From Trichosphaerium sp. ATCC 40318 (taxonomy: Eukaryota > Protista > Tubulinea): a stretch of 64,000 nt of DNA. The notes under the pieces were generated by a model. It did not search any database and was not told where the DNA came from. It saw only the letters and a program-made list of their open reading frames with translations. The stretch spans positions 310,001-374,000 of the forward strand of contig JALMLS010000612.1 in the NCBI GenBank assembly GCA_038496445.1, given 5' to 3'. Of the stretch, positions 1 through 64,000 are shown piece by piece. The position numbers and the translations under genes are program-made. The stretch's first letter is position 1; every line of letters begins with the position of its first letter.

Positions 1-405
1 CTACCCACGTGAAGAAAAGTCAGTGCTCATTCTGGGAGACAGCTTCAGATACTCCGAAAAATGAATCAGTACTATCCCTTAGTACAAGCGAATCACAAAA
101 TGCTCTGTGCCTATAGCCACATTCTACCAAAAGCAAATTAAGTTTAAGGTGGTTTGAGGCGAGTAAAAACGCCTCAAAGATTATCGAAATCCTGTAATGG
201 TATCATATCATTGGAGCCCTTCTACAAAAAAATAGCTAATGGTTTTTGCTAGCAAAAACTCACGAAACAGTCTCAAAACCGCTGCTGCCCTCTATCCAGT
301 AACAGGTCTTGAGTCTCAACAAGACATCACGAAATAATTCGTAACCTTATCAACTTTTGACAAGTAAGTTTATTTTATGTTTACAGTACAACTTCTCATT
401 CTTTT

Positions 406-2443
406 TCAAACTGAATCTTCTAATTGTACTTCATTAGAAGTCATAAAAGAATCTGGGCTAAAAGGTGCATCAGACTGCATATTATCAGTTTCACCTCCAA
501 CATCCTCCATCTATTTCACCTCTTAGTAAAAAAAAGAAGAAAACTATTTGCACTGCACAAAACAGTTTAAAGTATACGTACCTCCAATGTATTGTCTCCG
601 CCTGTATAATCATCAGCTCTAAATGGAATTGGAGCAGTAATAGTAAGAACAAACATCATATAGACATTAAGAATGACTAAAGAAGAGCAATAAAACCCAT
701 GAGCAAGTTGACCCCAAATATGCCTAGGATTATTCCTAATCCGTAAGTACGCTAATAAAAACGCAAAAACAATTGCGATTATCAACACAAGATGAGCCAT
801 ATAGAGCTCAACCACTTTAAGCATACGATAGCCATGCGAAGATGAAATAACAGCCTCAGTGAGACGAGCAATAGCATGTGCAATCATCAACACAATAAGT
901 ATTGCACAAGTAACGCCAAGACCCTTAAAAGAAAAACACATTAATTTTCAAAATCACGTGCACCAAGCTGAAAATGTTTCGATTAAAATAACGTACAAAG
1001 AATAATGGAACCTCCACAGAGAGCTTGTATTGAATAAAAAACGGATATATAACAGCAAGACCAACAGGAAGTAAGATGAACGGCAATATTATTTTAGGAA
1101 CATAAAATCTAAGCCATGGGCGATCCTCTGGTGACTAATATGGATCAGTATAAATAGTAAAAGTGGTTAAAGAGTAGTAGTTTTGTACTGTGCCAAAGCC
1201 ATGTGCGTGAAGTATGAACACAAATAATAAGTAGACCAAAAATAGCCAAACTGGAATTGCATTAAATATGTCAAAGATTTCCACCTCGCCAATAGACCAT
1301 ACAAAAGGAACTATTTCTTTGATAAGTAACTATAGTATTGACCAAACTGAATAAAATACGCACAGTTGACAAACGGGAGCAAAATTGCAAGAGGGAGTAA
1401 AGTCCTTGAACAGCATTAAAAATACTTGTCAAAAAAGTTATAAATAACAGTAACATACATTTGTGTCCACATGTCGACGTTCTTCAACTTCAATTTTGTG
1501 TAGGCACTCATTGCTATATATGCAACAAGGAAAATAATACTTACAATAAATAAAGGTATTTGTGCCGGCGAAATACCATCGACAAGTGACGTATCAATGG
1601 TTTGTATAACAAATCTCATAGCACTAACTTGTGAGTATAAAACTTTGTTTTCTTCCTCAGGAAAGGCTACATTAAGTGTAATATCAGAATGGGACCAAGG
1701 TAATGGTAGTTCGTCCTATAGAATAAACATGTTAACAACCAACAAAATTCACGTGTAATGGTATAAAAATGGAGACAAGTTTTTTTTTTTGAGTTAACAG
1801 TTTTTTGCTTTTTGAAGAAAACGTTTCGGTTTAGGACTTACAATTGTGAAGACGCATGAAGGGTGTCCGGTAATCTCTGTCCTCTCAACACAGTATAGTT
1901 TACGAGTAATTCTTGAGTCTACAAGGCGGTCTGGTGTACGTTTTGTTAGAGATTGCTTTCCAGTGATAAGAAGATCGAAAGTGACTTCGTATGTGCCATA
2001 GTCTTAACGAGGTGGTTAGTATTGAGCCATATTAGAAAATGCAACAAAAAGCGGTTTCTTTCATTACTTTTTGCGTCAGAGTCATCAGATATGCAACGTA
2101 TTAGCAACGCTTCGTTTCTTTGTTTGATTAGGTTGGTTTTACTGATTGTTGTGACCTATTTCGGTTATTCGTTGCAAAGTAGTGTCAAAGCGTACATTTG
2201 CGAATAAACTGCGTGGAAGATAAACTTCGGGCTCAAATACTTTCCAGAAGTTTGGAGCGTCACCATCTGTTAAATAAAGCTTAGTAACGTATGTAACATA
2301 GATAATTTACCTTTCAATTGGCAACTAATAGTAGTACCAATGAGAATTGCCAAAAATAAAGCGTAAATGATGCCGAAAGCTACCATCTTGCATCTTTCTA
2401 GCGAATGGAGCCATTTGAAGGTTGTAGAGGGTGAAACCGCCAT
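406..2443 (-). CDS. TMEM181: TMEM181/GPR178-like (Wntless-related) multi-pass membrane protein, multi-exon
   Basis: Spliced minus-strand exons give an N-terminal TM (WLHSLERCKMVAFGIIYALFLAILIG), a luminal domain and then several TMs. WLRFYVPKIYI and FYCSSLVILNVYMMFVLTITAP resemble the TMEM181 motifs TFYLPK and FYGLLNFYLYTLAFVYSP. Acidic tail, TGA at 406-408. Start uncertain. Confidence 0.55.
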
Positions 2444-2606
2444 CAGGGAGATAGTTTGAATCGTCTGGTTAAGGGAGGCAAAAGTATGACTTATCAACAC
2501 AATTTTGAAGCGTCATTCACAACTGCGTCGTCCTGATTCTAAGGCGAATGGAGGCACTTTCATTTGTACAATTTGGAAGTTTTATTTTTTTTTGTGGTTT
2601 GTTGCG

Positions 2607-6587
<3,981 letters not shown>

Positions 6588-6688
6588 CACACTTTTAATT
6601 TGACTCAATCTGACCTAGCGCTTTTTTCAGCACCAGAATAAAGTTCAAGGAATAATAGAATTCGCCCGTTACTCCAACAACAAAAGCG

Positions 6689-7759
6689 ATGACAGCTGAA
6701 CCTTTACGAAACCCCTTCTTGGACAGTACGCAAAGTTTGCCCGCTATGAAGTTCGGCTAATAGTGCAGCTACGCCATACGCTGCGAATAATGGCCGCCAA
6801 CAAAGGCTCCTTGAAGATAGAGACGAAACTATAAAAGCACAAGCTACGCGCATACAATACCTTGAAGGATTACTCGAGAAGGTACGCTCTGCCGCATTCA
6901 TAGACTATTTTATGTCAGTGTACCGAATTGTTGGTGTACAAAACTTTTATCATAAAAACGGACTTTCCTGATGGTAGCATTGCGTATTAACACCATTCAT
7001 AGCATGGTATCGAATTTGATCATCCACCTTTGATACAAGTCGATTTAAAAAAGAGTAAGAGTGATACTTCCATACGCCAACCCAAGCCACAATCATCAGG
7101 ACGCAAAGGGTAAACTTACTATTTCTATTTTGAACTTGTCCTTTCAATAACGTTTGTTTTCTGCAGCGATAAGAAAAAGAGACGCCGTAGTGCTAAAAGC
7201 GCGCGTACAAAAGTCACATCACCAAATAAGCCAAAAAGCCCAAGGCAAGCAGATATCGATTGGCGTTGCTATTACTGTGATACAGAGATGGAACCAAACA
7301 GTACGCGTCACTTTTAATCTTTTCCAAACGAGTGCAACGCTTTTTTTTGATTTTTTTATTTCTTATTCTTCTTGATAGCTGGTAAGAAAGTTGGGCGAAT
7401 TGTATGCCATAAAGAATGCTGGAAATGTAGAAAATGTAGTTTGTCTTTTGATTTTAGTTTATACTACCTTGATGCGCCTTCAAAGTCTCTATACTGTGGA
7501 GATTGCTTTAACAAGGTATGAGGAGATGCACTCGTCCTTCTTAACGCATTTTTAACCCATGGTTTTCACTAACTTTTATTTTTCTCCATTTTAGGTTTCT
7601 AAAACAGCTCATGTCGATGCTTCAAAGGATCTACCAGTACCAGATATGCCATTTACACGCAAGAGCTTAGATACAAAACGCTACGAACTAAAGAAAAAGA
7701 GAAAATCAGAAAAGAAAATGCGTAAAAAAATGATGGCGAGAAAAAGCATGGATGTATGA
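6689..7759 (+). CDS. LIM-domain protein with N-terminal coiled coil, 6 exons
   Basis: Spliced product contains CYYC...HKECWKCRKC...CGDC (LIM zinc-binding pattern), a coiled-coil exon RLLEDRDETIKAQATRIQYLEGLLEK, and GT-AG introns that keep frame. Not visible in the ORF track. Confidence 0.75.
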
Positions 7760-8089
7760 TTTATGTACCTTGTTATTGCCCTTCTCAGATCCTTCAATGA
7801 GTGTATGTGTAGACTCACTGTAAACCAATACTTGTAATTATTACCTGCGTTCTTCTTGAAAAACTGAGAATAAGCTATTTATTGGCGTATCTGTGGCTCA
7901 CATCAAAACAACAGTTAGTATGTACATTAATCAAAAGGGAGACCATTTGACACGTGAAGCTGATTAAGCCACATCACATTTGACGTAGTTTTGCTGAATG
8001 TTGTTAATACGTTTCTTGCCGCCATAATTCTGCTAGTATCAACGTAGCTACTTACGAATTAGTGCGTTTTATTAATAAATACCGCAGAA

Positions 8090-10770
8090 ATGGGACAAAG
8101 AGGTTCGTATTTTGTGATTAATGGCTAGAGTGTAACTATGCCTAAGGTTCAGTTCATTTGAATGCAAACGAAGCGTCTATAGAGGCGACAGTTAGTGTAA
8201 GTTTTTCCGGTCTTTGTTCATGTATTTTCAACGATTTACCATGTTATAGGACGCCTTAAAAACTTTTGAGACGTTTTTAAGCCTTACTATGAAAGATGCC
8301 ATAATTCTCCAATTGGAACAAGGACGCGTGGCGTCTACAAAACCTAAAAAGAAGCCTCCTGTGGCTAATGTAAGTTTGGAATTAGTTTGTAAAACTGGCT
8401 AAGTTTAACGATCAAAAGGTGATGTATGCTGAGCGTGTAGCACCTACATTTATAAACGACGATGCAGTACGTTTTTTCACATTACGTCAGAAAAATGACG
8501 TTTACATTATCTAAAAATCGCATTAGTACATTGTATACGCTATATACGTTAACGTCAATGACTCCCATAGCGTTACATACCGGCGGTTTAAAGAATTTCA
8601 ACTTCTACACAAGAGCTTGCCTCCAGATCTCCGAGTACGCGTAAAAATAGCCTAAATAGTATCTCACCATTTACTACAGTCGCTTGCTAAACTTCCAGCG
8701 CCAAGCAGCAAGGTGAACAGCAGTTTTGAGTGTTGAAAGTTGACGGTTTTTGTTACTAGTTTGGCTCAAGGAATTTATCGCGTCCTTTTGTTAGTATGAG
8801 GTTAACAAGCCTGTCTTCGTATTTGGATACTGTATGTAATTACAAAGGGAGCCATGATATAGTTTCAGGATGGTTGGGTTATACACAAGATGAAGATCCT
8901 TTGTTTGGTACATTTATTTTTTTTATAAAGCGATTCAGACGCTAATTGCTTACTCTAGGCACAGCTTTTTCGCTTGTACGTGTTTCCGTAATAGTATAAA
9001 ATACTATTGTAGTATTCCTTATGATTTTAGGCACTAAGATTGACGTTGAATACGCTATCCATACCAAAGAATATTAGGTTTGTTTTTTCTTGATTTCTTA
9101 AGTTTTTTTGGGCCTTGTGACGTTTTAGATAAAATAATACGTTATTAGGTATGATGCTCCTTTAGAAGCACTTAAAGAGATGACAAGCCAACATGTTGTA
9201 AATATGTTTTGGGGAAATTTATCTCCATCACTTGATAACAGAAGTCCAAAATCATCTAAGCACACAATCAAAGAATTTTATTCGAGTACACGTCGGGAGA
9301 CCGATAAACTCACTGAAGATCAATGGCAACAGATAAACGACACAACTTCTGTACGACTGGATACAATATATTTTAGACCAAACTGCTTAGAGTAGTAAAA
9401 ATTCACGAAAACCGTTTCAAAAAACAAGAATATTAACAAGAAATTTTGACTGTTTTTTTGTTGTAGAATCTCTTCGTAAATTTGAAGGATATTGCTGCGG
9501 CTCATAATAGAACGATACTTTCTTCTCTTGAAGTAGCTACAGAATCAGGAATTAAAGTCCTAGAAAAGCCTTTACAACCAATAACTGAAGAACTATCTTT
9601 TTTAACAGAATGTATCTTGGTTGCAACAAAACAGCCTTTACATGCTGTCTTTACAGATGTTGAGGATATGATTCTTAAATTTGGTCAAATTCTAGCTTCT
9701 GGTGTCACTTGTTGGCCTGGTATATCAGTAAACCAAGTACGTCAAAATGTCATTTGAAAAAATGTGACATTCTCAAAATATTCCGGAGTTTTCTTCTTAC
9801 CCCTCCTTTCTTTGTTTTAGATGATTGAGATGATATACGCTTCTTCTCAAAATATGATGAAATCAATAGATAAAGCAGTACAGAGTATTGAACAAGCATC
9901 AGAAGACCTTGCAGATAGGTCAACAATATCACCTATTCAATCAGTTTTATCAAAAGGAACTTTAAGGAAACTATCAACTATACTCGATGCTTTTAAGCAT
10001 GCAACTGATTTAAAGAAACTTATGGGTCCTGTATTATCTATAGCATCACGTATATCTTCTCTCTTTAAATGTAAACCAAAGACAGATGAAGATATACAAA
10101 AAGTACTAAATGGTCTTTCTTCAAATACTCAATCTAGGGTTCAAGATCGTATGGCGTGTGAAAAGTCTATTGAGAATCAAGCTTGGCAGTTATATTTTAG
10201 GATAGATAGGTTACCCCAGCTTCATCCTTCCTTGGCTCAACTGTTACGCGTTTCATTCCAGAAGGTAGGTTTTTTTCCATTTCAAACCGACTTCTTATTG
10301 AACGACTAGATTGCTGTGACGGTTGCTTGTGATTTTCCAACTGCTATTTTAGATGCTCTTAAGGCTAGTTTAAAAGATTGTACAGTAGATCATTGGCATG
10401 TATCACATATAGAAGCTACATTCAAACAAACAATGTTAACAGTTATTAATCGATTCAAAAAAACTCTTTATACAATGTTCAACGAAACAATGCTTTCTGT
10501 CTTGGCACAAGATATTGCTGCAAGCTCAACGGGTATGTAAAGGAAATACAATTTTTTATCACGTGAACACGACATGTTCATTTTTAACTTAACTTTTTCT
10601 CCTTAGAGCACATTTTGGCTATGTTGAAGGATAATGAATTACGAGAGTTGTCTCAAGATGTTGGGCTAGTTTTAAAACCACTGATAGACTCACGCATTGT
10701 AATTAAGCGTTGTATAAAACGCGTAGTGTATAGTACCATTGAAAAAGCTCTAGAAATACATTCGAGTTAA
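8090..10770 (+). CDS. PX-domain protein with a long helical C-terminal region
   Basis: Exons VTYRRFKEFQLLHKSLPP and FGSRNLSRPFVSMRLTSLSSYLD match the PX-domain pattern RR[YF]xEFxxLHxxL...RxxxLxxYL. Downstream exons (9180-10770) are helical. Model approximate. Confidence 0.6.
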
Positions 10771-10991
10771 GAATTCTCAGCACTATTTTTTTTTTGGCTT
10801 GCAATTGAATTCTTGAGAGGTACACGCCTCCTTATGTCAATAGATTCCCGTAACCAAACTGTCACTTACCAACATCCTAACATTCACGACAATGGTAGTA
10901 GGGCTAGCTCAATAACCAGTCAGCACAAGTCAACAAGTCATTTCATTACACGAAAATAGTACAAAAATAAGTTCCTCGATTTTATCACAGA

Positions 10992-11696
10992 ATGGAACCT
11001 ATTGGGTATGTTGAAGACGACACTACGTACTTACCTTCGGAAATATGGGTATAAAAGTACTTTTTGTTTATTCGGTTATCTTATATTTATAACGTTTCTG
11101 TAGTTGCGTATTTTCTATTTTCTATCACCCATTGCCCTTCATAACCACATACGCAACGTATGTAAACGATTCAGACCATTAGTACCAATAGCACTTGCTG
11201 ATCAGGTTAATGTCACCCCAAATCTGCTACGCAGCGATCCATGGACAGATGCACGACGTACGTGTCTTCTACATATGTCTGACTGTAATTCTTACATTAC
11301 AAAAGAAAAAATGGATTTGGCTTGGACACAAGAGGAATGTCCAGGTATTAAAGTTGATTTTTGGCTTTACCATTCGTGGAAATATACTGAAGCTAAGCTG
11401 TTGTAGTACGTCACAATTCTAAGTTGTATAAAAGCTGCCACGTGTTTTTTTACCTCAATGAGAGTCTTTACATTGCTTGCAGTGTGGAGTCAGAACCCAT
11501 GGACATACCAACAGATTATCTCGTCTATGCCAATGCTGAGATTGATCATAAATGGTATGATAGTGATGATCCATTCTATGTAAAGGAATACAAGCCAAAA
11601 GAATGTGAACAGAAGGCAAAAAAATTTATACAGAATTCTGATTATGACGGCTTTATGTGGTGCTCTGCAATTGCCCTGTACACATTGAGTTTATAA
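10992..11696 (+). CDS. F-box protein
   Basis: Spliced MEPIGYVEDDTTYLPSEIW|LRIFYFLSPIALHNHIRNVCKRFR is an F-box motif. Two introns. Confidence 0.75.
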
Positions 11697-12760
11697 TTTG
11701 TCGACCAAGCTTATGGCAACAACATAGGAAAAGGAAAAGATTAGAAGACAACCACGAAGGTGAAAAACATCAAAAACGACAAAAGTCTAAGTGAAATACT
11801 ATTCTTTTTTTTGCAACTTTGTACGTATAACTCAAGGTTAAAAAGCTTTATCACAGACAAAAAAAAGTGCAAACCAAAAATCAGCGGATAATTAACACAA
11901 AGCGCAAGTCTACAATTCTGTTTTTATGTGCCCTTGTACATAGTATTTATAAAAGTGTCATACATTAGGTTTATTGTGCACATATTCTACGTAGCAAAGT
12001 AATAGGGATGATACCACAGCGCGGACAATTGTCTAAAAAGTAGTTTGAAAATTCCATTTTAGTTTTGCATTATTCCATTTCCGAAAACTACAGGAAGATA
12101 ACATCATTTCCACTATTATGCATCTATGTGAATACATATCATTCCTATAAATACAAGTCATGCTCAGGATCCTATAAAAGGAAGTACTTTACTAAAAAAG
12201 GTTAACTTTGTGACAAAGTATCTTTCTGACTACAATTCTGATCTACTCTTTCATTTATTATACATTATAGCTACACTTTACCGACTACCAATTCTAGGTC
12301 TCTTACACTTTGTTTGCTGTACACATTTGTAAAACAAAGTGAAGTTGTTTTCCATAGCTCCTTCCTGGCAGTGGAGGACGTAGACGCTTTGGTAAGGGTT
12401 TAAGTACTCTCAATTTCTTCCCTTTTGATACCCTTTTCAATGCTGGGAACCCACGGAATACGTCAATTTGATGACAATTTCTCGGTACGCACGAATACGT
12501 TCAAGAACAAAAAACAAGTATAGTGCATTCATGCACCCCAAGACAACCGCGCTTTTTATCTAGAAATTAGAACCGCGTTCTTTAATAAAAAAAAATATGA
12601 AATTTCTTCAATGGTGTTGGGTTTTCAGCTTTTACCACAAACCATTTTCAACTAGAAACCACCAATTGGTTTTGATATTCAACATGTGTAAACCGCAAAT
12701 GGAGACGATAGGATAGCAAACTGTTATTTATTAGCATCACATCTTACTTTGTTTGATAAT

Positions 12761-15619
12761 TCAGTTGATGTTAATGTTCCCTTGTTTACTATCACTAGGA
12801 TACCCAGCATTACAAGGGTTGGATGATGTGAAAGCGAACTCGTTCAGTTTAAGAGTGAAGGATGAAGCTGGCAAGTGCTTTTGCTATAGCAAGATGTTAA
12901 TCAAAAAAAAAAAAGCAAGCTATGCAAGTTAGTTCACGTACACCACCGACAACGTTCCACAATGCAGGAATACCAAACATATTGTTGGCATAAGAAACTT
13001 CTGAGATATTAATTTGAGGTTGTCCTGCTGCAGTCCACACACGATATGTTAAGACTTGGTGATTATACCCACCCCTTGATATTGTGCGTACAAATGCAAA
13101 GACTTGTCGGCTGAAGTAGAAAGGTAAGCGCTTTGATTGTGTTGAAAGAAGAGTATGTATTAAAAAAAAAAGACCAAACACGTACAATACTCCGTTTCCG
13201 TCAAGAGCAGAGAACCTTTAAACAACATTAGAATAAAATCCCTAGAAGACAGTATTGCTGCGTACCCAGCGCATTGATATGCAGGGGCAGTAGGACCTGG
13301 GCATTGGGCAGTGTAATTGACTAACAGTCCTTGAGCAATTGATCTCCCGTAAAAGAATATATTTGCATCAGTGTAGGTTTGTCCCTACTTAACATTAGAT
13401 CATGTTTCTAGCAAAAAAAAAAACATACAACTGGTTTGTCAACTTCAAAGAAGTATGCAAGTGGACCGTATGCGTATACTGGTTCGTTGTAAACAATAGA
13501 CAATGCACTTCCAGCTAATCGCTCTCCAACTTGCTTCTTGTATCGTGGATGTAAAGAATCAGTACTTCCAGGGTACCAGTCAGTAAGATCCAAACCACTC
13601 GCAAACCTTGGCAAAAAAAATAAGATACAGTAACAACTATTGATAGAGGCTTTTGATATTTGTACCCAACGTTTGGAAGTTCGCAAGCTTCTCTTTGAGC
13701 AATTCGGAACTGTGGCATTATCCACATAAGATTTTCATCATCGTACGGTACAATGTTCTGGAAAAAGAAAGGGAATTCTGGATTTGTTCCAGAGTTAGCA
13801 CTGAATTCTTGTCTCCATCCCTTAATCATATTTTTGATGAGACAACCGTATTGTGTCTAATATTGTCAGTTCCTAATTTGTCATTTATGATGATACATAC
13901 CGGTTGATAAGCGTTTGACTCCCCTTGATACCACACAGCACCTTTAATCGTCATCTGAATAAAAAATAAGCTTTCTTATCTTGCTTGTAGCGCTACTAAG
14001 TTTACCTTGAATAATGGTGCCATCAAGGTATTGTAGAATGTCGATTGGGGAACGGTTGCAGCATGTGGACACTTGTTTAGTGTAGCCGGAGATACCCAAG
14101 ACTATTAAAGACTTAATTAATACACTACAGTTTTAAATAAACGTACTTCAATAGCAGCACCGTTAACAGCATTATTAATCTAAGAGGGTTTTAGTTTGCC
14201 TCAGAACAAGTTTTGTGAGGGTTGTACGTACCACACCAACAGGTAATTGCGTATGGTGTTGAATCACTCTAGCGAAGTGCCAACATACTGCACTGAATGA
14301 CTGGACCAAGAAATCTGTTCTGTTCACAGCGCTTGGTTTTGACTCAATCCAAGGCATTGAAATATCTTGAAACAATTTTTGTTCCTGGCAAGAAAATGGT
14401 TAGTATCAGAAAAGTGTTGATGACGTATTGACGTACAGATGTATCAATATTAGACGGTGGATATGTTGCTGTAAACAAACGAATATTCGGGTTGGTTGAT
14501 AAAGGGATGAACTGATTACCAGTGAAAGAATATGGCATAATCATTACCATGTTACTTAAGAAACAATAAGGTGAATGTTGGACGACAAAAAAAAAAGTAA
14601 ATCAAAAAACTCACCTTTGTCCACTGCATACGTACACATCACCAAATACAACGTTCTAAACCACAGATGTTATTATCACAGCTAATAAGATAATGTATTC
14701 AATCTCGTACAATAGCAACATCCGTGACTTCATAGGTCTTGCCATTACGTGTGAATGGAGTTGTTGCTTTAAGTCTTGAGAAAAACATAAGATATAAAAG
14801 AACAACATGAGTGATCTTGATACGTACTTGTACTTTTGTGTAGTAGATCCTTGCTTAGCCGGTAACATTACATTCCAAGTTCCCTTTGAGCATAGATTAG
14901 ATTCATAAAAGAAAGTAAAAAAAACATACGTCTGAAGCAGCTGTTGTAGTGTACTTTTCAGTTTTCAAACCCGGCGATTCAAGCGCTAAAGTTATCTGCA
15001 AATACTCTTAGTCGTAAAATATAAGTACTTTGTACGTACGACAGCTCCAGAGTTTGCAACGCCATATATGTTTGCTCTTTCAGGTGCACGTTGAAGAACC
15101 ATGTTGTTAAAAAAAGCAGTAGAGAATAGACGCTAGGTTTACGGTAAGTTAAAAAGATAGGCAAACAATATGTATACGTACACATCCTTCACAAGTGTAT
15201 GAATCTCCACGACATTTTCCCTTAGTAGTTTTATGACACATCTTGTATAATGGTCTAGAACCTCCTGCGATATTGAAGCTTGCAGGTAATTTCGATGCGT
15301 ATAACTGGCCTGTAGGGTCTGCTTTACAATATCTGCAAGCACGAACGACTTTGATTACTTTCTTGACTGTTGGAGTACATTTTTCTGTAGATGTACGGCA
15401 CGTAGAGTCTGTCACATTGAACTGGCATTTTAGGTTGTTGTGACCTTGAAAAGCCTCATTGCAAGCAGCAATATTAAAGTCCAATACGCTGCATTCGTCT
15501 CCGTATAGGTTTAGGGGCCGTTTGAAGCATTTTGTCAACTTATTATGTTGAGCGTATATTACTACAAAGCACAAGATCACTAGGAGTGATATTTGTAAAA
15601 GCTTCTGTTGTTGTACCAT
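12761..15619 (-). CDS. SIAE: Secreted sialate O-acetylesterase (SIAE/SASA, SGNH hydrolase) with an extra N-terminal Cys-rich domain
   Basis: Signal peptide, then NNMVLQRAP, FGDVYVCSGQSNM, FSAVCWHFA, WYQGESN and DSLHPRYKKQVGERLA, which are typical SIAE motifs. Confidence 0.85.
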
Positions 15620-16502
15620 GCGAGTTGTTTTGAAACTTTGATGCTATTTTTATTGTTTTGAAAAGTGTTGAGTTTTCACTTCGTTGGTTGCCTAATTTGG
15701 TCCTACTGCGAAATATTGTTTAATGAAGAATAAACCTTCTGTGTGCTTGTATAGGTGTTCGTTAAAGAGTCTTTTTTTCTTGATTCCTGTTGTGACAAAA
15801 TATTGTAGGCTAAAGCCGCTTTCTATCTATTAATACAATAACTTTCCTTTTTTTTTTATTTTTGAAACACTACTAAGTAAGTAGCTTGCTTTACAATCTT
15901 ATTTTCTACGGTCCTATTAAACATCATGTTTTGAATCTTGTAAAAAAAAAGTCCGAAATAAAAAAAAAGTTGAGAAATGTGTACAACAAACAGGCTTTTG
16001 TTGAAGCATTTTATTGGCGCTGAACTTTAATTTCAGGCGCGAGATGGCGACCTAATATCATTTGTTTAAAGTGTGGGGTTAGCCCAAAATACTTGGGTTT
16101 TTTGTGAAGAAAATCTGCTTAATTCCTACTGTGACAGATTTACAAAAACTCTTACTTACGCTCCAAATATTTATGTATTTGCGCTACGTACCATACTTCC
16201 AAGGTAACACACGAACAATGCTCCAAGGTCTTCATAAAAAAAACAGACGCAATGATCTTTTACATCATTACGCAAGTGACGCTGTAAAGCACCTTGAATA
16301 GCAGTACAATACAAGAATCCGTCAAACTAAAGCTTTAAAACACTAAAATCACAAGAATATTACTGGTAGACACGCTACAACCACTGCAAGTATGTATTGG
16401 ATAAGTTGTTGAAATACATGGTAAAAGGTGTAAAAACATTTGAAATGATTATCAACGTAACGAGGAGGTTGAAATTTTTTTGTATTCTTACAAGGTAAAA
16501 GT

Positions 16503-19500
16503 TTAGTGCGTGATGAGATACTGCACCGAGAATTCCAGCAACGGTACAAGTGCCTCAGATTCTGTTCTTGTGCACAGCTTGCAAGACTTTCCACCAGATG
16601 CAACAGTAATCTCCAATAAGAAAACAAAGCCGCTCGCCGTTTTCGAAGAGAAGTACAAAACGTCCTAAGAAGAAAAAAAATAAATTTCTCCAGAATCAAA
16701 CAATTAAAAAATCCACCAAAAAAATACAGTGTTCAATTCTACGTACTTGCTTGTCCTTTTTAGTGCTTGCGACAAAGAAAATATTATGTGCGCCCAAACG
16801 CTTTTGAAATCCGTCCTTTGTTGATACAGTGATATTAGACACATCCATAAATTTTTCATTAGTGATAGAACGCCAAAAGTTACGGTATCCCTAAAACGAA
16901 AGCGTTAATAACTGATTACCCTTTTAACACCTGTCGTACTTGTTTAGACATTGCGCCATCCTCTTGGAATAATACGTGAATAGGTAACCGTGCGTTAAAC
17001 ATAGAAACACCAAGGTTTGTTTTTATAGCCATTTGGACAATATTAGAAGGTGGTTCTTGAGACGCAGGTCCATTAGTTGCAATAATAAGAGGGTACTCAA
17101 TAGTTTGTCCAGGCATGAGAGGTTGTGCAAGAGATATAAGACCACCAGGCGCAACCTGAAATCTATACATCAAAGCAGTCAGTAAAACAAAGAAACAGCC
17201 CCAAAAAAAAAAAGAAAACTGGAAAAGCTTCGTACGTGTTCTTATTGAATTGCATCATAACGAATTGTACTGGTTGTTGTGATTGATTGGTCAATATCAT
17301 ATCAAAATATACTGCAGCATCACGACGACTAAATCCAGCTTTGACTTCGAGACCATGTCCCTTATCTGCAGGCAATACAACCAATTTAGGTACCTGTAAA
17401 GTAAAAAACGTAAGAACAAAAAACAACAAGAATAAAAAAGGGCGAAAATATTCTCCTCCATACCTCTACCTCACCCACAACCTTAGATTTTGATTTTTTG
17501 CTTGATGGTGCAGGCTTCTCCTTTTGTACATTACGCAACTTCTCAATAAACGTCTCTGGAGGTTTATGATAGACAGAGGCGAGTGTCGACATTTGCTCTA
17601 ACAAATCATCAAGAACAGATTCCTCAAGCCTGGCTGTGTGATCTGAAATAAGTGGCTTCGTGGCAAGTACAACTTGCTTTGCACCCTCTGGATCTTGAGA
17701 TAAAAGACGCCAGTAGATAAATCCACGGTCTCTTAAATCAGGGTTGTCAGACTCGGTAGCAAAGTTGAGTACTTCTTGAACCATCCCTTGGGTATCTCGA
17801 GGGCGCTTTAGGAACAATTTGACAGTAGCAGTGAGGAGCTGTAGTTGAACAACAGGAGCTTCATCTTTGAATTCAGCAATAAAGACCTTGAGTAGCTCTT
17901 CTGCATTGTCAATAGATTGAGCGTATTCACCAATGATCCAAATCATAGCAGCTTTAGCTTCTGGTTTATCTAGAGCCTCCAGGTTGTTACAAAGGATGGA
18001 AATTATACTCTCGTATTTATTTGGGTACTTTCTGAATGTATCCTAAACAACACGTGAGTACAACCAATTATATAAAAAAATCCAAAATGTACAAAAAATA
18101 CCTTAATAACAATGATAGCTTCCTGTACAACGTAATCGACTTTTGTCTTGATTAAATCCAATAATACGCGAATAGCCTTTTCTGCAGCCTTTTCTAGTTT
18201 AATAGCACAACGACCAATAGCACGAACAGCCTAAATAAACAGTTAGAAACAAAAAAAATAAGGTTTGAAAAAAATCAAAAATGCGAAAACTCGCGATGCT
18301 GTACCTTGCACACAAAATCAACATCTACGGCTGTAGCATACTCCTTCAATTCAATAAGCACTTGATCAATATTACGATCAGATGCCAACATGATGATAAT
18401 TTCAAGTTTTTCCATCTTGACGTAAATTGGATCATTGTACTTGCAAAAGAAAACTTTCATTTCTCCTTGAAGGACAGTAGGTATTTTCTGTAGTATGAGG
18501 TTAATGTTACGTAAAGCAACATATTGAATCTCTGGTTCCTTTGATAGCAGTGTAACTAAAAGAAACAAACAAAGTCAGCACTAAATCGATCTTTTTGTCC
18601 CCTTCTTTCTCCTTTTTTTTTTTTTTTGGTTTTCGTTTCAAAGATGTTTATTTGAAAAGGTGACGTACCAAGTGGCGGAGCCATCTTTTTGTAAATGTTA
18701 CCGACAGTTTCTTTATTATCAATAACGTTGGTGTACTTAATAAGTACTTTGATAGCGGCCAATACAACAGCAGAGTTATTATGAGCCAAACGTGGTGTTA
18801 CGCGATTACAAATATTAGCAGCGTGTCTCTCATCCTTAGAAAGCCATTAGGAATAAAAAAATAACAAAAAAATAATACACGCTTAAAATGGCGTACTTTA
18901 GGTTCATAGCGACAAAGAGCATTTAGAATCAACACTTGTCCCCATTCGTTGCACTCTTCAAGTGCCGTCAAGAGCTTATTGCGGTTTCCACTGCTAATTT
19001 TGAAAACAGGTGTTGGAGCAATGTCGTCAATCTCGCAAAGGGCAGCAACTGCGTTAGCGACGACCATAGGGTTGGAATCTCCGATAAGCTCATTAAGCAT
19101 AGGAATAAATCCCTATTACAGAAATGTCAAAACAGTAATAATAAAGACTCCTGAGCAATTCCATAGTTTGAAAAGTTTTTTCATTCTCGTGAAACGTTGG
19201 CGTCGTTTTTGCTCCAAAATACGCACCTGGTCTTCTACGAGTTGAGGATTTACGTCATATAGCTTCGCTACACATACTGCGGCTGTTTTTAGCACATAAG
19301 GGTCACGATCCTACATTCGTTGGCGAAAGAAACCAAATAGACAAATTGAAAACCATTAGTTACTGCGCGTTAGGTACCTTTAAACAGCGACGTAGAGGTT
19401 CGCACATGTATTCAGAAATGGTGTCTATGCGTATACAACCCATCGTTCTAATAGCCAATGCACGAATAAGCGGACTAGGATCCGTTGCGTCCTTGTGGGG

Positions 19501-20004
19501 TTTTGTTAGTCGAAACATGGAAATGAAGACGTTTTCAAGTGGGTTAGTGGTGAGAAAGGCTCTATAGCGTAAAGAATACCCGTTGGCGTTTTCAACAGAA
19601 TTTTACTGTTGTTAAAATGTTTTTTTTGTATTTTTTGCGCTCAGGAGCGCTAATTGAGCTGAAACTAGCTAGAAGTATTATTCTCACCTTTTGGAACGTG
19701 CTCACAGCGAGAATAGCACGATCGGGATTGAGCTTGGAGTAGTTCATCAAATACAGATAAACCAATTTTTTAAGCTCTATGTTTGATGTCTGACTGCAAT
19801 TGAGCACATCTGTGAAGAGTGGCGACACGTCTTTTCCCACAGTCATTGCCGCTACAACCTTTTTTACTGCCTCTTTGCGCTTGTCTTCTTTAAGACTGTT
19901 CAGTTCGGACTGAAGCTGGGCGATCTCGCCTGAGCGTTTTAATACGACAAAAATACACTTGGACTATTACCTCTCTTAGTGTTCTCGAAATAAGAGTTTG
20001 CCAT
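16503..20004 (-). CDS. AP1B1: AP-1/AP-2 adaptor complex beta subunit (beta-adaptin)
   Basis: [54 protein letters not shown] and [16 protein letters not shown] are present, followed by appendage exons. Confidence 0.97.
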
Positions 20005-20187
20005 CGCAGTTGTAGGCTGAACGGCTTGAACTTCACCAAAAAATTGCGAAAGATAAGCGAGCACACGTCGCACACTTAAGTTTTGTTTGCCGGAAAAAAC
20101 GTTGTAATTCGATCAAAATTACACAACTACGACACTAAGCTATATTTTACAATGTGTACAAACATGGTACAGGTACCGTGGATCCCT

Positions 20188-21924
20188 TCAGTAACCGTTG
20201 GTGCCAGAAAACTTAAATTGTTGGTCGCTGTAGTCTCCATCTGGGTTAGGCCGTGGCGCTGAATTAGTTACGCGTAGTCTGATCTTACTAGAGGAAGCTG
20301 GTTGCGCTTGAACGACGTTTAACTTTACGGGCGCAGACCGGTTGCTTGGTTGATCAACGTCCATTGGAGTAGGCGTAGATTGCGGCATTGAGCGTAGAAG
20401 TAACGCCTTTTGTTCTTTAAGAGTCTGGTTGATAAAGGTTTGTTGTGCGAGCACTTTTTGAAGTTCAAACAATACACAAAGATCCATTTTGAGGTCTTTA
20501 AGAAGGGCTTGACATTTAGTGCTATGTGTCGATTCGTCATATTCTAAAACAATATTAAAAAAACATTCTCAAACAATAAATAACGTGTCACTTACGAACT
20601 CCTAGTTCATAAAGAGAACGGTCAATCAGATGATGGTAGTGCTGTAATTTTGGTTGTAATTGCTTGGCAGCTGATCTAAAGAATGGGTGAGGTGTTGCAG
20701 AAACAGCAATCTGGTAAAAAAACCCTTACGGTTTGGAGTTCTTCACTTTGTTGGCCTTTTTCTTTTGTTTGGATTTCTGTACCAAGGTCAGAATACAAGT
20801 GACAGTTAAAGTACAAAAAAAAACGTACGTCGGTATACTTTCCAGGGCTTTTACCTTGAACTGCTTTACGCGCCAAAGCGAAGACAGCTGTGGCGTTACG
20901 ACTGTGTAGCGTTTGAAGCTGTTGTTTCAATGTTAGAAGTTTAAATATGTAAAACTTTGCGTGATGTACTTGTTTGATCCTAAAGTCGTGTTGTTGCGAT
21001 AACTCTTTTTCTTCTTTGGCCTCCTCAGCGGTTCTTTTATTTCGCGTCTCAGAAAGTGATTTTCTGCGTAATTCAGCCTCTACAGTTATTAACACCATTA
21101 TTTCTATTAAATAAGAGCGTCGTACGCTTGTCGAACTTGAATTTTAGGAGAGGATGTCTTTGTTCTCCACGTATACGCAAAAGTTGTGTTGCTACCCAGT
21201 AATACCTCTCCTTTAAATCCTAACGCTGTTATCAGTAAAAAGATCAAACCTTTGTTTTTGTTTTGACACAATTGCGTACATCAACTGAGCGCTGTTTGTA
21301 TTGTGATGGCCATCTATCAGCGATGACAATAAATCGGAGATCGTAACGTTTACATGAGTCGAACAAACAAAGCGTCTCTTCTTTTGTCCAGTCGCCTCCT
21401 CTGTTAGTAAGATACTCGTCATAAATCTCGGACGTAAGCTCTTCAACTTTGACGCTCTTATTGTACGCTGCAAACGGATAATCTGAAACATGTTAATTGT
21501 GGACTTACACTCGTTAATACCTTTCTTTGCATCCCTAACTTTACCCCAGTGCTTTAATGCGACACCATCCTGTCTGGCCGAGTTTCTGAATGCTAACCAA
21601 GACCTTGAAAGGCGTTAAAAAGGGTTTTTAATGTCGTGTACCATTTATCGGCTGCTCTAACGCCGGCTAGAGTGCGTTTCTTTCGAAACTGCTTTTTAAT
21701 GGTTTTAGTAGGCGCTATAGAAGGGTTTTGGCTATCATGTAGTTGTGCTAGTTCTCTTGAGAGCCCAGCTGTAAATGTAATTAAACTAAAGTAAAGAAGC
21801 CACAGCAAATTGACGTACTCGACCTAGCTCTCTTCTTCGATTCAGTTGGTGGAGGTCCTTTTAGTTTTGGCTGTGATTTATGAACTGGACCCTTTAGGCC
21901 TAAGATGTCGCGCTGTGTTTGCAT
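20188..21924 (-). CDS. DMAP1: DMAP1/SWC4/EAF2 SANT-domain subunit of NuA4/SWR1
   Basis: QRDILG, GLSRELAQL, AFRNSARQDGVALKHW, YPFAAYNK, DWTKEET and KERYYWV motifs in spliced exons. Confidence 0.8.
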
Positions 21925-22028
21925 GAAGAACAACAGCAACGCGTTGCAGGATACGTTGGGAGGTGGAAAAACTGTGAAATTTCGGCTTGTTTAAACTGTT
22001 TGAACGACCTTTTAGCCTTGTAGTAAAG

Positions 22029-22886
22029 ATGCTTAAATTCGCAAAGTATCATGGGTTAGGAAACGATTTTATAATGTTAGACAACAGGGACGCGAAAATT
22101 AATCTAACGCAGAAACAAATAGCGAGATTGTGTAAACGGCACGTTGGCATTGGTGCTGATGGTATTATTCTCCTACAACATGGAAACGAACAAAATGACG
22201 CTAAAAAACCTAAGCAAGCCACCTACGGCATGCATATGTTTAACGCAGACGGCACAGTGTCAGAAACTTGCGGAAATGGTATTAGATGCTTAGCACGTTA
22301 CATTGTTGATACAATAGGTTCACAGGGCAATGACTTTAAACTATATACCATGGCAGGTATTGTAGGCATTAAACTTCTCCCTTCAGGAAAGATAACGGTA
22401 GATATGGGTCTTCCAAAATTGCTAGCAGAACAAATACCAACGACTATCAGTAAAAGAAACGAAAGAGTCATTGACAATCAACTAGATGTCTGTGGAACAC
22501 ATTGGTCGGTGACATGTGTCAATATGGGGAATCCTCACTGTGTTACATTTGTTGAAAATGTAGAAACAATAGATTTAAATGAAATTGGACCAAAGTTCGA
22601 AAACCACCAAGTTTTTCCTCAACGCGTCAATACAGAGTTCATTCAGGTCTTAAATGAGCATCATGTAATCATGCGTGTTTGGGAGCGTGGTTCTGGTGCT
22701 ACACTTGCTTGTGGTAGTGGTGCATGTGCCTCAGCAGTAGCATCAATCTTGTCAAACAGATGTACATCTCCTGTTCTCGTTGACTTACCTGGAGGTCCTT
22801 TGGAGATTACTTGGAGCGGAGAAAACTGTAATGTTGTGATGACTGGACCTGCTGTACATGTTTTCAATGGTGAGGTAAAGGTGTGA
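22029..22886 (+). CDS. dapF: Diaminopimelate epimerase, intronless
   Basis: KYHGLGNDF, GIGADG, CGNGIRC, NMGNPH and RVWERGSGATLACGSGAC, with both catalytic Cys present. ATG at 22029. Confidence 0.97.
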   Translation: MLKFAKYHGLGNDFIMLDNRDAKINLTQKQIARLCKRHVGIGADGIILLQHGNEQNDAKKPKQATYGMHMFNADGTVSETCGNGIRCLARYIVDTIGSQGNDFKLYTMAGIVGIKLLPSGKITVDMGLPKLLAEQIPTTISKRNERVIDNQLDVCGTHWSVTCVNMGNPHCVTFVENVETIDLNEIGPKFENHQVFPQRVNTEFIQVLNEHHVIMRVWERGSGATLACGSGACASAVASILSNRCTSPVLVDLPGGPLEITWSGENCNVVMTGPAVHVFNGEVKV

Positions 22887-22954
22887 TTGTAATTAGACGC
22901 AATAAAACCGAGCGAAAAAAAGCTAACACTTAATTTACTACCATCTGTAATTCA

Positions 22955-24070
22955 CTATTTTCGATTGACACGTATATATTCATGGGCAACATTTTTCAAA
23001 TTCATGTTAACCATACTCGTGAATATTGCCCATACTCTATCATAGTGATCCTCAGTAATTGGAGATAGTGAAGCCGGAAAGTTGTCCAGAATGTATTCCT
23101 TCTTTTGGCGTCCATACGTAAATCTTGATCTTAAAGCACTTGTGAGTAATACTAGTATAAAAATGGCTTTACGTACCCTCTCTCGAAAGGTTTAAAACTT
23201 GTTATTTTGTCCCTGCAAAACGAGGATGACTGGTCGCACATTTTCTTCATTTGGAAGTATTCTGTGTCTTTTGCTTTTTTATGTGGATTTACTATTGCTT
23301 CAAACACGCCTACATCGTATCCTAGTTCTTCTCTGCCACATTGCGTATCTCCAAAATCTATGGTTGCAATGAAGTAATCCCACTGTGAATGATGGCCCTT
23401 AAACTTAACTCTCAAAGAGTTTTTGTCAACAGCTTCACTTGTCCAGGTACCAACCATCTAGTGAAAAAGTCACGTGTTTCGAACCGTTTTGTGAGTGTCA
23501 ACGTACTCTGTCGTTTGAAACACTTCTGCCTCTACTACAACCACCAGTAAGTTCATCTCGCCAATAGAAAAATCCAGACTTCGGATCATTCAAATGTTGT
23601 ACAATGACAAGAATTAACGCGTAGTCAGGGTGTGGGTCATTAAAATCGCAAAGCGCGTGCGTGGGTTTTCTATCAAATGCGGTTTAGTAACCTTAACGCG
23701 TATATAAACGTACTTTTTTATCTTGGCATATACTCCATGTAGTGGGAAGTGTTTGGCGAGCCACTGAGCTTTGGAGACTGTACATGGGCCAAAAGTGGCT
23801 TGTAATTCGTTAATTACTTATAAATTGTATACTGCTACCTTCAAAACAGCGGGAAACTTGCAAGCAGCGCAGAAGCGTTCGTAAGCTGAGAAATTCAGCT
23901 ATGTTGCGCCAAATTTCAGTTGGAAGTTGCTCTTCTATTGCGTGTAAAGCGTCACTCATCGTCTTATTAGCAACTTGTGGTGTTTGTTCTTTCTTTTCTG
24001 GCCTTCCTTTTATTGATTTAGCTCCCCATTCTGGAATAAACTCGTCGAGAAGGTCTGCAAAGGGATCCAT
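22955..24070 (-). CDS. F-box protein, multi-exon
   Basis: LPTEIWRNIAEFLSLRTLLRCLQVSRCF is an F-box motif. Downstream exons include ORF 23152-23457. Confidence 0.75.
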
Positions 24071-24943
24071 GTGTTGTTACTGTTTTCAAATAAGACCAAA
24101 TAAAATTGCTATTTTGCTCATCAGTTAGTGAAAAATATAAAAGTGGCATTTTACCTCAGACAGGGACATTATACATTGGCGACTAAGTGTGCTCCACTGT
24201 CAATCTGTGACTTCAAAGCACTCGCCGCCTTAACAGTGAAGTCTCAATCAGAGTGGGACGCTTCTTGTTTTTGTCACGTGGAAACAAACCAAAAAAGGGT
24301 GAATGCGTCAACTGCTAGGTGTGCTCTACAGCCGTATTAGGGCTTAGAGCACGGTGGTATTTCCAGATCTCTATGGTACGTGATATTGGTTCAGCTAGCG
24401 AGGTATGAACTAAGACATGACCCGAAATTGGTGCCATGTCCATTGTAATGTTATTACACACTCATTATAGGATGCACACTACCAGTGCCACCTCCCTTCG
24501 CATCTTCGCATGAAGAAATACCACGAGACCACCCTGGGGAAGTGTTTTCCTCTCGTCCAAACAAAGTGTGATATAATCAATAATCGAAGTAACAGCTTAA
24601 CTCAATGCACTTATCTGCAATGCACCCACCAACATTGCGCTAAAAGCGGCTATTTATACCAATTTGTTTTAGACTCAAAAAAAGTTGTGGGATTGTTTAA
24701 AAAAGCAGAAAAGCCATAGATGGGGTGTGCGGTATGTATTACACGTAGGAGGGGAGCAAATACACAAAAACCAAACGCCCTTAATTGAAAATTCGCATTT
24801 TTTTGGCTAAATGGTCAAAAACTGATAAAACAACCCCTGTACACTTACAAGCTCCTGCATTATATCTTGCAACACCTTGTTCTCTTACAGAAAAGTGAGT
24901 AAGCTTACTTTAAGACTTTGAGCACGAAAATTCTTCTCATTTC

Positions 24944-26420
24944 ATGAAAAATTACATTGCCATGCCCACAGATCCTCCAGATCGTTTAACTTATCCAATA
25001 GTAACTATTTATGCGTATCTTGCATCGGCAGGAGTGTCATTAATAGCTACCACATGCGTTGTATGATAAGCAAAAGAAAGTTGTTTTCTTTTTTCATATT
25101 CACGTGTTTAGCTTGTATACATCCTCGTTAGGCGACGTTATTCAAACCCTTCACGAAGATTAGTTCTACAAGTGTTCATTATCGATTATCTTATTGCTTG
25201 TGTTGATTTGGCCACAGTGTGGACGTACGGGAGACCTGATGGAGGTATTTAGAACAGTCGTCGTTTTTGTTGTAATGTTTCTGTTTAGCCGCTTGTTTGG
25301 CTCAGGCCTTTTTCATTAACGCTATAGAGTTACTTCAACCATTCATTTCACTCGTGATATCAATAAACGTTTTTCTTTATGTACAATGGAAAACGTACGC
25401 AACCTTCGCTTGCCACGTGCTTTTAGAAAAAAATACGACAAGAAAGGTTTTCCGATATCAGATTTTGAGTTTGTGACTAGTCCTCGCTACCCAATGTTGT
25501 ACAAGTTTAGCTTACTCATTCTTGGGTTAGGAAAGACTCTGTGTGCAAGGAACTATCATTTTTTGTTGTGATGATTGCCATGGCTTTTGGTCTTAGTGCG
25601 CTCCCTTTTATTGGTGGCACTTATGGAAAAAGTTATCCGTACACATAAACACAATGGTATCAATTATGTAACTTGTTTTCTTAACAAGTTGGTTCTACAT
25701 AGGTTTTGTTGGATAAAGGATGATTTTGGCAATCTTGCTTTTGTGTAAGTTATTTTTGCTGTCCACAGTGCAAATGTTGCAGCTAGTGACACTAAAATAG
25801 AACGTTGTTCTTTCAGTTTGAAACTAACTCTATTACAGGTGGCAAATTGTGACTTTCTGGGCACCTCTTATACTATCAGTTCCACTTATTTTAATATTAA
25901 ATATATTCATCCTGTTACGTCTACGGAAAGTTCTTGCGGTACAATACCAGACCACAGTTATTTCTCAAGCTTATCAAATTTCTATCCAAAGCCAGTAAGT
26001 TCTATAAATCGCAAGGCAGAACGTGTGCAGAAATTGGCTATATACAGACTCATTGGATACCCAATAATACTCACTGTTATATGGGCAGGTACAAGTGTTC
26101 GATATTTAGGATATGACATGAGGGACAAACGTGCAGTAAGTTTTATCATATATAAAACATGTAAGACACAGATTTAATTAATTCCTTGTTACTGTAGCCA
26201 GATGCTTTAATGCTGTGCGTGTTAATAATAAGACCTTTGGTGGGTTTTGTTGATACTCTATTTTATACTATGGCAAATTTTGTTGTGAGTATGTCATGTG
26301 GTAAGTTGTATTACATCCTCAAAACCAAATTTACCTTCTTTGTTAACAACTTTTAAAGGAAAGAAGGATCCTTTAATGAGATCGCATACAAGTATTGTCT
26401 CAAGTGTACTCACTCAATAG
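24944..26420 (+). CDS. 7-TM G-protein-coupled receptor, Dictyostelium cAMP-receptor-like family
   Basis: Hydrophobic helices with NPSRRLV, ACLAQAFFI, FCWIKDD, RLIGYPIIL and PLVGFVDTLFY, motifs typical of CAR/Crl-like GPCRs. Confidence 0.75.
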
Positions 26421-26857
26421 TAACAAATCGAATTGCATTGAACAGAATCAAAAGGCCTTTTTGTACATAATAAACAACATTTATTTTATTCGAGCAAAAT
26501 AGTTTTTAGTGGATTTACGTTCACATAGACAAGTTTAGAAGCAAGCATCTGCAAACTTGTATTATCATAATCCAGAGCTACTCATATTCGAGTTGAAACG
26601 CGAGAACATCAATCAAGAGTAACAGTTCGTGCGCGTTTTTTGGAATGAAGCCAGTAGCGTGTGAGAGTTAGAAAAATGAAAATTACGTTTCGACACCAAA
26701 CCAGAAGGATTCAATACAGTGCATGTGCACGTATTTGAAACCGGAATACCGAGCGCTGCTGACCAACTCATTGGCTTGTCAGATGGCTCACACGGCGTCG
26801 CGTGCTCTGTACGGGCTATATAGTATCATCTGGTAACATCCAAAGGCATGAAGGAAT

Positions 26858-27508
26858 TTAATCGAACATTGCGTATATATCAACCTCTTCAGCTTTACCG
26901 CTTATTACGGCTAATGCTTCTAGTTCTTTGTCAATTTCTGTCTTTTTCGCATTGATAGCCGATAATCTTTCTTCTATCGATCCTAAACGTTCCACTTGTA
27001 CAACTAATATCATAAGTGATATCACTGCATTTAGTTTAACCTATTTCCGTACGCAAAGTATCGTGATGAGGATTATGAAGCTCAGGATCTTCCAAAAATT
27101 CTTTACACCAATTTTTATGTGCTCCTGTCATTCTTGTTTTTGAATAAAACAAACAAGGATTCCTTGGCCACCGATAGAAACCTGTATTGATGACAATCAG
27201 GTTAATTTGCTGTGTATCATTTCGCGGGTTTTTTTTTCTCTCTACGCACCATTGCCTTTTCCTAGCCTCGGATCTGTAGGAGATTTAGCTTTTAGGCGTC
27301 TGTAAACTGGTTGACCTGTAGAAACGTAAATACGCTAGGCGTTGTATCAACGTACATTTAAAACGCTCCATGAGGTGAATATTGTTTGTAATTTGTTGTG
27401 AAGTGGCGGGTTTATTTAAATTTCGTGTATCTAATCTAATTAACTTGATTGGATCTACCACAACGCACCTTGCGCCCACGTAGTCGTTTTTCTGCCATTT
27501 CGTGACAT
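26858..27508 (-). CDS. Hypothetical small protein with a C-terminal coiled coil
   Basis: Intron-like GTGCGT/GTACG...AG segments separate open exons ending ERLGSIEERLSAINAKKTEIDKELEAL. I could not fully reconcile the 5' exon phases. Confidence 0.35.
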
Positions 27509-28375
27509 AAGCGCTATTTCTATCGTGCTATTTTAGAATACACTTTACTACAGCAACAGCAGCCCACAAACAATACAGGTGACTTGTTTTTTATTCTAAA
27601 CCAACTTATTGATACCGCCCTTAAAACCGTAAGATTACAAGCTGCAGCGCGAGATGTTCTAGTGTAGAAACAAATTGTCCAAGAAATTCTCATTTCGCAA
27701 GAACAAACTGCTTTCGGTTTTATGCACTGAATGTGAGCGTTACTGATTCTTAAGTTCTAATTTTAGTTTGACTATGAGCACTCACTTTGCATACACATGC
27801 TACGCTTTTTGTAGGCAGCTGTAACGTATTTTGTTATAAAATGAGAAAATTGAAGGAACTTCACATGGCGCCTTCATCTTTTATTATTATCAAAAAATAC
27901 GTTGTGTATTATTTCTAATTGAAGCACGAGAATTTATACCTTATTAGTATTCAAGTTTTGGCTTGCGCTCAGTTTTTTAACACAGTTTTAGTTTTTGCGG
28001 AGAAATGTCGTCAAGGCACGCCAGTGTCAGTCACTCCGCCGAATGATTTATAAGGTGACGATATCTGCAATCTACGGTGATTAATAGCTGACCTTACTCC
28101 ACTCAATGACGTGGCCTCTACGTAGATTCTTTACAACCACGTGAACATTGAAAACACTACAACGACCGGTTGAAAATAAAAAACCCGCCATTGCGCAGTC
28201 AACAAATACTCTTCGCCCAATTTATCGACAAATAAGGGAAACAGCATTGCGCAACACACAAGCGACGCAGTTCTTCATTTAACAGTTGTTTAGTGTTCAA
28301 GTGTTGAAGCTAATTTCGACTATTGGGTAACTTTAATACAACAAAAAACAATCTTCTCAACGTACTGCTACGCGC

Positions 28376-29386
28376 ATGCATAAAGCTGCGCATTTTACTA
28401 CTGAATTTAAGAAGCTACGCCAAATGCAAACCGAACACTATTCTACGAACGTTTGTAATCTTCTACGACTTCCAAAAGACGTTCAAAGGTATTTATGTGC
28501 TTTCAATGACGAAACCTTTACAAAGTACAATATACTATCAAAAACAGCGGCTACGAACACACACTATGATAGTAATCTAAAGAAAAATGGTGTTTGGATT
28601 AAATGGTACAAAGACGGGAGTTTAAAAAGCAAAGAAATGATGTCAGATGGTAAAAGGAATGGAGAGATGAAAAAGTGGCATAAGAATGGAAAACTATTGT
28701 TCAAGTCATGGTACAAGGATAATGAGAGGCATGGTAAGTACGAGAGTTGGCATAAAGAAGGACAACGTCATGTAACAGGTTCGTTCACCAATGGAAAGGT
28801 GAACGGTGAAGCATGGAGATGGTATGAGAATGGTCAACTAAGGATACATAGTTTTTATGTTAATGATAAGAAAGACGGTGTCCTCACCCAATGGTATATG
28901 AGTGGGCAGCTCCAATTAGAAAATATGTTTGATAATGGCAAGAAGCATGGTGACCGCAAGGAGTGGTATAGGAATGGACAACTGATGTCACTTTCAAAGT
29001 TTGTTCAAGACAAGTGCGCTGGGCTCACTCTGTGGTATAAAAATGGTCAAATGAAGTTAAACACTATGTATGTTGATGGTAAGATGCATGGTGAGCACAA
29101 ACGGTGGTTTGAAGACGGGCAAATGAGTAAAGATGAACATTATGTTAATGGCTATCAAAAAGGTGATGTATATCATTGGCATAGAAATGGTCAACTTGCA
29201 GTGCATAATTTCTTTGTTGATGGAAAGAAGAGTGGTGAGGGCAAGGAGTGGTATGAAAATGGTCAGTTAAAGATGCAAGGTAACTTCATCAATGGTATTG
29301 TACATGGGGAATACAAAGAGTGGAATGAGGACGGAGAGCTCACCCTTGAAAAAACTTTCAATAATTTTCCAGATGTACAAGTATAA
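28376..29386 (+). CDS. F-box-like N-terminus plus 11 MORN-variant (MORN_2/YwqK-type) repeats, intronless
   Basis: 336-aa ORF. LLRLPKDVQRYLCAF resembles an F-box start, followed by about 24-aa repeats of the form xxGxxxxWYxNGQLxxxxxFxxGK. Confidence 0.85.
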   Translation: MHKAAHFTTEFKKLRQMQTEHYSTNVCNLLRLPKDVQRYLCAFNDETFTKYNILSKTAATNTHYDSNLKKNGVWIKWYKDGSLKSKEMMSDGKRNGEMKKWHKNGKLLFKSWYKDNERHGKYESWHKEGQRHVTGSFTNGKVNGEAWRWYENGQLRIHSFYVNDKKDGVLTQWYMSGQLQLENMFDNGKKHGDRKEWYRNGQLMSLSKFVQDKCAGLTLWYKNGQMKLNTMYVDGKMHGEHKRWFEDGQMSKDEHYVNGYQKGDVYHWHRNGQLAVHNFFVDGKKSGEGKEWYENGQLKMQGNFINGIVHGEYKEWNEDGELTLEKTFNNFPDVQV

Positions 29387-29672
29387 ATAATTATACAAGC
29401 ATTATCTTATCGTTTGAATGCACATATTAACTTTCCACTGTAACTGATATCAAGACATTAGATATATTTGTACCACATGTACAAATGTGCTGTAGGCTAA
29501 GTAGTATGTGACCATTTCAAATATAGTGTCTGCACTTAGGAAGTAAGTAGTTTAAATTGTGAGTGGCAAGAAGAGCTGTATTCTTGTGAATAAACTTATA
29601 GTTAAAAAGCAAAGAATTGAACAGCAGGCGATTAACATATGAGATCAAGTGTTTATTAGGTATGTACATTTT

Positions 29673-30793
29673 TTATGGATACCAAGTATCCATAAAGTCA
29701 AGGATTGCTTCTCCTAGATCTGTGCCATAGGAAGGAATTGCAGATGTGCGTCTCAAGTGATAAGGACTTTCTAGTTGAATGGCATCTATTGTACCACTTG
29801 AAACACTTCCATGACTTCTAACTGTAAAACCGCCAGTAAAGTATCCGTCAGTTCCAGGTCCTGGTTCAGTAGGAGAAGGTACAACATGGTATGTTGCATC
29901 CAAAAGTCCACCGAAACTACTGACTCCTCTGATTAGTTCTGAGAAAGTTACACCGGAAGTGGCTGCTAGATTTGCAATACTTCCTTTTGGAGTGACCACA
30001 TTCAAACCAGCATCTGAATCAATGTCAGCTGTTTATTTAAGTTGTGTATTTTTTGGAGCCTACCGTTTTTGTTCAAATTCGTCTTTGATATTGCGTATCC
30101 TAGCTCAACCCATTGTTGGGAATGACTAGATACACCATGTACATCAATGAGTAATCCGGCACCATGTTCTGATACTACTCTATCTTTTGCACAATTGATA
30201 AAAGAATGATACTTGTCCCTAAACAATAACACTGTTACGACACATTATCGTTTTTTAGAAATAACTAAACAATAGTGATTTGAACGCATGCGTACCATAC
30301 AGAGAGGGCAGTGGTATCTATAGCTTGATCTGGATCAACACGAGCACGATTCATATCTACCTTTTTTCGTCCAATGTTGGCTACAATCACGTGTACTTTT
30401 TGATTAGTTATAGCTTCTATTGTCTCAACTATCTTATTGGCAAGGTTGATAGTACGTGTGTCCCTTCCTTTGTTGCCTACAACAAGTCAGTAAAATAGAA
30501 AACAAGATGATATTTATCTCGTACCAGCTGGTTTATCTGGAATGCTCAGTGGGTCGTTGGTACCACCATGAGGTACTGTAATTATAATAGGAAGATCTCC
30601 AGTCGTGTACGATACATACTGATTTACACTGTCATAGTTTACATCGCCGGATACGTGGCTAACAAGTGGACATGGATCAAAAGCAAACGAAATAGAGAAT
30701 AGAGCACAAAATGCTAAACAACTTATTAAACTGATTGGATCGTCTTTTAGTAGGCATACCTAAGAGAGTTCGAAGTGTTTTATTTGTTGTCAT
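29673..30793 (-). CDS. Secreted N-formylglutamate amidohydrolase-like Zn hydrolase
   Basis: Signal peptide MTTNKTLRTLLAFCALFSISFA, then GDLPIIITVPHGG, LLIDVHG, YFTGGFTVRSHGS and IDAIQLE. Several introns. Confidence 0.75.
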
Positions 30794-31249
30794 GATGATG
30801 GTTGAAGTTGTTTTTTGATTAAAGTAAATAAAGCACATGAATGCATGATGCATGTCGACATGCGCAAGTTTTCATAAAAAACAATAACTATTATTTGATT
30901 TCACCTGAATTATAAAAACATGACCACAAAGAACTCTACACGCTTCACACTATAGTATGGTGTATGGGATCAGCTTTCATAGACAACAGCTCTCTGATCT
31001 AGCTATGAAGTTTTTTTCATTGACTTGATCCAAAACAACTGAAACAGGGCATTGGTTGAATCACATCACGACACCTCCCGGCATTAAATGCCACCGACAC
31101 TATCTTTGATAAATTCTACAATAGCCCTATTGGCGTAAAGTAACATCCACGTCACCAAGAAAGCTGTCAAACAGTGTCAGTCACTGGTTAACAACCGTCC
31201 AAATGAGTGTTATCAATACATAAAACAAAACCTTTGGAGCGAAGTGCTA

Positions 31250-31756
31250 TTATATTAGTACAAGTTGAACAGCGCTATCCTCGTACACTTGGTAATATGC
31301 AAGGGTATATTGATCATTAAGCACTCCAACACCAGGCACAAGCACCAACTTTTGTTTATCTGTTGGAATACCCTCCTTTTGTTTTATCTTCCCTTTGATT
31401 TTAAGGACAGTGTCATAGGCGTCTGCATTTATAGTGTAATTCTTGCCATAGTCATTACGTATTAGAAGCTGCAACCTTACAATAAGGCGCAAAGGTGATG
31501 ATTGTTGTATTTTATAGTCTTGTACTGTTTTTTGGTCTTCTAGCTGATCACCAGCAAATATTAGGCATTGGCGCTCTATGGGAACGCCTTGTTTCTCTTG
31601 AATTTGCTGTTTTATACTTTTTATTGAATCTACAGAGCTTACATCAACGCAAATCACCTTTTCAGAGAGTGTTTTAACGTATACCAGCATTTTTGGTGCT
31701 GAATGTAATAGCAATTGTCTAACATGCCTTAGTCTCATTCTCCGAATACCACTCAT
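31250..31756 (-). CDS. Tandem ubiquitin-like domain protein lacking C-terminal GG, intronless
   Basis: Two UBL units (YVKTL...IKQQIQEKQGVPIERQCLIFAGDQLED; IKGKIKQKEGIPTDKQKL). True start may be the ATG at 31690. Confidence 0.8.
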   Translation of the reverse strand: MSGIRRMRLRHVRQLLLHSAPKMLVYVKTLSEKVICVDVSSVDSIKSIKQQIQEKQGVPIERQCLIFAGDQLEDQKTVQDYKIQQSSPLRLIVRLQLLIRNDYGKNYTINADAYDTVLKIKGKIKQKEGIPTDKQKLVLVPGVGVLNDQYTLAYYQVYEDSAVQLVLI

Positions 31757-32107
31757 AGACAGTACTAACTTAAGGATGCCTACCTCATATCGCTAGTGAC
31801 CAACTCATTGTTTGCTAAGACATCAAGTATTTAGTGTTAAATCATGTGACTGTGCTTGAACCAGTAACTTTATCGTTCTACGCCAGCATCATAGGCACTA
31901 AGATTCATCTCTTTTCACGGATGCCTTCATAAAACTCTTTCCTAAATAAACTACTTTCAATAGCGACTCACTTCTGGTGTGATCAATCAAACGACAAGTG
32001 TAATAAAGTAAGAGTGAAACCGATACAACCAATAGTCCACTCGAGTAAAACTAACTGGGTCCACTTGGGTAAACAAAAAGTTATTCTATTACCACCGCAC
32101 CCTTACT

Positions 32108-32896
32108 ATGCACAATAATCTCAAGAGTTTCTTTCAGCAACAATTTGGTAAAAAGACATCATGGCAACATGGAGATCCTCGTTTCGAGTGGTGGCTTGGA
32201 AACCCTTTCAGCTTGAAGTCAAACGCTCCAGGCGCATACGACGCTGCCCATACACCACAAAACGCTAGCCTCAAATTCTTTAGAGCAGCGGACTTCCCAA
32301 CAACACGTAGAAGCTTTTATGATGTTTGGTGGAAAAGCCCTGGAGTACGTTTACACTATTTAACTTGTGATTATCGCGAGACTACTCTTGTTAAATACGG
32401 TTAACTAACTTTTAAACAGAAAAACATGCAGCTATCCCTATGCGTCGCAGGGTACTCCGCAGGAGCTTACTTTATGATATTCAGGCTCCAGTTTTTGGAA
32501 AACACTAATGAGTACGTCGCCACTTGATTACTTTTATAAAAGTTTCGAAGGCGTTTTCGGTTTAAAGAAAACTCAAAACACGTGATTGATTTTTTTGAGT
32601 TCAAGCGAAAGACAAATTTCTTTGGGTTTTTTTTGTTTCTTTTTCTTATTTACCTTAGTTGGCGTGGTCAGTCCATGGTTCACTTGAAACACCCTTCTGA
32701 AAAGGCTGTTTCTCGCGTTTCAATTAATGGTTACGCTGTTGGTCCTCAGTATGTGAAGGTAGGCGGTATTGACCCTCATGAAGATTCCGCTGCTGGTTAT
32801 TTGGAGCAACCTCTTCCATCTTTTGTTCAACAACCAAGACTCAACACCAACATTGACGTTGACGCGTTATACTCTCTCGGTCAAGAGACTGTCTAG
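32108..32896 (+). CDS. Hypothetical single-pass membrane protein, 3 exons
   Basis: Open exons joined by GTACGT-AG introns, with one hydrophobic segment (LSLCVAGYSAGAYFMIF). No family recognised. Confidence 0.55.
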
Positions 32897-33261
32897 AGAT
32901 ATATCTGATGACATCCATTATATATATGTACTTGTTTTATAAATACAAGCACCAAACATCCAAGCCTTTTTTGGATGTTTTACTTTATAAACTCATTCTC
33001 TTGTCAAGTTTTAAATTCTTTTTATTTTCTTTTACTGTGATAGCCACGATGTCAAGTGAGGCGTCACAATACACAACAACAAATGTAGGTACTTTGCTGG
33101 AGAATGGAGTGCGGTGAAATGCAAGAAGCGTTAAAATTAGCGACTTCCTTTTACCAAAACAGGCAAGAAGCCTCGTAAGGTTGAATTTAGACGAAAACAA
33201 CATTACCTGATTAAAGTTTCATTACACTCTAACTAATACAGCCATTACGCTATCGCTGAAA

Positions 33262-33951
33262 ATGACCTCAAGCAACAAGTTATTTATTTTCGACTTTGAC
33301 GGCACATTAGTCGTTAATAACATTACAGCGCGGGCGCTTACTGCCATGCAAATAGAGTTTAAAGCTTCAACTCCAATGGCGGCCTATTTTAAGTCGATTG
33401 TAACAAAAGCAAGCACAAACGCAAATGTATTCGTCGCTATTGCATCGTATGGAGATTCTCTAATCTCCAGAGACAAGCCAAAGTCAAAATTAGCCGGAGG
33501 AGAAACAATAAGGTAAGCATCAGTTAAAAACCGTCGTTAACCATTCTCTAGATACTTGCTTACGTCGCCAAAGCATTTTGGCTTGGATTTACAAAAAACG
33601 CCTTTGAAAATTGAAGCGTTTATGCCAAGCCAACGTCAATTGCGTCAAAACGTTGCAGGTATAGCTAAAACGCGTGGTATAACTATAGAAGAAGCTTGGG
33701 AGAGCTTAGGAGCACAAGAGATTGATGCTGTTTCGGACGTTGATGAGAACGCTGGCAAAAATACTCACATTGACTTGCTTATGGACAGTTTCAAGAAAGA
33801 CGGGATAGAGTTCTCTCCTGCTAATATCACACTCATTGACGATGATTTTAATAATATAGAAAAAGCGAAAAAGAAAGGATATACAACTTATCACGTGATG
33901 GATGCATCTGGAGATGAATTTAAAGCATATCTTGAGAAACTTTTACAATAA
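33262..33951 (+). CDS. HAD-superfamily hydrolase/phosphatase, one intron
   Basis: Motif I FDFDGT, motif II IAS, motif III GKNTH and motif IV LIDDDFNN. Confidence 0.8.
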
Positions 33952-33990
33952 AAGTTGACATATTTGTAATACTCTTGCTTTTGCTTGTAC

Positions 33991-35332
33991 TCATACCTTA
34001 CTTATTGGATGTACTGTTTCGAATGTCATACCATCTCCATCGGGTTCTCTTGGTATCGGTAGTAACCATGAAAACCAGTACCGACCCATTTGTTCAGTTA
34101 TGAAGAACTTTCTAAAGTTTTCTTTAAAGCCAAAATCATATGGATTTTGGAAACCTGTGTTGTTAATCTTTGCCTGTCATATCAGTAAGTATATGTTGTA
34201 TTATTTTAGAGTTAACCAAAATTCATCGTACATGCTTTTTTAGTTTTTTATTGATAGAATACTCAAGGCTTGTCTGACCTGTGAAAACAAGGTAATAGTT
34301 CCAAGTCACAAATCCCTAACTTGAAATCATTATCAATTCAATTACGGGTCACTTACACAAAGGACTATCCATATACCTCCAGTGAGTATAAGACAAGACA
34401 TAGTTAGGCCACGATCAACAGGATAAATCCACACCTGTTGACAGTCAAAATTTCTGAATGACAAAAAAAAAAGAAAGTACTTTGTTTCTGTCCAAGTGAT
34501 TCCAAATAGGTGCAACTACCATTAAAAGTCCATATGTACATCCCCACCAAAAGTATGTAAGAAATAGTATGAATTCGCGTCTATTGTGATGACCAACACA
34601 GTTTGAAAGCCAAGCTAGTCGGTTACTCTAACTTATTAACATTTTTTTAATCGAAAACAAAAAGAGCTAGCGTTCATATTTGGAAATTATATTAACCACG
34701 TACGACAATGATGGTCCATTACTGGAATACAACTATACAATAAGATTAATTGGTCTGCTGTGAGAATTTTAAAGGCTTACCGTTCGCAAATTGAACAGTG
34801 ATGTGTTCGTGGAGGCTTGAAGTTCTTACCTTAGTAGTGTCAAAAGGAAAACTAAAAAGTTGATGTACAATAGGAGCAGTATCTAACTTTCTTCAATTGA
34901 ATGTCCCTTTTTGTAAATTTCTTTGTATTGGGTATGTCTCCTTTATATTATTTTAGCGCTTGACGTCGTTTAAACAGATAAAACGCACGAGGTTTCCGTA
35001 ACACAGCTATAATGTAATTTACGCTGACTCCTTTGCATATTTAGCGGTTTTATCACGTGATAATTAAGGAAAAGATGTTTATACCTGTAAGAAGGTATAT
35101 AGATATTATAGCATGCATCCAAGCACATACTGTAGTGTATGACGCGTATACAGGTATTAGGTATACAATAAATAAGAAAGACACCACTGTTATTCGAATA
35201 AGACAAAGCGCATCAAGGTTACGTACTAGCAACCAAGGCACCGAAGATAGCTACAAATAATGGTCCAGAATAAATTAAAGATACTTCGCAAGCGTATCCT
35301 AGCGACTCGATAAGCCACACACCAACGCTCAT
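33991..35332 (-). CDS. DHHC palmitoyltransferase
   Basis: CSYCKNFKPPRTHHCSICER, MDHHC and WLSNCVGHHNRREF, plus TM segments and NPYDFG. Confidence 0.9.
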
Positions 35333-35667
35333 CCCGCAATGTTGAATAATACGTCTTAAACACGTGGATTAAGTGAGAGTTACAACAAGATTCTACACTA
35401 TCGAAAGACTATTTTAGACATTTTCCACCACAACTATTGCTCAATGATCTTTACAATTCCTCATCAAAATGACTGGCATGGATCAAACGCAAAAGACAAG
35501 GACTAACTGGAAATGTTGAGTCGGAGTTAGAGAACTTGTGCGAACGTTTTATACATCACTTGCAATAATAATACACTTCTTTATTTGCATTTACACTACG
35601 GACTATGGTTAGTAATGGGTGATGCTCTGACGAGTTCCTTTGAATCCTTTCACTTCCCAAGGAGTTT

Positions 35668-37109
35668 TCATCCTTTGTACAATGCACCGCTCTTTGTTGG
35701 TACAGCTTCATCCCAAGGTCCATGTATTTCACTATGAACGTTATTAGTATTGAGTCACAAGGTATAATGTCGCACTTTTTATATCTCTGAAGCCAACATA
35801 AAAGGTTTGGACACATGAATGTAATGAGAATATACTGCGCTACAAAACAAGCAGCAAACAGGTTTGACATGTTTACCAATACCAAAAGAACGCCGGCATT
35901 TAATATAATAGACAGAGATGCACTGATACACGAAGAAGCCGCCTAATAAGACAAATGAGTAGGAGTGGGTAGTTCTTTTTTTTTTTGTTCTAGTCGAGGC
36001 TATAAATAGCTGCTATTGAATAGGTGCACTGTATGACACTACCAATATAAGCAACGCTAACGTACAGATATTGAGTTTAGGACTATTGGGAGTAGTGCAA
36101 ATAGCTCTATGGATAGCGAGAGGAAAGCGAAGACGTGCTTGCTTGTTGGCAACCGAGAAGCCATTAAAACTGATGCAAAAATCGCGGCATTTACGCTTGT
36201 AGGCGCATAGAAGCTACAATAAAGTTAGCACATAGTTAACAACATATTGTGCTATTCCATAAGAATACAGAAGCCGTTAAACAGTGGACAGAAGATACAA
36301 AAAAGTGGGAACAAAAAACAAACTCAAAAGTTTTTCTAGTTGTTAACGTACTCTTTCTGTGTTCCAGCAAGATAAGAGTAGTCTGTAGTGTATAAATGTA
36401 ACAGCGTTAGTAGTATGACACATGTCCATAAAGTGTCATCGCTTATTGGTTCTGTTAAAGTACGTAGAACAGGGCTAAGGCCAAGAACAGAACCAAAAAC
36501 AATTGGAATAAAGCGGAACCCATCAAGTAGATGATGCGCTTTTCCGAAACAAACGTTAGTACTAGCGCTCTAACGCTTGTAGTTTACGTACAACTCCGTT
36601 TGCCGCTTGTGAGACACCATATTAGGTAACCAACAACTAATACTGCAAAGTCTGCCTTCATAAGCGCTTCTGGTGTGAATGAGCCTTCTAAAGAGCCAAC
36701 AAATATCAAATAATACACTACTACAACTGCAATTGCTTGTGTCACAACTGTTGAGTCAGTAATCATTGTGTAGAGGTCATACTTCTCCACATTAACTATA
36801 TAACGACGTTTTAGCGATGTTTTACCCAAAAAGTGTTGACGCACCGTTTTTTTCAAGTTCATCGAGAAAGCGTAAGCCATCTACGTAGTTATCAGGGTAT
36901 GGCTGTCTTTTGTACATTATTTTTTGCCAACGTGGTTTCGATTGATTCTGAGCGCTATCCTACGCTACAACTATTAGAATATAGCGACGTTATCCAAAAC
37001 TACTTGCCTCAAATTGTCTGCGCCTTTGCCCGCATGTGGAGCACACAAGCTCATCTAAAACATACGCATTCGCGCAAGCCGGGCAGTATGGCCAATAATC
37101 TTTATACAT
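35668..37109 (-). CDS. PIGC: GPI-GlcNAc transferase subunit PIG-C/GPI2, with a putative N-terminal zinc-ribbon exon
   Basis: [50 protein letters not shown] and [10 protein letters not shown]. Confidence 0.9.
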
Positions 37110-37641
37110 AACCCAAATAACTACGCCTCACGCACCAGAAAAAACCAAAGAAATAAAGTATTTGCAAAAAAAGTCCATGCGGATGTGAATGAATGAATTC
37201 TCAAAAAAAGATTTGATTCTCAACCTTACCTCACTCTAATATCTTAACTACTAGCGCCACTTGGTTTTTTAAAATAACACGTACAATTAAATCGATTCAG
37301 CAGAACACAAGCAAATTAAATAAATCCACAAACCGCTATCACGGAAAATATCACGTGATCGTAAAAAACCCAAGTCAAAAGAAATATTATTCTCTAATGA
37401 AACGCGTCTTTGGGTATCCCTGTTTTTCGTGCACGTTTCATTCTACTACAGGGCTATTTTTAACCCTCTTTTAAATCACAGTGTGAGTCCAATAGAAATA
37501 ATAAAAAAAGAGACAAGGGAGTAGAGTTCGTTTTTTTTAATCACAACCAAATTACAAATTACATATTTTTAATACAAAAAAAATTTTGCTACATCCTACT
37601 GTTTTTTTTTCTTTTTCCTTTTTTTTTATTTTCTCGACTTC

Positions 37642-38705
37642 TTAGAGACCCCTCCAGTTCATAGGGAAGCCACGAGATGCCTGTAGAGGGTGGAGATTAT
37701 TCGGCATACCAGCCGCTATCGCACTAACGCCAAGATCAAGCTCTGCAAGACGCGGAAGGCGTTGGTTTTGTTGTTGAGAAGCCATTGGGTGGTTTGGGTT
37801 TTGCATACGCGACAATGGCGCTACAAAATTTGGGTGTGCATTCTTCGCGTAGTCTGGCTGTTGTGAGGGAGGTACAACAGATTTACGTCTCATATGGTTG
37901 AGCTTGCGAAAGTATGGTGGTATGTAGAACCGCCTCTTTGGAGGATACTGTTTAGACTTGCGCGTTGTGTCGAAGTAACGGCTGTAGTCATCACCAGTAC
38001 CAAAGTTATACGTTTGGCGTTGATAGTCGGTGTATCGAGGCACTTCAACTTCATCTGGCCTATCGTTTTGTCGTTTTTGCCGTTCCTTTCTCGCTTTTGC
38101 ACGACGGTTCTATAAAAGTATAATAAGTAAAGCAGGAAGATTATTAAAACATTTTTATGGTGTGGGCTTTGAAAGAGTCAAAAAAAAAATAATTGAGAAT
38201 CAGAAGAAAAAAAAAACGGTAAAAAAAAAGCGTACCTGGAACCAGATTTGTACTCTTCTTGGCGCCATTTTGAGCTCTTCAGCTAGAGCTTGTTTATGAT
38301 CGCGGTTTGGATGTTCTTGGTATTGGAACACATGTTCAAGCCTTGCTTTTTGTTCTTGAGTTATCGGTATTCTTCTACGTTTCTTGGTTTTTTTAATGCT
38401 AGAGTTGTCTGAAGAGTTTGGTTCTTTCTCATTAGGAGCTCTCTTACGTTTAGAAGAAAATTTTATTCCTTCTCGAAAAGTTTTCATAGTGGATTTTATC
38501 AAACCGCGAACTTTTCCACTCTTTGGTTTTGCTGGCTTTGTTTCTGTTTTATCTCCACGTAATTCCATAAGAGCGCGTGCCGCTACGTTATTCCTTGATT
38601 ATTAATTAGTATAAAACCAGAATCAGGAAAATTAAAAAAACCGGTTCAGAATAAAAAAGACAAGTGTGCGGCGTACTGTTCGTATTGTTCTGCGTTATCT
38701 CCCAT
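37642..38705 (-). CDS. Homeodomain transcription factor
   Basis: RRRIPITQEQKARLEHVFQYQEHPNRDHKQALAEELKMAPRRVQIWFQ|NRRAK, with an intron at WFQ/NRR and a Q/P-rich C-terminus. Confidence 0.92.
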
Positions 38706-39931
38706 TGGTACGTCTTGAAAAACTGTAACAGGACGGGAAGGGGATGAACACTGGTTTGTGTACTTGGGAGAGGGGCGTCTGTGGTGCGCTAGAGGAGAAG
38801 ACGCTGTCAATTAAAATGAAAGAAAAAAAATAAATTGGGGTAACCCGGTTTTTGACAGGGTAAACAGAACAATACCCAAAGAGCTTTTTTTTTTCATTTG
38901 TGATCTGAGCCAATAGAAAATAATTGATTTTTGAAATGAAACAAAAAAACAATTACCCCGTCTCTGAGGTTTGTTATTTTATGGCGTTGTCGATAAGCGG
39001 TTGTGTTTTATGGTATCAAATAGTTATCATACGGGCGTGCACTGAAAGCACGTTCCGTTTTTTTGGCAAAATAAAATAATGGGTAGGCGTAGGATTTAGA
39101 ATAAAGTGTAATTAAAAACAAAAGGATTTCTTGATTTTTTTTTTTTGTTTTTGTTTTAATCCTTCAAAACGACGTTGTATTGTACAAATTAAGAAGGATA
39201 AAAATCACGTGATGATGGGTATTGGTCTTTTTGTATCAATCATTTGTTTTTAAAAGAACTACAGTACGTACTACTTATTGACATCAATTAAATGTACAGA
39301 ATTAGTTGTGCTAGCTGGAGACGAGCTGCTAATGCTTCTTTAATGTGAACAGTAATTCAGTTTATATTTGATAGTCTGCTGACGTCAACAGATATAAATG
39401 TTTGTTTCTCGTCGTTTCTCTGTTGTTCGCTAATGCCCATTACTCCTGTTCTTAATATAGCGTGTTTTATTGAAGAACAAATCTCAATGGTGAAGTAAAA
39501 AAAGTACTTCCGTTACTATGAGTGAGTCAATGTAATTTTGCGGAAAGACTCCGGTCTGTAGCGTAGTAATAACCGAACTTTTCAATTTTGTGTAACGCGA
39601 TTATAATCGCAAAAAAAGCGTGTAGAGGACGCGACTTTAGAATTGCATTAAAAACTGGCCTCTCGTGCAATTAATAACACATTTAACTTCTAATCCATTG
39701 AAAACGTCAATGTGACGGCCACAGGGGAGCGCCAAAGGAAGATATCAACTGATTTTGATTGGGCTTTTTCGATCTTTTTTCCGTTATGATGTTTAAGAGC
39801 CATGGGCTTGATTGAGCTCCCCACCGCTTAACGCGTGCTCACTTGCTTTTCGAAAAAGGCGAGCCAACTCCAAAATAGGTCGTGGAAGTTGACATTGGGT
39901 TCTTAATTTCAAAAAAAAATAAATATACTCT

Positions 39932-39982
39932 CGTCACGTGACGTCTAAGGCAATTCATTCACGTGACGTAAAGCAACACGTG
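39932..39982. promoter_or_regulatory. Cluster of three CACGTG E-/G-boxes upstream of the Ras gene
   Basis: Palindrome CGTCACGTGACG at 39932-39943, TCACGTGACGT at about 39959 and ACACGTGC at about 39976, lying 100-150 bp upstream of ATG 40081. Confidence 0.4.
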
Positions 39983-40080
39983 CGTGCAACGACTATTAAC
40001 CAATTGTCAAAAGCTCACGCCATATTGAAGACGCACATTTGAAGAGTACCATAATAGACTTTTACTCTTGCGACTAACCC

Positions 40081-41088
40081 ATGTACAACGCTTCCGAAGC
40101 ATCCGTTAGAGAGATAATGACCGCCTCGAGTAGAGGCGGTACAGATAAGATCCGAAAGTGTCGAATAGTGGTTCTAGGCGATGAAAGAGTCGGTGAGTTT
40201 GGTTTTTAACGTTCTCTCCTGTAAATTTCGCATTTGCAGGTAAATCAGGATTAGTAGCCAGATTTGTCCAGGGTGCTATACTTAGCGAGGTACTTATAAT
40301 TATATAGCTTTGCCTAAAATCGATTTTTAATGATATTTTTTGATCTCGGCTTGTTTGCTTTATGTGTCGTTTTGCGTACTTCTAACTTGCATTATATTAG
40401 CACAGCCCCACTATAGAACAAGTATATACCAAGGTTATCGACTTTCAAGGTGACCCATGGGTCCTTGAGATTTTAGACACTGGCGGCGCTGCACGTTTGA
40501 ATTGTTTTTGTTTTTAGAGCTATACGCCCAATTTTGCTCATACAAAACACAGGAAGAATTTGGCTCTACAAAAACGCAAAACATGTCCGGAGCAGACGGA
40601 TTTATAGTTGTATATGATGTCACAACGCGTAGTTCGTTTGATGAAGTTAAAAACATTCACGAAACAATTACAAAAGCGAAGGCAAAAGCGAAAGGAAAGG
40701 TAACAAGGATCAACGCCAAGACAAAAAAAACGGAAAAGAAAAAAAATTTCTGCGTAGCGATTTGTTGCGTAAACATCACGTGAAAATTTTTTTGTTTTTC
40801 TGTAATCTCCGTAACTAACTCAAAAAGGTTCCGCTTGTTGTTGTTGGTAATAAGATTGATCTAGCAAAGGATGGTAGGAAAGTAACAGAAAAGGAAGGAG
40901 CATCTTTGGGAAACAGACTTGAAGCAGTTTTTATCGAAGCGTCAGCTACCGAGAAGATAAATGTAGATACAGTCTTTTACTCTATTCTCCTTCAAATCAA
41001 ACAACAGAAAGAAATCCGACGAACACGTACTACACGTAAACTTCCAGTAGCACCTATAAAACAACAAGGATGTTGTGTTATATTATAA
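40081..41088 (+). CDS. Atypical Ras-family small GTPase with CAAX box
   Basis: G1 GDERVGKS, effector loop HSPTIEQVY, G3 DTGGAEEF, G4 NKID, G5 EASA, C-terminal CCVIL. Confidence 0.9.
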
Positions 41089-41295
41089 CTCCGAAATAAT
41101 CGCGTAATACGCTGTTAAAAAACACACTGTACTCTAAGCTCAAATTCCACTAAACAAAATTTTCGAAATAATCTCATTGACGAGGTCGGTTTGGAACTCA
41201 TTAGAAGGAAACCAAAACACAACAAAAAACAAACAAGCTGCATTTGCCCATAAGATTACGTTTATTTTCAAGTTTTTTTTGTAGCTTCCTTTAAA

Positions 41296-42456
41296 TCATT
41301 GGAGCGACGAATCTGTTAATGAGTTCTTCACGGTTACCAGCGTCACCGCCCTAAAATAAACATTAAGTATCAAGAAAAGGTAAAGAAAAAAAGAAAACTT
41401 CAAAGCACAAGACTTCAGAGAAGAATGTCCAAAAACAACAAAAAAATCCCGTACCTCTACAAAATGGGTGCGCTTGGTGATACCTCCACGTGGAGAGTTA
41501 AGTTTGAAAGGCCACAACCAACGGTTTACAAATTTAAACTTTGGTGAAGCAGTCCAGAGTTCGTGTACAACATCTTCCATACAGATGACACCGTGTTTAC
41601 CGAGAGCTTCAGCGATCATCTCGTTGTTTGTAATGCGGATTCTGTTTTTCTCCATGCGTGCGTAACCACGTTTGTAGACGAGTTTGCGTACGGTTTCCAA
41701 GGAAGGATAACTAAGTTAAAGCGTTAACAAGGGGTAGCTTTAGTGAAAAAAGAGAAAAACAATTATTTTGCTAGCGAAGCTCGCGTTGAGCCTAAATACG
41801 TACCCCCAAGCGATGTATGGACCACAAATTCTCAACATTTCCTTTGTGGAGGCGTTTAGTTTGACGATAGTGGCTGTGTTAATTCTGTCCAAACGCAAAA
41901 CGGATAGTGTCTTACGGATCTTTGGGTGGACACCACATACACTACATTATGAGTAAGCATAAAGAACATTCAAACATCAATTTGGTGCAAAAACGCAGAA
42001 TTTGTTGATTATAGCTGTATCATGTATCATACCCTCTAATACGGACGGCAAGAGCAATTTTGGCCTCTGGTTTAACGTAGAAACCACCTTTTGCTTTAGC
42101 TTCGCGTTGAAGACGGACTTCTTCTTTTTCTTGGTTTGTGTACTCGGTAACATACTGTTCGGCTCTTTTGAATGCCATTTCAGTGTGGCGTACATTGGCC
42201 TCTTTACGTTGCTTCAAACGGCGGCGAAGTGTCTCGGCACGCTTCTTTGCGATTTGACGCTTCTTGAGGACTGTTTCTGGGGCTGGAACGCTGCAGAAAC
42301 TGATTAGTCACTAGATCACCAAACATCGCTTTAATGTGCTTGATTACGCACTATATCGTAGAAAAGGCAAACATACGAAAGTTTTGGTCATGAGAAAAAA
42401 GAAAGTACAGTTTCTAAGCTATTTACGTGTACAAATACGCACCTTTGTTTATCCAT
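41296..42456 (-). CDS. RPL7: 60S ribosomal protein L7 (uL30)
   Basis: [57 protein letters not shown] and [12 protein letters not shown]. Confidence 0.97.
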
Positions 42457-42619
42457 GGTTCTGTTTTGGTTAGGTGATGGGCGATGCAAGTACCTGGATG
42501 GGAAAATTGGATTCGAAATGTAATGCTGATAAGTATCATGTGCTGACTTAACCTTCGCCTATTTTTTTTGTTTTTTTTTTTTTTACGACTTACTGCATCA
42601 GTCTTGGCTTTGGTAACTT

Positions 42620-44536
42620 ATGGACTGGCTAAAGCGTGCCGTACGCGTTGTCTTTGAGCGCACTAGTGAGGATGGTAACCTACGGGATGATGTACTAGCG
42701 GCAAACACACTATGGAACAAAGAAGACAGTGGCGATACATCTTTCGTTATATTTATTCGCAAAGATGTGACTAGGAAACGGTTTAAACACCACCTACAAG
42801 AATACTTCAAGGAGAAGGGTTTCCTCATAAGACACGACAATAAGAGCGCTATGACAGCGTATCAACACACTCCTAAACGAAGTATTTTTATTCAAATGGC
42901 TTTCACGCAACAGGACCACCGTGTAATGAGGCTAGTATCCAGAGGCACTGCGCAAGACAAAAAGTTATTTGAGTACATGTTTCACGGTAATCAAGCAAAT
43001 ACAATCTATTAAGCTTGCTAAATGCGCCTAGAACTCGCCGAGCTATTCTGTGATGAACTGTTACTGAAAACTTTTCAAGAGCAAAAAAAGCCTGCGCGAC
43101 CTCTAACTGTTAGCATTGACCTCAAGAATACAGAGGAGTCGCCCCTACAGAAAATCTTAAAAGATGACACGGTATCCAAAAACTGTTACGCGTTGCAAAA
43201 CTAGCACGCTAATGCGCCATTACTCGTCCACTGACTAACGTTGTAGGTATTTGATAAAAACGAAAGCCAGTTTACTATCTACCTAAACGATCGCATCACA
43301 AAGGAAGAAATTCTCGGCTTGTTTGAGAAATACGCCGTTTCGCTTGGTTTTCAGTTGGGTTCTTCATCACGAACCTCGATAGTGTCCATCACAAAGCTAA
43401 GCAAAGACAATCAAAGTAATTAACCTATACCTACTTCACAGACAGCTAAAGCATACTTTCCCTTTTAGTGATCAAACGAGAACTCAAAATCGGATTTACA
43501 AAATCAAAAGAACGTATTCTGACTGGAAACTACGATGGCACGACATTACTTACTACTATGTTCACTATGCGCAACCTTTGGGTTTTTTTTGGGTTTTTGT
43601 AGACTTGCAAAAGGTTGCTGACTTTTTCTTCGTCTAGCTACCAATGCAGCCACTACTTTTTGGCGTGGTTTCGCTAAAGAATTGGCAAAGGAGCTTAGAG
43701 GCCTTAGAGGCCAAGACGAGCTACCTCCAGTTGTTTTAGCAGTAAGCGTTTCTTCAAAAGCAGATGCATCTGTTAAGGTCCCTCCACGCAAAGTAGAGTA
43801 TTCCAGACCTTCAAATGGTGATGAGAAAGCTGAAGAACAAAAAGAAACAGTTGAAGACGTCCCAGAGGCTGAGTACGTGTGGGAAGTAAATCCTAACGTT
43901 AAAACGGGCAGAGATGATACGTCTATACCCGATGAGACCATGGTTGACGAAACGGAGGACAAAGAAGAAAATCCTGTCGTTGAGGATATTGTTTTCCCTT
44001 CTACAGAAGCAGAAGATAAAGAAGATGAAGTAGTAGTAGTAGATACTCAAGAAGAAACTGAAGATATTGAAGAAGAACCTACAGAACCTACAGAAGAGGT
44101 GCGACCCTTTAATCAAAAAAAGAAGAAAAAAGAGAACAGACCCAAATTTTTGTTGCATTTTACTTATACTGTATAGGAGCCAGTAGATGAAACTGTAGAT
44201 CCTGAACCTGTAGCTGCCGAAGAAGAAGCTGCTGATGCTACATCTGAGCAAGTAGAAGAAACACCAGCTGAGACTGCCGGTGACAACGAAGAACCAGAAG
44301 CAGACGAAGAGGCAATACTTTAATCTTATTTCTTTTTGTTGTTAACATTGTTTGATATCAGGTTGTTTCCGAGGAAGAGGACGGAGTTGTTGCATCACCA
44401 GAGTATCTTCAAGGTAGTTAAGCATACAAGCAATCAAGAAGAAAGAAAAAAAAGCTTAAAATAAATCGTCATTCCTATGTAGAGGTAGTTGTTTTTTGAT
44501 GGTCTCAACCCACCTTGTGAAACGACCAAGTTCTAA
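42620..44536 (+). CDS. Hypothetical protein with two similar globular N-terminal units and a long acidic (E/D/V/T/P) tail
   Basis: Spliced open exons 42620-44536, with an acidic low-complexity region from about 43800. Confidence 0.6.
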
Positions 44537-44645
44537 GGGGCGACCTCTTTTATTGAATAGTAAATGTTTTGATGTATACGCCTACGAAGCATGTCATTTT
44601 GTACAAGGTGAATTCATTACAATGAAATCTTTGTTGTGACTTTCA

Positions 44646-45963
44646 ATGGAAAATTCTGTTTTTTTTCGTATTTTTATTACACATAACCCCAATTTGGTGG
44701 CAGGTGATCTATGTATCCGTTCTTATGCTTTCAAATATGTATAAGTGCTATTTTAACTATGCATAAGCTTGATAGAGGGCCGTATGTGGCTTGGTTGTTT
44801 TTTTATTTTACAATAGTGTTTGTATTACACTGGGTAGGCTTCATATACGTTGTTTCTTGTATCCTATACTCTTTTTGCTCGAGTTGACGTTTGTAATTCA
44901 TATTTCCTTAACAATAGACACCAATTTCGTTCTATTCGAGTGGTTCAACTATGCAATGGCTGTTGTAGCGTTTTATTTCCATTACAAGGTAAAATCGGTT
45001 TAAATAAGTGAAAATAATGTTTTAGGTATGTTCTTCAGATCCTGGGTACCTATCACGCGTTGACAACAGAACAAGTGGATGGAAATTTTGTGACACTTGT
45101 CAAGTAATTCTTTTTTTCGAAAAATTGAGCCAAAAACGCCATTATTCACTTCAATATAGATATGGAGGCCTTTACGTGCTAAACACTGTGGTATTTGTAA
45201 CAGATGCGTAACTAAATTTGATCATCATTGCCCAATAGTACGACATTAAATTCAAAAACATTTTTTCGTTTCATGTCTTGACTGACTTGTTACTAAAACC
45301 AAAGGTAAACAATTGTGTTGGACAGCGTAATTATAAGTTTTTTTGGTTATTTTTACTGTTCCAGACAATAAGCTTGTCTTGTGGTATTGTATACTTGGTA
45401 GATTGTACGAAATAATTTGAGTGTCTGACACTTTAAATGCATTGATCACATGACTGATTTTTTGTTGCAATTTAGATTTCACGAAACGTCAACCTGACTT
45501 CCGACCAACACTGTTATTATTTTCTAGGCACCGCCTATTGGTAATGTACGTTGTATTTATAGCGTTTAAGAGAGCAACATGCGGTGTTTGTGTTAGATTG
45601 ACTGACATTCAGCATGCAGAAGAATTTGACGCTTGATTTTTTTTAACCTAATATTTGTGACATTGTAGGTGCTTTGGTATGGGTGCTGTTATTATTTTGG
45701 GTGTTGGATTTGGTCTTGCTTTGGTAACATATTCGGTTTTTTGTAACATTACGTTGAATGAAGTAATCAACAGGTTTGTATTTGGATACAATTCTACACT
45801 CTTTATGAAGGAAGAAGACTCAATTGTTTTAGGCACAAGTATTCGTATACATCTCTATGGCCTTGGAAAAACAAATTTAATAAAGGTATAATATCTAACT
45901 TTATGACATCAATGGATATCGTTCGTGAAGAGCCTGTTTACGATCAATAACAAAAATAACTGA
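44646..45963 (+). CDS. DHHC palmitoyltransferase (second copy)
   Basis: [45 protein letters not shown] plus TM segments. Ends approximate. Confidence 0.88.
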
Positions 45964-46038
45964 AAAAAAAAGATGGGAAAAAAAATAAATAAAGGCACAA
46001 TAGCTACTTTGCTGCAGTAGGTTTTATTGATGAGTGTT

Positions 46039-47240
46039 TCAAAAACTGAGTACATCGAAATGCATTGACTCAACATACAATTCAACTGTAAACCTAGCAA
46101 CACCTCCTGTTTCTTGTTGGTTCTCTCTTTCCAATGAAATGATACCAACATGGTTAAAACGAACTGTACCAAGTTCTTCACGTAAGTCAGCCCCCAAGAA
46201 ACTGAGCGAACCACCCTTTTCGTCAGTGTCCGTACATTGGCCATCAATAACAAAGTGCTGCAAAAAAAGTCAAATTTAGAAGATGTAAACACGTGATTTA
46301 GATCAAAATATCCGTACCGTGTACCATTCCATCCAAGCATCAATATCAGCTGTGCTGATAGATACTTTCAAGTTACTCACTTTTGGTGGGTCTGGTTGCC
46401 TGTTATACTGTCTATCGGTTACAACCTTTTGTTCCCATGTGAAACTATCAATCTTGGCAATGCGTTCGCAAGGTAGACCGTCCAATTCAAGTCTAAAGTT
46501 GCTAACCAACCATTTCTTGGAGTTAGCATTCTCATCACCTTGTATTGGCTGGCCACTGCCTCTACAACTAACGTTAGCACATACAAACAAACAAAAAAAC
46601 AGTTCGGGTTGTACTTTGTGTATTGGATTATTTCGGGCTGTATCTGGACGCTCAGGTACCCAGGTTCATTGCTAGAACTATCACATGTTGGAACAGTAAC
46701 TGTTGTTATGTGGGCGTTATGAAAAGTGCGGAAGTCCTTTGTGGACGGATCTGATATCTCAACTGTTCGATAATGATGAGCTCCGACAACTAAAAACGAT
46801 AAACAATAAATTCAATTGATTTGTGGTGCCAACTTACCACTTGTTTGCATTGATACCCAATCAAGCAACTCTTGGTTCTGACTAAGTCCCATGGCAACTT
46901 CCATCGTCAATGGTTCATGGTTAATGGTGCTAAGGTGTTTCCTTTCAAAATTGCTAGTGCCAACAGACGAAGTGGTCTCTACAACGCCTTTTATTGTGCC
47001 TAAAAAATACCTCAAAACACAGACCCAAAACGAAGCTGGAAACCCGCATTAATTAACAAGAAAATTTACCTCCACTGACGTAATTTAATAACCCTCCTGG
47101 TCGCCTGTTTACTGTTGCTGTATAGTGAGCTCTTGAAATACAAACGGCGAAGGCTAGTATAAGAAAGCAGCTTGCTGTTCTAAATACGTAGGTAAGCAAT
47201 ACTGTAAAAGATGGAGGTAAGATAATGGGATGTACCTCAT
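46039..47240 (-). CDS. Secreted phage-tail-tube-like protein (tandem T4 gp19/CIS tube-like domains), 6 exons, 304 aa
   Basis: Exons 47240-47236, 47179-47070, 46999-46838, 46789-46615, 46561-46318 and 46257-46039 total 915 nt in frame, all introns GT-AG. Signal peptide MRTASCFLILAFAVCISRA. Motifs KHLSTINHEPLTMEV, ELLDWV, HITTVTVPTCDSSSNEPGYL, KKWLVSNFRLELDGL, NLKVSISTADIDAWMEW and ARFTVELYVESM. Confidence 0.8.
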
Positions 47241-47923
47241 TTTGTTGGTTTTTTGCTATGGTGTATTCGTTCACGTGCGTTAAGCTACTATTCGGTGAAG
47301 CCCAAAACGGTTCACATCTAAAACGAGCAACTTCGTGATGCCAACATCCCCAACAAAACTTGGATAGCCAGCAGCTAGTATGACGACCGATAGCAGTCAA
47401 ACCGGACAATTTATTGTCCAAGTTTTTGCAAAAGCTGAAAAAGCATTATAAGTATTCAACCAGGTCAACCCCACCACGTATGAGTACATGAGAAGTTTAA
47501 AAAAATCGAGTGTTTGTTATCACGCTATCCTATTGTTCTTAAGAGAATCGATAATTCGGCTGAATAGTGTCTTCGGAACTTCCGTACTGCTTACGAAAAA
47601 TATGGCGTCACTTCATGAACAGAACCTGCAGCATACAATTTTGTCTCATATGTCTTCCAACTTAAACGAGGGCTCGCTGGTTGGTAAAATTGCTTCTGTA
47701 GTACTATGTACTAAAATCAGTCATTGTTACGCCAATAGGATGATAAGAGATACAAGTAACTTTACGTTGTTAACAATAGGTTCGTAAGCATTAAGAAAGC
47801 TGCAGTACATGTGTAGGTAAACTGAGGAGCGCTCAAGGATAAGGAAAAAGTAATCCTTTTTTTTTGTTACTCACGTGTTTGTTATCGAGTTGCTATCAAG
47901 TTGGCGGGTGGCAATTGATTTAA

Positions 47924-50900
47924 TTATACAGTGTTCAATAGCTCAATACGTTGTTGCTCACGTATTTTCTGTCGACAACGCGCCAGTAGTGATTTTAGTT
48001 CAGTGACATGTTCTTCTACTAAGAGAACGCTTAATCTATCCAATATTGTCTCTAAGCAAGGTGTAGAGTATTTTACTTCTTCCAATAAATGCTGTGTTAC
48101 TAGTTCATTATTGTGCTCTAACCATTGATCAGTAAAAGACTTAATCGTAGACCCGATAAAGAGAAAAGAACAAGAAAGAAAGCCGAAAAAAGTTGGCCGA
48201 AGTTCAATAAAAGAAAAAGCCTGTTGTTGGGTTTGATGGTGTGATAGTATAAAATCTACGTACCCAATAGTATTACTAGTCCAAAAAACGTATCATTAAC
48301 GATATTATCATCTTTTGGATGGTTTGCTACAGCAAGACAGTAACTATGAACTACACGGCGTCGTATTAATTGCTCAATATGCTTCTCATCTGTTCCATAA
48401 TATTAGAAACTATGGTAAACTAGAAAAAAAGATGTACCGTGTAGAAGATTTGTAAAAAAAGTGACAGCTGCGTCTACAATGAGTATTTCATCTTGATACT
48501 TCTCTATTGTATCCATTACAATATCAGCAAGGCCGAGCTCTATGATTTGAGGACGACAGAAGCCTTAAAAAACAGTATAAGACCTTAAAGAAAAACTGCC
48601 AATAAACCAAAATAAAAGGCCTAAAAGAGAGGTAAAGGACTCTACTGTATTACTTACTATACGTAGCGAAGTTTCGCAATGCTGAGCAACAAAAATCTAG
48701 GATCGTGCTATCTCCACTACACGCCAACATGTGACGCTTTAAAATTTGTAGAATCTTAGCGTCGAACAGATGTACCACTGCTTTTTCTATTTTGAAAATT
48801 TAGACTACGCGTTTCAAAACACGTTATCTACGCGAAACAGAATGTTCGAGAATAGAGATAATAAAGCTTACCATCGAGTGCTAAGTTTATAACCAATCCA
48901 TAGGCGTCAGAATGAACGTTATCTACAATAATAATTTAGGAAAAAGGAAAAGATTTTCAGGAACAAAGCTTTAATCCATACGACGATTAGGCTAGCTTTG
49001 TATGTTCGTTCTGGACATAATTTAGAAAAGCGTACCAAAGAAGTTTTCAAAGTAGCTCAGTAATTGATCAACTGCCCCAATTTCAAGTAGTCGACGTGAG
49101 TAATCAGCTATGAGTGCTATTTTAGAGAAACTGTGACACGGGGGTAGAAGAATTTGTTTGGATTTTTTGAAACTGTTTTTTGATTTTCGACTTGTCTGCT
49201 TGTTTGTGTACCTGAGATATACGTTATATTACGGAAAAAGAAGCATACTTCATCTTGTAGTTGTTTATGATCTTTATAGCGCTTCATAGCATTTGTTGCT
49301 TTTTCCAGTACTGATGCTTCTACCAATCGTGCGCTTATATTAGGTAATTTATGACTAAGATTTGCCAAACAAAATAACACATTGTGTATGACTTGTGCTT
49401 CTCCAAAATGAAGATCAAGTATATTCATTAGCGTATTAACAATACCAGCATCACACATGAGCTTATGATTATTCTCTAAAGTACTCTACAAGTAAGAAAA
49501 AAATCCACTAAAACAAAACAAAAATGACAAAAGGGTTTTTTTGCTTTTTTACGTACCATACAGTGAAAGATTTCCTAGCGCTCCTGCTGAGTCTTGGCAT
49601 AGTAGGGGATGTTTAGAGAATCTCTTAAGGCCATCAATGATAATAGTAACAACTTTGGCTGCAGGGATAGTTAAACAGACAACAGATGTTGTTTATTTGT
49701 GTACCTTCATAAAACTTTTTTTCTTGCTCGCAACTGTCTTGTCCGTCATCAATTTGTTGGAAACACATACGTTTTGTAACATAACACGCTAGTGTAAGTA
49801 GTTCTAGATCATCAGGGTTTGATTTCATTAGCTGGGTAACCTTTTTAAACGGTTTTAGCTTTCACCTTTAACTAATCGGTTATTGTATACGTACTTGTGC
49901 TGCTTCTGATATCGTTATGTTATTGACGCCTCTATGTGCATCTGCTTCATACGCTAATTCTAATGGCACGCCCTTTTCTACGAGCATCTTTATCCTGATC
50001 CTGCACTCATGTGATTAGTCACGATAGCCACCATTGTAGGCGTACTTGTGCAATTTTACAAAAAAAGCCTTTCGCTTGTTGTCAGCCCATTCCCAACGAG
50101 ATCGCCACCAAGCTAATTAAAATGAGCGTTTCATAATTTTAAAGGAGAATGTACGAGGTTTATCCTGTATTGTTTCAGGGCGATCAATTAACCTACAAAA
50201 CACGTTATAAACAACCAAGAGAACAGTAGTAATTGCTTTACCCATAATACAACTCTGGATAATAGCATTGAAGGCTCCGCTTGAGTAGCGCTATCTCATA
50301 CGATATCCAACGGTACCTACGCGATGCAAGGGACAACGCTGCAAGAGAATAAGGTGACAAATAAGCGCATAATTGATCTAGCAGTTCGTTGGGTAACAAC
50401 AAGAGCGACATGCTGTTTGTAAACCTTTAAAACTCACGTTTAATTGACTTTAACAGACTTGTTGTGACGATTTCGTTGATTTTTAAGTGTCACTTTGAAT
50501 ACTGTTTTCCTTGTGATAGTGAACGTACAAAGCGGGCCATTATGGAAAAATGATGGGTTGCGCGTATTTTTGCAGTTTGCGTTGGTCAGGAGAGAAAATA
50601 ACGTCGCTGTAGGTTAGAGGATTTTTTTTTTTCATTATTTGTACAGTTTTACGTTTAGTTTACAGGGTTTGATTTATGCTCCAAACCAGCTTCCCGTGGC
50701 ATCTACGCAAATAATGAGGGTTGTACAGGTTGTTTCAGATAAAAAAAAAACGTACTCATTACATTTGTCAAGAAATCCTTTGGTCGTTTTGGTTGAAGAT
50801 GTATTTCGCGTGGAAAAAAGTCATCTTCTTTTTGAGGTGTAGTTCGTGGTTGTACTGATTTACGTGGACTTTGGTGATGTGGTGATCGCAAAGGATCTTT

Positions 50901-51823
50901 AGAATTCAAAATTAAAAAAAGATCCACTAGTTTTAAAGGGTCACATACCATTACGTATACCAGTATGCATGCCAGTATGTATGCTAGCTTGCACGCCACT
51001 ATGCATGCCATTGCGATTGCGTAGAGGCGATCTCATATTATCGTTAAAAGCACTCAAGGTGGGTTGTGGTTGTGGTTGGTACTAAGTACTTGTTAATCAT
51101 GAAAAACAAAAATTCTTGTTCGTTAGACATACAGTTACTGATTGTGCTGGTGCAGTAGTACGCAGGTGTCTCTCTGGAGGAACATAGTCTCCAGGACCGA
51201 ATTGTGGGATTATTTGCTCTTGTCTCTGCTGCGTCTGAGGTGTCGTAGTAGCAAAGGTGCCTGTTCCGAGCTTTTGAACAGTATGATGTTGAAAGTTGTA
51301 TGCTTGGTTTTGATGTGCTAGAATTTGCGTCAGTTTAAATCAAATCGAAATAGCTAATGTTATAATACCTTGAGATTGATCTATTCGGTTTGACACCATA
51401 GCTATGTTTTCATCATAGAATCTGCGAGTTGTTAGCTACGCGAAACAAGTTATAGTTAGGTGTGGCATACTGTAGTTGTGGAGGACGATCAAAGGTACTC
51501 AATTGTACCGTAGATGGCTCTGTGGTTTGCATACCTACGTTATGTTACCGTTATGACATGTAACGAAGACAATTGACGTGCCTTTCGAAAGTTTGGAAAC
51601 CTCCATTGGTAAGAATGCTTGCTTTGAGAAGCCCTTATACTCTATTGCTCAATCAAAAACTACGACTAAGTGTATTCGTACCTTCTACCTCCCGAGACAC
51701 CACTGGGGTACCCATGGAGCCGATACCTACAGGTGGAAGCGTATTAAGCGCTGTATGGCCTACTGGTAAGTCTGAAGGGTTCTCGTCGACTAAACTGGCC
51801 CACAATACACTCTCGTAGCTCAT
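47924..51823 (-). CDS. Armadillo-repeat protein with a low-complexity N-terminus, many exons
   Basis: ARM-like repeats (SAGALGNLSLY; DAGIVNTLMNILDLH...LFCLANL; VCFFFRNI). Model approximate. Confidence 0.65.
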
Positions 51824-52038
51824 TGTAAATATGCTCTTTTCACCACAAAATAAAAAGAAATTAAAAATGGCGGTCAGATAGTTTCATTTGTCAAAAATAA
51901 TTAGCGTCAAGTGTCACCCATTACGTGACGTCTTTATGTCGTAACTCTTTGTAAATACCACTGTTCGTTTTAATGTACATAGTAGCAATAATGTTGCAAG
52001 TGTTGTTTGTTTAGGTACAACAGTTTTTGGTTTGTTGG

Positions 52039-52611
52039 TTATTGTTCTTCTTTGTTGCCTTTCTTCTTCATCTTTGCTTCTCTTCCCCATACCTTCGGTG
52101 GTTCATAGACGTATGTTGTATTGTCTATTCTGTGAGGAAAGAGTGTCATCATATCGTCTAACAGTGATTAGTTTTAATGCAATCGCTGTGACAATCCGTA
52201 CCGAGCAACATCCAGCCTTTCTTATCAGCTGTTGTGATTCTACGCTCCTCGCCATCATGCTCTGGTACGCCTATAATGCTGTTTTAGTGCCTGTTAGCCT
52301 ATGTTGAGATTACCTTTGTAGATTTTGATGCCCCATGCCTGTCCAAAGTTTCCTCTTTGGTTCTATGTAGTGTCAATAAGCTATTTTGAGCGCATTTGTA
52401 CCCTGTATGTCGGTTTTACGCGTGTAATAAGCCAGTAAGAATTAGCTTCGTTCTTTTTACCATCCAAAGGTTCATTTGGATACCATGTCTTGCGTACAAC
52501 CTTTTTACCCAGGCCGTATTGCTCAAGCTTTAGTGTTGCTTCAAATAAGCGTAAACCTTGACCTCTGCCCCTCTTGAATGTCTTGATGGCTGTTTTGCGC
52601 ACAATAGCCAT
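52039..52611 (-). CDS. MRPS34: Mitochondrial ribosomal protein mS34-like
   Basis: LFEATLKLEQYGLGKKVVRKTW...SYWLITRVKP...GQAWGIKIYKG matches the mS34 pattern, with a basic N-terminus. Confidence 0.75.
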
Positions 52612-52798
52612 GTTTAAATCTTGCCTTGTCTAGTAAATGCTATTTAGAACGGTAGTACGAGTGTAAATGACGTACAATGTAAGTTCAAGGACGGCTTGTC
52701 GTTTTAGATGAGAATTGGTCTGACTTGTAGTACCTTGTCTTTTGAATTGTATTCGCCAAACTTGCATGTTCCTGTAAGACCAATGCTTCCCTTGACGC

Positions 52799-55700
52799 AT
52801 GGCCGATAAAGTACGTTGTTATTCTTTTTTAATTGTTTTGCATTTGTTGTACTGACAAACGCGAATGGCTTGCCGATTGCGTTTATCGTTCGAGTTCTTA
52901 CCCGTTGTAGCCGGAACACTCACACACTCCACCCACATCACTACACATACTAGACGATAGTCTAAAGGCCAGCATACCGTCGTGGGCGTACGAAAAATAT
53001 GTTTATTTGCTACGCGAAACGGACCAGCTCGAACAAGATCTTGTAGAGCGCATACACAAGCTCAACGAGAAATATCTCGTACTTAACAATTGGAAACAGA
53101 AAACAGTTGTGCGCTACCACGAACACTTACAAACCACTATCAACGGCGTCAGCAAGGAAGTAAATCGTGTCCTACTTCAGCAAGTACGAATTGACACTTT
53201 CTCTTACTCTAAAACTGTATCAAAAAAAACCGACTTTATGTAACCATGCGCATAGGACCAACTTTTGGCGGAACACAAGCGTACTGAGCAAGAAAAAAGA
53301 TCGGAGCTTGCTTCTAAAAAGTCCCAGCTCGCCGCTGACACTGTACACTTACAAGAGCTTAACGAGCAAGCCAAGCAATTAACAGAAGATAAACTACAGC
53401 TCGAAAAATTACTGTCAAATCTAAAAGGTAGAAAAAAGCACCTTATTGACCCACGGTTCGTTTCTGGTCGTCCACGGGCGTCCCTAGAAGCTACAGTACG
53501 CGAAGAAGAAGATTTCAGGGATGTAACATGGAAAGCAAAGTTTTCAGAGGAGGTACGGGCAAACATTCTCGAATAGGCAAAAAGTGAAATTTCTGAATTT
53601 TCTCCTAGACTGCCCGTTTATCTCCCTTATCAACAATAACATCATGTTTGATGGCTTCTAGAAAGCTTTGCCTATCAGCTATACGAGATTTAGTAACGCT
53701 TGGCAACTGTAGCGTTCCTGAAGCGCTATGCAACCTGTTACAACAATCAAGCGACGTTGATACTATACAAGTACTGTCTTTTGCACAAACACGTGACAAT
53801 AGTCTGATATATTTATAGGAGCTCTCTGATGCGTTTATTGCAGTCGTAGCCCATAATGAAGTTGAGCGCGGCGGTTTGGTATCTTGGGCTCTAAGACACA
53901 TGTCAAATCATTCAAGTGTAGAAAAATGGAAAGCACGCTTCAGGGGCCTTCCTACTCTTGCTGAGGTTGTTATAACATCTTTCTTGCGCACATTTGGCAA
54001 GAAGTACTTTCGTGAAACATTGCTTGAGTTTATTGAGGATGTTGCCACAAAGCCTTCCCTCGAGGTAACCTCTCTGAGATTTAATTTTTTTTTTTGAGAT
54101 CTTTCATTAAAAAAAGTGTTGAGCACAAGCTCTTTGTTTGCTCACTTGTTGCTATTAGATCGACCCTGTAAAGTGCAAGGACGCTAACAAAAACATGCAC
54201 ATTATAAAGAGCATTGCATCACGTCTTATAAGCGTGATTTGTGATAGTGTTGATACTATGCCACGACAAGTCCGTGATGTTTGTGTTGAAACAAAAATCC
54301 TTGTGCAAAAAGAATTTCCTGGTGAAGTACCTACTTCAATAGCTGAAATTTTACTTTTAAGACTTTTCGCTGTTGGTCTACGCGATCCAGAAGGGTACGC
54401 CTATACTGGAGAGCTGGAATCGCATACAAGGAGGACACTCGAGATTCTTGGTGATTTTTTATCTGTACGTTTTGTATTCTTTCTTTTTTTCTTTTTGTTT
54501 GTATTGTTAACAGTTCATTAGGGCTATGTATTTGGTAGATACGTGCACGAATATATGGGTGCATTGAATACAGTGCGTATGAACAATCTAGCGATTGTTC
54601 AACGATTTCTATTGCATGCTGCGACTGTACGTAACTTTTGTCTGATTGTTCTTTTTTTTTTTCGGGCAACAATTGACTCTTTTCTAGCCAAAAGCCGACT
54701 GTCAACTTTCTCCACCTTTTGCACCACTCACACAAAGACCACTATATTCTATACAAACTGCGCTTGCTTCTTTTAGTCACCAACGCAAGGAGAGCTTCTT
54801 AAATAACGTAAAGGCTGCTCAACCTCACGAATTCTACTCTTGTATATTGAAATACAAGACAGGTGAGAGGCTTCTGCAAATCTTACAAGGAATGAAAGTT
54901 GCACAAAAAGAGGGTGTATTGACAAGCAACACACGTTGGATAGGTGAATTAATAACGTACCTTACAGACGACAAATTGGAGGTTATCTTTGCGCTTATGG
55001 AAGGTAAAGTGAAAAACAAATTACAAAAAAAGTTTACTGATTTTTTTCTTCTTAGTGCTTCGAACTTGTTCATCTAGGACTATAGTCCTTGAAGTAGGAT
55101 TTGCTATTGTGACATTATATGAAGTTATTCCACCTAAACTAGGAGCTACAACAACGGAGCGGTTGTTTAAAGCTGTAATGCAAAAAGAAATGGCTCGTTT
55201 GCAACAAGCTCCAGGTTAGTCCTTAGAATAATTATAATTTGAGGCTAATACGTTGTTTAAAGCTGCCAGGTACATTCCAACGCTATGTGCAAGCATATTT
55301 AAGGTATGGAGTAGTCCTCATCTTCTTGTAAGCCAAAAATTTCTTGCTAAACAAACTAAGGCGTATACTTGGTTACAAGTTCGTACAGAGTTTATAAGCT
55401 GCGTTCGGCCTTTAGTACTAGAGGACGCAACCAGGAAACTTTTCAGAAAGTCATTTGAAGGTGACGAATTGGTATGCTGCTGAACAACAGTCATTAAACT
55501 TTATTCTACGCTCTCTGACTTCTTTTGTAGGTTAAGAAGCCAAAAAAACTGATACCTTTGATGGACGCTTTTCTGGAGTGTTTCAAAGCATTTTTAAAGA
55601 GCTGTCCAAAGCCTATTTGGCGCGTGTGCAATTTTATGACGAGACAAGTGATAGACTTGACAACAGAGTTTTGGTTGCTTCTTCTTGTGTTTCCTGTACT

Positions 55701-56396
55701 ACATAGTCCTGTGAAAGTACGTCTGTCGTATCACTAGTAGTGAGAGCACAAAACTAATGCAGTCTACATAGTCAGGATTCATCGAGTCTTCTGAACCGAA
55801 GCTAGTAAAGCGGCTGCCAATTTTTGCTGATTTTCTATCTCGTATCGCTTTAAAGCGGCGTGGAGACAAGATGGATGATGAAATGGCTTCCTTCTTAGTT
55901 ACAAACCACAACAGGTTTCACCGTGTGATAGAGGATTGGGCGGGTTCTTTTGTACGTCTTAGAACTCTTCAACTACACTAAGTTTCAGCTGAAAAAGTAC
56001 TAAACCGGAGTCGTAGGATGACGCACAAGCGAGTGACACTGCTGCAGGCTCGCGTAAAGTCGCACAACTGATTGGTCATAAAGTGCCTCCGAATACAAAA
56101 TTGGCTCAAGCGGAGTACCTATGCCACTTTTTGGATTCTAATGCAGGTCATTGGTTTAAGGTCTTTAATAAGAAACTAAAGACAAGGGTAATGACGCTTA
56201 CTTCATGCTTTTACACGCACAACAAAAACTTCGAAACTTTTTAACTTGTTTTTCCCTACTCGCTTACAATTTTTACAAAACTGGCCTACTTCTCACTAAC
56301 GCATTTATTTAATAGGGGATTTATGATGTTTATCTACTCACACTCTCGTGTATCAATTATCGTGTACCCGGTTCAAAGTCTCTCTCATATGAGTGA
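52799..56396 (+). CDS. Coiled-coil plus divergent RasGAP-domain protein (possibly two GAP-like domains)
   Basis: RFRGLPTLAE, FGKKYFRETLLEFIEDV...LEIDP, MPRQVRDVC and LLRLFAVGLRDPE resemble the RasGAP fold. A second degenerate unit lies at 55100-55950. Confidence 0.7.
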
Positions 56397-56933
56397 CTGT
56401 GACGCTGTGAAACGCGCTGAGTTGATTATTAATGTACATTATATACATAATGCAAGGAATATATAAAAAAAAAAATTTGCTACCACAAAGTCGTTAAAAA
56501 GTGCGTTTCCTTTTGCTTTCACCTTTAGAACGAGATTTAAAAAAATGTGCATCTTGAGATCGTAAATCTGGATTGTTATTCAACGCACCCTAATTACAAG
56601 CTGATGGTAGTGTTAATATCAACGAACATGGTAATATGTGTAGTAAGCGTTAACACGGAGCTAAAAAAATCTGACGCAGATTTTTTCGTGCACAACGCGC
56701 TATTGTTAAGGTACGCTATCATATTTGGGTGTTTCAACAGAGGTAACAGGTACGCTGAGATTTTTCGTCCGTTCCTTCATTCGCTGCCCAGCAACCATAT
56801 CTTCGTTTACTTGTTGTCTGTCTTCTGTTTTATACCAAAAAAACCTCTTCTACACCACCGCTGTAGCTCTACCCTGTATTCTTTATAACTAACTCTTGCT
56901 GTAGTAATATAAAGTACACTACACTCTCAACCT

Positions 56934-59900
56934 ATGCGCCTCCTTTTTATTCTCGGGGCACTCTTGTTCATAAGTGCTGTTGCCCAGACAGACTTTTCTC
57001 TAAGCACTATCTTTGATTCGTATCAAGATATCCTGGTTAACCACCAAGCCAATGATACCATCACTACGGCGACTATAAATACGAACCCTACTCAAGCTAT
57101 TGGTGGTAGTAGGACTGTAACTGCTAGCCTTGACAGTTTCATTATCACTCCTGCCTCTGTTAATTGCAATCCTACCGGCGGTACTTTAGGCGATTTCTCC
57201 TTTTCTTCTGAGGGTGGTGGCGTTGAAGGATCTTGTACACTTACCTATGACAGCCTTACTGACGGAGATTTCGCTCCAACTATAGGCTTCACTCAACTAC
57301 CTCTTGGCGCAAGTACGTGCACGGTTTAACAGCTTTTCTCTTTATTAATTTTTTTTTTCTAGGTTGCTGGATTCTCAACACACGAGTCATCTCTGGGGAT
57401 ACTGATGTAACTTTCATTGCTGATACAACATCAGGCCCATCCACTGCCACCCATAGAGTATTAGATACCGATGGCGAAGTTGTGACGTATTGTATTCCAT
57501 TCCCTGGTGCTGATCTTAACGCCTTGACTGCTGTAACTGGCGTAACACAAATACTGGAGACTGGTTCTCTTGACTCTGATTTACTTGTTGATTCCATTTG
57601 CGTTTCTCCTCAAGTCGTCTGCTCTCACGAACTTGAACTCGCCAACGGTGATCCTGTACCACCAGAGGGGGTACCAGTAGGTACGTTGCCGTAAACGTGA
57701 TATAATTTTTTTTTATTTGGATAAAAAATCTCCGTTCAGATCATAGTAGCTAACTATTATTATAGGTACAACCGTGAGCGTAGAATTTACTTGTATCAAT
57801 TTCCCATCGATCCCTTCACCTGCGGTCAACGTCAACATTAATTTCGACCTACCACTTGCTTTTGCAGTTGTAGACCAAGTATCTAGATCATGCACCAGTA
57901 ATTTCGGTTTCGTACGTGGTCTTTTTGTTATGTGGCTGTACCAAGTTTAGCGTCGTATTAATAATATATAATAGGTTAGCCCTGGTATTGCAAATGGTAT
58001 AGCCATAAATGGTTTTAGCATCTCTGAAAGCGGTTTTGTATCTTGTGAATTTGACTTTACTACTCAAGGTACTAAAATCCAACGCTTGCTTAACTAAACT
58101 AACTTAATCACAGCTCCTGCTGCTATCAGCGCACGTGTGGTACTCACAGAGGTGGCTTCTGGTATCGCAAGTTTCTCAGGTCAAGGTCCTCGGTGCGTTG
58201 ACCTTTTTTTTTTTTTTTTTGCTGTTAATCTGTCAAGTTCTTACGTTACTTAGTACTTTATGTGATACACCTCAGAATTTTACAAACAACGTCATAATTC
58301 AATCTGCGCCTACTGTTGCTCCTACAAACGCACCAACAGTCCCACCTACTGTTGCTCCGGTCACGCTAACTCCTACGAATGCACCAGTTCCACCTCCAAC
58401 TGCGCCACCTACGAATGCTCCATTCGGTGTAATTACGCCAACGAATGCACCATTCCCACCTCCAACAGAGCCACCTACGAACGCACCAGTTGTTGTAACT
58501 TCTCCAACGAATGCTCCATTCCCGCCACCAACTGAGCCACCAACGAATGCACCATTTGCTACAATAACACCAACAAACGCGCCATTCCCGCCACCAACTG
58601 AGCCACCAACGAATGCACCATTTGCTACGATAACACCTACGAATGCTCCATTCCCACCTCCAACAGACCCACCTACGAATGCTCCATTCCCACCTCCAAC
58701 GAACTCTCCAACGAATTCGCCAACTAATGCGCCAGTTACTGCTCCACCAACGAATGCTCCGTTCCCACCTCCAACAGACCCTCCAACGAACGCTCCATTC
58801 CCACCTCCAACGAACTCTCCAACGAATTCACCAACCAATGCGCCAGTTACTGCTCCACCAACGAATGCTCCGTTCCCACCTCCAACAGATGCACCAACGA
58901 ACGCGCCATTCCCACCACCAACGAACTCCCCAACGAACGCGCCAACCAACCCACCAACGAATCCTCCAACAGCTCCACCAACGAATGCACCATTCCCACC
59001 TCCAACAGCTCCACCAACGAACGCGCCATTCCCACCACCAACGAACTCTCCAACGAACGCGCCAACCAATGCGCCAGTCACCGCGCCACCAACGAATGCT
59101 CCATTCCCACCTCCAACAGATGCACCAACAAATGCGCCATTCCCTCCTCCAACCAATTCACCAACGAACGCGCCAACGAATGCACCAACTCTTCCACCAA
59201 CGAATGCACCAACGAACGCTCCTTTCCCACCACCTACCAACGCTCCTACCAATGCTCCTCTTGGATGCAATCCTTTCACACTTGCTGGAGGAGTATTCCC
59301 AGATGGTGCTTACACACTCATTGATGGAGCCAACGTCGAAGCACCTCCAGATTACTGTGTTCGCTTTGATGGATTTACCCTTGACAACGTACTCACTTTT
59401 TTCTTTCTTTTTTTTGCCATTACCTGTGTTGGTTGTTGCTAATCTCTTTACATAGCCTAACGATGTTCTCACATTCACTTGCTCAGCAAATGCTATGAGA
59501 ATTGAATTTGACTCTACTGCACGCACTATCACTGTTGTAGGTATCATCAGTGGTGGTGAAGATGTTGGAGCTGTAAGAGTAAATGAAAGCATTGGCTCTA
59601 CTTCCCTCACCTTCACGTACGATCCTTTCCTCTAACCACGTTTGTACTAATTTTCGAAACCATAGAAATGTTACTGTAGAAGGTACAGCACCAAACTACT
59701 ACTTGGTATCAAGAGACATCAACGACGGATTCTTTTTCTTCAGAGTACATAAAAAACAATATCCAATTTTCTTTTTCCTTTTAACACTCTTCTTCAGCAA
59801 CAATTCTTCGTAATCCGTTCTTTTGGCGCTGAATCAGCTCGCGTTTCGCCTATTGGAAATGGTCAATTCAACTTCTTGTACGTTTTATCCTAAACCTGCA

Positions 59901-61278
59901 GAACCAATAGCCTAGAAAACTTTATTGCTTCTTTGACTTTTTCTGACTTTCTTGTTATAAAGGAGTTGGTTCTTGCAACCTGCTGGTACAAGACGTTATA
60001 ATGACGATTTCTCTGGTATTATTGGAGATTGTATTCCAGGAGCTAGCGGCACAGAGATTGTCAGAGGTAGAACTTGTAGCCCACAATCTTGCAAAACATG
60101 CGAATGTAAGCAATGTAACTGCGAAGAGAAACAACCTGAAATCCACGACCGATGTGACTTTGATTCCTCTTGCACTGTCATCAGCGATACTCAAGGTGAG
60201 TTTTTTTTTCCTCCAACAGATTTTTTAATTTTGTTCTTTCTTTTTTCTTACTTTTTTCTTCAAAAAAGGTGATGTAACTGGAAGCTGTGTTGTTGTTACT
60301 TCAACTGGTGTAGTTAGTTCTATTACCGGTACAACTGGAAACGACTGTGTATGGCTCCAAGCAGGATCTAGTGTCGATGGTGATATCAACACTGGAGCTG
60401 GTGACGATTACGTCCTCATTGAAACCCAAGCCTACGAAAAATCAGTTTCAACTGGTACTTAATCTCTACTTTCGGTCCTTTCCTAACAAGAAAAAAATAG
60501 GTAGCGGTGACGATTTTGTTGCTGTATCAGGCAAATCCGAAGTCGGCATTAGCACAGGAAGCGGTGATGATTGTGTCATCGTTTCTGGCGGAGACGGCGG
60601 TAATGTTGATTCTGGAGATGGCGACGATTGCGTTAAAGTAACTGGCGGTAACGTCGGTGCTGTTAGTGCCGGAGATGGCAGCGATTGTGTCGCTGCATCC
60701 GCAGGATCAGCTGTTGTTAGCATCGATGCTGGTGGTACGTATTTTGATGAGTGAATGCTGTTTTTAGTTCGGATCTAATATCTCTTTTAGATGACCGTGG
60801 TGCTGATTGTATTATCGTAAACGACGCTACTGTAGGAGATGTATCAACCGGTTCCGGTTCTGACACTGTAGACATGTTCAAGGCAAGCGCCGGAAAGATC
60901 ACCGGTGGACCACAGTCTAACTGCGTATTGGTTGATCTTTCAACCGTTGGAGATATTTCCACAAACTTAGACAAAGATACAGTTAGTATTATGCACTCCA
61001 CCGCTGGCAGTGTTAGCCTAGGTGGAGGAGACGATAACTTACGTGGTCTCCAATCCACAATGGGACAATACATTGCTGGAGGTACTGGTGACGACAGCAT
61101 GGTACTCCAAGATGTTTCTACAGGTTTCTTCTTTGGTCAATCCGGCGATGATTGTATGGAAGCTCTTGAGAGCGAAGTCCGTGTTAACGCTGGTTCCGGT
61201 TCCGATACATGTGCTATCGATTCATCAGCCATTGATGTATCAGGCTGTGAAGCTTTTGGTGAAACATACAGCATGTAA
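56934..61278 (+). CDS. Large secreted mosaic protein: signal peptide, beta-rich domains, PT-rich mucin stalk and RTX-like Gly/Asp repeats
   Basis: MRLLFILGALLFISAVA signal, PTNAP repeats, a Cys-rich linker, and C-terminal GxGDDCV/GGTGDDS nonapeptide-like repeats. Many short introns. Confidence 0.75.
58305..59257 (+). repeat. Coding tandem repeat of (P)PTNAP / APFPPPT units
   Basis: Imperfect 12-nt-based repeats (ccaacgaatgca/gct) with higher-order duplications. These generate the shadow ORFs on other frames. Confidence 0.95.
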
Positions 61279-61731
61279 ACTCGAGGACACTTTGGATGAT
61301 TTTTGAATTACTTCAAAGTTTTTTGAGAAAAAAATCCATAATCCTGAAACATATTTTCACCGTAAACCCCTAATTAATAGTATTATTGAGTAAATTTTAT
61401 AAATAAACACTCACACTTCAACTTGTTTTTCGTGAATATACCTTTATTGTAGTACGTCTTGAAGCTTAGGAGATTTGCAAAAGGAAACATGCTAGTGGTT
61501 AAAGTAGTACTTTTGATATGTTGCTCAGTCTAAAGTTGCGTAGAAGCTAGTACAGGCTACACTAAAAGTTTGAAATAATTAGTGTTGGGATGTGGATAAT
61601 CTACTAACGACGAGGAAATCATCACACTCAAGGTATTTTTTTCAAACTAAAATCATAGTTTTAAGAAGGCGGCCAGAAATAAAAAAAAATTCAAAAGCGT
61701 GGACTATTAATCCACGGTACATTTATTATAC

Positions 61732-62605
61732 TCATAGTTCCTTGTAGCCTGAGTACAATATAGAAGAGTCTTTACACCCAACACAGAAACCTGTTTGTTC
61801 GCGGCTCTCAAACCTGCTAAACTCGCATTGCGTAGTTCGCCCAACCTCACATTTGTAAGTTGTGTACATATCACCATTGAATCGTTTAATGTACTTCCAT
61901 TCTGGACTGTAAACTCTAACCTTAGTCGTTGCGAAACCAATTTCCAATCCATTATAGTTGCACAATGCAACGTTCTTAGGATAAGTAATTGCTGTGTCAG
62001 CATGGCAGTTACTGACAAAAACAGATTGTAATTCCGATGTTCTGGTGAAAAACCTAGTACTTTATATTAGCTCTTTACACGTGGGTACTATAAACAAAAC
62101 GGACAAAGAACTTACCAGTTTGCATCTATTGGTATCAAATCATTAAGGTATCTTGGACAGTCAGTAGATCCTGACCATTTGACAGGGTGAATGTTATCAG
62201 AATTGGCAGTTGCTACAAAATGACATTGTTTAACATTTCCATCACAAGTCTTTTGGTTGCCTGAAGAAATCCACCTTTTGTTTTCGCTAAAATCAACTGA
62301 CTGCACTTTCGCAGCAATACTGAATCCCTTAATACCCGAATTCTTGATGCTACGGCGATAGTGGCAAACTAGGAGGTCGTTTGAAGGTGCCTCCACCTAG
62401 TGAGATTGTTATTATGATATACTCGTCAAAGATCTGTGCGTACCCGGTATAGCCTTGGCATATTGCCGTTTACGAAGTGACCGCTATCTTCTATCACTTT
62501 CTTTATTTCGCCGCTTTTGAGACACTTTGTAATAGTAGCAAGGCGTCCATTTGCAAGAGAACATAGGACAATAAGCGTGGTAACACATAGTACATTGATT
62601 TTCAT
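61732..62605 (-). CDS. Secreted Cys-containing protein with a two-fold internal repeat, 3 exons
   Basis: Signal peptide MKINVLCVTTLIVLCSLANG. Exons correspond to ORFs 62426-62611, 62112-62396 and 61732-61965, joined by GT-AG introns. Confidence 0.7.
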
Positions 62606-63541
62606 TTGCAACGTTGTTGTTTTGGTTTGCGTTGAGTGAACTTAAGTCTAGCTTCCCAAAAAGAAATTGTTTCTTCTTGAAAAAGTTGTTAAAACGAGTT
62701 CAATGAATAAATCTTACTAGGCAAGTTTTTTGTAAACTGCGATACTCGTAGTGTTATCATTATGGTTTAGAAAAAACATTGATTGACGTCACAAGATCGT
62801 AACTAATTGATTCTCTGAATATGGTTTTATTAATATGTTTACTACAGTTTGCAACCTGTATTAAGGTTATACTAGTGTAAAGAGTCATAGTTTTTGGCCT
62901 CTGGGGGTTTTCATCAAACTGACAATGCGTGAGGTATTCCAACTGTTGAATCAAATCAATTTCAGTACTGGAAAAGGACAACGTGTTGTTTTTGATACAA
63001 ACAACTGGCAAAAATGTACACGTACGCTAAATAGATTGGGTCTTTCGAAAGCATCTATCATAGTTTGCACACTTTATCGTAGGAGAGACAAAGTAAATAG
63101 CCTCCATGGAAAGCGGTAAACATTTCCTTTCAAGATGCTTGAAAACTAAAACCATAGACTGTCAGGTGCATCAACCTCGTATTCGGTTTGATTCGCTGTA
63201 GCTAGCACTATTTTTATTCAGACATTTATTCTAGGTTCGAATCCCAGCGAGGGAGAATGCCCTCGGCTTGTCTTGTAGCACTTTGAATTATATACCCAAA
63301 TCTTTTTTCCATTTTTTATTGAGTACCAAACATTTGGTTGTGGCTAGTAAACAAAAATATAGTACTGATTGAGTTGAATACCTACAAACTACACAGTGGT
63401 TGAGAATCTCTTACTGTTTTTACTATCTTTGTTTATTACAAATAAATGTAATTGGCAGCTATGTACCAATTCAACAACTGACTTTTTACCAGTTGGATAA
63501 ATCCCTTTACCTTGCATACACATTACAAAGTTTTATAAATG

Positions 63542-64000
63542 TTAAGCTTTCTTTGGTTTATTATTGCTCACAAGATCCACAAGGAACTTGCTCAAGTTTC
63601 TACCAAGAGCAGCAGATGAAAATCTAGATTCTACACGCTTTCTGGCATTATTTCCCATAGTGCGAGAAAGTTCAGGTTCATTGTAAATACGAAGCATAGC
63701 TTCAAAAAAAGAATCATCTTTTGGTTCACATAAAAATCCAGTTTCTCCATCTACGACTGTCTCAAGGGGACCACCACTATTACAAGCCATTACTGGTTTA
63801 TAAGCAGCACCAGCTTCTATAGGTACAATACCAAAGTGCTCATTTGTTGGTGTATAAAGCTAACAAAAGTTAAAACGTGTTTCCACAGGTGGTGTTTTAG
63901 GTGGCGGCTTTTCTGAACAAATTGCTGATCAATTATGACGTACTACAACATGAGTTTGTGCTAAAAGTCTATTCTTATCATCCTCAGGTACATTTGGCAT
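63542..64000 (-). CDS. ALG2: Alpha-1,3/1,6-mannosyltransferase ALG2, 3' part (5' end outside the window)
   Basis: LYTPTNEHFGIVPIEA...ACNSGGPLETVVDGETGFLC is the ALG2/GT4 signature. Confidence 0.92.

What the first reader, a model, noticed from the sequence alone, without database searches (positions are those of the whole stretch)
46039..47240. Spliced, signal-peptide-bearing phage-tail/contractile-injection tube protein in a eukaryote
Seen: six exons and five canonical GT-AG introns of host type give an intact 304-aa ORF. It begins with a classical signal peptide (MRTASCFLILAFAVCISRA) and lies between ordinary eukaryotic genes (DHHC, ARM), so bacterial contamination is unlikely. Recognised from memory: the mature part follows the two-domain 'phage tail protein' (T4 gp19/Afp1-5-like tube fold) of myxobacterial and related eCIS-type loci. 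Matches in domain 1 are KH..I.HEPLTM.V...LLDW and ITTVTVP.CD.S.EPGYL. Matches in domain 2 are KKWL.SNFRLELDGLPC.R.AKIDSFTW.Q, NLK..IS.AD...W..W..FVIDG, GSL.FLG.DL.EEL...F..VGIISL and ARF.VELYVE.M. Bacterial tube proteins are cytoplasmic and lack signal peptides. Inference: the protist acquired a tube gene by HGT (perhaps from prey bacteria), gained introns and a signal peptide, and routes it through the ER. It could polymerise into extracellular or extrusome nanotubes (coat, adhesion, or prey/competitor attack). I see no sheath, baseplate or spike gene in this window, so it may act alone as a repurposed filament or with partners encoded elsewhere.
Basis: partly seen in the sequence, partly recalled or inferred. 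Interest (0 to 1): 0.95.

Follow-up and report, generated by a model that had tools for sequence, protein, structure and literature searches.

The report
Spliced, secreted phage-tail tube gene in a protist
A single-celled eukaryote carries and expresses a gene with five introns for a double-domain "tail tube" protein taken from bacterial contractile injection systems, now fitted with a secretion signal and separated from all other parts of the machine; what it does there is unknown.

Summary
On the minus strand, six exons (47240-46039) give an intact 304-aa ORF. All five GT-AG introns are removed in cDNA contigs, and one 1007-nt contig carries all five joints.

The protein aligns end to end (about 50% identity, E 1e-100) with roughly 300-aa bacterial proteins made of two PF06841 tube domains. 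An AlphaFold model of the closest relative (pLDDT 88.6) matches fused-double tail tubes (T5 pb6, P74-26). Each half matches CIS tubes such as Afp1 and Pvc1.

The closest bacterial relatives are of two kinds. Some lie in a conserved Myxococcota-type CIS locus: cap, small sheath, tandem tube, p138, large sheath, single tube. Others are orphan copies.

About a quarter of the bacterial representatives have Sec-, Tat- or lipoprotein-like N-termini. All three such genes whose contexts I inspected are orphans with no CIS genes nearby.

The window holds no sheath, cap or single-tube gene. The first-stage scan noted a second copy elsewhere in this genome.

I read it as an old, ameliorated, expressed HGT. 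Secretion, ring or tube assembly and biological role remain inferred. I could not fold the exact spliced protein, because no reference exists for a spliced sequence.

The parts
46004..47286 (-). Transcribed unit (mRNA) of the tandem tube gene
   Evidence: cDNA contigs. X3 record 5 spans 47286..46014 and X1 record 2 reaches 46004. A SMART oligo is fused at 47286.
47241..47286 (-). 5' UTR with no upstream AUG
   Evidence: read directly from the sequence.
47236..47240 (-). Exon 1 coding part (ATGAG: Met plus 2 nt of Arg2)
   Evidence: Joint 47179|47236 in X3; model.
47180..47235 (-). Intron 1, 56 nt, GT..AG
47070..47179 (-). Exon 2: rest of the signal peptide and first beta-strand of domain 1
47128..47179 (-). 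Signal-peptide coding part (with exon 1: residues 1-19, MRTASCFLILAFAVCISRA). It has a positive n-region, a 14-residue uncharged h-region, and S at -3 and A at -1.
   Evidence: Read from the sequence. The 10-residue Kyte-Doolittle maximum is 3.25. The two substitutions here in the organism-C variant are both synonymous. No SignalP was available.
47000..47069 (-). Intron 2, 70 nt, GT..AG
   Evidence: three runs.
46838..46999 (-). Exon 3
   Evidence: Weak PF06841 hit, E 0.052.
46790..46837 (-). Intron 3, 48 nt, GT..AG
   Evidence: four runs.
46615..46789 (-). Exon 4
46562..46614 (-). Intron 4, 53 nt, GT..AG
   Evidence: three runs. X6 has the same joint beside a 9-nt divergent stretch.
46318..46561 (-). 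Exon 5 (end of domain 1, linker, first half of domain 2)
   Evidence: phmmer gave 404 hits at E<1e-3. The nearest Atlas clusters are PF06841 and Myxococcota.
46258..46317 (-). Intron 5, 60 nt, GT..AG
   Evidence: four runs.
46039..46257 (-). Exon 6 coding part, with stop TGA at 46041-46039
46558..47127 (-). Tube domain 1 (residues ~20-152, interrupted by introns 2-4)
   Evidence: hhalign against single-domain CIS tubes: probability 92%, E 7e-7. The PDB profile hits fall on this half.
46042..46527 (-). Tube domain 2 (residues ~163-304, interrupted by intron 5)
   Evidence: hhalign domain 1 against domain 2: probability 89%, E 2e-6. It forms the second beta-barrel plus helix in the model of the 50%-identical homologue.
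46023..46028 (-). AATAAA polyadenylation signal, 11 nt after the stop
   Evidence: cDNA contigs end 10-20 nt downstream.

Best explanation
This is a nuclear gene of a protist that descends from a bacterial tandem (double-domain) tube protein of a Myxococcota-type contractile injection system.

Shown here:
- The gene has five spliceosomal introns, host-like base composition and eukaryotic neighbours.
- It is transcribed and correctly spliced, and it has kept almost all family-invariant residues.
- Its closest relative (50% identity) folds as two fused tube domains.

Inferred:
- The N-terminal 19 residues act as a cleavable ER signal.
- The mature ~285-aa protein therefore enters the secretory pathway.
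- Like other fused-double tube proteins (T5 pb6, P74-26), three copies form a pseudo-hexameric ring that may stack into a sheath-less tube.
- It works without sheath, baseplate or spike, possibly together with its paralogue. Its role would be as a secreted or vesicle-lumen structural or binding module at the interface with bacteria.

Bacteria have made the same move repeatedly. Orphan, signal-peptide-bearing copies of this tandem protein exist with no CIS genes nearby.
For: Gene model and splicing. One contig carries all five joints, and the 5' end is marked by a SMART oligo.

Homology:
- Exon 5 alone finds 404 cluster representatives.
- The spliced protein aligns over residues 16-303 with P0391 (50% identity, E 3e-100) and many others.
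- Relatives pass the PF06841 gathering score.
- A family profile that includes the window's exons hits solved CIS tubes: 8bl4 at E 7.6e-9, also Afp1, Pvc1 and Anabaena All3324.

Fold: the AF2 model of P0391 has pLDDT 88.6 and pTM 0.86. Foldseek matches the whole model to T5 pb6, DT57C and P74-26 tail tubes (E 8e-9 to 2e-7, TMq 0.57-0.65). Its halves match Algoriphagus, AFP, PVC and Anabaena tubes (TMt 0.67-0.78). Trimeric rings from fused tube subunits in T5 are described in PMC8718954.

Internal duplication.

Conservation:
- 30 of 35 columns that are at least 90% conserved are retained, with only three short indels.
- The organism-C variant has 4 synonymous and 2-3 non-synonymous changes.

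Bacterial contexts:
- CIS-embedded.
- Orphan without signal peptide.
- Orphan with signal peptide.

No hits in phages or plasmids. The scan noted a second copy in the same genome (s1-372443; not checked by me).
Against: - Secretion rests only on inspection of the N-terminus. No signal-peptide predictor or proteome was available.
- The exact window protein could not be folded, so the fold evidence comes from a 50%-identical proxy.
- The oligomeric state is untested. Even T5 pb6 needs a trigger to polymerise (PMC8718954).
- The window branch is long (1.26 against a median of 0.23), so function may have changed.
- Domain 2 by itself links only weakly to single-domain tubes (hhalign E 0.005).
- What the tandem protein does inside bacterial CIS particles is itself unknown.
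- The closest homologues score far below the curated CIS1 and CIS5 cut-offs.
Confidence: 0.5

Rival explanations
1. The protein is not released. The hydrophobic N-terminus delivers it, cleaved or as a signal anchor, into an internal compartment such as an extrusome, dense vesicle or phagosome. There it serves as lumenal cargo or scaffold, for example as the shaft of an ejectable organelle or an agent acting on ingested bacteria.
For: It shares the sequence facts of the main reading. There is precedent for a bacterial polymer protein becoming a protist extrusome component: cryptomonad ejectisome ribbons are built from R-body (Reb) homologues (Yamagishi et al. 2012, listed in the references of PMC3982174). 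The scan's notes describe this genome as rich in secreted proteins of bacterial origin, including lysozyme, RlpA and alginate lyase (unchecked).
Against: There is no localisation data. No retention or sorting motif is obvious. The c-region S-R-A looks cleavable, which argues against an anchor.
Confidence: 0.2
2. It does not polymerise. It acts as a soluble binder or decoy that recognises bacterial CIS or phage-tail parts (sheath, cap, tube ends) or bacterial surfaces. This would make it a defence of a bacterivore against injection systems aimed at eukaryotes, or a lectin-like opsonin.
For: It is a long, fast-evolving branch, as are the bacterial signal-bearing orphans. Orphan secreted copies in bacteria have no partner genes nearby. 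Family-invariant core residues are retained, but there is a 5-residue loop deletion in domain 2.
Against: There is no direct evidence of any binding activity. No PADLOC defence family matches the relatives. The conserved residues include those of the whole tube core, which is also what an assembling protein would keep.
Confidence: 0.15
3. It is one part of a complete eukaryote-encoded contractile or tailocin-like machine. The sheath, baseplate, spike or fibre genes lie elsewhere in the genome.
For: The scan noted spliced, secreted tail-fibre- and tail-collar-like genes on other pieces of this genome (s1-372467 and s1-372966; unchecked).
Against: tblastn with cap, both sheaths, p138, the single tube and p497 from the matching bacterial loci finds nothing in the 64-kb window. 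None of the genome's 2,492 scan notes so far mentions sheath, baseplate, VgrG, PAAR or spike. A sheath-driven machine assembled inside the ER lumen has no precedent.
Confidence: 0.05
4. It is a transcribed but functionless relic of HGT, or an assembly or contamination artefact.
For: The branch is long. No close orthologue was found in the protein collections.
Against: Five introns are removed precisely in cDNA from several runs and at least three organism labels. The ORF is intact. 30 of 35 invariant columns are kept. Synonymous changes outnumber non-synonymous ones in the variant. The neighbours are eukaryotic. GC is ameliorated to 0.43, against 0.47-0.67 in bacterial relatives.
Confidence: 0.03

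Closest known systems
Tandem (two-domain) PF06841 'phage tail protein' of Myxococcota-type CIS loci (e.g. Haliangium ochraceum P0236; MAG copies P0195, L016, P0017)
   Same: About 300 aa with two tube domains in one chain. Collinear alignment at 44-50% identity with no large indels, and the same invariant residues. The window protein falls among these in the tree (UFboot 81 / SH-aLRT 95).
   Different: The bacterial genes are intronless, lack a signal peptide and sit between the small sheath and p138 in a cap-sheath-tandem-p138-sheath-tube locus. The window gene has five introns and a signal peptide, with no CIS neighbours. The role of the tandem protein in the bacterial particle is undescribed as far as I could find.
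Orphan, signal-peptide-bearing tandem gp19-like proteins of bacteria (P0006, P0021, P0063, P0002 and others)
   Same: The same two-domain family, an N-terminal export signal and no sheath or baseplate genes within 8 kb either side. Branches are long, like the window's. A clade with the window protein is not rejected (AU p 0.36).
   Different: Only 30-40% identical to the window protein. They are prokaryotic genes using Sec, Tat or lipoprotein signals, and their function is also unknown. The best tree puts them outside the group that holds the window protein.
Single-domain CIS inner tube proteins (Afp1/Afp5, Pvc1/Pvc5, Algoriphagus Cis1, Anabaena All3324, Streptomyces CIS tube; NCBIfam CIS1/CIS5; T4 gp19)
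   Same: Each half of the family model superposes on them (TMt 0.67-0.78). The family profile hits their sequences. Domain 1 against the single tubes of the same loci gives E 7e-7.
   Different: These have one domain of ~150 aa forming hexamers, are cytoplasmic and are always co-encoded with a sheath. The closest tandem relatives score 20-22 bits against cut-offs of 220-260 for CIS1 and CIS5.
Fused-double major tail proteins of siphophages (T5 pb6, DT57C, P74-26 TTP)
   Same: These are the best whole-chain structural matches (E 8e-9 to 2e-7, TMq up to 0.65). Two tube domains in one chain give trimeric, pseudo-hexameric rings without a sheath (PMC8718954).
   Different: About 10% sequence identity, and no tblastn hit of exon 5 in 50,697 phage records. 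This is an independent fusion, an analogue of architecture rather than a relative by descent.
Cryptomonad ejectisome ribbon proteins derived from bacterial R-body (Reb) proteins
   Same: Precedent for a bacterial self-assembling polymer protein taken over by a protist for an extrusive organelle (Yamagishi et al. 2012, cited in PMC3982174).
   Different: Unrelated protein family and fold. For the window gene no organelle link is known.

Membership tests
Pfam PF06841 Phage_T4_gp19 (tail tube superfamily) | Match to the profile at or above the gathering score (28.2 bits) | tested here: inconclusive
   Only single exons could be scanned by reference. Exon 3 scores 13.8 bits, E 0.052; exons 4-6 score nothing. 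Relatives that align end to end with the spliced protein (E 1e-59 to 1e-72) pass: P0003 34.2, P0040 48.3, P0004 53.1 and P0036 42.3 bits. The full spliced protein has no reference and was not scanned.
Pfam PF06841 Phage_T4_gp19 (tail tube superfamily) | Tube fold (beta-barrel-forming sheet plus one helix) shared with solved tubes | tested here: met
   Tested by proxy. The AF2 model of P0391 (50% identical, pLDDT 88.6) superposes on AFP, PVC, AlgoCIS, Anabaena and T4 tubes (TMt 0.6-0.78, probability 1.0). A family profile containing the window's exons hits 8bl4, 6rao, 6j0b and 7b5h.
Tandem-tube subfamily of Myxococcota-type CIS loci (unnamed) | Two tube domains in one ~300-aa chain, collinear with family members | tested here: met
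   blastp over residues 16-303 against 6-298 of P0391, E 3e-100. 30 of 35 invariant columns kept. Domain 1 against domain 2 by hhalign: E 2e-6.
Tandem-tube subfamily of Myxococcota-type CIS loci (unnamed) | Encoded between the small sheath and p138 within a CIS gene cluster | tested here: not met
   No tblastn hit (E 1e-5) for cap, sheaths, p138, single tube or p497 in the window. However, bacterial members P0198, P0392 and P0005 are orphans too, so this feature does not hold for all members.
CIS inner tube / tube adaptor (NCBIfam CIS1_fam NF053769, CIS5_fam NF053770; TIGR02241) | Score above the curated cut-off | tested here: not met
   Closest relatives: CIS5 20-22 bits against a cut-off of 260; TIGR02241 27-46 bits against 62.4; no CIS1 hit. 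The window's exons give no NCBIfam hit.
Contractile injection system (as a system) | Sheath, baseplate, spike and cap genes present with the tube | tested here: not met
   None in the 64-kb window. None is mentioned in this genome's scan notes.
Contractile injection system (as a system) | Tube subunit made and assembled in the cytoplasm (no export signal) | tested here: not met
   The window protein starts with an n/h/c-type signal sequence.
Fused-double siphophage tail tube proteins (T5 pb6 / P74-26 TTP) | Sequence relatedness to phage members | tested here: not met
   9-11% identity in the structural alignments. No tblastn hit in the phage collection.
Fused-double siphophage tail tube proteins (T5 pb6 / P74-26 TTP) | Trimeric pseudo-hexameric ring that stacks into a tube | not testable with these tools
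   No multimer prediction or experiment was available. Only the monomer architecture matches.
Eukaryotic secretory-pathway protein | Cleavable N-terminal signal peptide | tested here: inconclusive
   Inspected by rule only: Arg2, an uncharged 14-residue core (Kyte-Doolittle maximum 3.25), S at -3 and A at -1, followed directly by the first tube strand. No SignalP run or proteomics.

The most novel reading that the evidence does not exclude
A protist has taken the tube, and only the tube, of a bacterial contractile injection system. It routes the protein through the ER and builds sheath-less protein nanotubes or rings from it, either outside the cell or inside an ejectable organelle. That would be a second, independent case, after R-body-derived ejectisomes, of a bacterial self-assembling weapon part becoming a eukaryotic structure. 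The same stand-alone secreted tube biology would then also exist, undescribed, in many bacteria.
Probability: 0.2. Interest if true: 0.9.

Novelty: new variant of a known kind. Interest (0 to 1): 0.65.

Why it matters
Tail-tube proteins are known only as parts of phage tails, tailocins, eCIS and T6SS, all made in the prokaryotic cytoplasm beside a sheath or a tape measure. In this gene the tube module has been cut loose, moved into a eukaryotic nucleus, given introns and an ER signal, duplicated and kept expressed.

Two consequences follow.

- It is a clean, testable case of a eukaryote domesticating a structural, self-assembling phage-tail part rather than an enzyme.
- Following it up exposed a sizeable bacterial class of orphan tandem tube proteins, with and without export signals, that have no CIS neighbours and that I could not find described. 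The tube fold may therefore have a stand-alone extracytoplasmic function.

A short, naturally secreted, ring- or tube-forming protein would also interest people who engineer protein nanotubes. My literature searches found no report of a eukaryotic PF06841 gene, but the library is incomplete.

Tried and rejected
1. Pfam and NCBIfam scans of single exons gave only one weak hit. The exons are too short, so I used relatives instead.

2. I tried to recover the window's own protein or close eukaryotic orthologues from the 5.8-billion-cluster collection. The queries were profiles seeded with the window's exons. Nothing closer than 50% identity came back, so no protein id for the exact sequence was available.

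3. Several steps were left out because the spliced 304-aa sequence has no reference and I did not type it in: folding, a family scan of the whole protein, cluster look-up and contig look-up.

4. Short or fragment hits that might have been eukaryotic exon pieces turned out to be bacterial. P0007 is a remnant and P0017 is a frameshifted CIS copy. The low-GC Logan contig of P0013 also looks bacterial.

5. A phage or plasmid origin found no support: no tblastn hit.

6. No PADLOC defence-system family matched.

7. I tried to identify the host organism through the intronless DapF gene. Only cyanobacterial relatives at about 55% identity came back. Rfam and tRNA scans of the window were empty.

8. 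The genome-contig scan returned only 5 loci because of the pattern limits.

9. The tree could not name a donor. The window protein is a long branch in a polytomy, and the alternative grouping with signal-bearing orphans is not rejected.
Full report
OBSERVATION

I read the region on the minus strand and rebuilt the model by script. The exons are 47240-47236, 47179-47070, 46999-46838, 46789-46615, 46561-46318 and 46257-46039. The five introns are 56, 70, 48, 53 and 60 nt, all GT..AG, and are more AT-rich (GC 0.29-0.36) than the CDS (0.43).

The odd-looking 5-nt first coding exon is real. Laying four public runs on 45600-47600 showed every one of the five joints in cDNA contigs. Three joints each appear in three or four runs. 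One 1007-nt contig (run X3, no mismatches) runs from 47286 to 46014 with all five introns removed. Its 5' end is fused to the SMART template-switch oligo, which marks the mRNA start. There is no AUG between 47286 and 47240. AATAAA lies 11 nt after the stop, and contigs end shortly after it.

The same experiment confirmed an intron (45772-45830) in the neighbouring plus-strand gene. The neighbours are eukaryotic: a DHHC exon (E 1e-10), Adaptin_N and mitochondrial ribosomal protein S34. Contamination by bacterial DNA is excluded.

WHAT IT IS

The single exons are too short for Pfam (one weak PF06841 hit, E 0.052). However, exon 5 alone, searched with phmmer against 1.8 billion cluster representatives, found 404 proteins at E<1e-3, most of them about 300 aa long. 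The protein-language-model atlas placed exon 5 next to PF06841 clusters from Myxococcota.

The spliced protein aligns from about residue 16-30 to about residue 300 with these proteins. After a second profile search, the best is P0391: 50% identity, E 3e-100, residues 16-303 against 6-298. The alignment runs across all exon junctions without gaps, which independently validates the splice model. The relatives pass the PF06841 gathering score.

A family profile that includes the window's exons hits solved CIS tube proteins by sequence: Streptomyces CIS 8bl4 at E 7.6e-9, also Afp1, Pvc1 and Anabaena All3324. hhalign, with the window sequence as master, shows that the two halves are homologous to each other (E 2e-6). 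Domain 1 is homologous to the single-domain tubes of the same bacterial loci (E 7e-7). Domain 2 is more divergent.

I could not fold the exact protein, because a spliced sequence has no reference and I did not type it in. I folded P0391 instead, using a 44-row alignment. The result was pLDDT 88.6 and pTM 0.86, with two beta-barrel-plus-helix domains. Foldseek against the PDB gave fused-double tail tube proteins as the best whole-chain matches: T5 pb6, DT57C and P74-26 (E 8e-9 to 2e-7). It gave CIS tubes as half-chain matches: Algoriphagus, AFP, PVC, Anabaena, Streptomyces and T4 gp19 (TMt 0.6-0.78).

The window protein keeps 30 of 35 columns that are at least 90% conserved in the family. It differs from P0391 only by three short indels in loops.

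WHERE IT CAME FROM

Named relatives are Haliangium, Kofleriaceae, other Myxococcota or "delta-proteobacterial" MAGs, Nitrospirales, Chloroflexota and Symbiobacteriaceae. Exon 5 has no tblastn hit in 50,697 phage or 72,556 plasmid records.

Genomic contexts fall into three classes.

(a) CIS-embedded. This is a conserved order: Pvc16_N cap, small sheath, tandem tube, a ~138-aa protein, (DUF6760), large sheath, single 149-155-aa tube. It is seen in Haliangium ochraceum, L008, L011/L019 and L016.

(b) Orphans without an export signal: P0198, P0392 and P0005. One MAG has both a CIS copy and an orphan copy.

(c) Orphans with an export signal: P0006, P0021 (two adjacent copies) and P0063 (next to TamB and Omp85). 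None has sheath or baseplate genes within 8 kb.

By a crude rule, about 25 of 89 full-length cluster representatives have such N-termini, including Tat-like and lipobox examples.

In a careful tree the window protein is a long branch (1.26 against a median of 0.23). It sits inside the group that holds the Haliangium-type CIS copies and signal-less orphans (UFboot 81 / SH-aLRT 95). It has no resolved sister. A clade with the signal-bearing orphans is not rejected (AU p 0.36). The donor lineage is therefore Myxococcota-like CIS-type at the family level. Whether the signal came along with the gene or was added in the eukaryote remains open.

The transfer is not recent:
- five introns;
- GC 0.43, against 0.47-0.67 in relatives;
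- at most 50% identity to anything bacterial;
- a second spliced, signal-bearing copy reported by the scan on another piece of this genome (s1-372443; not checked by me).

A 95-99% identical variant in another organism label differs by 4 synonymous and 2-3 non-synonymous changes. Both changes inside the signal peptide are synonymous. This is a small sample, but it points to constraint.

HOW IT LIKELY WORKS

Shown: the gene is expressed and spliced, it is a tandem tube family member, it has an N-terminal n/h/c signal-like segment followed directly by the first tube strand, and it has no CIS partner in 64 kb.

Inferred: ER import and cleavage near A19|H20, followed by assembly of three chains into a pseudo-hexameric ring. 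Fusion of two tube subunits has this effect in T5 pb6, whose tubes form without a sheath but need a trigger (PMC8718954). The rings might stack. The protein would act at the cell surface, in the medium, or in a vesicle or extrusome.

I give the whole chain of inference 0.5. Rival readings are an internal compartment or extrusome cargo (0.2), a non-polymerising binder or decoy against bacterial CIS or phage tails (0.15), one part of a full eukaryotic machine (0.05), and a relic or artefact (0.03). The R-body to ejectisome case (Yamagishi et al. 2012, cited in PMC3982174) shows that such a take-over is possible.

COMPARISON AND NOVELTY

By sequence, the protein is a member of the unnamed tandem-tube subfamily within PF06841. 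It is not a CIS1 or CIS5 equivalog: relatives score 20-22 bits against cut-offs of 220-260. As encoded here, it is not part of a contractile injection system. It resembles T5 pb6 and P74-26 only in architecture.

Literature searches found no eukaryotic PF06841 gene and no description of the tandem or secreted orphan class. I rate it a new variant of a known kind, with interest 0.65. It is solidly real and unusual for a structural phage-tail part. However, the function is unknown, and HGT of secreted bacterial proteins appears common in this genome.

LIMITS

- The host organism is not identified. An intronless DapF gene is of cyanobacterial type, and Rfam and tRNA scans were empty.
- No signal-peptide predictor, no multimer modelling and no whole-genome search were available.

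Noticed in passing
L003, L004, L008, L011/L019, L016 (bacterial loci): There is a conserved CIS locus type: Pvc16_N cap, small sheath (~400 aa), tandem two-domain tube (~300 aa), ~138-aa protein (weak Gp41_Mu-like), DUF6760, large sheath (585 aa), single-domain tube (149-155 aa), ~497-aa protein. It carries both a tandem and a single tube gene. I did not find the tandem protein's role described.
   Followed up: partly
L012 8001-8987, L013 8001-9985, L014 8001-8909 (bacterial loci): Orphan tandem gp19-like proteins with Sec-type signal peptides and no CIS genes within 8 kb. L013 has two adjacent copies among sulfatases and peptidases. The L014 copy lies directly after TamB and an Omp85/TamA-like gene. 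About a quarter of family representatives have such N-termini, some of them Tat- or lipobox-like.
   Followed up: partly
P0096 (1943 aa): A giant protein with three PF06841 domains, a CIS_tube domain, several Ig-like domains (ASH/HYDIN-like, Big_7) and DUF4214. The tube domains are fused into a large, probably surface protein.
   Followed up: no
L009 6001-6273: A 90-aa remnant of the tandem tube gene (70% identical to exon 5 over 46 aa) sits alone in a bacterial chromosome between a peptidase M29 gene and a Uma2 gene. It is a decayed orphan copy.
   Followed up: partly
window 21987-22886 (+): An intronless 285-299-aa diaminopimelate epimerase (DapF). Its best relatives are cyanobacterial (53-56% identity). 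This points either to plastid-related ancestry or to another bacterial acquisition, and the gene lies in an otherwise intron-rich region.
   Followed up: partly
window 58135-59442 (+): A long ORF of proline-rich PTNAPFPPPT-type repeats behind a hydrophobic N-terminus. It coincides with a local GC rise (0.47) and a strong negative GC skew (-0.36) at 58-60 kb. It is probably a secreted or cell-surface repeat protein.
   Followed up: no
window 28376-29386 (+): An intronless 336-aa ORF made almost entirely of MORN-like repeats.
   Followed up: no
window 46039-47240, run X6 (organism C): A 95-99% identical transcript variant carried under a different organism label. It has 6 point changes and a 9-nt divergent stretch at the start of exon 5 (G154N). 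It may be a related strain or species, or the same protist living with another organism.
   Followed up: partly
window 45669-45899 (+): The 3' part of the neighbouring DHHC palmitoyltransferase gene has a 59-nt GT..AG intron (45772-45830), confirmed in cDNA. The two genes converge, with about 100 nt between their transcript ends.
   Followed up: partly
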